Positions 1 through 64,000 of a stretch of 64,000 nt of DNA are shown piece by piece. The position numbers and the translations under genes were made by a program. Source of the DNA: a virus (taxonomy: Duplodnaviria > Caudoviricetes). The first letter of the stretch is position 1. Every line of letters begins with the position of its first letter. Below the pieces are notes generated by a model. The model was not told where the DNA came from. It saw only the letters and a list, made by a program, of their open reading frames with translations, and searched no databases. The stretch covers positions 5,055-69,054 of IMG/VR virus record IMGVR_UViG_3300050587_000151; one strand, given 5' to 3'.

Positions 1-410
1 GGATATTTTTGGAATGATTGATCGCTTCATGATAAGTAGGGCAGCAAGCATCGCAAAAGAGCCGCTTGAGATGCGATACCCAATGGCCACGGTGCAGCGG
101 CACAAGACATTTTGAGCAACTGCTATCCGCAACCAAGGCCACGCATCTCAAGACAGGTCCGCTTGCCTTTCTACTCGACGTAATCGTATGTGTCGTCGCC
201 GCTTTCCGAGCTTTCGTCATACAAAATTATTAATGCGTTATCAATCGCATCGGAAAGACTGGGCGAGCACAGGGCATCAATTTCGATGCCGTCAATGACA
301 ACCGGCACTGTATACGGCGTGCTGCATGTGTCGAAGCAATCAAGCAGGGCTTCAAGTGCGTCGTTGAGTTTTTTCGTGTGATGGTACCTCCAAGGGCAAG
401 AATGTCTTGG

Positions 411-3400
411 CTACGCGGCAAGCAAGCCTTGCTGGTCATCTAGCCTAAGCAGCTTGCACGCACCCCAAGAGTCGGTTGAATACTTAATCTCCACACCAAG
501 AGCAAAGCCGTCAAGCTCGTCCCAAGGCTGGGTCATGATGGCCCGTAGACCGCGGGCAACGTCAAAGCGTCCTTCGTGCGGTCCCATTGCGACAAGCTCG
601 TCATGAACTTGAATAGCGAGCCGCCAAGGTGCCGGTAGCGCATAGGTTGCTTTGAGACCAAGCTCCGCGATCTCGTTAGCAAAGCGCTCCGGATACAACG
701 CAATCATCATGCGCAACACAACATCTGCAAGCGTGCTGGCCGGCAGGAAGGCAAGAGACTTTGTTGCGTAGTCTCTCGAATTATGAGAGTACATACCTTC
801 AACCATTAAAGTTTCGGTTGAGGTACCAATAGCGATTACTTCATTTTTGCCAACATGTCTAATGCTGGTTACTGTTGCTACCTCCCCATAACTTAAGTAG
901 TCGAACGCAGGCTTGTTTTCCCATAGCTGGGGGGCTTTTTGTAAAAAGCGTTCTGGACGCAGGCGCCCAATTATTTCTAATGCTGATCGGGGAGAGTTTG
1001 CATATAAACGAACCCCACGCACCTCTCTCGTTCCAACATGGCGTGGTTCTGTAGTTCGTAATCCTAACTCATTAGCTATATTGATAGCTTTATCCAAAAT
1101 AATACCGGGATTCTGACTAAACGCAACGATCCCTCGTTTCCAACGGGAATCCAAATGACCTTCACCATCTAGAATTCCAGCTAACCATACGGCATCTCGT
1201 GATGGTTCTGTTCTCCAAGGAGGAGCAAAATATATGATCTTGTCGCCCGGCCTCAGGTACTCTGTACTGATCCACCGATGCAAGAATTTGCCTCCACGTC
1301 CGCCTTTTACTTGTAATCGTGTAGCCCATCCGTGTCTTGCAGTAGCCCGTACAACACCTTTATCAGTTTCAAGTTCATATATATCCGTTTCGAACGGATT
1401 AACACACGTTACTATAGAGCGACGAAGCTTTGGATGGTCAAGATGCTCGTCAAATCCAATTAGTTCATCACCAATTTTAAGGTCGCCCATGGGTGTCCAA
1501 GTTAAGTCTGCTTTTAAAGCACGGGTCTCAGGAGGATTACATTGGAACCACCGACGCCTGCCAAATGGGTTGCAGAGATACCCTTGCCTTCGTACAAGCT
1601 CTACGACTTCGTCTTGCCACTGCGCGGTACGGGTGTTGCGTTTTGCCCAAATTTCAAACATTTCCCGTATATCGGCAACAGTGTAGTTGTAGCCTTCTTC
1701 GGCAAGGTACATGCGGGCAGTCTCGACGCCTAGGCCGTAGTTCTTGCCATGGTTGACAACCTTGCCCGGCGCTCGAAGGTGCTCTTCTACCCCGCCTTTC
1801 GACACAAGCTCAATTGGCTTGTTGAAGAACAAATGCGCCATGTCAGAGTGCTCATCGTAGCCGGGGGTACGCAGCCGCTCAAGTCGTTCGTGGTCTTGGG
1901 CAAGCCACGCGGTGAGCATGTTTTCGCCTTGCACGATATCGGCGCTAAGGATGCCCCATCCTGGGTGGTCTGGCACAAAGATTTTACGAATGACCTTGGG
2001 CTGGTTTTGGATGTTGGGATCTATGCCCCGACGCTTGCCGCTGCTTGACAGCCGGCCTTCTGACGTGCCGTGCACAAGCAGGTTGAAGTACACCCGCGAG
2101 GTTTCAAGCAGTCCCGGCTTTGCGAACGAGTTGCGCTGCGTAACAAGCTTCTTGAGCGTATCGACAAGCGTGAATTCGGTATGGTGACGGCCCCAGGATT
2201 TGCGGGCGCTCTTGTCTGCTGTGACACGCTTGGTTTTGTGGTTCAGTTTGTCTTCGCAGCCAATAGCTCGTGCGTAGGCAAGCACTTGTTGGGAGGAGTT
2301 CCAAGGCACAACGCGTTCGAAAGCTTGGATCTTAATACGCTTAAGCTTGGCCAGCTTTCCGGAGTGCAGCCATTCATTGCAAACAGGGCAATGTTCGTAG
2401 CCAGGTGTAGTGAAGGTTACCTCAACTGGGGCATGCAGCGTGCCCAGCTTTCTTTTGCCTTTGCACTTGCGGGTCTTGGGTTTGTACGTATCCGGCGGGG
2501 CTTCGACTTGCTTGATAACAGGCTCGTCATAAGGCGCAAGACCGTCCGGCAGCTTGACCTCCAGCTCCGCAATCTGCTTTTCCAAATCGACCCGGATGTC
2601 TTTGACTCGTGAGTTGTCGATGCGCAGTCCGATATCCGTGATGTCCCGGCAGATATAGGCAACTGGAACGCTAACCAATCGATATACTCGTTCCATGTCA
2701 TACTTTCGTAAGGTTGCCTGTAACGGGCCAGCACACTGAAAGCTGCCCTCAGTATCGCGGGCGTTGTAGAGACGATACGCTTCGTCTGCGGAAGCACAGC
2801 CTCCGTAGCCACCAAACTCTCGCGGCAACGCATCCGACCGATCCCAGGTACGCCATTGGGCACCGGCGGGCAACACATTCCCTTCGGCGTCCTCGGTCTC
2901 CTCGCCTTTGCCTTTCCAGAAAACCTTGCTGCTGAAGACGCTGGCAACGAAGCCCAAGTCATGCTTCATGTCCGGCTGTACAAGATGCTGAATGAGCATC
3001 GTGTCAACTAGCTCAGCATTGACACGCCAGCCAAGGCGTTCGAAGTGCCTGGTGTCCGCCCCTACGATGTTATGGCCGATAAGGATCTTGGCATTTTCGA
3101 AGATACGCCGTAATTCGTCAACAAACGGTGGCTCCCACGGTACGACAATCGCATGGTGGTAGCGATCGCACAGGCCACATAACGTGATCTGGCCCCACGC
3201 ATCCCACTCAAAGTCAAACGCAAAAGTTGTGGCATTGAATGCCCGCACGTCCGCAAGTGAGGGGTAGAGATTGTAATACTCAGGTGGGATGGTTGGTTGC
3301 CGCCGCAGGTCGCCAACCGCCACGCTGAACAGTCCCGCGTTGCGCATGAGGTAGGCAGGGTGCAAGGTCGGCACAACCTGTGGGCCGTCTGCCGTACGAT

Positions 3401-3959
3401 GTTTCAACGGCAGCGGCGACCCGCGCCAGATAAGAATGCCCTTGCGAGACGTGAGCGCTTCAAGCGCTTTGTCGCCCAACGCGACAATACGGCTCCACTT
3501 ACGGCCATCGACAGCGGGCATCAAATGGCATACCCGGCAATGCTCAACCGCCGCAAAGCCGTCTGCGCGAGTGCTGGTCTTGCTGGGCAGCTCCGCCAAC
3601 GCAGCCTCGTAGGCTGCGTAGTCTTTGCGCCTGCGCAGCTTTTCGGCTTCTTCGGTCCAAAAGGCTTGCACAGCCTCGGGCCAGTTTGGCTCGGTAGGAA
3701 AAACATTGGACGGTGGCCGACACCCAAGACAGTTTACAATGCTGATACTGCCCCGATTGATCTTCGCGGCCCGCAGCATGCTGTTGAGCCAAGTACCGGC
3801 ACCGCCGACAAATGGCTTGCTGGCTAACGCTTCTTCCTCGCCTGCGGCTTCGCCTACGAATAGCTGGGTGCCGTAACCTTGTGCAAGGGGCACATAACCA
3901 CAAGTTACGCCAGCTATCGGGCAATCTCCACAAAACTTCGGGCGCTGGCAATTACTCAT
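411..3959 (-). CDS. polA: DNA polymerase family A with N-terminal family-4 UDG-like domain, 3'-5' exonuclease and an intein
   Basis: UDG motifs FVGEAAGEEE, GGAG, NCLGCRPPSN, PTLHPAYL. Exonuclease motifs FDFEW, GHNIVGAD, YNARD. Pol motif A SADIVQGE, motif B KVVNHGKNYG, motif C IQVHDELV. Confidence 0.95.
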   Translation of the reverse strand: MSNCQRPKFCGDCPIAGVTCGYVPLAQGYGTQLFVGEAAGEEEALASKPFVGGAGTWLNSMLRAAKINRGSISIVNCLGCRPPSNVFPTEPNWPEAVQAFWTEEAEKLRRRKDYAAYEAALAELPSKTSTRADGFAAVEHCRVCHLMPAVDGRKWSRIVALGDKALEALTSRKGILIWRGSPLPLKHRTADGPQVVPTLHPAYLMRNAGLFSVAVGDLRRQPTIPPEYYNLYPSLADVRAFNATTFAFDFEWDAWGQITLCGLCDRYHHAIVVPWEPPFVDELRRIFENAKILIGHNIVGADTRHFERLGWRVNAELVDTMLIQHLVQPDMKHDLGFVASVFSSKVFWKGKGEETEDAEGNVLPAGAQWRTWDRSDALPREFGGYGGCASADEAYRLYNARDTEGSFQCAGPLQATLRKYDMERVYRLVSVPVAYICRDITDIGLRIDNSRVKDIRVDLEKQIAELEVKLPDGLAPYDEPVIKQVEAPPDTYKPKTRKCKGKRKLGTLHAPVEVTFTTPGYEHCPVCNEWLHSGKLAKLKRIKIQAFERVVPWNSSQQVLAYARAIGCEDKLNHKTKRVTADKSARKSWGRHHTEFTLVDTLKKLVTQRNSFAKPGLLETSRVYFNLLVHGTSEGRLSSSGKRRGIDPNIQNQPKVIRKIFVPDHPGWGILSADIVQGENMLTAWLAQDHERLERLRTPGYDEHSDMAHLFFNKPIELVSKGGVEEHLRAPGKVVNHGKNYGLGVETARMYLAEEGYNYTVADIREMFEIWAKRNTRTAQWQDEVVELVRRQGYLCNPFGRRRWFQCNPPETRALKADLTWTPMGDLKIGDELIGFDEHLDHPKLRRSIVTCVNPFETDIYELETDKGVVRATARHGWATRLQVKGGRGGKFLHRWISTEYLRPGDKIIYFAPPWRTEPSRDAVWLAGILDGEGHLDSRWKRGIVAFSQNPGIILDKAINIANELGLRTTEPRHVGTREVRGVRLYANSPRSALEIIGRLRPERFLQKAPQLWENKPAFDYLSYGEVATVTSIRHVGKNEVIAIGTSTETLMVEGMYSHNSRDYATKSLAFLPASTLADVVLRMMIALYPERFANEIAELGLKATYALPAPWRLAIQVHDELVAMGPHEGRFDVARGLRAIMTQPWDELDGFALGVEIKYSTDSWGACKLLRLDDQQGLLAA
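780..1541 (-). mobile_element. Intein (254 aa) with LAGLIDADG homing endonuclease, inside polA
   Basis: Begins CNPPET after GRRRWFQ, contains WLAGILDGEG, ends MYSHN followed by Ser(+1). The segment is visibly more AT-rich than its flanks. Confidence 0.93.
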
Positions 3960-4141
3960 TCGCTAGCAAGGGCCTCTGGCACTGCCTCCCACGGCTGCCG
4001 GTCGTAGCACAATACTGCATTCAGAAAACACGACTCATCACCAATGTCAACGCGGTTCTGGCCATGCTTGCCACATGCCGCACATACCCACACCTGGCCA
4101 GGCGGAGCGTTGTACTTTGTCTTCCAGGTTTTGTCTCTCAT
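3956..4141 (-). CDS. Small Cys-containing hypothetical protein
   Basis: 61 aa with WVCAACG; overlaps the polA start in ATGA-type coupling. Confidence 0.65.
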   Translation of the reverse strand: MRDKTWKTKYNAPPGQVWVCAACGKHGQNRVDIGDESCFLNAVLCYDRQPWEAVPEALASE

Positions 4142-4344
4142 TTGTCATCCTTGACCTTGTTGCTGCTGCTTGTTGCGCCATAAACCACAACTCCGCACAA
4201 CACAAGCACTGCGATACCTGCGATTACTGGTAGGAAATCCAAATTCGGGGTCCCTCTGCCATGTCGAAAAGACGGGCAGCCAAGTTGCCCTGGCTGCCCA
4301 ATAGTGCGGATATCAACTAACGTGCCCCAGCACTCGTTACTCAA
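4138..4344 (-). CDS. Small membrane protein
   Basis: One hydrophobic segment (LPVIAGIAVLVLCGVVVY); coupled to its neighbours. Confidence 0.6.
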   Translation of the reverse strand: MSNECWGTLVDIRTIGQPGQLGCPSFRHGRGTPNLDFLPVIAGIAVLVLCGVVVYGATSSSNKVKDDK

Positions 4345-4807
4345 TCACAGGCGCGGCCGACCACCAATCAACATCGTTATCGATGGTATTGGGGTCCCTG
4401 CGATCCGGGCGCTCGATTGCCTTAAGACGCAAGGTCGGCTGCTGCTCGCTCAAGGTTGCAAGCCATGCGTCAAGCGGCGTGCCCGGCTCCTGCGCAATAC
4501 CCGTCGCGTCCATCACGCGCCGAAGTTTCTTCAGTGCCGATGGCCCGCTAAACAACGTCGGGAAGATTCGCCGACCAGCAAATTCCGGATGGTCCGTAAC
4601 CGCAAGATTGAACTTCACAAAGCTGTCAGGCGTGCCAGCAGGCACCCCCTTCTGGTTGCCTTCCTTGTACGCGAAGTGCCGCAGCTCTGCCTTGAGAATC
4701 TTGAATGTGTAAAACTCACCGCCGGGAATCGGCCTAAAAGTCGGGTCGATCTCATTGAGATCAACATACTCAAAGCCAACCGACGATTCACTAGTAGCAG
4801 TGTTCAA
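4337..4807 (-). CDS. DUF669-like single-stranded DNA-binding protein
   Basis: YTFKILKAE...VKFNLAV...FAGRRIF pattern; GGAGG Shine-Dalgarno before a TTG start; adjacent to the Sak4-like ATPase. Confidence 0.7.
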   Translation of the reverse strand: MNTATSESSVGFEYVDLNEIDPTFRPIPGGEFYTFKILKAELRHFAYKEGNQKGVPAGTPDSFVKFNLAVTDHPEFAGRRIFPTLFSGPSALKKLRRVMDATGIAQEPGTPLDAWLATLSEQQPTLRLKAIERPDRRDPNTIDNDVDWWSAAPVIE

Positions 4808-4988
4808 TTATTGCCTCCAAAGAATTCGTGGCAAGTGGTCGTCACAAGCAACAGCCGGCCACGGGCGCCTGCTGCCTGTCGTCGCTATGAAAGAAGATCG
4901 TCATCGTGGTCTTGCCAAGCGATAAGCAGCCAACCACAGACGATGCAAAATGCAATTGCTAAAGCTAGGGTCATGATGTGTACCCTTC

Positions 4989-5837
4989 TTATGCTGCAAT
5001 AGGTGCAGCAGTCGTGAATCTTGGGACCCAGTACTTTTCCCAAATGACACTCATGTCAAGCGGCCCCTCTGCCGGAAAGCAATGCGTGCGGTCGCCAAGC
5101 ACCATCACACCGTCGCCTTCGGTGACTAGCACGCGGTCGTTGACCCGGCATGGCTTGTTGTCCTCGCCTCGCACAACTCGTGTTTTGACCTTGATGGTGC
5201 CGACGGTCTGGAACATCGCGGTTGCGGTGTCCGCCATCGCACCGGGCAGGTCGGGGTGAATCTTGATAATGTTGCCATTGTCGTCTGTGCGTTCCTTCAG
5301 CAACGCGGTGACGATGAGATGCTTGCATAGCTTTGGATCGGGATTACATGTCAACGCAATCAGGCTGTTGAGCAGCTTTCGCATCTCCTCGCCCATGGTT
5401 TGATAGTCATCACGAGCGGGCACACCAGCCTCGCGTCGTGGATCACGCATTTTCGACGGAAACTTAAGCGCATAAGGTTTAATAAAACGATTTACAACCT
5501 CGGTGGAAGAGTCAAGCACCACACCACCGTAGTTTTGGTCGCCTACAAGACTTGTGATGATTGCTCGCAGTTCGTTGAGGCTTTGGGGTATCACGACATC
5601 CACGCCAAACTCCTGAATGGACATCGTGCCCCCACCTTTGCCGGCCTCGCAAGCAACAAACAATGCAGGCTTGCCCAGTGTGTCCTTGCACAGTTTGTCG
5701 AGTGTTGCGCCAAAGGTCGTCTTGCCATACTTGCCAAGCGCGTAGACCAGCATACATATCCGCGTGTCGGGCGTGATGAGGCGGGATGTGTTGTGGATCG
5801 GTACCCCGCCAATTGACGTAACAGCCATAACTAGCAC
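4989..5837 (-). CDS. AAA_24 / Sak4-like ATPase (single-strand annealing recombinase)
   Basis: Walker A-like ALGKYGKTT, Walker B VVLDS, LIVTA; sits between an SSB-like gene and a nuclease. Confidence 0.8.
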   Translation of the reverse strand: MLVMAVTSIGGVPIHNTSRLITPDTRICMLVYALGKYGKTTFGATLDKLCKDTLGKPALFVACEAGKGGGTMSIQEFGVDVVIPQSLNELRAIITSLVGDQNYGGVVLDSSTEVVNRFIKPYALKFPSKMRDPRREAGVPARDDYQTMGEEMRKLLNSLIALTCNPDPKLCKHLIVTALLKERTDDNGNIIKIHPDLPGAMADTATAMFQTVGTIKVKTRVVRGEDNKPCRVNDRVLVTEGDGVMVLGDRTHCFPAEGPLDMSVIWEKYWVPRFTTAAPIAA

Positions 5838-5847
5838 TCCTTGTTTG

Positions 5848-6054
5848 CTAACGATTCAAATGCCAAGATTGTCTGCGAGCGTAAAGTTCATAAGGCGTTG
5901 GATGGCCAGCGGCCTTACATTCTGCTACACAAAACTCCTCAGCGCACTTGTAGCCGCGTTGGTAAGAATCCCAACACCTCTTATGCCAAGGCGGGTTACC
6001 GCTTCGAGACTGCCAGAAGAACAACCGATTGCTACAGCCACCACATCTAGGCAT
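5848..6054 (-). CDS. Small Cys-rich hypothetical protein
   Basis: 68 aa with CGGC; fills the gap between coupled genes. Confidence 0.5.
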   Translation of the reverse strand: MPRCGGCSNRLFFWQSRSGNPPWHKRCWDSYQRGYKCAEEFCVAECKAAGHPTPYELYARRQSWHLNR

Positions 6055-6391
6055 AGCGTGCCGAACGCTCTAGCTCAAAAGCAGCCTGACACTCGTCACA
6101 GCGGGTTTTATACCAGCCAGTACTACGCAAAATGCCAGGTGCTCCGCAGGTCTCACAAACTTGAAAAGACTCCGCTTCGGCTTGGTTGATTCGGTCGAAA
6201 ATCGCGTTTGAACCTCGTCCGACGTAGAAGCGCAAGCCGCCGAATTTTTCTTTGACTTGGGCGACTGTGCCATCCCAGCCAAGAGCTAGCAAATCGTCAA
6301 CAAGCTTTGCAATAATGGCATGCCAGCCTTTGCCTACCTGTGCTTGCAGGTCTTCAAGCGTTGTAGAGTTACCTGTGTATAGCCATTGCAT
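6047..6391 (-). CDS. Conserved phage hypothetical protein (QVKEKFGGLRFY family) with CxxC pairs
   Basis: Contains QVKEKFGGLRFY, CETCG and CDEC. Start moved to ATG 6391 because the longer ORF overlaps tRNA-Pro. Confidence 0.75.
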   Translation of the reverse strand: MQWLYTGNSTTLEDLQAQVGKGWHAIIAKLVDDLLALGWDGTVAQVKEKFGGLRFYVGRGSNAIFDRINQAEAESFQVCETCGAPGILRSTGWYKTRCDECQAAFELERSARYA

Positions 6392-6495
6392 GATGAGTTG
6401 TCCTGTGTGGGGCCAGGTGCCACTACGCAACCCCTGGCCCCGTGGCGGGCGCGGCTTGTAGGCCAATAGACCCAGTTGCCACTCGCCCCCGAAGG

Positions 6496-6569
6496 TCTGG
6501 ATGGGAGGATTCGAACCTCCGACCTCTCGCTCCCAAAGCGAGAGCACTACCGGGCTGTGCTACATCCAG
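6496..6569 (-). tRNA. tRNA-Pro(UGG)
   Basis: Acceptor CTGGATG/CATCCAG, D stem GCAC/GTGC, anticodon arm CTCGC-TTTGGGA-GCGAG, T arm GGAGG-TTCGAAT-CCTCC. Followed by ACCT, so CCA is incomplete. Confidence 0.95.
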
Positions 6570-6686
6570 TAAAGGGTGACTATTAACTTGTATTTTTGGG
6601 GATGTCTACAAGTATATCAAATCAAAGGCTTTAACACAAGCCAAGTAGGTGGTTTGTGTACAGTAACCATGTGCTACCACGCCCTG

Positions 6687-7715
6687 CTACGCAACCTCCA
6701 ACCCCACATACCGCGTTGCATCCCGATGCTCCATTGAGGCATCTTCGGTTGTTGGCAGGTCGTAGGTGTGGTTTCGAAAATATGCACACGGGCCGTACTG
6801 CGGGTGGACGCATGCCTCGCGGTTGGGTGGGCGGCGGTACATGCTCAGTCCTTGTGCCGCAAGATGGGCCATTTGCCATGCAACAGAAGTTATTTCGCCT
6901 AATGCTCGGCTGAGCCGTTCCTGCGAACGTATGACGCCTAGCCGGTAGAAAGCCGGCATTGGTTCTGCCTTTGGCTCGTAAGGCTTGAGAGTTTGTCGGT
7001 TGCCACACAAGGGGCACGCATGTTGCCCGTCACCTGTCGGCAGCCATGAAGCAAGCTCGACAGTCTCCTGACAGCCTTTGCATTTACGCTTCGGTACATA
7101 GGTGCGGGGCTTTTCGAGAACCTGGACAATCATGCCTGCTGGTGGTTCACCAAGTTTTGCCTGAAGCGCAAGCATCTGGAAGTCCGCTTGCATGTTTGAC
7201 TCCCATGCCATTGCGTAGTTGGCCCGGCTGATAGCTGCGGACTTGGTTTTATATTCGTGTATCCACCAGCCAGGAGCAAGGCTTAACGCCTCCCCCTCGA
7301 TACCGGTCTCAACTGCCGTTTGCTCCGGTACGTAGAAATACTTGTCAACCTTTGCAAGGCCAGTAAGGGGCGCCCTACCAAGCAGCGGAAACTTCAACGG
7401 CTCTTCGCAAAACACCATTTCCCATTGCTCAGCCGGGTAGCGGCGAGCGTATTCGATAACCATACCGGCTGCGAGTGCCAGTGTGTCAGGGGTTGGGTTG
7501 ATCTCATCAACGGTTGCCTGTGACACGTTGGGTAGCTGATTGCGAGTCCAATTCTCCAGCCCTGCGTGTACCAAGCTACCGATTGCCATGTTGTCATCTC
7601 TAGGTCGATCCTTTCGTCGTGGCGCAAGCTCATTGACGTAGGTCTCGTACCACAGCCACGGGCATCGAACAAATTTGAGGTACTGTGAATAGTCAATAAA
7701 TGAAGGTTGTGTCAT
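6687..7715 (-). CDS. PD-(D/E)XK nuclease (RecB/Cas4-like exonuclease) with zinc ribbon
   Basis: N-terminal DYSQY..F..CP, KVDKY, IHEYKT, KCKGC...ACPLC and C-terminal Cys residues. Confidence 0.85.
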   Translation of the reverse strand: MTQPSFIDYSQYLKFVRCPWLWYETYVNELAPRRKDRPRDDNMAIGSLVHAGLENWTRNQLPNVSQATVDEINPTPDTLALAAGMVIEYARRYPAEQWEMVFCEEPLKFPLLGRAPLTGLAKVDKYFYVPEQTAVETGIEGEALSLAPGWWIHEYKTKSAAISRANYAMAWESNMQADFQMLALQAKLGEPPAGMIVQVLEKPRTYVPKRKCKGCQETVELASWLPTGDGQHACPLCGNRQTLKPYEPKAEPMPAFYRLGVIRSQERLSRALGEITSVAWQMAHLAAQGLSMYRRPPNREACVHPQYGPCAYFRNHTYDLPTTEDASMEHRDATRYVGLEVA

Positions 7716-7915
7716 TAGTGCTCCATTACACACGCCGCGATAATTGATACGGCCACGGCGAAGGCACCACATGCACCTGCCAGCGGGTTAGCGCAAGTCA
7801 ACCATGTCAGCCCTACCACAATTGCGACTCCTGCGGTAATGACTGCTATTGCAGCAAGCGCACCTAGCGCTACCCTTACCCACGCCTCGGTGAAGTTCTT
7901 TATCCATCTATGCAT
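7715..7915 (-). CDS. Small two-TM membrane protein
   Basis: Two hydrophobic stretches; stop overlaps the next start (TAATG). Confidence 0.6.
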   Translation of the reverse strand: MHRWIKNFTEAWVRVALGALAAIAVITAGVAIVVGLTWLTCANPLAGACGAFAVAVSIIAACVMEH

Positions 7916-8460
7916 GGTGTTTCCTGTTCCACATAACCTGTTGCCTCGTCTGGCAACCGCCCGCCATGCCAAGCTAGTGCCCGTCGTTCCCACGACGGGT
8001 ATTCATACACTTCCCGGCTCTCGGGCAGCACAAAGACCGCTTCGCCTTGGCGCACATGGCTGTCCAGCCATGCAAGCTGCCTGCCGATCAGCTCACCCGC
8101 CGGCAAGTCAGTTTGCCATACAAAGGACTTTTCCGCACAAAGGTCAGACGCGGGCCGAGCAACTAGTGCCTCGGCCGCCGCTGCATCATCTTGTAATGCT
8201 GGCCGGCCGGGCACCGGCGCCCGCCGCCTTGCCAGCTCGACCGCTTTGCAATTCGGGCACACAAGCGTCCATGCGCCGCTGCCTACATGGGCCAGCACAT
8301 GCAGGTAGTGCTTTTCCCGCCGCTGGCCTGTGTGGCTTTGCCAGTCATTGCCCTCGACCCGCATGACCTGCAACGCACCAGGCCACTCCGACCAGCCACA
8401 CTTGGCGCACTTGTTGCCCAGCGCTGCGAGTACTCGGTGGCGAAGCTCAGTTGCTGACAC
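7900..8460 (-). CDS. HNH-like zinc-binding protein (catalytic His apparently degenerate)
   Basis: LGNKCAKCG...LQVMRV...LVCPNC resembles the HNH scaffold, but the usual DH dyad is absent. Confidence 0.55.
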   Translation of the reverse strand: MSATELRHRVLAALGNKCAKCGWSEWPGALQVMRVEGNDWQSHTGQRREKHYLHVLAHVGSGAWTLVCPNCKAVELARRRAPVPGRPALQDDAAAAEALVARPASDLCAEKSFVWQTDLPAGELIGRQLAWLDSHVRQGEAVFVLPESREVYEYPSWERRALAWHGGRLPDEATGYVEQETPCIDG

Positions 8461-8580
8461 GTTAGGTGTCGCTCCTCATTCGCAAGGCATGTTGTGGTCC
8501 GAAAGATGAGTACAAATTGTGGACAAGGACAGGCAAGGCGCTGGCTGTTGCATTTTGCAACACGCGTCCCGCTGCCAATT

Positions 8581-8741
8581 AAATAATTTCCTTCTATATA
8601 TCTTCTTGATATATAAGAAGATATACAAGATAGAAAAATAAATAATTATTTCATGTCGGGTGTACAGTAATGCAGCGAGTGTACAGTAAGGGTGCCTGTA
8701 CAGTAATGCATTGGAAGCATAGAGAATAATTATTTATTTTC
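8581..8741. repeat. AT-rich inverted-repeat/iteron cassette, copy 1
   Basis: Hairpin TATATCTTCTT/AAGAAGATATA (8597-8625). A 16-bp inverted repeat (8635-8650 / 8725-8740) encloses three TGTACAGTAA copies (8661, 8680, 8697). Confidence 0.85.
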
Positions 8742-8900
8742 TGAGGGGAGGCCGGCACAATAGCAAGGCCCAGTATCCTCGCCAAGCGGCCACCCACACC
8801 AGGGGCACTTTGGCTTCGCGGCGCACCGCCAACAAACCCCAATTTCTCGCTCGTCGTCGAAGTCAAGGGTGCCGGCGCAGAAATCACAGTAGACGTACAT
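8730..8900 (-). CDS. Small zinc-finger protein
   Basis: 56 aa with CDFC, CWRC, CPWC, CYC; GGAG Shine-Dalgarno before ATG 8900. Confidence 0.65.
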   Translation of the reverse strand: MYVYCDFCAGTLDFDDEREIGVCWRCAAKPKCPWCGWPLGEDTGPCYCAGLPSENK

Positions 8901-8915
8901 GACTAGCTCCCAACT

Positions 8916-8990
8916 TGGCAGGGCACCCAGGATTCGAACCAGGATCGCCGACTTTGGAGACCGGCATTCTGCCAATTAAAATAGTGCCCC
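8916..8990 (-). tRNA. tRNA-Trp(CCA)
   Basis: Acceptor GGGGCAC/GTGCCCT, loop CTCCAAA, TTCGAAT T loop, encoded G-CCA end; one T.T mismatch in the T stem. Confidence 0.9.
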
Positions 8991-8993
8991 GTG

Positions 8994-9072
8994 TGGTGGG
9001 GTAGGCGGGATTCGAACCCACGAATCTCCGGGTTGAAGGCCCGGCGGCTTGAGCCAGCTTGCCCACTACCCC
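8994..9072 (-). tRNA. tRNA-Glu(UUC) with atypical C33
   Basis: Acceptor GGGGTAG/CTACCCC, anticodon arm CCGGG-CCTTCAA-CCCGG, TTCGAAT, encoded CCA. Confidence 0.85.
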
Positions 9073-9074
9073 AC

Positions 9075-9145
9075 AGCCAAGGACAGGATTCGAACCTGCA
9101 TCTTGGGCATTACAAATGCCCGGCTTTGCGTTAAGCTACCTTGGC
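9075..9145 (-). tRNA. tRNA-Thr(UGU)
   Basis: Acceptor GCCAAGG/CCTTGGC, anticodon arm GGGCA-TTTGTAA-TGCCC, T arm GCAGG-TTCGAAT-CCTGT; short D loop lacking GG; no CCA. Confidence 0.88.
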
Positions 9146-9150
9146 ATGAC

Positions 9151-9575
9151 GACAACCCCCGGTACGAGAGTTGTCCAACTTGGCGAAGAGGAGTCGGCCC
9201 CCGCCGAAGGCACACATCCGTCCACCCAAAGACAAGCTAGCCACCCCAACCCTGCCGGCAATACGTTTGGGATACACACTCAGCTTGCCTCGCTCCTCTT
9301 CAAATTTGATGGGACCAGCAAGACTCACACCTGCTACATTGGGGGCCTCGCCGCTACGTATCGACGTGTCCCGCACGATTGCTCGTAAGCTCGATTCTTC
9401 GCTTTTGGTCCCGAACTGACGCAGGGTACGGATTTCCGCCGTTGGACTTTCGCAAGCAAGAACTGCTCCCGCCAGCAGCGCCCTTTGGATAGCGTGGTCC
9501 GCCACGCCCTCCAACACGTTTACCGACAGTTTGCTTTGCGAGTTCGCCTGTCACGATCCTGCACAAAACTTGTTG
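9151..9575 (-). ncRNA. Candidate large structured ncRNA upstream of the tRNA cluster
   Basis: Three consecutive closed domains (GCAGG/CCTGC; GGGACCA/TGGTCCC; GAAGAGGAG/CTCCTCTTC+GCCA) with GNRA-capped hairpins, then an 11-bp hairpin. No convincing ORF. Confidence 0.6.
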
Positions 9576-9577
9576 CC

Positions 9578-9826
9578 CTACATAACCCGGTCGCCTTTGA
9601 TCTTGATCTCAAACTCTTCCGCAAGCCGTGGCTCGTAAGCATCAGCGCATTCCAGGTTGGTGCAAATCATGATGCTGTTCTCCGTCCACTCAAGCGAGCA
9701 ATCATGCGCCCCGTTGAGCATCGTCTCCCACGCCTCAGGCTCGTCGGTTGGCTGTACAAGCCGCGCCCATGCTTCGACCACCACTTCAAGATGATCGGCA
9801 GATTTGCATGTTGGGCATTGCCACAT
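9578..9826 (-). CDS. Zinc-finger hypothetical protein
   Basis: Starts WQCPTC; C-terminal CTNLEC. Confidence 0.65.
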   Translation of the reverse strand: MWQCPTCKSADHLEVVVEAWARLVQPTDEPEAWETMLNGAHDCSLEWTENSIMICTNLECADAYEPRLAEEFEIKIKGDRVM

Positions 9827-10047
9827 AAGAACCTCGTGTGCTTACCACCGATTGTAGCCATGTAGCTTTCGATGCCATCCTAGACTACAAACACAGCATC
9901 TGTATTCCCATTCTTGATCGGCTTCCGCCTTGCGTCATGCGTACCAAGAATGCACAAAGTAACACCAACAGCCGACAACGCCTCGTACCGTGTCAGCTAG
10001 CATTTCCCAAATCCAGCAATATCTCATTGTCGTGCTTCACCTGTCCC

Positions 10048-11172
10048 TTACACTGCTGTGCCAAGCGCCACAGGCTCTCCTGGGCACGGTCGCCCACGAG
10101 CCGCCGCCTCCTTGGCAAACACCAGCTCCTGGGCTTCTGCGTCAAAATCAATCACTACCCGCTCGCCTGCCTCGACTTGCGCGGTCGCAATCAAATTGGC
10201 AATCGACTGGATGATGCTTTTCTCGACTGCCCTGCGAAGCTGGCGGGCGCCATACTTCATGTCTGTGCCATTGGCTAGGATATGCTCTTTCGCAGCAGGG
10301 CTGACAATCAGGCTGATTGCCTTTGTTTGCACGATACGCTCGTAGGCAAGACGCAGCTCGATTTCCAAGATTTGTTCAAGTTCAGGTTTGCCGAGCGGCT
10401 TAAAGACAATTATCTTGTCCAACCGATTGATGAATTCCGGCGTAAACTTGCGCCGCGCTGCCTCAACGCCGGCCTGCGAGATCTTCGAAGCCAGCTTATC
10501 GTCCATCGGCGTCGAGGCGCCTGTTGACGGCTGGGCAAGAAATCCCAGCCTTGGACTCAACAAGTTCGCCATCTCCCGCGCGCCGAGGTTCGAAGTCATG
10601 AAGATCATCGCTCGTCCAAAGTCAACTCGTTGGCCGTCGCCGAGCGTTAGCGTGGCCTTGTCCAGGATCCCCAGCAGCAGGTTCCACAGCGAATCGCTTG
10701 CCTTCTCGATCTCGTCGAAAAGCAGTATCGACAGCTTTAGTTTGTCGGTATAAAATTCCGATAAACGTTGTTGGCTGAGCATTGGCTTGGTTTCCCTGTG
10801 GCCAAGGTACCCTGGCGGACTGCCAATTATCTTCGATATTTCATGGCTGTGCTGAAACTCCGCGCAGTCAATCTTTATCACCGCTCGTGTGGTGTGAAAC
10901 AACGCGTCAGCGAGCACCTCGACGATCCGGGTCTTGCCCGAGCCGGTCGGGCCGAGAAACAGGAAGTTGCCGACCGGCTTGCCCGGTTGCCCGATCCCTG
11001 CCAAGAATGTCTGGTACACATCCACTATCCCGCCAATCGCGTCGTCTTGGCCAATGATGAAGCTGTGCAGATAACTCGTCAGCTCCGATGCCGCAGTGCC
11101 TACCTTCGACGTGTCTAGGTCAATCAATGGCGGAGAAGTTTTTGCCACAAGTGTCTCCAAAGGAACAAGCAC
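10048..11172 (-). CDS. Single-domain ClpB/ClpA D2-type AAA+ ATPase
   Basis: IIGQDDA, FLFLGPTGSGKT, IDCAEFQHSHEISKIIGSPPGYLG, LFDEIEKA, MTSNLG, FTPEFINRLD, YGARQLRR. Confidence 0.93.
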   Translation of the reverse strand: MLVPLETLVAKTSPPLIDLDTSKVGTAASELTSYLHSFIIGQDDAIGGIVDVYQTFLAGIGQPGKPVGNFLFLGPTGSGKTRIVEVLADALFHTTRAVIKIDCAEFQHSHEISKIIGSPPGYLGHRETKPMLSQQRLSEFYTDKLKLSILLFDEIEKASDSLWNLLLGILDKATLTLGDGQRVDFGRAMIFMTSNLGAREMANLLSPRLGFLAQPSTGASTPMDDKLASKISQAGVEAARRKFTPEFINRLDKIIVFKPLGKPELEQILEIELRLAYERIVQTKAISLIVSPAAKEHILANGTDMKYGARQLRRAVEKSIIQSIANLIATAQVEAGERVVIDFDAEAQELVFAKEAAARGRPCPGEPVALGTAV

Positions 11173-11231
11173 AGCAAGCCAAGAGGGGCAGCACTGACAA
11201 CATGAGCTAGCTCACAACCCGCGCACATAGT

Positions 11232-11552
11232 CTATCCTCGATAACTCCACGTGGTGATAACAATATAGCAACCGTGCTTTGGGCACCACGCTTTGAATTC
11301 TGCGTTGGTGTCAAATGTGCCTCCATTAGCTTCCCACCACCCTGTACCAAATACAAAGATTGGCACGTCATTACAGGTTGGACACATTAATGTATCTCCA
11401 TCCCTTATGCAATCTGCATCGATTTCTACTTTGTTCGGCGAACAGATTTGTGCATATAGGCCATCACAACACGGTGTTACACCAGGTATGATTATGGACG
11501 GTTGCCGCTGCGTGTTGTTTGGCATAAGCGTACAGTGATGTTGATGATTCAT
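11232..11552 (-). CDS. Cys-rich hypothetical protein
   Basis: 106 aa with CPTC and WCPKHGC; coupled to the upstream gene. Confidence 0.6.
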   Translation of the reverse strand: MNHQHHCTLMPNNTQRQPSIIIPGVTPCCDGLYAQICSPNKVEIDADCIRDGDTLMCPTCNDVPIFVFGTGWWEANGGTFDTNAEFKAWCPKHGCYIVITTWSYRG

Positions 11553-12280
11553 GTCATCTGCCCTCTCGCCTCTTTCGCAATCGCACCGACATAAGCGTTC
11601 AACGTGTAATCGCTCAGCAACGCAGGTGCTTTGTTTGCCTCAAGCACCACCGCCCTGCCATTCTGTGTCCACAACACGTCAATTGCAGCGAAGTCGTAAC
11701 CACAGGCCGTGCACGCCATTCGTGCAGCTTCGCGTACCGCATCCGGCATCTCGAAGCCCCTGAACTGTAAATACCACCCGTTGCTACGGCTGCGTACAGG
11801 AAGCGTCCTCGTCGGTTGCTCGACCTGCACTTTCATGCCCCTGGCAATTGACCTGCCTTTGAAGATATGCACCCGGTATTCATGTGCTACGTTGGCTACC
11901 GCTTCAACCCACCATTCACGGCCCAGCCATCTACGGCCAAACCGATTCGGCGGCCGATATGCCGGTCCACAAATATCTGATCCGTGGGTGTGAAACAAGC
12001 GCCGGCCCCATACTTGCCGCCCGTCGCGCACCCACTCTTGGGCTTGCTCCACGCTTGTTGTGTATGCTGGTACATTCAGGCCAGCATTGCGAAACGCCGC
12101 TAGCTGCTCAAGCGCATTGAGGCGCCGGGTGGCATTCAACGCACCTGGCACGCCTGATGTTCCCCAACACACAACAAGCGTGCCATCGATGTTTGTTGTT
12201 GCGTCTTGCAACCGCCGTGTGCTGGGCCAATTAGGGCCGATTATTTTAATCATTCTGCGCAGTACCTTCAATATGCACAT
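11549..12280 (-). CDS. phiEco32-type ATP-grasp ligase
   Basis: EYRVHIF, VRSRSNGW, GYDFAAIDVL, VLEANKAP. Confidence 0.85.
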   Translation of the reverse strand: MCILKVLRRMIKIIGPNWPSTRRLQDATTNIDGTLVVCWGTSGVPGALNATRRLNALEQLAAFRNAGLNVPAYTTSVEQAQEWVRDGRQVWGRRLFHTHGSDICGPAYRPPNRFGRRWLGREWWVEAVANVAHEYRVHIFKGRSIARGMKVQVEQPTRTLPVRSRSNGWYLQFRGFEMPDAVREAARMACTACGYDFAAIDVLWTQNGRAVVLEANKAPALLSDYTLNAYVGAIAKEARGQMT

Positions 12281-13097
12281 CAGTGTATCGGTTTATATGT
12301 CTGGCTAGCCAAGCCCGACCAACATCTCTAGCCGTTGCTCTTGGCGCGATTGTCATCTCGTTGATATTCGCTGTGGCTACTGGTTGTTCAAGACCCCTTT
12401 CAAGAGCGCCAAGAGTAAGCCCATATTCAACAGCGCGCGGAGCAGTTGTTTGACCAGATTGCTCGACCGTGATGGCTTTGCCGGCCAGCATCTCCACCAG
12501 CTCCTCCCGCAACGTAGTCTCATCAACAAACTGCTTGCCGGCATGCTTGGTGCCCGCAACAGTTGCGGCAACAATTGCAGCCAGGTCACCGTCTTGTAAT
12601 GTAAAACCCTCCCGCACAAACCGCATTACACGCTTCAACGTCTTTCGTGGCCTGATCCTCTCCGGGCCAAGCAGCCGTAGCGTACGGTTGCGCAGATCCT
12701 CTTGAAATTGCTCGTGACAGTCACCACGCCAGCAGTCACGCGCTGCCGAGTAACCTACCCTCGCACAGCATATTGTGAAGTCGAAGGTTGTCTCTACGTG
12801 ATCCTGCGAGGCGTAGATAATCTGAATTGGCAAGATACCGTAAAGCCGCCATTCCGCAAAGGTTGGTGGCTTCCAAATACTGGCAGGGATATCCCTCAAT
12901 ATGCCAAGCTGCACGTTGTAGCCTATCTGCGCTGTTGTGAATATGTCTATGTCACTCGGTTGAGCGCCGCGCAATGTGTCCCGAACAAATCCGCCAGCTA
13001 CGATTGCGTTAGCATGATTGTCTTGCAACAACCGCACTGCCGACGCAGGCAACGCCGCAACAACCTTCGCTACTGCTTCTTGTTCAAGTTCAATCAT
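12246..13097 (-). CDS. Nucleotidyltransferase, CCA-adding/poly(A) polymerase head-domain type
   Basis: VAGGFVRD, SDIDIF, FDFTIC, RVMRF. Confidence 0.8.
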   Translation of the reverse strand: MIELEQEAVAKVVAALPASAVRLLQDNHANAIVAGGFVRDTLRGAQPSDIDIFTTAQIGYNVQLGILRDIPASIWKPPTFAEWRLYGILPIQIIYASQDHVETTFDFTICCARVGYSAARDCWRGDCHEQFQEDLRNRTLRLLGPERIRPRKTLKRVMRFVREGFTLQDGDLAAIVAATVAGTKHAGKQFVDETTLREELVEMLAGKAITVEQSGQTTAPRAVEYGLTLGALERGLEQPVATANINEMTIAPRATARDVGRAWLARHINRYTDVHIEGTAQND

Positions 13098-13434
13098 TGG
13101 CTATCCCTACAGCATGTGCAAACGTGTAACACTCCACACCATCCTCAAAGCACTTCGCTTTGTCCCGATACACAAGTACCTTGGCCTTCACGCCGCATTG
13201 TTTCGCGGCGGCCTTAATGTCGAGCGGTGTAAGACGGGGGCGCTCATATTCCCGGCCCCCACAAATCGCGCACTCGCGAAACTTGTTGACTTGTCCGATC
13301 ATTCCGACATACGGCCAATCTGGATCGCACTCGTGACACAGCACGTGGAACCGTCGCACGTCAGCCTGCGTGCCGCGGGCAACCTTAATCACCACATGCA
13401 CCGCAGGCGTTGTAGTTCGCATCGTCATACTCAC
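13090..13434 (-). CDS. Hypothetical protein with CxxC pairs
   Basis: Contains CHEC and CAIC; coupled to its neighbours. Confidence 0.6.
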   Translation of the reverse strand: MSMTMRTTTPAVHVVIKVARGTQADVRRFHVLCHECDPDWPYVGMIGQVNKFRECAICGGREYERPRLTPLDIKAAAKQCGVKAKVLVYRDKAKCFEDGVECYTFAHAVGIAND

Positions 13435-13787
13435 CTGGCTCCCTTCAGCTCGCGCAAGACATCGGCGGCATCGCGGTCAGCGCCTGCGCTTTCTCCGGCT
13501 TGCCCGCCCCCGCCTTCCGCGTCTGTCAACAAATGCTTCGCGGTTTTGTCGATCCCCGCGGTTTGTACATTCATCGCGGCGCTTAACAGCTCGATTGCCT
13601 TAAGACGCTTGTCAAGCGAGGCATCCTCCTTTGCAAGCTCTGCCTCGACTGCGTCAACTTGCTTGCTAACCAGCTCGCGAATCCTGCGATTAAGGCGAGC
13701 AGCTTCGCGCATATCCTGCTCAAGCACCTTGCGCGGGGTTTGGACTGCGCCCACTGGCCGACCTGGCGCTCGTTTCGCGTTACGCAC
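13431..13787 (-). CDS. Coiled-coil hypothetical protein
   Basis: Basic GRP N-terminus followed by a helical heptad-like region. Confidence 0.65.
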   Translation of the reverse strand: MRNAKRAPGRPVGAVQTPRKVLEQDMREAARLNRRIRELVSKQVDAVEAELAKEDASLDKRLKAIELLSAAMNVQTAGIDKTAKHLLTDAEGGGGQAGESAGADRDAADVLRELKGAR

Positions 13788-14964
13788 AGACTACCCTCCG
13801 CTGCCCAAAATGCTCAGCCTGCCGCAACGCAACTGCAAGACATTGTTTGCAGACTAGCGCTTCTTTTTTGCCCACGGTTATCGTTTTGCATTTCAGGCAA
13901 AGATACGTGCCGTTGACCAACGGCCGTGATGAATGCTTGCCCTCTGCTAGCAGCCCTTCAAAATCAGCGTCATGTCCAGCTTGTGACGCATCAGCCCTCT
14001 CGGCGCTTGTTCGCCTTGAAGTACCGCCCGAGTCGCTGCTTGATGCTGCGCTTGCGCTTGGAGCTGGTAGGGCTTTCGGCGGATCTGCTACGAAAGGGAG
14101 GCTTGTAGCCCCTCCGCGTACCGCATTCCTGCATGGCCAATCATGCCAATCGGACGAATACGCATCGCCATCTTGACATGTGCATACCATGCTTCTGCAA
14201 GTCGGGCACCATCTCTGCTTGGTACGTGTACCGCAGTAGTCGTAGTTGTTGCCTGATGCGAAGCCTCGGTACCCAAATCGCAGCGGCCCGCTAACCATCA
14301 ACGTCTCTTCACCGCTCGCCTCAACTTGCACAAAGTACAGCCGCTCGGTCTTAAACTCGTATCCGCATTGAACTTCAACCCCCGCCATGCGGGCGGCCTT
14401 CCGCACTGGCCCTTCAGTTGAGCAATACACAATCTCGCCAGTCTTCAGTCGAAACAGCGCCAGCTCGCCGCCGTTAAACTTTGCGAACCGAAGTTGCATT
14501 GGCCCGTTTGGCGTTTCATTTTCGTACCACACCAGTGCTCCGTAGCCAGCAATCTCCGCGGTATCCTTGCCCTCTGCCAGATGCGCGTAGATATGCATGC
14601 TGTCAACATCGAATTTGCGTTTATACTTGCGCGACAGCCCCTCGTGATTCGCCACAATACCGTTGTGCACGCCGATTATCAGGCCGCCCTCTTCGCCCTC
14701 GACGGTCTTGCGCCAGATCCATGGATGCTGGTTGTCAAGCGTGACCTTGCCAGTCGATGCCCTGCGCGTGTGGTACAGCAACGCTGGCCATTGAGGCAGC
14801 TCAAAGCTACCCGTGATAGGCCCAAGATGCTTGATGACATGCTCAGGCGTGCCGTCTGTCACGCCCCACGAGTCGTCCCCCCGTTCTTCCATCTCCCACG
14901 CGAGAAATGGCAACATCCGCTCAACTGCTGGTGTACGCCGTGAGGCGCCGAAGATTCCGCACAT
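13780..14964 (-). CDS. Class II (Ntn) glutamine amidotransferase with C-terminal Cys motifs
   Basis: Starts MCGIFG; RGDDSWG, HTRRAS, NQHP, HNGIV, VDS. Confidence 0.9.
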   Translation of the reverse strand: MCGIFGASRRTPAVERMLPFLAWEMEERGDDSWGVTDGTPEHVIKHLGPITGSFELPQWPALLYHTRRASTGKVTLDNQHPWIWRKTVEGEEGGLIIGVHNGIVANHEGLSRKYKRKFDVDSMHIYAHLAEGKDTAEIAGYGALVWYENETPNGPMQLRFAKFNGGELALFRLKTGEIVYCSTEGPVRKAARMAGVEVQCGYEFKTERLYFVQVEASGEETLMVSGPLRFGYRGFASGNNYDYCGTRTKQRWCPTCRSMVCTCQDGDAYSSDWHDWPCRNAVRGGATSLPFVADPPKALPAPSASAASSSDSGGTSRRTSAERADASQAGHDADFEGLLAEGKHSSRPLVNGTYLCLKCKTITVGKKEALVCKQCLAVALRQAEHFGQRRVVCA

Positions 14965-14997
14965 AGTTGGTTGCCTTTTGTTGTTGTTGTTGTCTTG

Positions 14998-16050
14998 CTA
15001 CGCTGCTTGGGCGGCTTGCAGCCGTCTTGCTTTTGCCGCCGCCCATGTTGCCACGAATCCTGGCATGTACTGTTTTGTAAAGTCCATCAGGCTGCTGACC
15101 TTAGCCGCCTGGTTGTCATTCAACTTCGTTGCTGTCTCGACAAACCAGCCACACCACAACGGCCAGCACACAAGATCTTGTACATCGACTGTGCCTTCGT
15201 GCATACGAAACTCAACCGTGCCGCGGTGCAGCCAGGAATGTAGATTCAGCCCAAGGTAACGTGCGCTGCGAGCGTAAGCGTTATCCCGGCCCGCGCCGTA
15301 CTTGTCACATCTAATGTGCGAGATCTTTCTGAAATCCCAAGTGCCATACAGCAGTTCGTATAACGCCTTCTTGATTGTGCTTGTTGTCGTAGCGGCCAGC
15401 AAGTTTGGCATGATTTCTCGACGGGTAGCGTTAAACTTGCCGCAGAACCTGTTCCGTGACCGCTCTCGCGTTGCGAGCTGGGTATAGATGTCATCCTCCA
15501 CCGCCAGGTACATCCGCAACAATCTCCGAATGTCCCAATACGATAAATCCCGGCCGTCTACATGCACATGCAGCCCACAGGTTGCATCAACATCTGTATT
15601 GCACCTAAACAGCGCGCCGCCAAGCTCGATCATGGCAGCAAGAAACTTATCTCCCGCCAACGGGCACGTTACAAGCTCATTGCCGCTTGTCACGCTGCCG
15701 TCGTGCATGACGTTGTATGTAAGATTCTTGGGTTTCCATTCTTTTTGCAAGCTGCCCCATGAGGACAGTTCAACTTCGATGCCAATCGGTCTTGAAAGCG
15801 TGTTAACAAGCACACCGAGACCTGTCGCGGCTTGCACGCCCTTCATGACGGCCGGCATTCGTCGGCACTTGCATCCACGCCTGCACCTGCCGCATGTGCT
15901 ACAGGGCTTCTCGTATCGGTCGTGTTTCGTGTTGCACGTAGAACACTGTATACACGTGCAACCGCAACCCGTGCAGCGCGAGCATGTCTTGCAGACTTCT
16001 ACCTGTTGCATACACGTCCGGCATCGCTTGTAAGAAGCTGGTTTTTCCAT
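14998..16050 (-). CDS. Amidoligase_2 (COOH-NH2 ligase) with Cys-rich N-terminus
   Basis: IGIEVEL, HDGSV, ELVT, TCGLHVHV, RYLGLNL, TVEFRMHEGT. Confidence 0.9.
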   Translation of the reverse strand: MEKPASYKRCRTCMQQVEVCKTCSRCTGCGCTCIQCSTCNTKHDRYEKPCSTCGRCRRGCKCRRMPAVMKGVQAATGLGVLVNTLSRPIGIEVELSSWGSLQKEWKPKNLTYNVMHDGSVTSGNELVTCPLAGDKFLAAMIELGGALFRCNTDVDATCGLHVHVDGRDLSYWDIRRLLRMYLAVEDDIYTQLATRERSRNRFCGKFNATRREIMPNLLAATTTSTIKKALYELLYGTWDFRKISHIRCDKYGAGRDNAYARSARYLGLNLHSWLHRGTVEFRMHEGTVDVQDLVCWPLWCGWFVETATKLNDNQAAKVSSLMDFTKQYMPGFVATWAAAKARRLQAAQAA

Positions 16051-16057
16051 ACGACTC

Positions 16058-16768
16058 CTACGCAGCTACGCGTAGCATTCTTGAAACTGTATCCGCGTGA
16101 ATTTTTCTGCCTTGTGCAATTGAGGTCATGAGTGCCGATAGCTGGCGTTCATATGCTGCAATGTCTGGTGGGCAAGTAAACAACTTGTCGAACACTGTGG
16201 AATTGGCAACTGTGGTTTGTGTCCGAGTTACAATAGAGGGTAGCTCCCCTCTATTAATACTCCCCGCCCCGGTAGCAACCGCCAAAATGTCTGTCCAAAA
16301 GTTTACAAATAATTCTTTGTGGGCGGGTCGGTAATATGCCGCACCAAATCTCGACACCAGCACATCGGTAAGCTCGTTCGGCCTCTCAATAAACGGCCGC
16401 AGCCGTTGGATGCTGCTTACGCGTAGACCAACTACAAAGCACCCGTACATAAGCTCGACGAGCACATGCGCGTATCGGGCCTGTGTAACCTCGCGGACTA
16501 TGTTGACTACTTGTCCCGACGCATACGGCACAGCAAATCCCGCCTTAACGCGCAGCAACCCCCGCAACGCAATGAGCGTGCTTATGCCCCACTCTAGATC
16601 TTGTCCAAAATCCCTCGGCGCGAATGCTCTTGACCATGGGGGACTCGGCAGCAACTGTGTGTAAAGCATCTTATTATGGCTGCCGAACCTGCTAATTGCA
16701 TTTACCGTGCTCGTATTAATGCCGCAGAACACTACAGGCTGTTTTGCTTCTTGCCTCCAAGTAAACAC
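16058..16768 (-). CDS. Hypothetical protein
   Basis: 236 aa ORF in the operon, with a GGAG Shine-Dalgarno. Confidence 0.65.
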   Translation of the reverse strand: MFTWRQEAKQPVVFCGINTSTVNAISRFGSHNKMLYTQLLPSPPWSRAFAPRDFGQDLEWGISTLIALRGLLRVKAGFAVPYASGQVVNIVREVTQARYAHVLVELMYGCFVVGLRVSSIQRLRPFIERPNELTDVLVSRFGAAYYRPAHKELFVNFWTDILAVATGAGSINRGELPSIVTRTQTTVANSTVFDKLFTCPPDIAAYERQLSALMTSIAQGRKIHADTVSRMLRVAA

Positions 16769-16782
16769 AGCACACTCCTTAC

Positions 16783-17082
16783 CTAGCTGGAAAAGTACAT
16801 CGCGTCATCACCCAATCCTATGCGGGCAACCATGACCCCACAGCCCGGGCACCTAATCCACTTGATTGGACGGTGGTCAGTTGCCGTTACAGTATTCTGT
16901 TCCTCCATAGTCAGTAGCCACGCCTGCGCATAGGTTTGTTCACAAGTCCTACACATCGGGTCGTCAGCGGTTACTTGTTCGAACAGCTCGTTCCAAGCCC
17001 TGCTGTTTGAGTATTTGTTGAGTACTGTGGTGCCTTTGTAGATCAAGCACACAGCGTCCCCAGCTCTCGTGAGAGAGAACAT
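16783..17082 (-). CDS. Hypothetical zinc-binding protein
   Basis: Contains CRTC and CPGCG; GGAG Shine-Dalgarno. Confidence 0.6.
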   Translation of the reverse strand: MFSLTRAGDAVCLIYKGTTVLNKYSNSRAWNELFEQVTADDPMCRTCEQTYAQAWLLTMEEQNTVTATDHRPIKWIRCPGCGVMVARIGLGDDAMYFSS

Positions 17083-17112
17083 GCTTGCTCCTATACATGA
17101 AATAATTGCTAG

Positions 17113-17358
17113 TTAACTACCGTGTGAAACTCGACACACTGCCAACGCAGCAGGTTCGTCATATCCTGCAACGAACACTGCCGCTGTGTATTCTTTCATT
17201 CCACAATGGTCAGCCGCGGCTGTGATCCGCTTGATTGTTGATTGGGCCTCTATGTGGGTATGGACAATTGCTGTAAGAAGTGGAATTGCGGTTTGTGGGA
17301 TTTCATTCGCTACCCTCTCGCACAATCCACTCGCGTGACCAATACACTTCTCCGTCAT
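17113..17358 (-). CDS. Hypothetical protein
   Basis: Trimmed to ATG 17358 (MTEKCIG). Confidence 0.5.
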   Translation of the reverse strand: MTEKCIGHASGLCERVANEIPQTAIPLLTAIVHTHIEAQSTIKRITAAADHCGMKEYTAAVFVAGYDEPAALAVCRVSHGS

Positions 17359-17542
17359 CTTTTCGCACCTCAATGCAAAACGACTCAGGCTCTCCACGAA
17401 CCGCAACATCGAACAATCTTCGTGCGTAGCACAGCGCCGCATCCCATGAGAGCCATGGGCCGCCAGCAGGCTCAAGCCTGGAGAATTCAAGCCCTTCACT
17501 TGCAGGTCCCACACGCATCCATACAGCAAACCATCCGTCCAT
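17303..17542 (-). CDS. Hypothetical protein
   Basis: 79 aa; GGAGG upstream. Confidence 0.55.
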   Translation of the reverse strand: MDGWFAVWMRVGPASEGLEFSRLEPAGGPWLSWDAALCYARRLFDVAVRGEPESFCIEVRKDDGEVYWSREWIVREGSE

Positions 17543-17627
17543 TAGCTAACCTCCAAACGCTAATGATTACATAATTTACATCTACAGTGCGTTCGGGGGC
17601 CTGGTGGCTAACGCCTTTGCGACGCTT

Positions 17628-17834
17628 GATCTTTGTTTGGCCATGGGCAGCCAAGGTACTTTGCGTTAGGTTTGCTGGCTCGCAAATCTACCACAAAGGC
17701 CGTGCCTTATAACGGGTAGATGCTACCTACAGCTAACCATTTCACCTGTCTACCCACTGGCAACTGTGCCTTAGCAGCCGAGCAGCAAATTTGCTGCTGG
17801 CGCCCAAAATTGCCAGCTTGGCCAAACAAAGACC
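17628..17834 (-). ncRNA. Candidate structured RNA closed by a 16-bp helix
   Basis: GGTCTTTGTTTGGCCA pairs with TGGCCAAACAAAGATC (one G.U on the minus strand). Internal 18-bp palindrome at 17781-17798 and a 10-bp helix 17749-17758 / 17711-17720. Confidence 0.5.
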
Positions 17835-18170
17835 GAACGTCACAAGCTCGTCTGGCTGCATGCCAGTCTTGCCTTGCTGCTCTCAACCATTGGCAAAAGG
17901 AAGTTTCTACGCTTCGCGGTGGCACGCTCCGCGCCTTTTGCGCTATGTCGTTGCGACACGCCGACAACTTGCGAGGCAAACTGGCAAGGCTGTCCTTGCC
18001 CAACGCCTACACCTGCGACTTATAGGCGGGTTAATCGCGCCTTGCGCTTGAGTGCTCGATAACCAATCGTGTGGGGAGGAGGCACGTTGGTCGTGCCTCA
18101 CCCTTCATCCGCTGGCTGACGTGCCTTTACGCATTATTCAATGGTTGAGTTCCCGCTTGCCCTCATCTCG

Positions 18171-19022
18171 CTAGGCAGCAGCCGTTAGCGGTGGGCAAGA
18201 AAGAAGTTTGCTGTCCAGCATGAACTTCGTCAACGTGGGATACGTACTGTCGTTGGCCGCGTAGTCCGCGAATCTCTGCCAATCGAGATATGCCGTACTG
18301 CCAGCAGGCAGCTTGCGGAAATAGTGCCCAAGCGCAGCAGCGAACTCCAAGTTGACAAAGAACTTTGTAGCGTCAAGTGTCGAGGCAAAAATTCGCAGCT
18401 CCACGGTCGGCTTGTTGCATAAATTAACAGCATCGTACTTCGCGTTTCGTAATTCTTCAGAGGCGGCCCACGTGCAGTCCGCCTTTGCGCACTCCGGGCT
18501 TTTCTTCCGCAAGCTTGCGAAGTACGGATTCGACCGCCCCGCGATCTTGACAATTGCAGGCTTGATTGCCACATCCGTCACAAACGCCGACATCTTGCCT
18601 AGTTGTTCAGCCGTGAATACGCTCCGTGTCATGTGCACATGCATACCACAGGTGTTAGCAACCTTTAGAGCGCTTGGCGGCGAGGCAAAAAATTCCCGCC
18701 ATTGCTTTGCGTGTACGGTCAAGCTTGCTGGGGCACTGACGATTTCGATACCATGCGTAAGCGAGCCGTCGCCTTTGATGACTACAAAGTCCCTGCCCAA
18801 TAAGGCAAGGCATTCGGCAGCAGCACGCTGTTGGCTGCACGTGTAGGCGCTGTCATCGTCCTCGTCGTACGCCCCCTCTTCTTCGTCGCAGCAGCATGTG
18901 CTTAAAGCTTGTTTGCTCACCTCAACCTCAAGCTCAACGCCAAAGTACATACCGCCCCTTGGCCTGCCCATGAAATCAAGGTCATCTGTCACATCGTAAC
19001 TGTGTCTTTTTATGATACCCAT
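18171..19022 (-). CDS. Second Amidoligase_2 paralog
   Basis: FGVELEVE, KGDGSL, EIVSAP, TCGMHVHM, KYDAVNL, TVELRIF. Confidence 0.9.
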   Translation of the reverse strand: MGIIKRHSYDVTDDLDFMGRPRGGMYFGVELEVEVSKQALSTCCCDEEEGAYDEDDDSAYTCSQQRAAAECLALLGRDFVVIKGDGSLTHGIEIVSAPASLTVHAKQWREFFASPPSALKVANTCGMHVHMTRSVFTAEQLGKMSAFVTDVAIKPAIVKIAGRSNPYFASLRKKSPECAKADCTWAASEELRNAKYDAVNLCNKPTVELRIFASTLDATKFFVNLEFAAALGHYFRKLPAGSTAYLDWQRFADYAANDSTYPTLTKFMLDSKLLSCPPLTAAA

Positions 19023-19040
19023 ATAAAACTCGAAAGCTTG

Positions 19041-20432
19041 TTATGCAGCCATTGCATGTGTGGCAGCAGCTCGCGCCTCTCTAGCAACCGCAACCGTAAG
19101 AGAGCCAAAAGTTGCTTTTGGGTTGCTGGAATGTATTTCCCACCCGCCTGTCAGTTGCCAGTTGCCCGCCACGTCATCCGGATCGGCAACCAGTACTCGC
19201 ATACCGTTGCGCAGGGCGCTAAAGCCAAGCTGGGTGGCGGCGGGGTCGCTCGTGCAGATGTGCAGAAGCTGTTTTAATACGTCTGCATTTCTATCGAGCA
19301 CAGCTTGCGCGCCTGCTACATCGTAGCTATTGATAATCCTGCGGGCTTCATCTTCCCCGCAGTCCCACAGCTCAGCCAGCCCCATCATTGCGATTCGCAC
19401 AGCTTGCCGGCCAAGCTCGTATACAAGATGATGGATGCCCGGTGCCGCTCCGATCGCGCTCGACGGCACCCGATACTCAAGACCGTGGGGCGGCAACCGA
19501 TACTCTCCTGCCCGCCCATACATCGTTCGCCGTGTCGTGTCTTCATAGCCTTGGCACAAGCTGACAAGGGCTACCCCGAGCATCTTGTCTAGCAATTTGA
19601 CAATCGGTACAGCGGCTTCTTGTGAAAGCGGGCCGAGGCCAAAATGCATGTGCCAGCCTGCGTAGCGCTCGGGGCGCTGTCTTGGCGACAGAAGCGTCAT
19701 CGGGGGCGCTTCGCCGTAGGCATTCATGCTCGGCGCGCAACCAAGTGCCACATGCTCCTCGGCTGCCAGTTGGCGCGCACGCTCGCTTAGGCGGATACCG
19801 TTCTTGATGGTCAGCCGGGCGCCTAGCCTGTAGGCTTGTAAACTGGTATACAGCTTACGAAGCTGCGCTTGTACCTGGTCTGTAAAGTATGCCAAGCAAG
19901 CTCTCGGGCTTGTGTTGAACTCTGCCTGCCAGCCGTCCCAGTACGGCCCGCCACCAGCGACGGCCTTCGAAGGCAAGAACTTCCACGCAGGTATCACAAC
20001 TCCCGACTTTCCTACGCAGAACAGCTCGGGGTCTGAGCCAAGCGGGATAGTTCCCGCTCCGCTGCCGATGTAGCTGCCTGCCTTCTTGCGCAGCACCGCC
20101 ATATACTCTTGGCGGACTTCTGCCTCACGATCGGCAGGAATTGTGTGGATAGAGGTGCCCCTGTATACGTAATTGTAGCCAGGGACTCCTGCTATCTGCA
20201 TTCCCCCGACAGTTTTGCTCATGACCAAGGCAGGTCGTCCGCCAATATCAACCACCATCCCCGTCTTGATGTCATCCCACGCAAGGATCTTTGGTATTCC
20301 TGTCATGTTGCTCATAGGGCCTTGCCTTGTTGTGCAACGGCTCGTGCAGCATTGCGCTTGAATCGCCGCTCTGTACGCGAAGCTGTCTTGACAAACGTCG
20401 CCTTGTTGCACATTCGCCAATAAGCGTTCCAT
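19041..20432 (-). CDS. phiEco32-like COOH.NH2 ligase type 2
   Basis: LGSDPELF, DGWQAEFN, AGWHMHFG, RRTMYGRAGEYR...GLEYRVPS. The true start may be about 40 codons downstream. Confidence 0.88.
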   Translation of the reverse strand: MERLLANVQQGDVCQDSFAYRAAIQAQCCTSRCTTRQGPMSNMTGIPKILAWDDIKTGMVVDIGGRPALVMSKTVGGMQIAGVPGYNYVYRGTSIHTIPADREAEVRQEYMAVLRKKAGSYIGSGAGTIPLGSDPELFCVGKSGVVIPAWKFLPSKAVAGGGPYWDGWQAEFNTSPRACLAYFTDQVQAQLRKLYTSLQAYRLGARLTIKNGIRLSERARQLAAEEHVALGCAPSMNAYGEAPPMTLLSPRQRPERYAGWHMHFGLGPLSQEAAVPIVKLLDKMLGVALVSLCQGYEDTTRRTMYGRAGEYRLPPHGLEYRVPSSAIGAAPGIHHLVYELGRQAVRIAMMGLAELWDCGEDEARRIINSYDVAGAQAVLDRNADVLKQLLHICTSDPAATQLGFSALRNGMRVLVADPDDVAGNWQLTGGWEIHSSNPKATFGSLTVAVAREARAAATHAMAA

Positions 20433-20692
20433 AACGCTCGGCGGGTGTGCTCACCAAGGCCGGCTGTCGTGATTGCTCGCGTCAACGCGATCTTACGGCC
20501 GACAGCCCGGTTAAAGTTGTCCTGCGCCGAACATGCTGCTCGGGCTATAGCGAGTTCCTTGTTGGTGCCAACTTCGACAATCCGGCATAACGTAACAACG
20601 CCGGCTGTTTTGCCCACTTTGCTGATTGTCGGCCTGCGATGCGCAAACGCCACCGCATATTCATCGTTTTCGACTGTCACTCGAAATGACAA
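20312..20692 (-). CDS. Conserved phage hypothetical protein
   Basis: ACSAQDNFNRAVGRKIALTRA motif; AAAGGAG Shine-Dalgarno. Confidence 0.7.
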   Translation of the reverse strand: MSFRVTVENDEYAVAFAHRRPTISKVGKTAGVVTLCRIVEVGTNKELAIARAACSAQDNFNRAVGRKIALTRAITTAGLGEHTRRALWNAYWRMCNKATFVKTASRTERRFKRNAARAVAQQGKAL

Positions 20693-20971
20693 TTGTGTGC
20701 TCCTTTACCTGGAAGCAAGACTCCTATTGCTTGTTCTTGCCTCCAAATAAAGAACGGCAAGCAACTCGTTGGCTGCTTGCCGTCTTCACTCTTGCAATGT
20801 TGCTTAACAGTCTTTGCTGTTTGCTCTACGGTCCTGTACAGTCTATACTATGTCCCGTAGTAAATGCTGCTGCGGGGTTATGATTGGTTATGAATTGTGG
20901 TTGGTATGATTTGTATGAAGCGACAAATCACACATCCACCTAGCCCTCTGTACTAGTTCTTGATGGTACGT

Positions 20972-21415
20972 CTACCTGCTTTTTATGGCTTGGTTGACCG
21001 CTATGTCCTGCAACCTGTAGACTCTCCAGCGAGCTTGACTTAGCCGCTCATCTGCCTCGACAATCTTTGGGTTCCACTCGTCGCAGAACGCCTTGTGAGA
21101 CGCCAGGTTAGCCCTGTTGCAAGCTTGGACCAGGGCATCATGAGCCTCCTGTGCAGTCTGTACAGCCTTCCGAGCCTCGGCCAACTCGTCCTCTAGCGTG
21201 ATTGGCAGCAGATCATACACAGTGGGTACGCGCCTATACAGGCGTCCGTCGTCCGCCACCTGCACTACCCTGTCTGCCCCGTCGGCGCATTTAACACGCA
21301 CAGCGATAGACCCAAGAGGACCTGAAAGCCCTGTAGCGAGCACCGACACCAACTCAGCGCCAGGCCCGGTGCACTTCACCTGTCCACCGGCCCTAATATG
21401 CTCAAGAATATTCAC
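20972..21415 (-). CDS. Hypothetical protein with coiled-coil C-terminus
   Basis: Trimmed to a GTG that overlaps the upstream stop (GTGA). Confidence 0.55.
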   Translation of the reverse strand: MNILEHIRAGGQVKCTGPGAELVSVLATGLSGPLGSIAVRVKCADGADRVVQVADDGRLYRRVPTVYDLLPITLEDELAEARKAVQTAQEAHDALVQACNRANLASHKAFCDEWNPKIVEADERLSQARWRVYRLQDIAVNQAIKSR

Positions 21416-21591
21416 GTTTGCCACCCCCTTTCTATGCAAAACTGCTTCATGTACTGCCATCGCCTTACAAACCAGCAGTCTCTTGCCCACAACGCGTGGA
21501 TTGCGTACTCCGCCATATTCCGGGCGGCCGCAATACACCTAGCCGGCCTGCCCCTATGGTTGTGGCGACAAACTGGGCAGCAAGAAAGCAC
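21412..21591 (-). CDS. Small Cys-containing hypothetical protein
   Basis: CCPVCRHNH; GTG start after AAGGA. Confidence 0.4.
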   Translation of the reverse strand: MLSCCPVCRHNHRGRPARCIAAARNMAEYAIHALWARDCWFVRRWQYMKQFCIERGWQT

Positions 21592-21604
21592 AACTACGCT
21601 ATCC

Positions 21605-21886
21605 TTAGTTCTCTTCCAGCTTCGCGGCAATAAGTGTGATTGCCTCATCATCCGAGTAGTGAAGATAGCTGCCGTTCGGTATGTTGAGGATCTCCTCGCT
21701 GATAAGATGCCAGATTTCTTCCGCAACGAGGAAGCTTTTCGATCCACCGTGCTGCGATCGCAGGTATGCCAATTCTTCTTTTACCTGCTTGTGCAAAAGC
21801 GTATACTCGTCGCGAACGCGGATCGAAAATGTAAGGCTCAGGTCGTTCTGTCGAGCAGTTAGCTCCCATAACCTTTTCGTGTCCAT
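21605..21886 (-). CDS. Hypothetical protein
   Basis: 93 aa; GAGG Shine-Dalgarno. Confidence 0.6.
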   Translation of the reverse strand: MDTKRLWELTARQNDLSLTFSIRVRDEYTLLHKQVKEELAYLRSQHGGSKSFLVAEEIWHLISEEILNIPNGSYLHYSDDEAITLIAAKLEEN

Positions 21887-21927
21887 GTTGGCCTCCTACT
21901 TGGCTAGCTCCCCATCGTCGTCGATGG

Positions 21928-22479
21928 TCAAATCGCACTTTGCTCCTCCACAGTTTCACGCAATCCAGCCTTAGGTCCGAGTAACTGGACGAGCTTTTGC
22001 TGCTCAGCCTTTGTTATGTGACCGTCGCAGTAAAACGCCAAGCAACATAAGCTCCTCCATTTTCTCGGCAGCACGCAGCCTGTCGGGCGCCAAAAGCCGT
22101 ATTTCGCATCGAACAATCTAGCAACAATCAGTACCGCATACGCTGGCAGCTCGTCTAAGTAGCCTGGGGACGATGCAGTACTACATGTTCTACAACAACA
22201 CCTGTCGGCCTCGCTACTATAGACACTGTAGACACTCACACGCGTGCACGAGCCGTTTTCAAACCGGCATCCATAATCAATCTTGCCCGTTGCCTCGGCT
22301 CGTGCCTCACGCTCGGCCCATGTCTTTGGTTGGGGGTCTAGACCTCCCTCAAGCACGCACGGGCTGGGCATTGGAGCAAGCGGCGCGGTGCGAACCAGTT
22401 TATATAGCCGCCGCACCATATGCCTAAATGCTTGCTGCTGGCTCACCTTTTTGCACGAGTCCATAGACATGTCAGTCAA
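21928..22479 (-). CDS. Cys-rich putative metal/Fe-S-binding protein, paralog A
   Basis: DYGCRFENGSC...CCCRTC...GFWR..GCVLPRKWRSLCCLAFYC. Confidence 0.7.
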   Translation of the reverse strand: MTDMSMDSCKKVSQQQAFRHMVRRLYKLVRTAPLAPMPSPCVLEGGLDPQPKTWAEREARAEATGKIDYGCRFENGSCTRVSVYSVYSSEADRCCCRTCSTASSPGYLDELPAYAVLIVARLFDAKYGFWRPTGCVLPRKWRSLCCLAFYCDGHITKAEQQKLVQLLGPKAGLRETVEEQSAI

Positions 22480-22688
22480 CCACTGTATCGGCGCTTTATA
22501 AACCTCGCCAAACTTCTATCCAGTTTGGCAAGCAACTTTTGAAGCTTTGCAATTTCGTCGCGCGCTGTAAGTGCGTCTTTTAAACAAATGTCGCAACTGC
22601 AACAGGCATCGATGTTATCCAGCAGTTTATCCCCCGCCTCTATTGAGGCTTGCCAGATTTCGTATGTGTCTTCTGGATCTCTTGCCAT
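22476..22688 (-). CDS. Small hypothetical protein
   Basis: CCSCDIC followed by a coiled coil. Confidence 0.55.
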   Translation of the reverse strand: MARDPEDTYEIWQASIEAGDKLLDNIDACCSCDICLKDALTARDEIAKLQKLLAKLDRSLARFIKRRYSG

Positions 22689-22929
22689 GTGCTACCTGTA
22701 CGGTGCCTCGTGCTCGCTCAAGCAAACCGAGCATACATACTTGCCGTTGAACGGCCGCAGCAAGGCACTCGCTGGGTGTGCAAACCTGCACCAAAGGCGA
22801 AAGATTACGGTGAGCATGTCGAGTTACCTCTTGCACCTTGCTCGCAGAACATCATGCAGTATCGACGCAAGCACGCCGAATAGCAGGCCGATAAAGAAGT
22901 ATTTCATCTCGTCTCCTTTGGCAGGCGTA

Positions 22930-23319
22930 CTAAGGCCGTGCCGCACGTGAAGGGGCGAGGCTCCAGCCATCACCCAATAGAACTTTGTGCATGCTTGCTG
23001 CCTTTACCAAAACTCCGCACCCAAACCCACACGCCAAGTAGATTGCTGCACAGTGTGGCGAGTCACTTTCGCCTCGCCTGGCAGCCTGCATTGTTTGCTC
23101 GTTGGTGATCTGCGGGGTTTTGGTAAAGACGCGGGCTGTTACCTGTGCCACAAGCCTTGCAATCCGCGTGGCAATCTCCTCGCCCGATTCGTAAAACGCG
23201 TCTTCCCAAAGCAGGCATGTGAGCACACTGTGGCGCAGCTCGGCAAGGCTGCCGATCCGTGATGCAGGCCCGCCTTCGTGTGTTACAGCCGGCACATGCG
23301 GTGCGTTAATTCTCGCCAT
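22930..23319 (-). pseudogene. rsr: Truncated Ro60/Rsr (TROVE) gene: about 60 N-terminal aa of homology, then unrelated sequence
   Basis: MARIN...THEGGPA....ELRHSVLTCLLWEDAFYESGEEIATRIARLV matches the bacterial TROVE N-terminus as I recall it. Full-length Rsr is roughly 500 aa. Confidence 0.8.
23002..23128. repeat. 18-bp inverted repeat enclosing a rod-like hairpin
   Basis: CTTTACCAAAACTCCGCA (23002-23019) / TGCGGGGTTTTGGTAAAG (23111-23128), 17 of 18 matched. Confidence 0.8.
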
Positions 23320-23340
23320 GCTTTTCTCATTTCTCCAGCA

Positions 23341-23401
23341 GAAACAAGCGCTGACGGTGTTTGTCAGTCTCCAGGATTGAAGTAACCGCTGACTTCACCA
23401 C
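23341..23401 (-). ncRNA. Y-RNA-like (Yrl-type) element upstream of rsr
   Basis: Minus strand GTGGTGAAG...GGTTACTTC...ACCG...CGCTTGTTTC resembles the end motifs of the ncRNAs I recall flanking bacterial rsr genes. It lies 22 nt upstream of the rsr start. Confidence 0.6.
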
Positions 23402-23421
23402 TCCAGCAAAACTTTGGGATG

Positions 23422-23572
23422 CCTTCCAACAAGCATTACGGGCCTCTCTGAACGACCCTTAACCTTAACTGCGGCCGGCCGCCAGACACTTTGAGGGCCA
23501 GCTCCTTTTGGAAGGGAAGCTCGCACCCTGTCCTGATTGGTTACTGCACTGCCCGTAATGCTTGTTGGAAGG
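23422..23572. repeat. Perfect 22-bp inverted repeat enclosing 107 nt
   Basis: CCTTCCAACAAGCATTACGGGC (23422-23443) / GCCCGTAATGCTTGTTGGAAGG (23551-23572). Confidence 0.9.
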
Positions 23573-23599
23573 GCAAGCTTGCGCTTGCCCTTTCTCGTG

Positions 23600-23803
23600 C
23601 TACACGGCGGGCGCTACAGCAGCCTCTAGCGGGAAATCCGCTTCAGCCTGCGACAAGTACAGCTCTCGTGCGCAGCCCTGCGCCAATTCAAGCCTGTCCG
23701 CGTCGGACAGCTCAACGTATTCCTTGCGGAAGTCCGCAAGGCTCTGCCCTGGGCGTCCAAGCACCTTCTGGATGGCCAGCGCTTTGCTGATTTTGCCGTT
23801 CAT
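23600..23803 (-). CDS. Small hypothetical protein
   Basis: 67 aa; GGAGG Shine-Dalgarno; protein-like composition. Confidence 0.7.
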   Translation of the reverse strand: MNGKISKALAIQKVLGRPGQSLADFRKEYVELSDADRLELAQGCARELYLSQAEADFPLEAAVAPAV

Positions 23804-23855
23804 GGTTTCGTGCCTCCAAGCGACAGTACAGGTTATAAGCTATGCTATATTGTTG

Positions 23856-24428
23856 CTAGGTGGTACGAGTCACTACCTCAACTTTGCCATTCAATATCTG
23901 ATACAGCTTTTCCTGTTCTTCTGGCTGTATGTTACATGCGTATGCCAAGCACGTGGTGCTTCGCCACTTGCGGGGCAGCACACATCCGACGCCCGAGCGC
24001 CAAAAACCCAACTTTGGGCTAAACAGCCCTACAATCTCTCGTAATGCCGCTCGCGGTATGCGAGTCAGAAATCCAACTGTGTAGCCACAGTCCGAGCAAC
24101 AGTACATGGTGGCCGTTGGGCTTTTGGCGTTGCTCATACGTTTGCACAACCCGTTTTTGAACTGGCATCCGTAGTCAACGGTACTTGTCGCTTCCCCTCT
24201 TGCTTCGAAGGCTGCCCAAGTTGTTTCGTTGTCACGAGCACTGTCAGGCCACGTGGTCGCCGAAGAAGGAGCATCACACACCCTAACCACAAGCCTCCGC
24301 AGCCACCAAGCACGCTCGTAGCTTCGGTTGTTTGATTGGTAATTGCGTCTTTTAACCATGGCTCGTTTCACCTTGCCAATGGCGGCCTCAACGCCCGTCC
24401 GTTCGTGCCAAGTGCTACCCCACGGCAC
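23856..24428 (-). CDS. Cys-rich putative metal/Fe-S-binding protein, paralog B
   Basis: DYGCQFKNGLC...YCCSDC...GFWRSGVGCVLPRKWRSTTCLAYAC. Confidence 0.7.
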   Translation of the reverse strand: MPWGSTWHERTGVEAAIGKVKRAMVKRRNYQSNNRSYERAWWLRRLVVRVCDAPSSATTWPDSARDNETTWAAFEARGEATSTVDYGCQFKNGLCKRMSNAKSPTATMYCCSDCGYTVGFLTRIPRAALREIVGLFSPKLGFWRSGVGCVLPRKWRSTTCLAYACNIQPEEQEKLYQILNGKVEVVTRTT

Positions 24429-24580
24429 TCATATTGCTGGTAACAGCGCTCTGAGCAGAAAAACCTGCCGTGTCCGCTGACGCAAGTTGTCTCGAACTTG
24501 CCGCCGCTTGCAAGCACATTACACGTCGTGCAATGCAGCTCGGGCAAGATGCCTTGACGTGTTGGCGTAGTTGTGGTCAT
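24368..24580 (-). CDS. Small zinc-finger protein (TRASH/MYM-like)
   Basis: HCTTC...RFFCSERCY. Confidence 0.55.
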   Translation of the reverse strand: MTTTTPTRQGILPELHCTTCNVLASGGKFETTCVSGHGRFFCSERCYQQYECRGVALGTNGRALRPPLAR

Positions 24581-24584
24581 AAGG

Positions 24585-24776
24585 TTATCGTTTCTTTAGG
24601 GGTACTTCAGTCCGTACAAAATGTTGGCAGTTCTGATTCGGGTTAATGTGCCCACAGTAAACACCAATACGCATGCCGTGTTCTGTAAATGCGCAACACA
24701 CGTGGCCAGTGCCTCCGCCGATGTAGCTGTACTTGCAACCTACGCATTGGTGCTCGTGCTTACTAGTCATCACCAT
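24585..24776 (-). CDS. Small Cys-rich protein
   Basis: CVGCKY...CCA...YCGHINPNQNCQHF; start approximate. Confidence 0.45.
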   Translation of the reverse strand: MVMTSKHEHQCVGCKYSYIGGGTGHVCCAFTEHGMRIGVYCGHINPNQNCQHFVRTEVPLKKR

Positions 24777-25668
24777 ATTTACTCCTGTGGCGCGCCATTG
24801 CACCTAGCTGGGCAATCTGTCTACGGTGCCAAGCGGGAACTTTCATACGTGCCTGCCGATGTGCGTGGCCGTCTGTGCGATAGCCTCCAGCGACTGTGCG
24901 CGGAGCCGATTTGGCTGCCGCCGGCATCTTGATCCCAAGCCGCTTCGCCCATGCAGTGACTATCCTGTACACATGCTGATGGCGCCATTCCCGGCGAGTA
25001 CGCAAGCGGCATCGCTGCCGTTTGCCCTTCTTGCAGCGGTGGACCCTGGGATACCACTTGCGCTCGCAGTTCAGCCTGTCGGCGATCTGCGCATACGTTA
25101 GGCCCTTCGCACGCAGACAAACCACATAGCGGCAGATCGCTTTCTCTGACCCGTTTGGAATCAACTGCTTTCCCTTGCGGGCGAAGCCCCACGGCACGGC
25201 ACCCCAAACCCTTCCAGATCCCTTAACATACTGAGCCGCCATGCGTATCCGCTCGCCAATCTGCTCGCGCTCCATCTGTGCAACCGCTCCAAGAATCGTC
25301 ACCACCATTCGTCCAACAGCCGACTCGGTGTCAAACGCCTCAGTGATACTTATAAGGCGCACTTCATGCTTAGCTAGCAAATCAAGCAAGCCAAGCAAAT
25401 CTCGAACAGATCGGGTAAGCCTGTCCAGTTTCCACACCACAACAGCACCACACGTGCCGTCGGCTACTGCCTGCATGACACGTTGCGCGCCTGGTCTGGA
25501 TAGCGATTTGCCACTTGCTCCTTTGTCAGCCACAATCTCAACAAGTCGTAGCCCTAATGCTCGTGCTTGGGCTTTGATCCGCGTTGATTGTGCGGCTACG
25601 GACACCCCTTGTTCAGCCTGTTGCGTTGTTGATACACGCACATAACCAATTGCGGCTGTCCGTGGCAT
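24763..25668 (-). CDS. Serine recombinase (resolvase domain plus short recombinase domain)
   Basis: IGYVRVST (catalytic Ser), DKGASGKS.SRPG, VWKLDRLTRS, MAQMERE.IGER, GAVPWGF. Confidence 0.93.
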   Translation of the reverse strand: MPRTAAIGYVRVSTTQQAEQGVSVAAQSTRIKAQARALGLRLVEIVADKGASGKSLSRPGAQRVMQAVADGTCGAVVVWKLDRLTRSVRDLLGLLDLLAKHEVRLISITEAFDTESAVGRMVVTILGAVAQMEREQIGERIRMAAQYVKGSGRVWGAVPWGFARKGKQLIPNGSEKAICRYVVCLRAKGLTYAQIADRLNCERKWYPRVHRCKKGKRQRCRLRTRREWRHQHVYRIVTAWAKRLGIKMPAAAKSAPRTVAGGYRTDGHAHRQARMKVPAWHRRQIAQLGAMARHRSKYGDD

Positions 25669-25682
25669 GATTAATGTTGCCT

Positions 25683-25964
25683 TTAGAAAATCGGCTTGGC
25701 TACCTGCCACCGGTGACCGTTCCTACAACTCGCCATCCGTTGCCCGTGCCCTACTGTCGAAGGCACTGGGATGGTCGTCGGCTCAACACACGACGGGCAG
25801 CCAGACACATACCTGTGTCCATGCTTGCCTTTTGTTGTGTTGCGGGCAGCCTTCAACCGCTTCGACATGCGTTTGGTGACACTCGAAATTCTTGGGATAT
25901 GTGGCATAGTTTCTAACCGTCTAACAGAGCAAGCAAATGCTTGGGCAAAACGCCTGATAGCCAA
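25683..25964 (-). CDS. Hypothetical basic protein with Cys motifs
   Basis: Contains GCPSC and CRNGH; start uncertain. Confidence 0.45.
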   Translation of the reverse strand: MAIRRFAQAFACSVRRLETMPHIPRISSVTKRMSKRLKAARNTTKGKHGHRYVSGCPSCVEPTTIPVPSTVGHGQRMASCRNGHRWQVAKPIF

Positions 25965-26013
25965 CGCGTTGCTTCCACTTGCTTGCTCTGCTGGGCGGTT
26001 AGCCCAGCGTTCG

Positions 26014-26166
26014 TTACTTACCGGCCAGCAGCGCCTGCTGCCGTTCGGGCCTGATTGTGCCTTGCACAGTCAACGTATGGCCCGTTGTCCGCGCATGCTC
26101 CACAGCTTCCTTGTAGTCTGCCGTCTTGTATCGGCAGCCACACTGGTAGTTAATCTGTGATTTCAT
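26014..26166 (-). CDS. 50-aa hypothetical protein (not in the ORF track)
   Basis: AAGGAG Shine-Dalgarno, then MKSQINYQCGCRYKTADYKEAVEHARTTGH (C2H2-like). Confidence 0.65.
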   Translation of the reverse strand: MKSQINYQCGCRYKTADYKEAVEHARTTGHTLTVQGTIRPERQQALLAGK

Positions 26167-26177
26167 GATTTCTCCTT

Positions 26178-26351
26178 TTCCACCCTACAAAGCAAAGCGC
26201 AGCGTAGTAATCAATCTATACGGGCGTCGTCCTACCGAGCCTAGGTTCCCGGTTGCTGGCCAGTCTTCTACCGGCGCTTCGCGGCAAGGTGGCGCGCTTT
26301 TATCCCGCGTCCCTGTACCGAACATGTTGCGCCCTGCTTTGTAGGTTGGGA
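26178..26351. repeat. Long imperfect inverted repeat enclosing about 120 nt
   Basis: CCTACAAAGCA (26184-26194) / TGCTTTGTAGG (26335-26345), extended inward by GCGCA/TGCGC. Confidence 0.7.
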
Positions 26352-26994
26352 TGGCAAGGCGGGTACTGGAAGGGTATCCTCTACCTACAAGCAACAACCC
26401 TCAGTAATCCCGCCTTATGTCAGTGGGCCTGCTCGTTAGCTATAACAACCGTACTGCATACCATACGTCCGGCCCGTGGAGCCTTGCTCCAGGCGCAAAG
26501 CAACTTGGCAGCCTGTTTGCTGCTCAGTCCCCTTCGTATCGGGGCCGCCAGTATGCCACGCCACACATACAACGCCCGTACGCATGCCGATTTTGAGGGA
26601 GGGAGCCTGCGCCCCCTCCTACACCATCACCGTCTGCCCGTTCCGTCGTACCGTGTTAAACGTTCCCGCGGGCGTATACGTATACCGCGGTTTGGGCGCG
26701 AAGCCTTGCTCTCGCGTGCCCTTCAAACCAGGAGCGGGCATGTCCGCCGTTCCTGCCAGCACAAACTCCGCCTCGCTCATTGGCACCTTCCCCGCGTTGG
26801 GACGCACATGCATGTCCCCTGCGTGGCGCATATCGCGTGTATGCACCTTCGGTAACCGATGCACGCGGCAGGCGGAGTCAAACATCTGACTCACCTTGCA
26901 CCTCCCGAAAGCTACACACAACGCGTGTAGCTGTGCCCTGCGTGTAGGTTTCGAGAGAGGGACGGCGTACCGCCCCTCGTGGTTGACGTGCCCC

Positions 26995-27336
26995 TTACGC
27001 CTTGCTCTTGCTGAAGAACAAATTCAGCGTAGGGTTGCCGAACGTGACTGAGAGATTCGCGCCGTTGGACAGACCGATCAAACCTGGTATGCCCTCTTTC
27101 GGGTCCGCATCCCCCCGCACAGCGAACATCCGCCGTGTGGGAGACGTGGTGGGCCTGCTATTCGCGTAGGTCATGGATTCCAGCGGAATCCGCACCACAA
27201 GATGCGTATCCGTGTACTCCACACCCGCTTCGATAGTCGGACCATTTGCCCCGCTCTTGGGGTCCGCCCCCAAGAACGCGTCTTCTCTCAGGTCAACCTT
27301 CGGCTTCTTCTGCTCTGCAACAGCAGCAGTAGCCAT
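26995..27336 (-). CDS. Hypothetical protein, first gene of the leftward arm
   Basis: GGAGG Shine-Dalgarno before MATAAVAEQKKPK. Confidence 0.75.
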   Translation of the reverse strand: MATAAVAEQKKPKVDLREDAFLGADPKSGANGPTIEAGVEYTDTHLVVRIPLESMTYANSRPTTSPTRRMFAVRGDADPKEGIPGLIGLSNGANLSVTFGNPTLNLFFSKSKA

Positions 27337-27910
27337 GGTGATTAACCTCCAAACTCTCTGACTGGCGGGCAGCCTGCCAAGCCGGATCTGCTTGGCCCTG
27401 GTGGCCCGCCGCCGACACCGAGAACCCGCCGGCGGGCCAAAAGCTGCGCAAGTTGTTGAGCGGCAAGGACTTGCGGGTCGGTGGCCATCCATCAAATTCG
27501 CGTGCGGGCGTGTGCGCATGCGTGGGTGCGCAGCCGCCCAGGCGCACACACGACGCACGAGACGCGTGACGCGCGGGCGTCCGGCTAACGCGTAACCCGT
27601 GCGCACGCAATGCGTTGCGTGGCCCTACGGGCGCCCGCGCCTGCGTGTGCTCGCGCACGTGCGCACCTGCGCGCCTGTGCACCGGGGGCGGGGTGATTTA
27701 TCGCAGGGCCGGGGGTGGCGCGTTATGGGCGTATACCCGCTATCTGGTACACAGAACAGGACTTAACGAGCAAGCTAGTCAAAAAATTTTAGAAAAAATC
27801 AACCAAAATTTCAAAAGTGCCAAGCACGGCAGTCTGCATGGCTCAACAGGCCCAAAAATAATACTGACAAAATTGTCAGGCCACACAAGGCGCTTTGCCT
27901 CGCAAAGTAC

Positions 27911-27939
27911 TTGATAACATTAGCCAAAAATGGTATAAT
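27911..27939 (+). promoter_or_regulatory. Sigma70-type promoter for the rightward arm
   Basis: TTGATA-17 bp-TATAAT with an extended -10 TG. Confidence 0.8.
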
Positions 27940-27950
27940 GGTAGTTAACT

Positions 27951-28355
27951 GTGATGGAGGCAAAAATCACGGAAAACCCACAGTTAAATAGTGTCCCGAG
28001 CGATTCTGCCCAGGCCGCTCCCACCGAAGTAACTTTCCCCCCCAAGAAGCAATCCCCCCCGTGCAGCGAAAATGTCTGTGCCAACGGCCACTCGTGGCCA
28101 CCGACACTTGCGTTGTCAAGTTGCACGGGTTGCGGATCGCCTGTACTGGCGATGCTGATGGAGAATTGCCCATATTGTAACGAGCCAACACAGGTGACCC
28201 GACTGCGCACGGATCACTTCCCGTCTGGTGGGCAAGTGGTCAAAGCGTGTAAAGGCCAAGTAGGCAGCGCGGAAATCACCATCGTCGAGCTGGAGCGCAC
28301 GCATGCAGTGGAGGTGGAGAGCCGGCCAAGCAAGAAGGACGCCCCATGCGCCTAG
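27951..28355 (+). CDS. Zinc-ribbon hypothetical protein
   Basis: CANGH, CTGCG, CPYC. Confidence 0.7.
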   Translation: MMEAKITENPQLNSVPSDSAQAAPTEVTFPPKKQSPPCSENVCANGHSWPPTLALSSCTGCGSPVLAMLMENCPYCNEPTQVTRLRTDHFPSGGQVVKACKGQVGSAEITIVELERTHAVEVESRPSKKDAPCA

Positions 28356-28729
28356 TACGGCAGCCGGATGGCAGCGCACTTTGCGGCCAGTCGTGTGTTG
28401 CGATGCTCGCGGACGTGAGTCTCGACGAGGCAATCGAGGCTGTTGGGCATGAGCATGGCACACGGACAAGCGAGCTGCGGCAAGCGCTGGCAAGCCTCGG
28501 GGTGCGTACAGCGTCCCGGTGCCGGCGCATCAGCCGGGCATGTCCAGCGTACCCTCCAACCGCGTTGCTAGTCGCCCGGAAAAACGACTTCCGCCGGTCG
28601 CATTGGATGGTGATGAAGGACGGTGTGGTCTACGATCCAGAGGGCGCCTGGCCACGGTACGACGGGTGGAAAATCACAAGTTATCTTGAAGTCTACGACC
28701 GGCCACACTGGACAGGAAGCCAAGCATGA
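28346..28729 (+). CDS. Peptidase C39-like protein
   Basis: Q....CGQSCVAM (Gln/Cys), SHWMV (His), YDP (Asp). Confidence 0.8.
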   Translation: MRLVRQPDGSALCGQSCVAMLADVSLDEAIEAVGHEHGTRTSELRQALASLGVRTASRCRRISRACPAYPPTALLVARKNDFRRSHWMVMKDGVVYDPEGAWPRYDGWKITSYLEVYDRPHWTGSQA

Positions 28730-28962
28730 TCCGCACAGTAATCGTCACCGCCGACACGATTCTTGAGTTGATGAAGGATTACCTGGGCGAGGAGAATGTA
28801 CCACAAGATGCGAGGCCCACGCGGTTGCTGTTCAACCGCAATGATAAAGGCCGGCTGGCGATTGAGGCATCCAGCGATAACTGGCCAACGGGCAAGGATG
28901 GGTTTGAAGCGCGATTCGACTTGCAACGGTCATTCTTAGTCGGGGGCCAACCGAGTGACTAG
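28726..28962 (+). CDS. Hypothetical protein
   Basis: Coupled by an ATGA overlap. Confidence 0.65.
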   Translation: MIRTVIVTADTILELMKDYLGEENVPQDARPTRLLFNRNDKGRLAIEASSDNWPTGKDGFEARFDLQRSFLVGGQPSD

Positions 28963-29233
28963 CAAACTGATTGTGTTCGACGCCAACTCGCTGCTAAAGC
29001 TGCTTGTCCACTACAGCGACGGGGCAGCGGTGCCGTTGGATGCAGAGTTACAGGCAGTCCGTGTCAACCCGTTGCTTCAGCGTTGTGTGGCTTTGGACTT
29101 CGAGACCCGTGAGCCGGGTCCCCAGATTGCGCAGGTCCGCTACGAAGGCAAGCGGGTGCTGGTCTGGCATGAGGCCGGCACGCCGGCTGTTTGGCAAGAA
29201 GGCAATGAACGGCCAAGGGGCAAGCGAGGCTAG
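28955..29233 (+). CDS. Hypothetical protein, weakly similar to the preceding gene
   Basis: IVFDANSLLKLLVHY vs IVTADTILELMKDY. Confidence 0.6.
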   Translation: MTSKLIVFDANSLLKLLVHYSDGAAVPLDAELQAVRVNPLLQRCVALDFETREPGPQIAQVRYEGKRVLVWHEAGTPAVWQEGNERPRGKRG

Positions 29234-29408
29234 GCAGACAATCGTGGGTGCCAATGACATTCTCATTTGGGCGGCTACCGGGGAGCCAGCGGTACGGCAA
29301 GGCACGTTTGGCTTTGTGCCACGGCAGCCAGCCAGCAGGCCGACACCCACAAATGCGGGTAGCCAACTAGCCGCCCCTGAATGGTCTGACCACCGCGCAA
29401 CGCCGTCC

Positions 29409-29603
29409 AAATAATTTAATCTTCTCTATGTTCTTTATATCTTCTTATATATCAATGATATATAAAGACTATATGAATACTGGAAAAATAAATAATTATT
29501 TGGGACAGGTGTACAGTAAGGGCAGAAAAGTACTAGAGCAAGAGTACTAGTACATTTTGACCCTTACTGTACAAAGAGAGTAGGAAATAATTATTTATTT
29601 TTT
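29409..29603. repeat. AT-rich inverted-repeat/iteron cassette, copy 2
   Basis: 18-bp inverted repeat (29484-29501 / 29585-29602) enclosing inverted TGTACAGTAAGGG copies (29510-29522 / 29561-29573). Shares 19-bp, 14-bp and 11-bp identical blocks with copy 1. Confidence 0.85.
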
Positions 29604-29820
29604 GCAGACTACGGGCAGACAGGTCGAGGGTGCCCCTTTGCCGCCTGCCCGCCAGGGCACCTCGGGCGCCTGGTCCACCGATGCGTGAGCATCCGTGGCA
29701 GCCGGGCTGCCCGAGCCGCTGCCCGCCAGCGCCAGGCTGCCCCCCCCCCCCTGGCGAAAGCGCAAGGGAGCTTTCCTCCCCGCCAAGCTCCCTTGTGCAA
29801 AGATACCGAGCTTAGCAGAC

Positions 29821-30078
29821 ATGGATAACGATATTAGGGAAGCGATAGAAGCAAAGATCAAGAAGCTTAAGGAGCTGGAGGAAGCAGAGAGAGCCCGTGC
29901 TTACGAGACTACCGACAGCTATTTGCAAGCACAGCCAAACGAAGCCCCCTCTAGCTATTGCCCGTATTGCGATCCGCCGCGATGCCCGTGTTGTGGGAGA
30001 GTGCTTCGAGGGCAACCAATGTGGCCTGTTTGGCCGTACTGGCCACAGACAAGCAACGAGCCGTGGATTTCATGGTAA
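29821..30078 (+). CDS. Small zinc-finger/coiled-coil protein
   Basis: CPYC...CPCCG; ATG at 29821. Confidence 0.6.
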   Translation: MDNDIREAIEAKIKKLKELEEAERARAYETTDSYLQAQPNEAPSSYCPYCDPPRCPCCGRVLRGQPMWPVWPYWPQTSNEPWISW

Positions 30079-30899
30079 GCACTACCCGCAGCCCAAGAAT
30101 CCTCGTGCTTGGCGACGTGATGGTGGACCGCTGGTGGCTAGGCTCCGCAGCACGGCTGAGCCCCGAAGCGCCAATACCTGTCACGAAGATTGACAAGATC
30201 ATCGATTGTCCTGGCGGTGCGGGGAACGTGGCTGCGAATCTTAAGGCCCTTGGTGCTGCGGTATGGTGCCCAAACCAGGGCGATCGACAGGTGCCGATCA
30301 AAAATCGTTTGATGGTCAACGATGTCCAACTTGCCCGGTGGGATGAGAACGATACTTGTGAGGCGATAACCAATATATCGTACGGCCAGTGGGATGCTGT
30401 TGTGGTTGCTGACTATTGCAAAGGTGCAGTTGGCCCAGCGGTTGTGGACTACGTGCGCAAGTTTTGCATCCCGAAGTTTATTGACACTAAAGGCAACCCG
30501 TCTCTCTGGGCAGGCATTCCTGGAGTGACGATTTTCCCCAACACCAAAGAGTACAGCACCTACTTTGACGAGTATTACAACAACTTTAGCCATATTGTGC
30601 ATAAGAAAAGCGCCCATGGGGTCGAGGAAACGCTGATAAGCAGGTTTGATGGGCGGGTGTTTGATGCCAAGAGGGAAAAGATCCCAAGCTGGGCAAAGTT
30701 CGTGTGCAACGTTTCAGGAGCCGGCGACACGCTTACGGCGGCTTACGCCTACGCAACACTTGTTGGCTATCCCGACCCACTGGCCTTCGCGAACGCCGCC
30801 GCTGCGGTAGTCGTCGAGAAGCCGCTCACTGCGACTGCCAGCTTGCAAGAAGTGCTTGACCGTTTGAAGGAGGTTGGCTACCCGAATGCCGGCTGCTAG
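30072..30899 (+). CDS. HldE/RfaE domain I-like heptose-7-phosphate kinase (PfkB family)
   Basis: ILVLGDVMVD, RLSPEAPIPV, PGGAGNVAANL, ADYCKG, SGAGDT, ANAAAAVVV. Confidence 0.9.
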   Translation: MVSTTRSPRILVLGDVMVDRWWLGSAARLSPEAPIPVTKIDKIIDCPGGAGNVAANLKALGAAVWCPNQGDRQVPIKNRLMVNDVQLARWDENDTCEAITNISYGQWDAVVVADYCKGAVGPAVVDYVRKFCIPKFIDTKGNPSLWAGIPGVTIFPNTKEYSTYFDEYYNNFSHIVHKKSAHGVEETLISRFDGRVFDAKREKIPSWAKFVCNVSGAGDTLTAAYAYATLVGYPDPLAFANAAAAVVVEKPLTATASLQEVLDRLKEVGYPNAGC

Positions 30900-31296
30900 C
30901 TTGCAGCGTAGTGATGAATACCCGGTTGTCGAGAAAGCTTGGGGCCTGGAGTATGTGCTCTACAACGGCCCTGCGCCATATTGCCTGAAAGTGCTGGCTA
31001 TCAATCCAGACTGGCAATGTAGCTTGCATAAGCACCTTGCCAAAGCCGAGACATTTTTGTGCGCCGAAGGCGGTGTGGTTGTTGAGTACCAAGATGGTGA
31101 AACGGCGGCTGGCTCGCCGATAATTACAACCACGACCTTGCATGTTGGGGATTCGTTACATGTGCCGGCGGGGGCGCTGCACAGGTTTTGGTCGGCATTG
31201 CCAGGTTCGCCTGGCTTGCTGCTTGAAGCCTCCACGCACCATGATGACGAAGATGTAGTGCGAGTTGAGACATCGCGAAAACGAGAAGCATTGTAG
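30886..31296 (+). CDS. Cupin-fold sugar-phosphate isomerase-like protein
   Basis: VEKAWG.E, CLKVL, CSLHKH..KAETF, HRF, EAST.H.DED. Confidence 0.8.
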   Translation: MPAASLQRSDEYPVVEKAWGLEYVLYNGPAPYCLKVLAINPDWQCSLHKHLAKAETFLCAEGGVVVEYQDGETAAGSPIITTTTLHVGDSLHVPAGALHRFWSALPGSPGLLLEASTHHDDEDVVRVETSRKREAL

Positions 31297-31314
31297 CCTG
31301 CCCATAAGCTTGCC

Positions 31315-32232
31315 TTGCTTGCCTTGCCATACGAAGTCCTGGATCTTGACATCACGCCTGAGTTGCTAGCTGACGTTGCGCGGCTGCCCAACAAACGTCG
31401 CAAGGCAGCCCTTCGTGCCCTCGGCCGCAACGAATGGCAGCGTTGTGCGGATGACATTCTTTACTGGCTTGACGAGGATCGCCATTCGACTGTTGGACCG
31501 TATGTGTACACACTTGATCCGCACCCGCTGCATGCTTGCCGGCTGTGCAACGATCAAGCAACGCATTTCTTCAACAAACGACGCACGCATTTGCAGTTAA
31601 CGCACGACATCGAGTGCGAAGAAGAAAACGAGCTACGGGGCTACTTTATCGAGTTGCCCACCACGCGGCCGTTTCCTCGGCATTTGTTGTACGAATACAT
31701 CGCGCCGATTATCAAGCCGTGGCAGCAAGAGCAGTTTTTGTTCATTGAGAAATCCCGCGATATGTTTGCTACGTGGCTTGTCGTGACGATGTATACCTGG
31801 GATACGCTGTATCACGAAGGACGCCAGAATATCTTCCAATCTGAAGATGCCCCAAAGACGCGGGAACTTGTCGAACGCTCGTGGTTTATCTACAACCATC
31901 AGCCAAAGATAATTCGTGATGTGCATAGGGCTGAATATGCAATTGGGGCTGCGAAATCAGGTATGCTGCGCATTACCAGCTTGAATTCCGAAATCCTTGG
32001 CTTTCCTCAAGGCCCGGATCAAATTCGGCAATATCACCCTTCTGGCGTGTTCCAAGACGAAGCTGCGTTTCAAGTCTCAGCGGGTGACGCGTTTGCGGCA
32101 ATCAAGCCTGCGATCCAGGCAGGCGGGCGCTTTACCGCAATCTCGTCCGCTAATCCTGGGTGGTTCCATTTAGCATGCAGTGATCGTGACCAAGAACAAC
32201 TTAGTGAAGCTCCACCACACAACTTTGCCTAG
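31315..32232 (+). CDS. terL: Terminase large subunit, ATPase half
   Basis: Walker A-type IEKSRDMFATW, Walker B VFQDEAAF, coupling motif ISSANPG; C2H2-like insert CRLC...HLQLTH. Confidence 0.85.
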   Translation: MLALPYEVLDLDITPELLADVARLPNKRRKAALRALGRNEWQRCADDILYWLDEDRHSTVGPYVYTLDPHPLHACRLCNDQATHFFNKRRTHLQLTHDIECEEENELRGYFIELPTTRPFPRHLLYEYIAPIIKPWQQEQFLFIEKSRDMFATWLVVTMYTWDTLYHEGRQNIFQSEDAPKTRELVERSWFIYNHQPKIIRDVHRAEYAIGAAKSGMLRITSLNSEILGFPQGPDQIRQYHPSGVFQDEAAFQVSAGDAFAAIKPAIQAGGRFTAISSANPGWFHLACSDRDQEQLSEAPPHNFA

Positions 32233-32722
32233 CCGCATTCGTAATTATTACTACACTCGAACGAAGGGCGCTGACGGGGTACCGTGGCTGCGCATCGATA
32301 TGCTACCAGCAGCCCAACTTGCCCGGCCACGAGTGCTTGTCAACGGCGCATTTGATTTGCTGACTGCAAGCCATATGCGGTTGCTGAGCGTTGCACGAGA
32401 CAAAGCAGGGCCGACAGGAACGGTGCTTATAGCTCTCGATAGCGACGAAAAGGTGGCCAAGGCAAAGGGCGCTAGTCGTCCGGTCATGACCTTCATCGAG
32501 CGCGCAACCACCCTTGGCTACATGCCAATCGATGCGCTGGTCGAGGTGGGCAGTGACGAAGATATGCGGCGCCTGGTTGCCACGCTTGCACCTGACCTTC
32601 GGGTGCAGGGCGCGGAGTACGCAGGTCACGCAACCCGGTTCCCGCATGTGTGTCGATGCTTCGTGCCAGATACCGGCCTGCACACGTCTGACATCATTGC
32701 AAGGATTAGGCAACAGAGCTAG
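32180..32722 (+). CDS. HldE/RfaE domain II-like nucleotidyltransferase
   Basis: NGAFDLLTASH (variant HxGH), ALDSDE.V...KG..RPV, PDLRVQGAEY, HTSDII. Confidence 0.85.
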   Translation: MIVTKNNLVKLHHTTLPSRIRNYYYTRTKGADGVPWLRIDMLPAAQLARPRVLVNGAFDLLTASHMRLLSVARDKAGPTGTVLIALDSDEKVAKAKGASRPVMTFIERATTLGYMPIDALVEVGSDEDMRRLVATLAPDLRVQGAEYAGHATRFPHVCRCFVPDTGLHTSDIIARIRQQS

Positions 32723-32733
32723 GAGGGCTCCCT

Positions 32734-33066
32734 GTGACACTTGGAGAAAAGCAGCGGAAGTTTGTATCAATGATCGGCCAGCTTATCGGCTGGGCGTATG
32801 CCCACGGTTACGAACTGACCTTTGGCGAAGCGTATCGCACACCAGAGCAGGCGGCGCTGTATGCCAAGCAGGGCAAAGGCATTGCAAAGTCGCTGCATTG
32901 CTCACGGCTGGCGGTGGACTTTAACTTGTTTGTCAACGGTGCCTACCAGCCGACGAGCGAAGCATACAAGACGCTCGGCGAGTATTGGGAATCGCTCGGT
33001 GGCGCGTGGGGCGGGCGATTCAACGACGGTAATCACTTTAGCCTTGAGCATGAAGGCAGGAAATAA
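32734..33066 (+). CDS. M15-family peptidase endolysin
   Basis: EAYRTPEQ, SLHCSRLAVD, WGGRFNDGNHFS. Confidence 0.88.
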   Translation: MTLGEKQRKFVSMIGQLIGWAYAHGYELTFGEAYRTPEQAALYAKQGKGIAKSLHCSRLAVDFNLFVNGAYQPTSEAYKTLGEYWESLGGAWGGRFNDGNHFSLEHEGRK

Positions 33067-33085
33067 TCCTCAAACAAGAATTCTT

Positions 33086-33598
33086 ATGAAACTCAAAGCA
33101 CTATTCACGTCAATCATCCTCAGTCTTGCTCTGCCGGTGGTCACTGTCGCGCAAGACGCACCAGCCCCTGCTAGTGAGCCCTCAAACTTCGTGGCAATCG
33201 GCCTCACCATCACCCCCGACCCCCAGGCTCGGCCGGCGTTGACTGTCGCAACCAAGCTGACTGACAAGGTTGGTGGTCTATGGTCATACAACGACTACAC
33301 GGTCATGTCGGTCAAACGGACTCCACAGATCCAGCTTCAGATTGTCGCCATGACGGGCATTGCAACGCCTGTGCGGAATATTGGACCTGATAGCTGGCGG
33401 GTCAAAGTTTGGACGCTCGGTCAGCTTGGCCTCGCGCAAGAAGGCGATCACACAGGCATTGCCTACGCAGGGCCTGGTGGGTTTGTAACGATACCAGTCA
33501 AGAACTGGTTTATCATCCTACCGGCCATCAAACCTGTAAAGACCGCACTGTCGGACTTCCAGGCGGATTTTCGGATCAGCATTGGAAAGACGTGGTAG
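33086..33598 (+). CDS. Secreted, predicted outer-membrane beta-barrel protein
   Basis: Signal peptide, alternating beta-strand pattern and C-terminal aromatic residue (FRISIGKTW). Confidence 0.6.
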   Translation: MKLKALFTSIILSLALPVVTVAQDAPAPASEPSNFVAIGLTITPDPQARPALTVATKLTDKVGGLWSYNDYTVMSVKRTPQIQLQIVAMTGIATPVRNIGPDSWRVKVWTLGQLGLAQEGDHTGIAYAGPGGFVTIPVKNWFIILPAIKPVKTALSDFQADFRISIGKTW

Positions 33599-33619
33599 GA
33601 AGCACGCTGCGGCAGCCCG

Positions 33620-33868
33620 CTACTCAAACTCCAAAACTGCCGATGCACGTAGCTCGGCTGGCGAGCGGGAATCAGGCTCCTGCCAATCAAGATCCCCAAA
33701 CAGCGCCGTTGCTTCGGACTTTGCTTTTGTTACGCTCTCGCAAAGGCGGCCACTGACCAGTAGTGCCGGGCCCCCAGGTTGAGCGTGGACTCTGACACGG
33801 AACCGTGCACCCTCTCGTGACGAGCGAGACTGTCGATCTCGCTCGATAGTGATGTATATAGCCTGCAT
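33620..33868 (-). CDS. Antisense-oriented hypothetical protein
   Basis: 82 aa protein-like ORF filling a gap between plus-strand genes. Confidence 0.5.
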   Translation of the reverse strand: MQAIYITIERDRQSRSSREGARFRVRVHAQPGGPALLVSGRLCESVTKAKSEATALFGDLDWQEPDSRSPAELRASAVLEFE

Positions 33869-33931
33869 AGCGGTTTACAGACCCCTTCGCATGGGGGTTG
33901 GCGGTAGCAACTATCACATTCAATTTTTCAG

Positions 33932-33953
33932 TCCCCTTCGCACGGGGTTTTTT
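33932..33953 (+). terminator. Probable intrinsic terminator
   Basis: CCCC-TTCGCAC-GGGG followed by T6. Confidence 0.5.
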
Positions 33954-33974
33954 GCTCAAAGGAATATTTACCAC

Positions 33975-34148
33975 ATGGACCTCATCGGTGTCAAGGACGC
34001 TGTAGACAAAATAAACAACCAAACGATTCCGCAGACGCTTGGCGCATTGCACTCGATGCTCGACCGGCTTGAGGCGATGCTCGACCGGCTGGACAAGCTA
34101 ACAATCGTGGTCTACCTCAACGGCAGCCAACCGCAGCCCACGGACTAG
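33975..34148 (+). CDS. Small coiled-coil protein
   Basis: AAGGA Shine-Dalgarno; MDLIGVKDAVDK. Confidence 0.6.
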   Translation: MDLIGVKDAVDKINNQTIPQTLGALHSMLDRLEAMLDRLDKLTIVVYLNGSQPQPTD

Positions 34149-34151
34149 CAC

Positions 34152-34883
34152 TTGAACGAAGCCTCAAAATTCCGGCAACGGTGGCAAGAAAACGGCAAGT
34201 TTGACAGGTATTTTGGCTCCGAGTGCTCAATACTTGATATTGGCTGTGGCTCGGATCTGGTAGTGCCGCACGCCCGAGGCTGGGACCGTGCTGACGGTGA
34301 TGCGCAGTTTATGGCTGGCCTGGCGGACGAAAGTTTTGACCTGGTTTTTTCCGCCCATTGCCTTGAGCATTTGCATGATCCACTCGAAGGGCTGCTCAAC
34401 TGGTGGAGGCTGGTCAAGCCGGGTGGGCACCTGATCCTCATTGTGCCGGATGAGGATCGGTATGAACAACGTTGTTGGCCGTCGGCGTTCAATCCAGATC
34501 ATAAATGGTCGTTTAGCGTTAGCAAATCGCACAGTTGGTCGCCAGCCCACAAAGACCTCGCAGACTTGCTTGCCTTGTTGCCCAGCCGGGACATTCTATC
34601 GCTGCGCGTTATCGAGCCTTCAAGGCCACCAGATGGCGACTCGCCGTTTGACTCGACGCTTGTTGGGGATGAAGCGTGTATTGAGGCGATTGTGCAAAAG
34701 GTGCCCGATGCCGGGCCGCGATGGTCACCCTATTCTCCATTGCTTGTGTGCCCTGGATGCAAACGTCTTGAAGTGATTTTGCTTGGCGTGCTGCCTGATA
34801 TGCCAGGAGTGTTGCACTTCAAATGCCGGGCGTGCGGCAGCCCTTCGCAGTTTAATATTCCCGCTCCCGTCAATGGCAGCTAG
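34152..34883 (+). CDS. Class I SAM-dependent methyltransferase with C-terminal zinc ribbon
   Basis: ILDIGCG, FDLVFSAHCLEH, VKPGGHLILIVPD, CPGC...CRAC. Confidence 0.9.
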   Translation: MNEASKFRQRWQENGKFDRYFGSECSILDIGCGSDLVVPHARGWDRADGDAQFMAGLADESFDLVFSAHCLEHLHDPLEGLLNWWRLVKPGGHLILIVPDEDRYEQRCWPSAFNPDHKWSFSVSKSHSWSPAHKDLADLLALLPSRDILSLRVIEPSRPPDGDSPFDSTLVGDEACIEAIVQKVPDAGPRWSPYSPLLVCPGCKRLEVILLGVLPDMPGVLHFKCRACGSPSQFNIPAPVNGS

Positions 34884-35739
34884 CAAACCGCCTGAGATAC
34901 TTTACGAGTCCACCGGCCTACGCATCAAGCGCAATGCCGGAAATCGCTTCTGTATTGCCAGACTGCACTACACCGCGGACCCTGCAAAGCGCAGCGACGC
35001 GTGGAAGGCCGAAGCGTCTGCGGGCATGCTGCCCGCCAAGTGGGACAAAGAATACGAGATTTCATACGAAGCGCTCTTTGGCGCGAAGGTGTTTCCGGAA
35101 ATCTCAACTAACCGGGAAGCGATTATTGTCAAAGCGCCGTATCCAGAGGTGCCCGCTAGTGCAACCTGCTGGGGTGGCTTCGACTTCGGCCAGCGCAATC
35201 CATCGAGTTTTCATGTCTACACAATTGCTGATGGCGTGACGTACAGCATTTGGGAGCATTTTGAGCCGTGCAGGAGCGTGCCTGACCTGGTTGGCAAGAT
35301 CAAAGAATGTCCGTATTGGGACCAGATCCGCTATATTGCGGCAGATCCAACTATCTTCTCGGTCACCAAGATTTCCAAGACCGGCGCAGCATGCTCGATG
35401 GCGGATATCTTGCTGGAGGCGGGCTTGACCAAGCTGCTGCGGGGCAATCAGGACGAAGCTGCTTGGGTTGCCATGATGCGCAAGCATTGGGCGTCGAGCA
35501 ACGACCCAACATTTCGTATCTACGATTGCTGTCCGAATCAGATCCGGGAGTTTGAGACCGCGATTTTTGCCTCTATGAGCGACCGAATGCTGGCCACCAG
35601 CAACTACCGTGAGAACATCGCCGATTACAACAACCACACACTTGATGATTGTAAGTATTTTATGAACAGCCGACCACGGATTGCTAACCGGCAAGTCGTG
35701 CTGCCAAGCATGGTCAGTAAATGGGCAATACGTTACTAA
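34873..35739 (+). CDS. terL: Terminase large subunit, nuclease half
   Basis: EYEISY.A..G..VF, GGFDFG..NP, YIAADP, NHTLDDCKY. Confidence 0.85.
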   Translation: MAASKPPEILYESTGLRIKRNAGNRFCIARLHYTADPAKRSDAWKAEASAGMLPAKWDKEYEISYEALFGAKVFPEISTNREAIIVKAPYPEVPASATCWGGFDFGQRNPSSFHVYTIADGVTYSIWEHFEPCRSVPDLVGKIKECPYWDQIRYIAADPTIFSVTKISKTGAACSMADILLEAGLTKLLRGNQDEAAWVAMMRKHWASSNDPTFRIYDCCPNQIREFETAIFASMSDRMLATSNYRENIADYNNHTLDDCKYFMNSRPRIANRQVVLPSMVSKWAIRY

Positions 35740-35760
35740 CAGCAACATGTTGCTGGTATT

Positions 35761-35769
35761 TGGTATAAT
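35761..35769 (+). promoter_or_regulatory. Extended -10 promoter upstream of the portal gene
   Basis: TGGTATAAT, identical to the -10 region at 27931-27939; no clear -35. Confidence 0.5.
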
Positions 35770-35805
35770 TACTTAGTAGGCGTGTGGGTCGCGCTGTGCT
35801 TTTTC

Positions 35806-35833
35806 CTGCCTAGTCTGCCTAGTCTGCCTAGTC
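35806..35833 (+). repeat. Tandem repeat (CTGCCTAGT)x3
   Basis: Three exact 9-mers ending 4 nt before the portal ATG. Confidence 0.9.
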
Positions 35834-35837
35834 CTTC

Positions 35838-38135
35838 ATGACCGTTGCCACTCTTGATGGGATTCCTGTAGAGCTGACGCCTGCGGGCGATGAACAGCAA
35901 GCATCAACTAGCCCTGCTGCTGCTGCCCAGGACACCCGCACAGACCTGGAAGCCAAGATCATCGCCTTCGTTAACTCTTGGCGGGACAAGCTGCGCACAG
36001 CCCGAGTTGCCAAGCGCGCCATTTGGGACGAGTGCTGGGCGTTGTATCGGGGTCTTGATGACTTCCGTAACAAAGAAGACTGGCAATCGAAGATTGTGTT
36101 GCCGAAGGCGTTTGGCTCGGTAAAGCAAGCAACCAACGTTATCAAGCGCCTGTTGAGCACCGCCAAAAATCCGTGGCAAGTGGAGGCGATCAACCCCGAC
36201 GATCTGGTTGCCACATTGCGAGCCGAGCAGATGACCGACCTGAGCAAAGTGCTGCTTGACCAGGCTCGGTATCAGGAGGAGTTTGCAGAGGGCCTAGAGT
36301 GCGGGTTTGTAATCGGCCTTGGAGTGTGGAAGGTTTGGTGGGCGCTTGTGCCACGCGTGCGCACGCGAGTTGAGGTTGCACAGGTGCCAGTAGCGCAGCC
36401 GCCTGCGATGCCAGGCATGCAGGCAGCATCGTCCGAGCACTCAATTGCTGATCTGCTGGCTGGCGCCCCTGCTAGCCGGCAGGCTACAGGCATCCTTGGC
36501 CAGCTTGGCACCGAATACCCTGCTCAGGAGAACGACCTGTACCCCACGCAGCTTCCGACCGAGGCGTTGTCGCCCCTTGGTTGGGGTCAGGGCGAAGGGC
36601 TTGCAGCCTTCGGCACCCCGCAGCCACGCTTCGCTACCGAGCGGCGGATCGTGCGGGAAGAAATCCTTGAAGGCCGGCTCATGATCCGGGCTGTGGACCC
36701 GTATAACTTTTACTGGCTGCCCGGCAGCAAAATGAATCGGTGGGCGGGCACGATCGAGGAAATCGAGGTGCCGTTGTGGCAGTTGCATGAGTTGGCGGAG
36801 CAAGGTGTGCTGGATGCTGAGCGCCTGAAGGGCCTTGCCCCCATGCAGCTTGACGAGTACGACCGCAAAGCGCAGCTTCGGTTCAACGAGCCACCACAGC
36901 CCAACAGCAACGACGTTGACGGCATGGGCAACGTGAAGCTCACGGAGTACTACGGCCCGCTTATCCTCGACGGCAAGCTGGTTGATAAGCATGCTCATGT
37001 ATTGATTGCTAACGGGACCAAGTGCTTGCTACCTGGTGGCTACCAGGCCAACCGGCTGTGGTGCAAGAAAGCCCCCTACATCGGTTTCTCGCCACTTGCG
37101 CTGCCTTTCCGCACTGAAGGTGTGGGCCTTGTTGAGATGGTGCGCAAGATCGACAAGGCGCTTTCACAGCTTGCCAACTTGAGTGTTGACACCTTGATGT
37201 TCCGGCTGTTGCCGGTCTTTGAAATCAATCTTGATGCGTTTGACAATCCAAAAGATTTTGAAACAGGTCTCACGCCTGGCAAGCTGTTCAAGCGCAACAT
37301 GAACTTTGTTGGTGAAGGCATCAAGCCAATCGAGTTCCAAGATATCTCAGCAGGTGCGGTGCAAGTCAGCGCGGCGCTCGACCGCGAGCACCAGGCAGGC
37401 AGCCTGGTCAGCGAAATCCAGCAGGCCATCCCTCGCTACCGGGGCGTGCAGTCGGCAACCGAAATCCAGGAAAAGTCTGAAAACCAGGATTCCTTCTTCG
37501 GCAACATGGCGTCGGACATCGAGAAGCAAGCTCTGGAGCCAATGATTGAGCTTGCGGTTGACTTGATCTTGCAGTTTATTGACACAGCCAACGACCCGCG
37601 AGTTGCGTCGATCCTGGGTGTTGGGGCCGATGCCTTAAAGGGCCTCACTCGTGAGCAGTTGCTGGAAATGGTCAGCGGTGACTATATCATCAAGGTCACC
37701 GGCATAACCAGCCAGCTCCAAAAAGCCGAGATGCTTCAGAATCTCGTGCAGTTCATGAACTTGATTGGCCAGAACCCTGAGGCATGGGTACCCTACATCA
37801 ATCAGGACAAGCTGCTACAACGCATTCTGGAAGCCTTCCGGCCTGCGATCCACGACATCGAGCAGATCATTGCAGATCCGGAGACCGCGATGGCCAAGCA
37901 GGCTGCGCAGTCCACTGAGGCCATCACTCCTCAGTTGCTGACCCAAATGGTACAGCTTGTGCAGATGCAGCAGCAGCAAGCGCAGGCTGCGCAGCAGGCA
38001 GAGCTTGCCAACCAGCAAGCACAGCTAGAAGCTGCTAGCACACAGCAGCAGATGGCCCTGCGCGAACGCGAGATGCAGCATGAACGCCAGCTCGCAGAGA
38101 TGCAAGCCCGCTCCGCCCCAACAACCTCAAAGTAA
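35838..38135 (+). CDS. Portal protein
   Basis: WDECWALYRG, WQSKIVLP, AVDPYNFY and a Gln-rich C-terminal tail; position after the terminase. Confidence 0.88.
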   Translation: MTVATLDGIPVELTPAGDEQQASTSPAAAAQDTRTDLEAKIIAFVNSWRDKLRTARVAKRAIWDECWALYRGLDDFRNKEDWQSKIVLPKAFGSVKQATNVIKRLLSTAKNPWQVEAINPDDLVATLRAEQMTDLSKVLLDQARYQEEFAEGLECGFVIGLGVWKVWWALVPRVRTRVEVAQVPVAQPPAMPGMQAASSEHSIADLLAGAPASRQATGILGQLGTEYPAQENDLYPTQLPTEALSPLGWGQGEGLAAFGTPQPRFATERRIVREEILEGRLMIRAVDPYNFYWLPGSKMNRWAGTIEEIEVPLWQLHELAEQGVLDAERLKGLAPMQLDEYDRKAQLRFNEPPQPNSNDVDGMGNVKLTEYYGPLILDGKLVDKHAHVLIANGTKCLLPGGYQANRLWCKKAPYIGFSPLALPFRTEGVGLVEMVRKIDKALSQLANLSVDTLMFRLLPVFEINLDAFDNPKDFETGLTPGKLFKRNMNFVGEGIKPIEFQDISAGAVQVSAALDREHQAGSLVSEIQQAIPRYRGVQSATEIQEKSENQDSFFGNMASDIEKQALEPMIELAVDLILQFIDTANDPRVASILGVGADALKGLTREQLLEMVSGDYIIKVTGITSQLQKAEMLQNLVQFMNLIGQNPEAWVPYINQDKLLQRILEAFRPAIHDIEQIIADPETAMAKQAAQSTEAITPQLLTQMVQLVQMQQQQAQAAQQAELANQQAQLEAASTQQQMALREREMQHERQLAEMQARSAPTTSK

Positions 38136-38147
38136 AGACGGTATCGT

Positions 38148-38417
38148 ATGAACTTTTCTGACCAAGCAGCCCTCGCGGTTGGACGACCAATTGCAAAAGC
38201 ATTTGCTATCCTCCCAAGTGACGATACCGATTTACAAGCTACTACTAGAGCGTTATACGTCGGTACAGGCGGCGACCTGAGGGTCACTATGGCTGATGGG
38301 GATATTGTGTCCTTTACGGGCTTGCTTACAGGAGTAGTGTACCCGTTCAGGCTACGAAAAGTTTTTGCTTCAGGACAGCCGGGCGTAATTGCACAGGCTC
38401 TAGTTGGATTGTACTAG
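38148..38417 (+). CDS. Head spike base protein (RcGTA Rcc01079-like)
   Basis: TRALYVGTGGDLRV...G.V.PFR. Confidence 0.7.
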   Translation: MNFSDQAALAVGRPIAKAFAILPSDDTDLQATTRALYVGTGGDLRVTMADGDIVSFTGLLTGVVYPFRLRKVFASGQPGVIAQALVGLY

Positions 38418-38423
38418 CGTTAC

Positions 38424-40733
38424 ATGTTAACGATTAACATTGGCTTGGATGTATGTACGCCTACAGCTTACGGTAGGTTATCACAACAGGACGATTGGCT
38501 CCCTGGCTACACCTATCGTAAGGAACTCACCATTCCCGCAGGCGCGGTGACTGCCGATCTGACCGATCAGCCTGTGGTCGTGACGCTCGCGGGCGATCCA
38601 GAACTGGCGGCTCACGCACAGGCGGACGGATCGGACATCGTGTTCACGGGAGCGGATGGGGCCACGGTGCTCGATTTCGAGGTTCCGCGCGCGGCGAAGA
38701 ACATGCTGGTGGGGGATGGGGCGTGGAATGGGTACACTCGGCCAAGCGTGCTGCGGTACGGCGACAAAACCTACATCGGAGTAGTCACTTCCAACGGCTA
38801 TATCTACGTTGCGAGTTACGACCACGTAACCAAGACACAAGCTACATCCGGGTCGATGTACTCAGGCCAACAGTTCCAGATTGACGACCACGATTACCCG
38901 GCCCTGCTCGCGCTGAGCGACGGGAAGATCGCGGCGTTCTACCAGCATCACAATGGCTTGGCCTGCTACCGCATCACATCAAGCGCGGAAGATATCACCG
39001 CTTGGAACACGGAGAAGGATTGGACCAGCGTAGGCGATGCGGTCCACCATGCTTACTGCTGCCCCTTCCGGATGACCGGCGAGTCGAACAAGATCTATGC
39101 CTTCTTCCGTGGCGGCACGATTGTCAGTGAATTGCGCGCATACATGGCCTGGACGACGGAAGCCGGGCTGGCCGCGAACTCGTGGAATGCGGTGAAGTGG
39201 CTCGAAACCGGCCAGAATCAGCCGTATGCCTTGTTCGAAAGCAACGGGTCGGATGAAATTCACTGCATCTTTACTGAATCTGGCGCTGCCATTTTTGCAC
39301 AGAACAGCGTGTATTACTGCAAGCACACCATGGGCAAATGGTACAAGGCCGATGGCACGGAGATCGGCTCCGATGACACACTCGCGATAACGCCGATCAC
39401 GCCCGCGGTCAGCGACAAGGTGTACGATTACCAGACTTCCGGGCGTGCTGCCATTTACGACATTGCGCTCGATGGGGGCGGACGCCCGGTGATCGTCTAC
39501 GCCGTCTTCCCCGGATCGACCGCTTCCGAGGCTCCCGATCATCGCTATCGGTATGCCCGCTGGACAGGTTCCGCCTGGGTCGATCACGAGATTACTCCAG
39601 CCGGGACCGGCATCTCGCAAGTGGACGTGACCGGGAAGTATTACAGCGGCGGAGTTCATCTCGACCATTCAAACCCCAACATCGTCTACTTGTCGCGCAA
39701 CAACACTGAGCATGGGTCTGGCGTCTTCGCAATAGAGAAGTGGATCACGGCAGACGACGGTGCTACTTGGTCGAGCACGAGAATAGCGGACAGCGGATTC
39801 AATATCCGGCCGATGTTCTCGTACGGGGCGACCACCGATCAACCGCTGTCGTTGATGTGGATGACGGGGACCTATCCGACTTACACTACTTATAGTACTT
39901 CCATCGTCACTTCCCCGGCATTGGACGCTCCGCGTTTGTCCTGGCTCCAGTACGCCGTTGTGAAGGTGCCAAGCATTACGGTGGCTGGCGGGGCGAAACT
40001 GTATATGTATTACGGCCGTGCGAACCCGCCCGACATGAGCAACCGTGCCGGGGTGTGGAGCGGAGCGAGCTATGCTTTTCACGGCCACGATTACGACCTC
40101 GGAAACAGGGCCTTCGATTCGGCCCACGGGACGAGCCTACAGAAGTACAGGATTCCGACCGCGCAGGAGGTTGCCGGAAAGATAGGGCGCGCGATTTACT
40201 TCCCCAGCATCGGCATTGTTTCCCCGATCAATGTGAACCTCGCCGACGTCCGCAAGCTTACTGTCATTGGCTGTGTCAAGAGCGCTGGCGGGACCATCCT
40301 GTCGAATCACTCCGGAGTTGTCAGCGCAATATTTTTCTGCCGCATTAACTTGTCATCGCATAAACTTGAAGCTTTCGTGAAAACCAGCATGGGAACGGAT
40401 ATTGTGCCGCAGTTCGAGGCCACGGTTCTCGACGCAAACACATGGCACCACTTCACCATCGTTTTCGATTGCGATAACGGTGGCCTCAAAGCTTGGATAG
40501 ACGGCGTGCAAAGCCCTACCGTAGCAGCCACGGCCAATCCATTTCACCCCACCGCATCAAGTCAGATGAACCTCGGCTATTCCGCGCACAATGGGGTCTA
40601 CATGACCGGGGCCATGGAGGCAATTCGGATGTATGTAGGCGCGGCGTGGACGCCGGCACAGATCAAGGCAGACTACGATTCTATTTTCTCTCCCGAGGCA
40701 TTCCTGTTACGAGGCGTCGAAGAACTTTTATGA
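38424..40733 (+). CDS. Head-fibre/spike protein: DUF2341 interrupted by a BNR-4 propeller, then LamG-like domain
   Basis: YRKELTI...DQPVVV...DGSDIVF; DDHDYP and Asp-box DDGATW; VVKVP...LYMYYG; WHHFTIV...WIDG...MEAIR.Y. Confidence 0.75.
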   Translation: MLTINIGLDVCTPTAYGRLSQQDDWLPGYTYRKELTIPAGAVTADLTDQPVVVTLAGDPELAAHAQADGSDIVFTGADGATVLDFEVPRAAKNMLVGDGAWNGYTRPSVLRYGDKTYIGVVTSNGYIYVASYDHVTKTQATSGSMYSGQQFQIDDHDYPALLALSDGKIAAFYQHHNGLACYRITSSAEDITAWNTEKDWTSVGDAVHHAYCCPFRMTGESNKIYAFFRGGTIVSELRAYMAWTTEAGLAANSWNAVKWLETGQNQPYALFESNGSDEIHCIFTESGAAIFAQNSVYYCKHTMGKWYKADGTEIGSDDTLAITPITPAVSDKVYDYQTSGRAAIYDIALDGGGRPVIVYAVFPGSTASEAPDHRYRYARWTGSAWVDHEITPAGTGISQVDVTGKYYSGGVHLDHSNPNIVYLSRNNTEHGSGVFAIEKWITADDGATWSSTRIADSGFNIRPMFSYGATTDQPLSLMWMTGTYPTYTTYSTSIVTSPALDAPRLSWLQYAVVKVPSITVAGGAKLYMYYGRANPPDMSNRAGVWSGASYAFHGHDYDLGNRAFDSAHGTSLQKYRIPTAQEVAGKIGRAIYFPSIGIVSPINVNLADVRKLTVIGCVKSAGGTILSNHSGVVSAIFFCRINLSSHKLEAFVKTSMGTDIVPQFEATVLDANTWHHFTIVFDCDNGGLKAWIDGVQSPTVAATANPFHPTASSQMNLGYSAHNGVYMTGAMEAIRMYVGAAWTPAQIKADYDSIFSPEAFLLRGVEELL

Positions 40734-40867
40734 TCCGTAAGATTGGCCCATCTAAATACCGCCTTTACAGCCACGAAGGCAAGAACCTCGGCACGTTTAA
40801 CAGCCGCGAAGCTGCGTTACGGCATGAGCGGCAAGTAGCCTACTTCAAACACAGAGGCGCCAAGTAA
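40730..40867 (+). CDS. Small conserved phage protein
   Basis: KYRLYSH.GKNLGTF.SREAA.RHERQV.YFK. Confidence 0.7.
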   Translation: MIRKIGPSKYRLYSHEGKNLGTFNSREAALRHERQVAYFKHRGAK

Positions 40868-41196
40868 TGCCTGCTGCTGTGGACTTCGATGCCCACGAGG
40901 CAGTTGCCCGCGCTGAAGATCTTGCCGAGCTGCTTGACCACATTGCCTGGCGTGAGACGATCCTGCCCGCGCTTAACAAGCTATCTCAGCGCTACCAAGA
41001 CTTGCTGACCAAGGCGATCCTTGGCTCGAAGATCGTGTTAGCCACCGAGCTTGGCCCTGCCGAGTTGTCTGCCGTACAGCTTGCCGGCCGGGTTGAGGGC
41101 ATCGCATTCATCACCAAACTCTTTGAATCCGTGCTGGCTCGTGGCGAAACAGCGATCAAAACCCTCGACCGCGAAGCAGCAACCTACAGCTCGTAG
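40867..41196 (+). CDS. Hypothetical head-module protein
   Basis: Helical 109 aa ORF before the scaffold gene. Confidence 0.7.
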   Translation: MPAAVDFDAHEAVARAEDLAELLDHIAWRETILPALNKLSQRYQDLLTKAILGSKIVLATELGPAELSAVQLAGRVEGIAFITKLFESVLARGETAIKTLDREAATYSS

Positions 41197-41258
41197 CAAT
41201 TTCTACCCCGACCGTTGCCGAGATGTGCAACGAACAATAACCAGCCTACCCAACAACT

Positions 41259-42170
41259 ATGCCTGATCCTGTTATCCCGACTGCTGCTCCCGAAACCAGC
41301 CCTACGCCAGCACAGCCAACGCCGGCAGCTCCTGTAGTCCCAGCTACGCCTGCTACGCCTACGCCCACGCCTGCCGAAACCGACCGCGCCGCGCTTTATC
41401 GACGCTACTACGACACGCAGGTTGCCACGCAGCCTGTGGCGCCGGCCGTGCCGGCTGTGGACCCCGCGGCTCCTGTAGAGCCTGCACCAACTGCCCCGGT
41501 TGAGCCGGCACCCGCTGCCGCTGACCCCATCGCCGAGCGGCTCGCTGCGATTGATGCGATGCTGGCCAAACTTGCACAAGTACCGACTGTTGCCCAGCCC
41601 CCGGCTGCCGAACCGCCTGTGGCCCAGCCAGCCCCCACGCCCGGCAACGACGACTGGCTTGCTTTGCTTCAGCAAGGAAAAATCGCCGAAGCGGAAACTG
41701 TAATGGCTAACAAGTTTTCCGCTAAAGCCAAAGAAGAAGCCATCACTCAAGCACTTGATTTGTTTCGTGTCGAGACGCAAATCACAGATTTCTTGACGAA
41801 CCTCCGTGGAGAGAACCAAGACCTGTTGCCCCTTGAAGGTCTAATTGCCGTAAACGCGCAGAGGATGCTCGAAGCTGCCAGCACTGCTGGCCGTATTCGC
41901 TCTACTGCCGATTACGTTGAGCAGTATAAGGCAGCCGTAAATGCCGCTACTGCTGAGGCACGAAAACTCTACCAGCAAATTCGTGCCGCTGGCAAGGATG
42001 AGGCGCTGACTAGCAAACGCGAAGTCCTCGCGTCGTCCACCATCCCTCCGTCGCCTGTGGCAGACCGCGGAACGCCGGCAACGCCGGCCGAGCCGCAGCC
42101 GCACACCGCAAGCGACTATCTTGCCGAACGGCAAGCCCGCTCTGCTCGCCAGCGAGGGATGTCCACGTAA
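41259..42170 (+). CDS. Scaffolding protein
   Basis: Pro/Ala-rich N-terminus, helical; immediately upstream of the capsid gene. Confidence 0.75.
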   Translation: MPDPVIPTAAPETSPTPAQPTPAAPVVPATPATPTPTPAETDRAALYRRYYDTQVATQPVAPAVPAVDPAAPVEPAPTAPVEPAPAAADPIAERLAAIDAMLAKLAQVPTVAQPPAAEPPVAQPAPTPGNDDWLALLQQGKIAEAETVMANKFSAKAKEEAITQALDLFRVETQITDFLTNLRGENQDLLPLEGLIAVNAQRMLEAASTAGRIRSTADYVEQYKAAVNAATAEARKLYQQIRAAGKDEALTSKREVLASSTIPPSPVADRGTPATPAEPQPHTASDYLAERQARSARQRGMST

Positions 42171-42203
42171 CTTATTTCTCTCCAAGGAAGGTACTAGATC
42201 CTC

Positions 42204-43151
42204 ATGGGTCAATTCTATGCTGTTAGTACCCTTGGTGGCAACTGGTCGAGTCCGGAGCTGACTGATAAGCTTCGGCACACTGCTCAGCCAATGTTTCGTC
42301 TGCGACAGTTTGTTGATGTTCGCGACGCGCTTGGTAAAGGGCGGGGCGATACGTTCCTGTTTGACAAGGCAGGAGACGTCGCGACACAGGGAGGTACGCT
42401 GATCGAAACGGCGACCATCCCCGAAACCAGCTTCGTCACCAACCAGGGTACAGTCATTATCACCGAATACGGAAATTCGGTGCCCTTCAGCGGCAAGCTC
42501 CAAGCCCTCGGCAAGTTCGAAATTTCCAGCGTCACGGAACAGAAGCTCCGTGACGACCAGGTAAAAGTTCTCGAATCCGCCGCAGGCGACCAGTTTGCTG
42601 CAACTGAATTCATCGCGGTTTGCTCGAACACAGCAACAACCGTAATCACAACCAACGGCACCGCCACCGCGTCTGCCAGCGCCGATCTTACTGCCGCCAA
42701 CGTCCGCCAGATTGTTGACTTCATGAAGAAGAAAAACATTCCAAAATACGATGGTAGCAACTACATCTGCGTGGCCAGCGTGTCTGCGTTGAGTGGCATG
42801 CACGCCGACTCTGGAACTGGCGGGTGGATCGACCTTGCAAAATACTCGCCCCAGTACTCTCAGAACATCTTCAACGGTGAAGTGGGCACGTTTTACGGTG
42901 TGCGCTTTGTCGAGGAAACCGGCTACCTGAGCAACACCATCGGCAACGGCTCGGCCCACGGTCAGGCAGTCATTTTTGGCTCTGACAATGTGTGCGAGTC
43001 GGTAGCGATTCCAGAAGAGATCAGGCTTAAACAGTCCGCGGACTATGGCCGCGACCTGGGCATCGCGTGGTATGCGCTGCTTGGTTTTAAGATCATTTGG
43101 GATTACGACACCGACGCTGAGCAGCACATCGTGTTTGTGACGAGTGCTTAA
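42204..43151 (+). CDS. Major capsid protein
   Basis: 315 aa; AAGGAAGG Shine-Dalgarno; EYGNSV, GEVG.FYGVRFVEE, DYGR..GIAWY typical of HK97-fold capsid proteins. Confidence 0.9.
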   Translation: MGQFYAVSTLGGNWSSPELTDKLRHTAQPMFRLRQFVDVRDALGKGRGDTFLFDKAGDVATQGGTLIETATIPETSFVTNQGTVIITEYGNSVPFSGKLQALGKFEISSVTEQKLRDDQVKVLESAAGDQFAATEFIAVCSNTATTVITTNGTATASASADLTAANVRQIVDFMKKKNIPKYDGSNYICVASVSALSGMHADSGTGGWIDLAKYSPQYSQNIFNGEVGTFYGVRFVEETGYLSNTIGNGSAHGQAVIFGSDNVCESVAIPEEIRLKQSADYGRDLGIAWYALLGFKIIWDYDTDAEQHIVFVTSA

Positions 43152-43171
43152 GGAGAAAAGGAGATCTAGCT

Positions 43172-43624
43172 ATGTCCTACTCTGAAGGTCGTTTCAACAC
43201 GAAAGTTTTTACGCCTGCCGGCACAAGTACCGGCACCTGGGCAGCCACCGGCTCGGCGGCTGTCGGCACCTGTACTGCTTTGACGTTTCCGCTGCCCCGT
43301 GCTCCGCACGTGCTAGCGATTGTTGGTGCGAGAATTTATCGCACTGGTACTGGGGGCACCTTTACTGGTGTCAAGGCCATTGCCTACAATGGCACCAACG
43401 TCCTCGGCACTTCGTCTTCGTTCACGCTGAATGCTACGACTGATGAGCTTAAACCTGTGACGTTTTCCAACGGCCGTAAGTATCCGTTTTATTCTGCAAG
43501 TACCGATACTGCCGTGGCTACGTTGACCATGAAACTTACCGGCACTACAACCGCCTCGATCGCCGCAACGAATGAAATTTTGACCGTGGTGTTCGATACG
43601 GTTGAACCGTTTGCGGCTAGCTAA
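43172..43624 (+). CDS. Capsid decoration/cement protein
   Basis: Thr/Gly-rich beta protein after the capsid gene; AAGGAG Shine-Dalgarno. Confidence 0.6.
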   Translation: MSYSEGRFNTKVFTPAGTSTGTWAATGSAAVGTCTALTFPLPRAPHVLAIVGARIYRTGTGGTFTGVKAIAYNGTNVLGTSSSFTLNATTDELKPVTFSNGRKYPFYSASTDTAVATLTMKLTGTTTASIAATNEILTVVFDTVEPFAAS

Positions 43625-43646
43625 CTAGCCAACGAAGTATATCAAT

Positions 43647-43676
43647 ACGGGGCAGGTTGAACCTGCCCCGTTTTTT
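43647..43676 (+). terminator. Intrinsic terminator after the capsid genes
   Basis: ACGGGGCAGGT-TGA-ACCTGCCCCGT followed by a T run. Confidence 0.9.
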
Positions 43677-43691
43677 GGAGAACCTACAACT

Positions 43692-44195
43692 TTGCCTAAA
43701 GCTGCTGTTGAACCCGTTGTGCAAACAACGAATGATTTGCAAGGTGCGCAACCTGCTACACCACCCAAGACCCTCACCAACTGGCGAGCGTTCGAAAAAG
43801 CCGGCCTCGCACCGTCTCAGATTGTGTGCCAAGGCTACAAGCCTGTGCATCGAGTTGATTCTGGTTGCCACTCGCGGGTGCTGCTCAACGCTGCCGCGCT
43901 GTTCGCGCATGCAGTGACCAACGACCATGGTGGGGGCTTTCAGATGCTTGTGCGGGAAACCAGCCGTCCGTGGCCCGGCTGGGCTGAGCTTGAACGGCTT
44001 GGTCTTGAGTGCAGTGACTTGCGGTGCGAAATTTGTGATGTAAAAGTCCCCTTCCACCCAAACCATATCAAGACCCACCTCAAGCCTCATAGTGGTAAAT
44101 CCCGCCGAATCAAGCCGGGCAGGGTGTTCAACATGACCATTGGGGTTGTCCGGCCCACGCCCGATGAAGACGAGGCATTCGAAGATCTCGGATAA
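43692..44195 (+). CDS. Hypothetical protein with C2H2-like motif
   Basis: CEICD...HIKTH. Confidence 0.7.
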   Translation: MPKAAVEPVVQTTNDLQGAQPATPPKTLTNWRAFEKAGLAPSQIVCQGYKPVHRVDSGCHSRVLLNAAALFAHAVTNDHGGGFQMLVRETSRPWPGWAELERLGLECSDLRCEICDVKVPFHPNHIKTHLKPHSGKSRRIKPGRVFNMTIGVVRPTPDEDEAFEDLG

Positions 44196-44201
44196 CCGTC
44201 G

Positions 44202-45719
44202 ATGGCAACCGAGTCGAAATGGGCTGCGTTTCGCAGTATCGGCTACCTGTGTGGCAAGGGTCTAATCTACTGTGCGGACTATGAAATATTTCCTCAGGCA
44301 GCTATCACAGGAGGTGTGTTTCCGTTATACGCGGATGAGAACAAGCATTGCAGGGTTGATGTTTGCGATACGAATCTTGAAGTGCTTGCAGATGGCATGC
44401 TAGATTACGTCTTTATCGGCCCCCGCCTGGAAGGTGTTGAAGACCCCGAAGCCCGCCTGCGTGAAGCGACCAAGAAGCTCCGCGTAGGTGGGCATTTGAT
44501 TTTGCATTTGCCATTGGCGCCCAGCAGCGAGGTGATTGTCCATCGGTTTACACCAAAGACCATGCGAGGGCTTGTTGGTTCGCTGGGTTCGTGGATAGCG
44601 AAGGACAGCTACGAGCGGTGTGGGACGTTTTTGCAAATTTACAAGAAAGTCCGTGGCGCGCGAGGGGTCGCAGATCGCAAGACCACAGCCCAACCTCGCG
44701 CTTGCATTGTACGCTATGGCGCGATGGGCGACATGATAATGGTCACGCCGTTGATTCGCGCTTTGCACGAGGATGGCTATCATGTGACCGTCAACTGCAC
44801 GTGGTACTCATCCGCCATTCTAGACAACAATCCTTTTGTGGACAACGTAATTCTACAAGAGCGGGAAGCAATCCCAAATCACCTGCTTGGTGATTACTGG
44901 GCTGAATGGTGCGGGGATTACGATAAGTATATCAACCTGTCCGAAAGCATTGAAGGTGCGTTGCTAAAGGTTGAGGGTCGACGGGAGTTTTACACCAGCC
45001 TTGCTTGGCGGAATCGTGAAGCAGAAGGTGTAAATTATTTCGACCGCACGTTGGCTCTTGGTGGCTACCCAGAGCGTGTCGGTTGCCGGGGGGAGCTATA
45101 TTTTTCTGGTGACGAGGAGCGCGCTGCCAGAAAATTTCGCGCTCAATACGGAAACAAGTTTATTGTCTTGTGGGCGCTCAACGGCAGTAGCCATCACAAG
45201 TGCTACGGTCTCTTTGAGCCTGTAGTCACAGATTGGCTGAATGCCCACCCTGAAGCGCTTGTCGTAACTGTTGGCGACCATACCGCAAGTTTGCTTGAGT
45301 TCGAGCATCCGCAACTCGTGCCGAAAGCTGGCGTATGGCCGATTCGGCAATCGCTGTGTATGACCAAGTACGTGGATCTTGTTGTTGGTCCTGAGTCAGT
45401 AATCACCAATGCAGCAGGGTGCTTCGACACGCCAAAGATCGTGCTGCTTAGTCACAGTGGGCATGATAATCTTTGCAAGTATTGGACAAACTGTGTATCG
45501 TTGGCACCAGACCTGGAACTTGCTCCATGCTATGGCACAAGCGGCTGCCACCAGCTACATTACTTCGCAAAATCCTGCGTGCTGAAGCAATTGCTTAACC
45601 CCGATGGCACTGTACTTACTGAGCTTCCTGCGTGTGCGCTCGCCATCTCCGGCGAGCGCTTGATTGCTGCGTTTGACGAGCAGCTTGCTAAGAGCAAAAC
45701 AACAGTTGCTGCGGTATAA
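44202..45719 (+). CDS. Methyltransferase-like domain fused to glycosyltransferase family 9 (heptosyltransferase-like)
   Basis: N-terminal LDYVF...KLRVGGHLIL; C-terminal RYGAMGDMIMVTPLIRAL, DNNPFVD, DLVVGPES. Confidence 0.85.
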   Translation: MATESKWAAFRSIGYLCGKGLIYCADYEIFPQAAITGGVFPLYADENKHCRVDVCDTNLEVLADGMLDYVFIGPRLEGVEDPEARLREATKKLRVGGHLILHLPLAPSSEVIVHRFTPKTMRGLVGSLGSWIAKDSYERCGTFLQIYKKVRGARGVADRKTTAQPRACIVRYGAMGDMIMVTPLIRALHEDGYHVTVNCTWYSSAILDNNPFVDNVILQEREAIPNHLLGDYWAEWCGDYDKYINLSESIEGALLKVEGRREFYTSLAWRNREAEGVNYFDRTLALGGYPERVGCRGELYFSGDEERAARKFRAQYGNKFIVLWALNGSSHHKCYGLFEPVVTDWLNAHPEALVVTVGDHTASLLEFEHPQLVPKAGVWPIRQSLCMTKYVDLVVGPESVITNAAGCFDTPKIVLLSHSGHDNLCKYWTNCVSLAPDLELAPCYGTSGCHQLHYFAKSCVLKQLLNPDGTVLTELPACALAISGERLIAAFDEQLAKSKTTVAAV

Positions 45720-45792
45720 TAGTAACTGATCGCAGTCTGGTAACTTTGCCTCCCGCCTCGCCAGCGTTTATGGCCACCCCATTACACGATCT

Positions 45793-46488
45793 ATGGCCTT
45801 TGATCGTTGGTCCCTCCTACAGCTACGTACAGCGGTCAGGCGTGAGCTTCTTGATGCTCAAGGCCGCTGGTGGTCCGATGCCGAACTTAACTCTTACCTC
45901 GATGCATGGCAAGATACCGTGCAAAACGAGCTTGAGTTAGTTTGGGGCACAGCGACCATTAGTTCCTCCCTAGCAACTCACACCCTCTCGACAATCGGAT
46001 CTAACATCAGCCGCCTGGACGCGGTGTACTGGAACGGAATACGCCTTGTGCCAAAGACAAAGCGGGAGCTGGCGTTGCTGGCACGGGAACAAGCAGGCGC
46101 GAGCGGCGCATTACCGGCGGCACCCAGCACGCCACGTGTCGTACAGCAAGAAGACTCGACAACAATCGAGTTTTGGCCAACGTCGGCAACTGCGGGCACA
46201 GTTGTCTTTGAGTACCCAATCCTCGTTGACACATTTGCCACCGATACCTCGACTATGCAGATTCCTGCATGGACGCGGTATTCGGCGGTACCGTTTTGCG
46301 CATACCGCGCACTGCGCAGGCCCGGCGCTACCAACGATCCCCGACGCGCACTACGCTACAAAGCTCGGTTTGCCAAGGCACTTGCACGGCTGCGCAGCAT
46401 ATACGCAGCATTTGTGCCACCGCCAACCGCAACTCGTCTTCGCCCTGGTGGCGATTACGAAGCGCGTATCTTGTCCCCAAATCGGTAA
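45793..46488 (+). CDS. Head-tail adaptor protein
   Basis: LRTAVRREL...WSDAELNSYL pattern. Confidence 0.7.
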   Translation: MAFDRWSLLQLRTAVRRELLDAQGRWWSDAELNSYLDAWQDTVQNELELVWGTATISSSLATHTLSTIGSNISRLDAVYWNGIRLVPKTKRELALLAREQAGASGALPAAPSTPRVVQQEDSTTIEFWPTSATAGTVVFEYPILVDTFATDTSTMQIPAWTRYSAVPFCAYRALRRPGATNDPRRALRYKARFAKALARLRSIYAAFVPPPTATRLRPGGDYEARILSPNR

Positions 46489-46497
46489 TTCCTTGCA

Positions 46498-47106
46498 ATG
46501 ACTGTTGTTGAAGAAGTGCAAATGTTGCTTGCGGACGCGGGGGTGTTTTGGCCAGTCGCCCAACTCTACGACGCGGTCAACGCAGCACAGCTTGATTTGC
46601 TGGTGGATGCTGCATTTGCAACCGAGATTGCGGATCTGGCGCTGACGCCCGGCGGCGATCTTGTGGCGTTGCCCTCGACGATCTACGTGCCAACAAGCAT
46701 TGAGAATGACAACGAGCTATGGTTGCCTGTAACGCATGGCGATCTTGAAGCACATTGCCGAGAATGGCGATCCGCGCAACCAGCAGAGCCGAGGGCGTTT
46801 GTTCTTTGGGATGCCTATCACCTGCGTGTTTGGCCGTCCCCAAACGGCTCATATACCTTCACCGTCACTGGTGTACCGTGGCCAATAGAAGTTGATGCTT
46901 CTCACGACGCTTCAGGCACCAGGTTATACAAATCCGCTGTTGCACATGCAGCGTCTGCTGCCTTGCTTGAATTTACTCGCCCTGATCTAGCGGATGTCTA
47001 CCTTGCCGAGTCGAGCGAGCTGCTCCACCGCGTAAAACGTACTTTTGGTCGCAAAGGCCATAACATTTCCCATATCAGACCTGGCACAGTTTACGAGAAA
47101 CTATGA
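46498..47106 (+). CDS. Head-tail adaptor / tail tubular A-like paralog
   Basis: FW...LYDAVN.AQ...LRVWPSP. Confidence 0.65.
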   Translation: MTVVEEVQMLLADAGVFWPVAQLYDAVNAAQLDLLVDAAFATEIADLALTPGGDLVALPSTIYVPTSIENDNELWLPVTHGDLEAHCREWRSAQPAEPRAFVLWDAYHLRVWPSPNGSYTFTVTGVPWPIEVDASHDASGTRLYKSAVAHAASAALLEFTRPDLADVYLAESSELLHRVKRTFGRKGHNISHIRPGTVYEKL

Positions 47107-47372
47107 CCGAAAAAGAAAATGTTCCTGTTCCCGCCGCAGAGGTTGTAAACGAGCAAGCAGCCCCTGCTACCAAGCCTGTCCAATCTACCGCAAACAGACT
47201 CGCCGGCACGTCGATTGGTTCTGGCGTTGGCGTGTTCTCCGCAATCACGATTGACTATGGGCGCCTGGGCGCTGGCGATCCTGGAGAGATCGCACGCCTG
47301 TGTGTCTCGGTTGGTTCGATACTGCTCGGCTTGGTGATTGACATTGTTCGTGTGAAGTTCCTGAACAAGTAG
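47103..47372 (+). CDS. Small two-TM protein (holin candidate)
   Basis: Two hydrophobic segments in 89 aa. Confidence 0.5.
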   Translation: MTEKENVPVPAAEVVNEQAAPATKPVQSTANRLAGTSIGSGVGVFSAITIDYGRLGAGDPGEIARLCVSVGSILLGLVIDIVRVKFLNK

Positions 47373-47397
47373 CCGCTTACTGCTGGCTTGTCCGCTC

Positions 47398-50300
47398 ATG
47401 CCCGAAGGCACCAACGTACAACTCGCGTTTCACGGTGGCCCGAATCCCTCGGCTGCACCGCAGCTCCTGGCCGATAACGAAGTCGCGACGGCAACCAATA
47501 TCGATTTCGGCTTCGAGCAAGGCGGAGCTGCAACCCGGCGTGGCGCTACGCTCAGACACTCTGTTGGTGCCGCACAGATCAACTACATCACCCGCCGCCG
47601 TACAAACTGGCAAAGTTATAATCCGCTGTACGTTGCATGCGGCTCTACAGTCTATCGAGGTTCAAGCGGCGTGTTCACCTCGGTGCTCTCAGGACTTAGC
47701 GGCCCGCGGATAGGCATCACCCACTATCGTGACGCCACATGGATCGCCCCCGAGCTTGGTACGCAAGCCATCAAAGACAACGGTACAAGCATTATCGAAT
47801 GGGTCAAGCAATCTCCTCAGCATGCAGTTGCTATCGATGCACAGTACGCACACACAGACTTCGCGACCACTACTCAAACAGCGATTGTTGGTACATCGGG
47901 TACGTCAACTGGCTGGTTTACCTCCGGTATCGGCCCCTATGACGTAGAAATCGTCATGACAATGACCAACACCAACTTGAGTACCCATGCAAGTAGCTTG
48001 GTCGTTGGCACAGGTGGCAAAGTTGAGTTCGAATTCATTGTTGACCAGCCGTCATACGTAACAAGCATTGATGCAATATTCAGTGTTGGCAATGATACCT
48101 TTAGCACAACACTTGGCGTTGCTGGAGTAAGCCCAGTATGGGATAACTCAGACGGGCTGTTGTCTATACGTGTTTCAGATTTTACGCCAACCGGATCATG
48201 GACAAATCTGCCTGCCGCCAAGCTTACCTTCCACGCCGTCGGCCCAATAACTGTCAACTGGTGGGCGGCGAGGATTGTGGGCGCTGAAGATTTCGCAGTG
48301 CTTACCGATACCGATGTCGGCTACACCTACTATCAAACTTGGGCAAATATCGATAGTGACAACAATATCACTGAGGAATCTCGGCCAGGGCCGGAGGCAC
48401 ATGTCTACTTGAGCGAAGGCGCGGTGACCCTCACCGCTACCGACACGCCGAGCGGCGGAGCGCACGGTATTACACATCGGGTTTTCTACCGGGCGGGTGG
48501 GGCGCTTGACCGACCATACGAGATAGGGCGAGTTGCGCTTGCCACGACTACCCTGCTCGACACCAAATCCGATCTCGACGCGGCAACTGACGGAGCATTG
48601 CTGCAAACCCTCGATGTGCTTCCCCACGATTGGTTCCCAAACAATGTTGTTGCTGTGTCGGAGCCTTTTTTCGACCGGCTGTTCATCGCTCACGAGAACC
48701 GTATCAACTGGACGTTGCCGGGCAATCCATCCGCGTTGCCGGAGGATTCTTTTGCAGATGTGTCACACAAAGGCGATGAGATTACAGGCTTGGTTGTCTA
48801 TCCTTCATCTCTTGTGATTGTCAACCAGGAAAGTGTTTATGAGCTACGCGGCAACGTCTTCGAAGGTGAAAACGCTGATTGGGTGCTCAGCCACACCGCG
48901 TCACGGCACGGCAATTGCGCGTATAACGCAGTAATCAAAACTCCCTACGGCGTGCCGCTGCTGGATAACGATGGCTTGTCGATGTACTCCCCCGGCCAGG
49001 GCATCGACGTGCCGCTTGAATGGGTGATGGACAAAATCGGCGATGCATGGCGGGGCATGTTAGCCAGTGATCCAGCAGGTGCAAAAGGCAACCGGGTGCC
49101 CGCCATCAACCTTGGCTACCAGTCAACCGCCTGTGCGACATTTGCCGACAACAAGCTGTATCTTGGCTTGCCAACGAATGGAGCAACTACCCCCAACACG
49201 ATATTCATCCTAGATTTTCTTGCCAAGCAAACTTATTGGTACATCATGCCGTGGAACTTTACCTACCTCTGGTGGGACGCCTACGAAGCTTGCTTGATGA
49301 TTGGCACGACCAACGGCAAGATTATGGAGCTTGATGGGGGGCCACGGGACCAAACAACCACAGGAACGCCGACCAACATGGCATGGAGTGTCCGCACAAA
49401 AGCGTGGACAGTGGCGGCAGATACCGTGTTGGAAAATATCTCTGTTGAGCACCGCGGCGGGCCTGCTAAGCTTGTTGGCATTTATGACGGCACGACCACC
49501 GCTACCCTTGGCACGCTGACGAATGCCACTCGCGGCTGGAGCACACCAGCCCTTGGCGGCACGATTTGCAACAGCGTTGTTTTCGAGCTGTCGGGCACTC
49601 AAGCATCCAATCAGCAAACCTCACTTTACAACATTGCATGGGACGCCCTCTACGAGCCGCGGCGGGTGTCCTTCTACAAAACCGACTACGATCTCAATAA
49701 CTACGAATGGGAAAAGCTATGGGACGTTCATTATTCGGACATTGAAGCGTTTGGCTTCGGCACCGTTGCGGGCACAATGTTTGTTGATGGCACGGCAGTG
49801 TCGACGTTCACCATTGCCTCTCCAACCAACAAACGCCTCGTCACCCCGACTAGCTTTCCTGCCGAGACGTACGGTTATCAAGCCTACACAGTCTACGTTG
49901 CCTCAGAAGGCGTTATCTTCAAGCATTGGGACACGCGCCGCGATGCCCGTAACGAGCCCCCACGTGTCAACATCTGGCGCACCGACGTACAAAGCTCCGA
50001 GGAAAGCATCAACGACGGGGTAGACTTCGATGTCAATGCCAACGGTATCATGCTGGCTACAACGTTTGTGGACAATGTTGCAGTAGCTACTCATACGGTG
50101 GTTGGATTTGCCCGCCAGAGCTACGCATTCTCGTTGCCACCCGAAACCTACGGCCGCACTGTCTACACTGTCTACACTGGCACTGCGTTCAAGCATTACA
50201 GCACCTGGTACCACCAACGAAGGGAGCCTGACCGGGTCGCTCAAGTGCAATACGGCCCGGTTGCATTTGGCAGCGATCAAACACTTAAGACCTGGGTGGC

Positions 50301-50865
50301 GGAGCTTAACCCATGTGGCTACGCAACTGGTGTGTTGTATGCTGATGGTACGGCAATTAGCACTGCAACGTTTGTTGGCACTCGGCATTCAACGTTCCAT
50401 GTTGGTGTGGATTTTACGCCGGCCGTTGCACCACAGAAGGCCATCGACCTGCGGGTCGTCTACACCGCCCTTACGGTCCTTAAGCACTACGATACAAAGT
50501 TCGAGACTGAAGCTCAGCCGTTTGGCAAAACCTCCTGGTTAATCCGCTACAACAAACTTGGTGGCGCGTCGGCGTGCGATCTCGCTCGGCAGTTCGATCT
50601 TGACGTAGAGGTTACAGGCACGGCAACGCTGACTAGTTACTGGGATGTCGATGGCGCAACGCTTGCCACTAATACATTAACCTTTACCGGCCGCCAATGG
50701 GAAGACGCAATTGCGTTTCCGCCCGGCTTGCGGGGCTTTAACTTCCAGCAGCGAATCGTTGCTACCATGCCGTTCAAAGTCTGGAAGTCGAGTCTTGACC
50801 TGCTGCGCGTCGGCTTGAAGGGCCTTGGCCGAATAACTATTCCTGGAACTCCAATCAATGGCTAG
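47398..50865 (+). CDS. Tail tubular B / P22 gp10-like tail hub protein
   Basis: FHGG.N...PQ...NE.....NID start; beta-propeller-like region (FDRLFI, GDEITGL); 1155 aa. Confidence 0.7.
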   Translation: MPEGTNVQLAFHGGPNPSAAPQLLADNEVATATNIDFGFEQGGAATRRGATLRHSVGAAQINYITRRRTNWQSYNPLYVACGSTVYRGSSGVFTSVLSGLSGPRIGITHYRDATWIAPELGTQAIKDNGTSIIEWVKQSPQHAVAIDAQYAHTDFATTTQTAIVGTSGTSTGWFTSGIGPYDVEIVMTMTNTNLSTHASSLVVGTGGKVEFEFIVDQPSYVTSIDAIFSVGNDTFSTTLGVAGVSPVWDNSDGLLSIRVSDFTPTGSWTNLPAAKLTFHAVGPITVNWWAARIVGAEDFAVLTDTDVGYTYYQTWANIDSDNNITEESRPGPEAHVYLSEGAVTLTATDTPSGGAHGITHRVFYRAGGALDRPYEIGRVALATTTLLDTKSDLDAATDGALLQTLDVLPHDWFPNNVVAVSEPFFDRLFIAHENRINWTLPGNPSALPEDSFADVSHKGDEITGLVVYPSSLVIVNQESVYELRGNVFEGENADWVLSHTASRHGNCAYNAVIKTPYGVPLLDNDGLSMYSPGQGIDVPLEWVMDKIGDAWRGMLASDPAGAKGNRVPAINLGYQSTACATFADNKLYLGLPTNGATTPNTIFILDFLAKQTYWYIMPWNFTYLWWDAYEACLMIGTTNGKIMELDGGPRDQTTTGTPTNMAWSVRTKAWTVAADTVLENISVEHRGGPAKLVGIYDGTTTATLGTLTNATRGWSTPALGGTICNSVVFELSGTQASNQQTSLYNIAWDALYEPRRVSFYKTDYDLNNYEWEKLWDVHYSDIEAFGFGTVAGTMFVDGTAVSTFTIASPTNKRLVTPTSFPAETYGYQAYTVYVASEGVIFKHWDTRRDARNEPPRVNIWRTDVQSSEESINDGVDFDVNANGIMLATTFVDNVAVATHTVVGFARQSYAFSLPPETYGRTVYTVYTGTAFKHYSTWYHQRREPDRVAQVQYGPVAFGSDQTLKTWVAELNPCGYATGVLYADGTAISTATFVGTRHSTFHVGVDFTPAVAPQKAIDLRVVYTALTVLKHYDTKFETEAQPFGKTSWLIRYNKLGGASACDLARQFDLDVEVTGTATLTSYWDVDGATLATNTLTFTGRQWEDAIAFPPGLRGFNFQQRIVATMPFKVWKSSLDLLRVGLKGLGRITIPGTPING

Positions 50866-53347
50866 TAATAAGCGCAAGCGTAGAATCGAGCCGGTATTTA
50901 TCCCCCCATGTGCAACGATCAGCGAGCTACAGCATTCTACGCAGAAATCGATCGATCAGATTGTAGATCGAGTCAACAGCCTGAAGCTTGTAGAAGAGAC
51001 TACAAATACATATAACCTTGACAGTTCAACTGCGAGGACAATAGGGGGAATTGGGGGAGGGGGAGCAGGGCCTGGAGACATCCCTAGTTCTGTGCGGCCG
51101 ATTGGCGGCGCGCCGTTTCTCGTCACGCAATCGGATGACGGGCTGAACGCGATTTTCGACGTAGAGTACGACCCTCCGTCGCCGGTCGGCGTGTTCACCG
51201 GCATCTCGGCGCATTGGGTTCCGGACGGCTCGCTCAAGCCGTCCGCCGCAATGGATTTCGACTATCTCGGCAATCGTGAGGCATCGGATTCTTCGCGGCG
51301 CGGCAAATTCCGCTTTGTCATCCCCGAGGGTGCCACCGAGTTATCCGGACGGCTCTACCTCACTGCGCGCTCGAAGGCCTACAAGGTCCCGCTGGTGCTG
51401 TATGGCCATGAAGGCGCGTCACCGAGCGTGCCCGTGACCATACCAGCCGTAGGCACGGGTGGGGCACCACAGGTTTCTGCTGCCTCTACCGCGTCGGTCT
51501 GGTATAAAGCCTCCGCGAGCGGGCGCGTGTTCGGATTCGAGGGCAAGGTTGTGCCGCCCGCTGCGCGCGAGAACTCGGGCGGCTGGAATATCTACCTGCA
51601 TTGGATCGAGGGATGGAACGGAGACCTTCCGATCTACGATCCCCGATATCTTCAGATCGATTCAGTGGGTCGCGACGGCGGGGATTGGCACGCGAACGAG
51701 CCGGGCTTCGACCTGCGAGATAACTGGAGCCAGCAGGTCGATGTGGTGTATGTGCCGCGCAACTTACTTCAGATAGAGAATGCCGCTAAAGAATCGGCGT
51801 TCTCCATCCGCCTCACTGTATCGAGCCAAGAGGAAGACACTCCGCGCATCCAGGGCACGGCGCAAGTCTGGACACTGGAGAGCGCCGGTGGCCGCGTATT
51901 CGGCTTCGGCGGCACAGTCGACTCCGCTGCCGTGATCTACTTGCACTGGATCGAGGGATGGGATGGGGCCACGCCGATCTACGACAGGCGGTATCTGGAG
52001 GTATGGGACACACTCACTGGTGGGACGTGGACTTCCGATCCCAATGGCTGGACGCTCCGCGCCAATTACTCGCAGCAATGCGATGTGGTGTTTAAGCCAC
52101 GTATCGGGGGCGCGATCGATCCAGACCCGGCGCACTGGCTCATTGTGCGCGTGACGGTCAGCGGCACGCCGCTCCCGGATAACGTCGTTGACTTTGCCAT
52201 CGGCACGGCGGAAGACAATGGGACGTACACCGAGCGGCCGACCTGGGACGCGATGAACGAGCGCCTGGTGTGGGAGTGGGGCTGCTTTTTGCCCGGCGAC
52301 GTGAGTAATCTCGGCGGCGTGGCGGTGTTTTTTAAGCGGCCTACTGGTGGCTGGATGCGGGCGCTCAACTCTACCGACTGGGTAGCGCCGATAGCCGAGG
52401 GGGCTTACCAGGATGCCTTTGCGGTATCGGGGCCGGACCTGCCGAAAACTCCCGAGACGTGGACTTTCCGCTGCTGTGTAGCCGACAAACAAGGGACGTG
52501 GAAAACCAATCCGGATGGCTCGCCGGACGGCCCGGAAATCGCCATCAGCACCATCGCGCCGAACCAGGGCATCGGCGCGGGCAACATCGCGGATAGCGCG
52601 ATGGGGCCGGGCCTGGCGAAGTCGGCGGATCAACTGCTGGCCAACGTCGCGGGCGTGCTAGGGTTCGAAGCTGGGGCCATCAAGCTTAATGTGGGTGCCG
52701 GAGTTCAGGACTATCTCGGCGCGCTGTACGCGAAGGTGGCGCAGGGCCTCGGCTTCGATGCCTCTGGAAATGTCCAGATCCCGACTTACGGCGTGGGGCA
52801 GAATCTGTTGGCGAACAGTCCCATCATCGACGCCGCCAGGCTCGTGCAATATGCCGTGAGCCAGATGCACCTGGAAAATAGCCAGATCATCAACTCAGCA
52901 CGAATTGTGGATCTGGCTGTGCTCCAAGCGAAGATCGGGTTGCAGGCAGTCGGGGCAGCGCAGATCGCGAATGCTTCGATCACCGACGCGAAAATTGTGA
53001 ATTTGTCTGTCTCGAAACTAGAGGCTGGAACAGCGGTGTTCAACGGTAATCTTATCATGTCAAACAACGGGAACGTCGTTTTCAGCAACAATGGGTACGT
53101 AAAAGTCAATAATTACGTTGATACATACACTTTGTATGTGGGATCACCTCTTATTAATCAATGGGTAATGGGTGGTAGTAGCCTATCAAACATAAGCTCA
53201 AGTGCGTGGATCGCTGCCGGAACGTTTCGAAAAATAACCGATTCTGGCCATCTGGACGGTCAGACCGCAGCACTCCCGTATAAAAAAGCTGACGGTACGG
53301 ACGGCACCCTGTATTTCAATGGCGGGATTATTACGCAATATAACTAA
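50858..53347 (+). CDS. Tail fibre/receptor-binding protein with an internal tandem duplication
   Basis: Two copies of GRVFGF.G.V...IYLHWIEGW.G..PIYD.RYL...SQQ.DVV..PR; C-terminal I..A.I low-complexity repeats. Confidence 0.65.
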   Translation: MASNKRKRRIEPVFIPPCATISELQHSTQKSIDQIVDRVNSLKLVEETTNTYNLDSSTARTIGGIGGGGAGPGDIPSSVRPIGGAPFLVTQSDDGLNAIFDVEYDPPSPVGVFTGISAHWVPDGSLKPSAAMDFDYLGNREASDSSRRGKFRFVIPEGATELSGRLYLTARSKAYKVPLVLYGHEGASPSVPVTIPAVGTGGAPQVSAASTASVWYKASASGRVFGFEGKVVPPAARENSGGWNIYLHWIEGWNGDLPIYDPRYLQIDSVGRDGGDWHANEPGFDLRDNWSQQVDVVYVPRNLLQIENAAKESAFSIRLTVSSQEEDTPRIQGTAQVWTLESAGGRVFGFGGTVDSAAVIYLHWIEGWDGATPIYDRRYLEVWDTLTGGTWTSDPNGWTLRANYSQQCDVVFKPRIGGAIDPDPAHWLIVRVTVSGTPLPDNVVDFAIGTAEDNGTYTERPTWDAMNERLVWEWGCFLPGDVSNLGGVAVFFKRPTGGWMRALNSTDWVAPIAEGAYQDAFAVSGPDLPKTPETWTFRCCVADKQGTWKTNPDGSPDGPEIAISTIAPNQGIGAGNIADSAMGPGLAKSADQLLANVAGVLGFEAGAIKLNVGAGVQDYLGALYAKVAQGLGFDASGNVQIPTYGVGQNLLANSPIIDAARLVQYAVSQMHLENSQIINSARIVDLAVLQAKIGLQAVGAAQIANASITDAKIVNLSVSKLEAGTAVFNGNLIMSNNGNVVFSNNGYVKVNNYVDTYTLYVGSPLINQWVMGGSSLSNISSSAWIAAGTFRKITDSGHLDGQTAALPYKKADGTDGTLYFNGGIITQYN

Positions 53348-53367
53348 CAGGCGAGGAGAACAAACCT

Positions 53368-53661
53368 ATGGCGCAATTTACGTTCGAGATAGAAGACGAT
53401 GTGCTCGATTCCATCAACGAGTATCTGGCGACTCAGAAGCGGGTCGAACACGATCCGGAAACCAACATGCCCCGTGTCATCCGGATGTTTGCAGACGTGG
53501 ATGAGTTTCTTACCAAGACCGTGGCTCAAGTGGTGGCGGGCGTGACGCAGCAGTTCCCCACACCAGCGATGCGTAATCATCTCATCGCAAAACGCCAAGC
53601 GGAGCTGGCAATCGAGGCGGCGATTAAACCGAGACTGACAAAAGTGGTTCAGTCCCAATAG
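53368..53661 (+). CDS. Hypothetical tail-module protein
   Basis: GAGGAG Shine-Dalgarno; 97 aa. Confidence 0.7.
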   Translation: MAQFTFEIEDDVLDSINEYLATQKRVEHDPETNMPRVIRMFADVDEFLTKTVAQVVAGVTQQFPTPAMRNHLIAKRQAELAIEAAIKPRLTKVVQSQ

Positions 53662-53668
53662 TTCGGTT

Positions 53669-54091
53669 CTAGCGGTGGAAGGTAGCGGTGTTAATCGTGC
53701 TGAATTCGTCCACCGAAATCCAGATTATTTGGTCCGGCGTGCCCCAACATGTGACCCTCGTGATCTGCACGAATCCATCCGGCAGATTCAACTGCGTCGG
53801 CGGGCGAATCCAGCGCGCGGTTGGATCACGCCGTACTGCCCTGACGAGAAAGGATTCCGAATATGGAACCGGCGATGTCGGACCGCCAAGACCTGTTTTC
53901 ATAACGGTCACCGACACGGCGGAAGTCTGCTGAGTGGCCGATCCGATGAAAATGTCCGTTTTGTCGGTTCCACTAGGCCGAAGCACAATCTGGATTCCGG
54001 CGATTTCGAGAACCTTGTTAACCGGGAATTCCGCCGAGGCCGGGATTGTGATTGCGGCCAGGATCGCGGCAAGCAGAAGCAGTCGTTTCAT
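53669..54091 (-). CDS. Secreted hypothetical protein in antisense orientation
   Basis: Signal peptide MKRLLLLAAILAAITIPASA. Confidence 0.7.
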   Translation of the reverse strand: MKRLLLLAAILAAITIPASAEFPVNKVLEIAGIQIVLRPSGTDKTDIFIGSATQQTSAVSVTVMKTGLGGPTSPVPYSESFLVRAVRRDPTARWIRPPTQLNLPDGFVQITRVTCWGTPDQIIWISVDEFSTINTATFHR

Positions 54092-54195
54092 GACAGCATC
54101 TTAACTCAGAATTTCGGACTCTATCTACCCGGAATCCGTATGTGACTGAAAATGAACAAGAAAAACTTGAACGCCCTAGCCGAGGACAACTGACG

Positions 54196-54639
54196 ATGCC
54201 TGCTAATGCATGGAAAGCTTACAATTCAGCCCGCGAGCAGATCGGAAACACGACGATCAACCTCGCGGGCCACGTCTTCAAGGTGGCGCTGTTTCAATCC
54301 ACGTCGAACTGCGCCGATCCGACCAAAAGCGTGCTGGCCGATCTGACAAACCAGGTCCCTAACGCAAACGGATATACCACCGGGGGCGTCGCCGTCACGA
54401 CCACCTGGACCCGCAGCGGGGCGCAGGTGACGTTCGCGACTACCGCCGCTGCCCAATGGACAGCCTCTGGCGGGTCGATCTCGATGCGGTATGCAGTGAT
54501 CTATGACGACACCGCGGCCAACAAGCCGTTGCTGGCGTGGGCGCTGCTCGATAACACGCCGGCCGATGTGGTTATCACAGCCGGGAATACGTTGTTCATC
54601 ACCGCGGGGACTGTGTTCACTCTCAGCGGTATGGCATAA
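54196..54639 (+). CDS. Conserved phage structural protein
   Basis: WKAYN.A......IN......FKVAL...EV..GNGYT.GG-like pattern. Confidence 0.75.
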   Translation: MPANAWKAYNSAREQIGNTTINLAGHVFKVALFQSTSNCADPTKSVLADLTNQVPNANGYTTGGVAVTTTWTRSGAQVTFATTAAAQWTASGGSISMRYAVIYDDTAANKPLLAWALLDNTPADVVITAGNTLFITAGTVFTLSGMA

Positions 54640-54646
54640 AGGCCCG

Positions 54647-55507
54647 ATGGCGACGATTACCAAGACGTTCTCCTTCTTGTCCGGCACGGAAGGGTTTGTG
54701 GGCCATGTAGAAAGCGCTTTTGTCGGCTCCTTTTATGACGGCAGCAACGGTTCTCCCGCCCCCGGCTCGCTTGCTATGTATATTGGCGGTACAACTCCTG
54801 CATTTAATTCAACGAATTACTGGGAATGGACGGGCACATGGGAACAGTTGGGGGTTCCGGCTGGCGCGATGGTCACAAGTATTCGCCTGGCCGGCGTGCA
54901 ATACAGGAGAACCGGGTTTGCTTCTGCTAAAGAAGGGCCGTATACGCTACATGCTTCGGACGGCACGCTGGCCGCGACTCTGCGCAGCATCTCGGGGGAT
55001 ATCCTCAGTACTGCCTGGACTGCTGGGCAGACAGGATCAGATCAGCCCGTTCCGGGCGGGCTGCAAACAAGCAACGCGAGCATTCTGCTGCGTGCCTATA
55101 ACTACCTTTCGACGATAGGAAGCACGGCAGTACAACTAGGGCAGGATGAAATCTCATTTGTAATCACTTACGAACTGCCGGTGCCTGTATCTATTGATGT
55201 TCCCGGCGGAACGTTGCAACTCGCCGGGTACTCACCGGCCCTGATGCAAGCTTTTGTCTCCGCAGTCCCGGCCGGGGAATTGTTGCTTGTTGGAGAGGCA
55301 CCGGTTCTCGTTGAGACTGGGGACTACTATGTATCCGTGGGCGCAGGCGAACTCCTGCTTGCCGGGGTGGTTCCGACACTCGCCACGAGAACCAACATAG
55401 CCATTCCGGCAGCAGCGCTGATCCTGGCCGGGGGAATTCCGGTCGCCAGACGGCTCTTTCCTCCACGCACGGGATTGCGGGTGCAGCGCTGGGGGCGGAC
55501 GCGATAA
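54647..55507 (+). CDS. Putative tail-associated protein with (G.L.L.G) repeats
   Basis: C-terminal repeats such as PGGTLQLAG, AGELLLVG, AGELLLAG. Confidence 0.65.
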   Translation: MATITKTFSFLSGTEGFVGHVESAFVGSFYDGSNGSPAPGSLAMYIGGTTPAFNSTNYWEWTGTWEQLGVPAGAMVTSIRLAGVQYRRTGFASAKEGPYTLHASDGTLAATLRSISGDILSTAWTAGQTGSDQPVPGGLQTSNASILLRAYNYLSTIGSTAVQLGQDEISFVITYELPVPVSIDVPGGTLQLAGYSPALMQAFVSAVPAGELLLVGEAPVLVETGDYYVSVGAGELLLAGVVPTLATRTNIAIPAAALILAGGIPVARRLFPPRTGLRVQRWGRTR

Positions 55508-55565
55508 TCAATTTGACGATAACAAGTACCCATTCTGAGTAACCCATCTTTTTTTTTCAACAACC

Positions 55566-56153
55566 ATGCACATCATCGAATCTTCGAATATCGACTTGAT
55601 TGAACCGTTTCCAATCACGGAAGCGAAACGCGCTTTCACCTGGCTGCATTGTTATAAAAACATCGTTGAAAGTGACCTGTCACCGAAGAGTGCGGAGGAG
55701 TTCGAGCAATTCCTGGGTGCCCTCTTGCCCTATGCTCGCTCCTTCGGCGTGATTGATAAATTCAACAAGCTCAACACAAAACATGAGGCCCCGCTTGTTG
55801 GCATGATTATCTTCGAGCCTTCAACGATTTGGAATTGTTTTGTGCACATCGCTAGCCCTCGGCGTGCTTGGGGCAGCGGCTTTATCGACGAGGGCATCAC
55901 GGCGGCTGTTGGTGAAATCTTCTCTACCGAACCAAGCCTTACCCGTGTGAGCGCATATGTGCTGGAGAACAACGCACCAGTGAAGGGCCTTGCCCGACGA
56001 CTTGGCTTCCGCTTCGAGGGCTGCTTCCACGATATGGTCACACAGAACAACGAGCCTCGAAACATTCTGCTGTTCGGCATGACAAAGAAAGATTGGCAAG
56101 CTAGGCAAGCGCCAGAGCAAGACGCTGCTGTGCCGCCTGCCGTTGCTGCTTAA
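55566..56153 (+). CDS. GNAT (RimJ/RimL-like) acetyltransferase
   Basis: RAWGSG motif A; N...LARRLGFRFEG. Confidence 0.85.
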   Translation: MHIIESSNIDLIEPFPITEAKRAFTWLHCYKNIVESDLSPKSAEEFEQFLGALLPYARSFGVIDKFNKLNTKHEAPLVGMIIFEPSTIWNCFVHIASPRRAWGSGFIDEGITAAVGEIFSTEPSLTRVSAYVLENNAPVKGLARRLGFRFEGCFHDMVTQNNEPRNILLFGMTKKDWQARQAPEQDAAVPPAVAA

Positions 56154-56165
56154 AGGACAACCACT

Positions 56166-56879
56166 ATGGGCTTTATCGCATCCGCCATACCTGCAATTGC
56201 ATCTGGTATTGGTGGTCTTGTAGGCAAATTGGCCGGCAATAAAACTGTTCAAAACACCGCATTGGGCGTTGGTGGAGCGGCGCTAGGCGCACTTGGCTCA
56301 AGTGGCAAGCAAGGCAGCAACACCACAAGCTCGACCATCGCGCAGACCGAGGACCCGGCATTTGCCCAATACCGCCAGGCCCTTATGCCCTTGCTAACCA
56401 GCGAGCTGAGCCAAGCCCAACAGCCGGTGTTTGGAGATGCCCAAAAGACCAGCTTCATGACCAACCTGAACAACCTTGCCCAGTCGAGCATGAATGCGCT
56501 GCGCTCGAACATGGCGAGATTTGGCGGGTTGTCGAGTGGCAGGTACGGTGCAGGACTGACCAATATCCAACTTGGCAAGCTTGGACAGTCGGCGAATTTC
56601 TTTAGCCAGTTGCCGTTTATGGAAGCCCAAGCACGAGCTGAGCGGGTGCAGCCATTGCTGAACACCGCGTTGTCGTGGGTTGGTAGGCCGCCGACCAGCA
56701 CCACGACTACTGGTGACACAAGCGCCTATGGTCCAAGCTTCGGCTCGCAGTTCGCAACGGATCTTGGGGCGCTTGGGGGCCTGGCCTTTACCGACTGGTG
56801 GAAGAAGCGAAATGCCGGCACGACAACGCCTTCAGGCGTGGGCGCGGGTGGGCCGGCGGGTAGCTGGCTGGGAGACTAA
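56166..56879 (+). CDS. Internal virion/ejection (pilot) protein
   Basis: Gly/Ala-rich N-terminus, GGLSSG; follows the GNAT gene as in P22-like phages. Confidence 0.7.
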   Translation: MGFIASAIPAIASGIGGLVGKLAGNKTVQNTALGVGGAALGALGSSGKQGSNTTSSTIAQTEDPAFAQYRQALMPLLTSELSQAQQPVFGDAQKTSFMTNLNNLAQSSMNALRSNMARFGGLSSGRYGAGLTNIQLGKLGQSANFFSQLPFMEAQARAERVQPLLNTALSWVGRPPTSTTTTGDTSAYGPSFGSQFATDLGALGGLAFTDWWKKRNAGTTTPSGVGAGGPAGSWLGD

Positions 56880-56881
56880 CA

Positions 56882-57859
56882 ATGCCTGTATCGTCTTTTG
56901 TCCAAGCAGTCTTTCAACGCCTCAACGAGCTTGAGGAACAAAAGAAGTTTTCTCAGCAGCTTGAGGAATCGCAAGCGGATCGTGGCCTACGTGCCCAACA
57001 GCTTGCCGAGTCGATTGCGGCACGCAAATCCGCAGATACCCGGCAGGCTGAAGCATTTGACTTCCAACGCCAGCAAGCAGAGCGCGCGCAGCAGTGGGAA
57101 GCAGTCCAACGCATGTGGGAGGGCAGAGCGGAACAGCTACCGACGTTGGCTGTGCCAAGCGGAGTGCCTGGCTTACCGGCGACAACGCTGCCCCAGCCTC
57201 CAGGAGGGATTGATGTATCTGGCATTGGCCGCTTGTTCCCTGTGCCGCTTGCTACGCAGAAACGCCGCGAAGCTGAAGCAGAGCTTGAAGCCGAACAGGC
57301 AGGCCGAGCGCAGCAGCAGAAGCTCTTCGAGGATTTTGTTGCCAGCCAGCAAAAACTGGGCGAGCCGCTTTCCCAGGATTTCATCGCCCGCGCCCGTGCT
57401 GCGATCATGCTTGGCCAACAATTTCCGCAGCAAGACATCACCAACCATATTGTGCGCCTGTGGGAAATTGAAAACGACGAAACTCAATCTCCACAGCGCC
57501 GCCAGGAAGCCCAAAGATTACGAAACGTTTTGTATAACCTTCGTCTAGCAGGACAAGGAGGAAAAGCGTCCGACGTTACTGCCGCCAAATATCGGGACGA
57601 TGTTGCTGTTGCGACGCTTGCCGGCCAGGCGATCAATTCGGTTAACGACCTGATTGCCAGTCCGGCGTTTGCAACTAACAAGGCTCTCCAGCAGCAAGCC
57701 CGCCAGCGCATACGGGCGGTGCTCAACGATCCAAATGTGCCTGCCCGCTACCGGGCAGATGCGATGAAGCAAGCGTTAACTTCGCTTGGGCTGCCGTCTG
57801 CATTCGAAGAAACCTTCATGGATATGATTAATCGAATGTCTGGCCAGAATAAGCAGTAA
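56882..57859 (+). CDS. Internal virion protein
   Basis: Gln/Ala-rich helical ORF in the ejection cluster. Confidence 0.65.
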   Translation: MPVSSFVQAVFQRLNELEEQKKFSQQLEESQADRGLRAQQLAESIAARKSADTRQAEAFDFQRQQAERAQQWEAVQRMWEGRAEQLPTLAVPSGVPGLPATTLPQPPGGIDVSGIGRLFPVPLATQKRREAEAELEAEQAGRAQQQKLFEDFVASQQKLGEPLSQDFIARARAAIMLGQQFPQQDITNHIVRLWEIENDETQSPQRRQEAQRLRNVLYNLRLAGQGGKASDVTAAKYRDDVAVATLAGQAINSVNDLIASPAFATNKALQQQARQRIRAVLNDPNVPARYRADAMKQALTSLGLPSAFEETFMDMINRMSGQNKQ

Positions 57860-57871
57860 CACTTCCCCACC

Positions 57872-60800
57872 ATGGCCGCTCAACCAGAAACTTTTGGAGA
57901 TAAGCTTCGGCAAGCGTTGTACGGCGTAGACAACGCCGCGCCAGGATTACGTTCAATTGCCGAGGCGCTAAACCCGGCCCGCCCTCTCAACCAGCTTCGC
58001 GTTGCTAAAGGTATGAGCCTTGATGCGCTGTGGGAGGTGGGCAAATCGTTGTGGGGGCAGGGCTCAACGATCGCGAAAGAGATCCTGCGCGATCCGACGC
58101 TTGTTTCGAATCCTGGCCTTGCTGCGCAGCTAAACCCTCAAGGCCAGTGGAATATCATCAATGCGGCGGGCATGGGTCTGCCTCAGCATGTTGCTGATCG
58201 CTATCACCGCTATATTGACGAGATTGCTAAAAGTAAAGCAGATCCCCTGACACCACAAGACTATGCGTGGGCGATGACCAAGGCAACCGGCGCGACTGCC
58301 GGAATGGATGTGCTACCAGGGCAGGAGATAGCGAACTTGCTATCGGGGCAAACAGCCGAAGGTGCTCCGCTTACGCCCGAAGAAATCGGCAAAAATATTA
58401 CATTGGGTGTGCTTAAGGCAGGCACACTGAAAACGTTGCAAGGCAAAGGGCGAGCCTTGCGGCGTGTGACCGAAGACCCTGGTGTTGCACAAGTTCGCAC
58501 AACAGGAGAGCTAAAAGCCGCGTCGGAGGCAATCGCAAAGGAGCAAGAAGCTGCTCGGGCGCGCGACGTTACGCCCGAGCAGGCCGCCGCTGTGCAGCAA
58601 ACCCTAGCTCCAGCGCGGCCCCCGACTGTTGACCCTGCCCTGATCGAGCACGTGCAATACGTCGAAAAAGGAGCCTTCGACAATCCTTATACCGCAGCGC
58701 TTACTGCTGAAACTGCTAGCAGTAGCATCTTCCGGCAGCTTGTTACCGATCCTGAGTTTATAAAACTCCCACAAGCCGAGCGTCTCGCAGAAGCTGTTCG
58801 CCAAGGAGCCCTCGCTCCGGAAACTGTTGTCGGGTTCTCCCGCCGATATAACGTGCCGCTTGAGCAATCAGTCAGCCTGGCTGCCGAGGTGCTAAAGCGT
58901 ACTGCCTCCAAGGCCGGTGAAAAGCTCGTTCGCTTTCAAGAAGGGCTTGATGTCGTAAACGAATCGTTGTACGCGGCAGCCAAAGCAGGTGATCCTGCTG
59001 CGCTTGCCCAGCTTCGCAGCATGCGCCAAGCTGCTGCGGCAGCAAAACGTTCACAGTTCCCGGCTGCTATCAACGCTGCGAAAGGCTTCGAACGAGCAAG
59101 CTTGACGACCATGCTTGCGCACCCGAAGACTGCGATTCGTAACTTCCAGGCTGTATCTGGGTTTGGTGTCGCGACAAAGATTGTCGGTGACATTGTTGCC
59201 GGAGCGACAGAGCTGTTTGTGGATCGGTTCGCCACACGAGAAGGGCGCCCCCTTCGCAGTCATTTTGCAGACTTGCTGGCGGACGGATTTGCTGCGTGGG
59301 ATGCCATGCCTACGAAGGCCCGAAAGGTCTACCGGGAATTTTTGGATACCGTGCCCGCGGTCGAACGTGAGCTTAGCTCTGCGAGCGCGTTTGACTTGTC
59401 GGCCAACGTGCTACGAGACACAACACAGTGGCTTACGTCAAAAGGCAAGGAAGGCTTGCCACCGCGTAATCTTGCTGAATATGGTCTGCTTTTCGGCGAT
59501 GTTCTCAAATGGCCTAATCACGCGCAGGAAGTTTTCTTACGCAAGATCATGTTTGATGCACGGCTACGCGGGAGCCTTGAACGGCTAGGCATCCCCGATT
59601 ACGAGGCCGCAATCCGCGAGTCTGCCAAGCCGATCCCTGCCGAGAATTTTCGGCTTGCGGTCGCTGATGCAAAAGCCTATGCACTCAAGCAGACCTTCTC
59701 CGCCCAGCCCACAGGCATGATTGCCAAAGCGGTCATTAATACCTACGACAAGATTCCACTGTTAACCTTTGTATTGCCGCCTTTCCCGCGATTCATGGCC
59801 AACCAAATATCATTCATCATGGATCACGCTCCTACCAGTTGGCTTGAGTTGTTTACTCCGAAGTTCCGGGAGGTTTTGACTAATGGGGCAAAAGACGGGT
59901 TCGCTAGCCGGCAAGCCGCCCGTGTGCTCGGCGAAGGTTTTGCCGGCATGATGATGCTGTCGGGTGCCTACCAATTTCGCACCTCAGACATTGCCGGACC
60001 AAAATATTATCAAGTCAACACAGGTACAGACCAAGCAACAAGGGAGAAACGGCTCCTCGACCTGCGGCCATATCAACCGTTCACTGGCTTTTATTCCTTC
60101 TTCGCCGACATTATCAAATGCCTGCAAAACGGCACCTCGCCTACGCCGGCCAATATGAATCTTACTACCGACGAATGGCTTGAAGGCATGACGTCGCTCC
60201 GTAAATTCGGCGACGTACCTATGTTCACACTTGCCGAGGCGATCCAAACCGCCGACTCAAGCAATCCCGATGCCATCTGGCGGGCAGTTAACACGCCTAT
60301 TGGAAAAGCGTTCAGCAGATTCTTCATGCCAGCCAAGGCGATGCAAGACGTGTTAGCTATGGGCGGCTACGAAGAATCCGCAACTGTACGGAGCATTCGT
60401 GGTCAAGAAGCCCTTGGACCTTCAATGGCAATGGTGCCGGGATTTAGCTACGGCATGCCCGCTCGCATTGACCCTGCAACTGGTCAGCCAATGAAGCAAC
60501 GCGACATTCCGATTGCCTTTGCGGGTTTTGCTGTTGACTACCAATCAAAGCTTGACTCGATTGTGTCGAATACTCCTGGCTTAGGATGGGGTGAAGTCAT
60601 TGGCAGCAATGGCTCGGAGCAAGCTGATGCTTATGTTGCAACTTATGTAGGCAAAATATTCAACACCCGTCTTGGCGGTTCTACAATCGGCGATACCCTT
60701 GCAGACATCTACAACACGATGGACGGTACAACAGAGTTCAAAGTCTGGCAGTTCAAGCAATTTCTAACAAAGCTTCGAAGCGAGGCAATAGTGGCAGGTA

Positions 60801-60928
60801 CAAAAGAAATTCCTCACGCATTCGCGCATGTGAGCGCTGCATCGCAAAGTATGCCGGCAGGTGCCAAGACCGTTATCGAGCAAGAACTCATTGAGCAACT
60901 TCGCCAGCGAGCAACATCAAGCCAGTAA
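57872..60928 (+). CDS. Large internal virion protein
   Basis: 1018 aa, helical, in the ejection cluster. Confidence 0.7.
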   Translation: MAAQPETFGDKLRQALYGVDNAAPGLRSIAEALNPARPLNQLRVAKGMSLDALWEVGKSLWGQGSTIAKEILRDPTLVSNPGLAAQLNPQGQWNIINAAGMGLPQHVADRYHRYIDEIAKSKADPLTPQDYAWAMTKATGATAGMDVLPGQEIANLLSGQTAEGAPLTPEEIGKNITLGVLKAGTLKTLQGKGRALRRVTEDPGVAQVRTTGELKAASEAIAKEQEAARARDVTPEQAAAVQQTLAPARPPTVDPALIEHVQYVEKGAFDNPYTAALTAETASSSIFRQLVTDPEFIKLPQAERLAEAVRQGALAPETVVGFSRRYNVPLEQSVSLAAEVLKRTASKAGEKLVRFQEGLDVVNESLYAAAKAGDPAALAQLRSMRQAAAAAKRSQFPAAINAAKGFERASLTTMLAHPKTAIRNFQAVSGFGVATKIVGDIVAGATELFVDRFATREGRPLRSHFADLLADGFAAWDAMPTKARKVYREFLDTVPAVERELSSASAFDLSANVLRDTTQWLTSKGKEGLPPRNLAEYGLLFGDVLKWPNHAQEVFLRKIMFDARLRGSLERLGIPDYEAAIRESAKPIPAENFRLAVADAKAYALKQTFSAQPTGMIAKAVINTYDKIPLLTFVLPPFPRFMANQISFIMDHAPTSWLELFTPKFREVLTNGAKDGFASRQAARVLGEGFAGMMMLSGAYQFRTSDIAGPKYYQVNTGTDQATREKRLLDLRPYQPFTGFYSFFADIIKCLQNGTSPTPANMNLTTDEWLEGMTSLRKFGDVPMFTLAEAIQTADSSNPDAIWRAVNTPIGKAFSRFFMPAKAMQDVLAMGGYEESATVRSIRGQEALGPSMAMVPGFSYGMPARIDPATGQPMKQRDIPIAFAGFAVDYQSKLDSIVSNTPGLGWGEVIGSNGSEQADAYVATYVGKIFNTRLGGSTIGDTLADIYNTMDGTTEFKVWQFKQFLTKLRSEAIVAGTKEIPHAFAHVSAASQSMPAGAKTVIEQELIEQLRQRATSSQ

Positions 60929-60944
60929 GTCATTAGTATTCTGT

Positions 60945-61220
60945 ATGCCCTCTACAACGATCCCTACCACTCCACCTAAGCTCCTCTGGTGGCTCGTCAC
61001 CCTTCTTGCCGGCATCGTGCTCTCAATGGCCGGCGCATGGGCAATGTCTACCCACCAGGATGTACGAGCGCTCCAGACTGAGGTTTCAACTCTCAAAGAG
61101 CAATTGCCGCTCGTCAACCACAAGCTTGATCTGATTATGGAGTCATTAGGAGTAACGTATACAAGAGGGCAAGCTGAGCAGCCCGGCAAGCCAATGCCCA
61201 AACGCGGGGAGTCTCGATAA
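60945..61220 (+). CDS. Single-TM coiled-coil protein
   Basis: LLWWLVTLLAGIVLSMAGAW followed by a coiled coil. Confidence 0.6.
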   Translation: MPSTTIPTTPPKLLWWLVTLLAGIVLSMAGAWAMSTHQDVRALQTEVSTLKEQLPLVNHKLDLIMESLGVTYTRGQAEQPGKPMPKRGESR

Positions 61221-62474
61221 ATGCCAAACTTTGAAGATGTCTTTGCGGATCAATATCTTAAGGCAGGACCAGGGCCGCGCACAGGTGTTGGTCTTGCCCT
61301 TCTTGACCGTCTTGGCATCCCCGCTCCGTGGGTAGATCGTCCTATACCTGCTAATGAGTGGGTAAACGCACTTGGGCCAAACTACAGGATTCCTAGCCAA
61401 ACTATTACTGCCACTCCACCCCTAACGGCATTATTCTACCGCATGGCCGATACACTTGGAATGCGGGACACGCGAATTCCGGAAGCTGTTGGCAGGTCTT
61501 TCGCAAGCGCCTGGGCATCGCCGGAAGGGATGCTAGGCGCGTCAGCGCCGCTTGGTGCTGCGTCAACAGCAAGGCTTAGTGAAGAGGCGATTGCCGGGTT
61601 CATCGAGAAATTTGCGCCGGAGGCCCAAAAGATCGCAAAGGCGTTGAATGCCTCACGCTTTGGCGGGCGTTATCGGGACTTTGTTGATGACGCAGCAAAT
61701 GAGGCGTTGATGGAGGTATACACACAACTCAAAGGTGGAGCACCAAGTGAGGCTGCGCCGTTGATTGCCCAGTCAGCGGTGTCACGGGTGCTTCGCGATC
61801 AGGATCGTGTAGCGGCCAGGCTTGCTCCGTTGGGCAATACGGCAGAAGGTCTTGAGGTATTGCCACAGGTTGACATCCTCAGCGCAATCCAGCAGCCAAT
61901 GGCTGCCGAGCCGGAAGCCCCGCGTTCATTGTTCGATGAGGCGCTTGCGGATAATCCGCTGCTACGAGGCTTTGCGGTCAGGCATGAACGCAAATGGAGT
62001 GCACCAAACGCGCCGTTGCCAGAAGCCCAACTTTCCGCGACTGTAGATCAGCTTGAGAATATGGACCCGCTGCGTAGGGCAGTAGTGGAAGGCCGAATGG
62101 AAGGCAAGACTCTCGGGCAGATTGCGCAGGAAACAGGTGCGTCAGCTAGCACTGTGAAGCGGGTTGTGGCGGAGGCCAAGGCAGGCCAGACTACTCTTGA
62201 ACGTGATGTAGCCAAGGAACTCAAGCGGCTGCGGAAGGACTTTATCGGGAAGTATTACGAAAGAGGCAAAGTCACATCGTATGGAGAGGCGTTTGACAAG
62301 GCGTTGACGGGGCTGCCTACACCCGATGCTGGATTGCTACGCAGCTATTTTGTGTACAATCGCCCGCCATCAAGCACAGCACAAGCAGGCAGGGCCGGTG
62401 CAACAACCGACACGTTGTATGATCTTGCCCAACAGGTATTTCGTCAGATGCGGGCAACAGGGGCAGCCCGGTAA
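61221..62474 (+). CDS. Sigma-factor-like protein (region 2-like and region 4 HTH) with an N-terminal extension
   Basis: DFVDDAANEALMEVY; LENMDPLRRAVVEGRMEGKTLGQIAQETGASASTVKRVV. Confidence 0.6.
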   Translation: MPNFEDVFADQYLKAGPGPRTGVGLALLDRLGIPAPWVDRPIPANEWVNALGPNYRIPSQTITATPPLTALFYRMADTLGMRDTRIPEAVGRSFASAWASPEGMLGASAPLGAASTARLSEEAIAGFIEKFAPEAQKIAKALNASRFGGRYRDFVDDAANEALMEVYTQLKGGAPSEAAPLIAQSAVSRVLRDQDRVAARLAPLGNTAEGLEVLPQVDILSAIQQPMAAEPEAPRSLFDEALADNPLLRGFAVRHERKWSAPNAPLPEAQLSATVDQLENMDPLRRAVVEGRMEGKTLGQIAQETGASASTVKRVVAEAKAGQTTLERDVAKELKRLRKDFIGKYYERGKVTSYGEAFDKALTGLPTPDAGLLRSYFVYNRPPSSTAQAGRAGATTDTLYDLAQQVFRQMRATGAAR

Positions 62475-64000
62475 TGCCGCAGGCCGGCTTACTCATACCA
62501 GGAAATATCGACCTGACGAGGCGCCCAATCGTCTACAACCCTGACGGCTCTATAAGCACTGTTCGTTCTATGAGCTTTGGGGAAGACGGCAGGGAGATTC
62601 TTATCCCTACTATATCTGACGATGGTAAGCTATTGAGTAATGAGGAAGCGATCCGCGCATATCGAAAATCAGGGAAACACTTGGGTATCTTTTCTAGCTC
62701 GGAGGCTGCTACAGCTTATGCACAAGCGTTGCACAAGGAGCAAGAGGCTAGATATGCTAGTCCACTAGACAGGCTGTCAAAACAGCACCAGCAAGCCTTG
62801 ATGGGCCAGCTAACTAATTGGGGGCGTGGGGCTGAGCAAACCACCCCGCCAACCACCAGCCTACCGATCATGCAACACGACACGACCGAGTTGCTGCCAC
62901 AGCCGGTACGACGTGTTGTCGAGCGGTTGCCGGACACCATGGTTAGTGGTGCATTAGGGTTGTTGCTCGGCGGACCGCCTGGCCTTGCTATAGGTGCAGG
63001 CTTACCCCAAGTTGTTGGGATCAATCAAGAAGTTGATAACTCTCTCGAAGGGCTAAACTTCATACCGCAGCTTGGCGCGTTGCCGATAATGGGATTTGGC
63101 CGATGGAGAACAAGCCGGCTAGGCAGGATACTTGGCCTTGGGGAGAAAGTTGTCGAGCAGCCTGCTTGGCACCCAAAGAATACCCCACACGTTGATGAAC
63201 TGATTAATGCAAGAAACAGTGTTTATCATGCAACCGATCTTGAGGGGTTTAAGGGTATTCTTGAAGCGGGAGAAATTAGCCAGAAGCCTAAAGGAAGTTG
63301 GGCTTTAACCACCCCTACTACAGGCGTCTCCGCCTCCCGTGTGCCAAGGCTCAAATCAAAAGAATCCAGAGCTATCTCTTTCGTTATCGACCGTAGCAAG
63401 ATGCCGAAGAACCGGCCGTTTGTGGAGGAGGGGTACCAAAAAACCATTGAACAGTACCCTCCTAACACAGAACCCACACAAAATCCCCTCTTCGAATTCG
63501 AAGACCGCACCTACAATTCGCCAATTCCATTGAGCACAGTGAAGGGGATCGTGGTAGATAAATCCGCGTTGCATGGTGGCACACGGTCAGCACTAAACCA
63601 GCTTCGTTTTATGACACCTGAAGAGTTCAATGCTGCTTGGACTAAAGCGTCCGAACTCGATCCTGTATTTAAAACGATTGCCGAATACAATCCAGGTAAT
63701 CGAATTGACAGGCTAGCGACATACCTTGAAGGCGATCCAAACCTCGCTGTAGCCCTTGGCATCACCACCTCAGCAACCCGCCTTGCTGAAATTAGCAAGC
63801 TTGCTGCTGAGCACAATATCCCTATCCGCTTTGCCTCCTCTGGACGTGAATTACACGGCTATCGAGCCACCCTCGCAAAGCTCCCTTCCGGCTCTCCCCT
63901 CTTTACCGCCCCACCTGCCCTCGCCCTCACCGACCTTGCTCGCCGTTATATCAGCGAAGAGCGCAAAAAGCGAAGCAAGGCGAAAGCAGCGGCGCAATAA
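62474..64000 (+). CDS. Probable virion protein with C-terminal ADP-ribosyltransferase-like domain
   Basis: N-terminal GNIDL..RP...N.DGS.STV.S domain seen in phage internal proteins; C-terminal VYHAT..GF.GILE.G, GVSASR, FEFEDR. Confidence 0.65.
   Translation: MPQAGLLIPGNIDLTRRPIVYNPDGSISTVRSMSFGEDGREILIPTISDDGKLLSNEEAIRAYRKSGKHLGIFSSSEAATAYAQALHKEQEARYASPLDRLSKQHQQALMGQLTNWGRGAEQTTPPTTSLPIMQHDTTELLPQPVRRVVERLPDTMVSGALGLLLGGPPGLAIGAGLPQVVGINQEVDNSLEGLNFIPQLGALPIMGFGRWRTSRLGRILGLGEKVVEQPAWHPKNTPHVDELINARNSVYHATDLEGFKGILEAGEISQKPKGSWALTTPTTGVSASRVPRLKSKESRAISFVIDRSKMPKNRPFVEEGYQKTIEQYPPNTEPTQNPLFEFEDRTYNSPIPLSTVKGIVVDKSALHGGTRSALNQLRFMTPEEFNAAWTKASELDPVFKTIAEYNPGNRIDRLATYLEGDPNLAVALGITTSATRLAEISKLAAEHNIPIRFASSGRELHGYRATLAKLPSGSPLFTAPPALALTDLARRYISEERKKRSKAKAAAQ

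Follow-up and report, generated by a model that had tools for sequence, protein, structure and literature searches.

The locus studied here raises the question of what fills the 432 nt (9577-9146, minus strand) lying between a small orphan gene and a cluster of three tRNA genes in a window of 64,000 nt taken from a 69-kb IMG/VR provirus record. In the initial annotation the minus strand had been folded by hand, and a single multi-domain non-coding RNA of about 430 nt was proposed. According to our analysis the evidence supports at most a structured 3' module of about 150 nt, not a multi-domain RNA of 430 nt. We tentatively favour the reading that the gap is a lineage-specific non-coding spacer, at once 3' UTR of the upstream gene ORF82 and leader of the tRNAs, in a polycistronic early transcript that runs from ORF82 through tRNA-Thr, tRNA-Glu and tRNA-Trp to ORF56. 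The basis of this reading is the anatomy of the locus, the missing coding signal, the fold statistics and the non-conservation of the segment.

The minus strand carries every gene between 411 and about 25,700. Read in this direction, the gene of a D2-type Clp AAA ATPase (11172-10048, Pfam AAA_2 and ClpB_D2-small) is followed by a gap of 220 nt, by ORF82 (9826-9578), which encodes an orphan Cys-rich small protein of 82 amino acids with a strong coding signal (0.089 bits/nt), and by the 432-nt gap, extending from the ORF82 stop at 9578 to tRNA-Thr at 9145. Then come tRNA-Thr(UGU) (9075-9145), tRNA-Glu(UUC) (8994-9072) and tRNA-Trp(CCA) (8916-8990). The CCA end is encoded in tRNA-Glu and tRNA-Trp and is not encoded in tRNA-Thr, nor in a tRNA-Pro gene at 6494-6569. 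Directly downstream of the tRNAs stands the Cys-rich ORF56 (8730-8900, read from the ATG at 8900); it starts 16 nt past the CCA of tRNA-Trp and is preceded by a good Shine-Dalgarno sequence (GGGAG), hence the tRNA genes form part of an mRNA operon. Past ORF56 the order continues with an AT-rich repeat region, an HNH-like ORF and a PD-(D/E)XK exonuclease. The sole sigma-70-like promoter site on the minus strand was located upstream of ORF82 (9878-9851) and none was detected inside the 432-nt gap, where the only terminator-like site is a weak 6-bp hairpin (9479-9462). Since the gap and the tRNAs share one strand and no convincing terminator separates them, they are very probably co-transcribed, as the initial annotation had assumed. 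The sequence of the gap is unique within the genome, contains no DNA-level repeats or iterons, and its minus strand consists of 34% G, 24% C, 21% A and 21% T.

A non-coding stretch of 432 nt is long for a phage, and the possibility that the gap encodes a protein had to be considered. Its longest frame, ORF128 (9131-9517, 128 amino acids, GTG start), stays open for 128 codons, its codon log-odds of 0.049 fall at the lower range of real genes (0.06-0.32; 95th percentile of wrong-frame ORFs 0.08), and of the gene callers applied to different copies of the locus two call it. The third, however, picks the opposite strand, there is no Shine-Dalgarno sequence in front of ORF128, and the frame extends 15 nt into tRNA-Thr. 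A 3-periodic Markov model gives it -0.009 bits/nt, under the 5th percentile of true coding sequence (+0.011; wrong-frame 95th percentile -0.018; both from 384-nt chunks), while ORF82 reaches +0.089 on the same model. No Pfam or PHROG family was found for ORF128, its sole match among 5.8 billion proteins is ORF128 itself, and nothing corresponds to it in the closest syntenic relative. None of the other starts preceded by a Shine-Dalgarno sequence in the gap opens a frame longer than 48 codons. The gap is very probably non-coding, and it is very unlikely that it encodes ORF128 or a smaller peptide; in this respect the initial annotation, which treated the stretch as a candidate ncRNA, is supported.

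All helices named in the initial annotation are present on the minus strand at the positions given for them: GCAGG/CCTGC, which closes domain I (9421-9562), GGGACCA/TGGTCCC, which closes domain II (9311-9412), the 9-bp helix GAAGAGGAG/CTCCTCTTC followed by GCCA in domain III (9181-9301), and an 11-bp hairpin (9151-9175). It is another matter whether they exceed what chance would produce. The whole gap folds at -171 kcal/mol, against an average of -161 kcal/mol for dinucleotide shuffles (z -1.64, 5/100 shuffles as good). Domain I, with its 5-bp closing helix and a 7-bp GCGUGG-type hairpin, gave a z of -1.56 and domain II, closed by 7 bp, a z of -1.18, and neither was singled out by MFE frequency or ensemble diversity when compared with the shuffles. 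Domain III reached -2.87 (2/200 shuffles as good), a value that is biased downwards, and hence inflated as a signal, by the choice of domain boundaries at closing helices. The 11-bp hairpin reached -4.20 (0/200) and makes up 75% of its ensemble. The plus strand is weaker throughout, with z values of -1.59 for domain III, -1.33 for the hairpin and -0.14 for the whole gap.

Essentially the same division was seen when GC-corrected 124-nt windows were scanned on both strands of the whole 69-kb genome (9,192 windows). The exact window of domain III has a z of about -2.4, which places it in the top ~1% together with about 100 windows as good, and for domains I and II the windows range from about -1.5 to +1.1. 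In the full-length MFE structure the closing helix of domain I is absent, whereas domain III and the hairpin adopt an identical fold in the full-length MFE and in the centroid. Domain III is moderately well defined, with an MFE frequency of 8.6% and P values of 0.09 and 0.05 for MFE frequency and ensemble diversity, respectively. Thus, of the closed domains described earlier, domain III and the hairpin fold above chance, domains I and II do not, and the closure of domain I is lost in the full-length context. Structure beyond chance is confined to the last ~150 nt of the gap, where it stands out modestly. The GNRA loops and nested stems, which had been put forward as an argument for a functional RNA, are expected by default in a strand that contains 34% G and pairs readily via G-U.

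Domain III is a four-way junction of 121 nt with 44 pairs (22 GC, 13 AU and 9 GU). From its 5' end the 9-bp helix is followed by a 1-nt linker, a long arm of 63 nt, a second 1-nt linker, an arm of 20 nt, a 5-bp hairpin with a GGGG loop and finally the G-CCA end; the 5-bp hairpin abuts the 3' strand of the closing helix and is stacked on it. The leader is single-stranded and A/U-rich (AUCAAAUUU), with U at position -1, and G+1 is paired to C. Bacterial RNase P favours U-1, a G+1:C+72 pair and RCCA. With its G+1:C closure, U-1, 3' RCCA and stacked 5-bp hairpin, all read from the sequence and the MFE structure, domain III is compatible with RNase P cleavage. Additionally, the 3' end and trailer of tRNA-Trp (8910-8919), 265 nt downstream, repeat letter for letter the 10-mer GCCAAGTTGG at 9175-9184, which comprises the discriminator, CCA and a 6-nt trailer; three copies of this 10-mer occur in the window versus about 0.1 expected.

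The gap contains no T-loop (GTTCRA or TTCRANYC), whereas all three tRNAs have one, and the acceptor-plus-T-type branch of domain III measures 9+5 = 14 bp versus 12 bp in tRNA; the topology is that of a cloverleaf without its motifs, lacking both T- and D-loop. At the locus the Rfam tRNA model and ARAGORN detected just the three annotated tRNAs, and neither the Rfam model nor ARAGORN at ps70-80 with introns allowed reported a tRNA at 9181-9301. The relaxed ARAGORN search also ruled out an intron-containing or degenerate tRNA, and an attP-type tRNA fragment was rejected, since no remnant of a T-arm is present. A one- or two-piece tmRNA was rejected as well: the tmRNA mode of ARAGORN was empty even at ps80, no Rfam tmRNA match was obtained, and position 3 of the domain III helix is an A:U pair in place of the required G3:U70. 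Perfect 9-bp helices spanning 60-140 nt and followed by NCCA occur five times in the genome versus about once in Markov controls, therefore this hallmark is not unique to domain III, and the four remaining configurations are at sites unlinked to tRNA genes. At the observed genomic density, the chance that one would fall on the tRNA strand no more than 500 nt ahead of the cluster is about 0.02. The case for a tRNA-style element at domain III is suggestive, not compelling.

Concerning known RNA families, cmscan of the whole window against Rfam 15 at gathering score returned four tRNAs only, and the gap alone, with relaxed filters and E<=10, gave noise (MIR5638 with E 1.4 and sX2 with E 6.2). It matched no GOLLD, ROOL, HEARO, YrlA, group I/II intron or riboswitch model in Rfam, in line with the earlier statement that no class was recognised. 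The phage context near tRNAs is shared with GOLLD and with the Y-RNA-like YrlA, and a Ro60 fragment was noted elsewhere in the genome by the initial annotation, although neither the window nor the gap has an Rfam match to these two RNAs. Intercistronic spacers and leaders of tRNA operons in bacteria and phages carry stabilising hairpins. The gap is like them in position and strand, in its want of ORFs and in having a stable hairpin immediately ahead of an RNase P site, but its 432 nt exceed their usual length. Phage T4 encodes two small stable non-tRNA RNAs of unknown function in its tRNA region, RNA C (species 1) and RNA D (species 2) (PMC3014915). According to the annotation of AF158101 and its folding, they resemble domain III in being structured, on the tRNA strand, beside a phage tRNA cluster and provided with a terminal helix; RNA C, however, has a canonical T-arm (GGUUCGAAUCC) and is located downstream of the tRNAs, while domain III has no T-loop and is upstream of them. 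They show no sequence similarity to domain III, the phage blastn being empty, and the T-arm motif of RNA C is absent from the gap. The t-elements of plant mitochondrial transcripts are tRNA-like processing signals, described as tRNA-style structures in mRNAs that set RNA ends via tRNA-processing enzymes (PMC1920247), the role that may be supposed for domain III and the hairpin. They belong to another kingdom and are closer to real tRNAs than domain III. The allo-tRNAs, non-canonical 8/4 and 9/3 tRNAs of bacteria and phages (PMC5389517), have a 9-bp acceptor-type helix and N-CCA in common with domain III; they are tRNA-sized with a 12-bp acceptor-plus-T branch, while domain III has 14 bp, 121 nt, a 4-nt loop at the T position and no anticodon arm.

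The conservation of the segment was approached from several directions. Blastn against 50,697 phage records and nhmmer against 22 AAA-ATPase loci were empty, as were IMG/VR scans with ORF82, PolA and a 20-mer of the tRNA-Thr anticodon arm; ORF82 matches itself alone among 5.8 billion proteins. A covariance model of domain III, built from its single sequence, found no homologue in the 22 AAA loci, five whole jumbo-phage records, four IMG/VR and 20 metagenome exonuclease loci. In 401 Acidobacteriota genomes blastn gave just two matches of 27-30 nt at loci without a tRNA gene, on which the domain III model reported only noise, and tblastx of the gap against more than 130 loci revealed no pseudogene remnant. 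Logan SRA k-mers led to four DNA runs of one anaerobic-digester study, from which the record may stem, and to no RNA run. The copies of the locus, some of them on contigs of 335-461 kb, are clonal and 100% identical bar one SNP in 7 kb. No homologue turned up in any of the collections covered, JGI metagenome contigs included, and in public data this phage has hardly any relatives.

The nearest syntenic relative is a groundwater contig (L034), in which PolA is 64%, AAA_24 58%, the AAA ATPase 55%, the exonuclease 54% and the HNH-like protein 33% identical; four upstream ORFs (36-43%) are also shared and the gene order is the same throughout. Between its AAA ATPase and HNH-like genes (3834-4921, 1.09 kb) lie one ORF of 124 aa and a Cys-rich one of 58 aa. 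No tRNA is present there, and at neither the nucleotide nor the protein level does this stretch resemble ORF82, the gap or ORF128. The unrelated content of this slot means that ORF82 and the tRNAs, with the gap between them, are lineage-specific and stand at a variable position. A CPWCG motif is the sole thing common to the small Cys-rich ORFs of that slot and of positions 8461-10047 of the window. The neighbouring AAA ATPase, which is of the single-ring ClpB-D2 type, has cellular proteins as its nearest relatives apart from identical copies: the best in the search of 5.8 billion proteins is 66% identical, the named top hits being from Acidobacteriota, and in a genome collection identities of up to 64% were found, mostly in Bryobacterales and other Acidobacteriota MAGs, while viral homologues in IMG/VR are 39-60% identical in the best aligned segment. 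These affinities fit an Acidobacteriota host, and the gene was possibly captured recently.

The 11-bp hairpin closes the gap on its 3' side and is separated by 5 nt from the start of tRNA-Thr. It has a UAC loop and no U-tract, and its interpretation as an intrinsic terminator was rejected on this ground and because a promoter would not fit between it and tRNA-Thr. A role in processing or end protection is the best reading of the hairpin and perhaps of domain III. In the model we prefer, ORF82, the spacer, the three tRNAs and ORF56 would be co-transcribed, and RNase P would cut the 5' end of tRNA-Thr between 9146 and 9145, which would leave an upstream RNA ending 5 nt past the hairpin; the hairpin and the very stable domain III might then block 3'-to-5' exonucleases, so that the message of ORF82 would be stabilised. 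In favour of this spacer are the want of a credible ORF in the gap, the contrast between domains I and II at background and the hairpin and domain III above it, the position of the only promoter-like site ahead of ORF82 and none in the gap, the placement of the tRNAs within an mRNA operon with ORF56 right after tRNA-Trp, and the non-conservation of a segment whose slot in the relative holds unrelated ORFs and no tRNA. Two points sit less well with it: the RNase P and tRNA-end determinants of domain III would be superfluous for a mere spacer, and its length is unusual for a phage.

The same determinants would suit a second reading, a minor though distinct possibility, in which the tRNA-maturation machinery excises domain III, alone or with the hairpin, as a small stable RNA of its own. 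RNase P would cut at U9302/G9301 and 3' trimming would proceed to G-CCA, producing an RNA like T4 RNA C and D or like t-elements, which might be a decoy or a processing signal. The 9-bp helix with its stacked 5-bp hairpin, the A/U-rich leader, U-1, the G+1:C pair and G-CCA, together with the 10-mer shared with the 3' end and trailer of tRNA-Trp, argue for such an RNA, as do the small chance of this placement near tRNAs and the precedents of T4 RNA C and D (PMC3014915) and of plant mitochondrial t-elements (PMC1920247); its fold is better than shuffles and stronger on the minus strand, but the helix-closed boundaries inflate that score and 9 of its 44 pairs are G-U. The missing T-loop, the 14-bp branch, the silence of ARAGORN and of the Rfam tRNA model, the four similar configurations away from tRNA genes and the want of homologues all weigh against it. 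A more specific form of this idea, that domain III is a new phage tRNA-mimic, a T-loop-less 121-nt four-way junction cut by RNase P, ending in G-CCA and released with the three tRNAs, which might decoy tRNA-directed enzymes or defences of the host or be CCA-repaired or charged, is in our judgement quite improbable.

That the gap is functionless filler, brought in along with a tRNA cassette, or decayed sequence, with all of its structure due to chance in a G-rich strand, is unlikely. This view agrees with an orphan sequence in a variable slot, with domain III being just in the top ~1% of about 9,200 windows, with about 17 11-bp hairpins (G-U allowed) expected genome-wide as estimated from pair probabilities, and with the multiple testing implied by 64 kb searched by eye; yet it is precisely at the junction with the tRNAs, and on their strand, that the two best-folding elements are found, with tRNA-type ends, and tblastx shows no gene remnant. 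The least probable reading is the one originally proposed, in which the whole ~430 nt form one novel three-domain RNA. A long ORF-poor gap on the tRNA strand with several GNRA-type loops and no known family is what such an RNA could look like, but the whole-gap z of -1.64 is unimpressive, domains I and II are indistinguishable from shuffled and genomic background in energy, MFE frequency and ensemble diversity, the closure of domain I is unstable in context, and the segment is neither conserved in the syntenic relative nor represented by a homologue in any collection searched.

If domain III is indeed processed, it would add an Acidobacteriota phage to the few cases of unexplained non-tRNA RNAs in phage tRNA clusters, and it would show that no T-loop is needed to build RNase P-type ends. 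To our knowledge, RNA C and RNA D of T4 have been unexplained for 50 years. The main lesson of the present analysis is a negative one, namely that nested stems folded by hand, together with GNRA-like loops, do not count as evidence for a large non-coding RNA when the strand is G-rich.

Several other structured or tRNA-rich segments were observed in the genome and in a further virus. The strongest fold near the gap (z about -4.1) belongs to an AT-rich intergenic block (about 33% GC) at 8570-8740, just downstream of ORF56. It contains three direct repeats, (A)TTACTGTACA, at a spacing of 17-19 bp, which are framed by a perfect 16-bp inverted repeat (8635-8650 / 8725-8740), and an 11-bp palindrome follows at 8597-8625. 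The block could serve as an operator/promoter region, as an origin, or to terminate the tRNA operon. On the minus strand the segment 20660-20860, between a COOH-NH2 ligase-type gene and the next ORF, is strongly structured (z about -4.2, 47% GC). Nowhere in the genome is folding stronger, on either strand (z -5.5 / -5.3), than at 29450-29730, where the GC content is 31-35%; this stretch abuts an also strongly folding segment of 69-74% GC and is located about at the switch of gene orientation from minus to plus. In a 101-kb viral contig (L010, IMGVR_UViG_3300044981_000078), 32 tRNA genes on one strand (2767-10833) flank a homologue of the AAA ATPase, and this array includes two internal gaps of about 1 kb.
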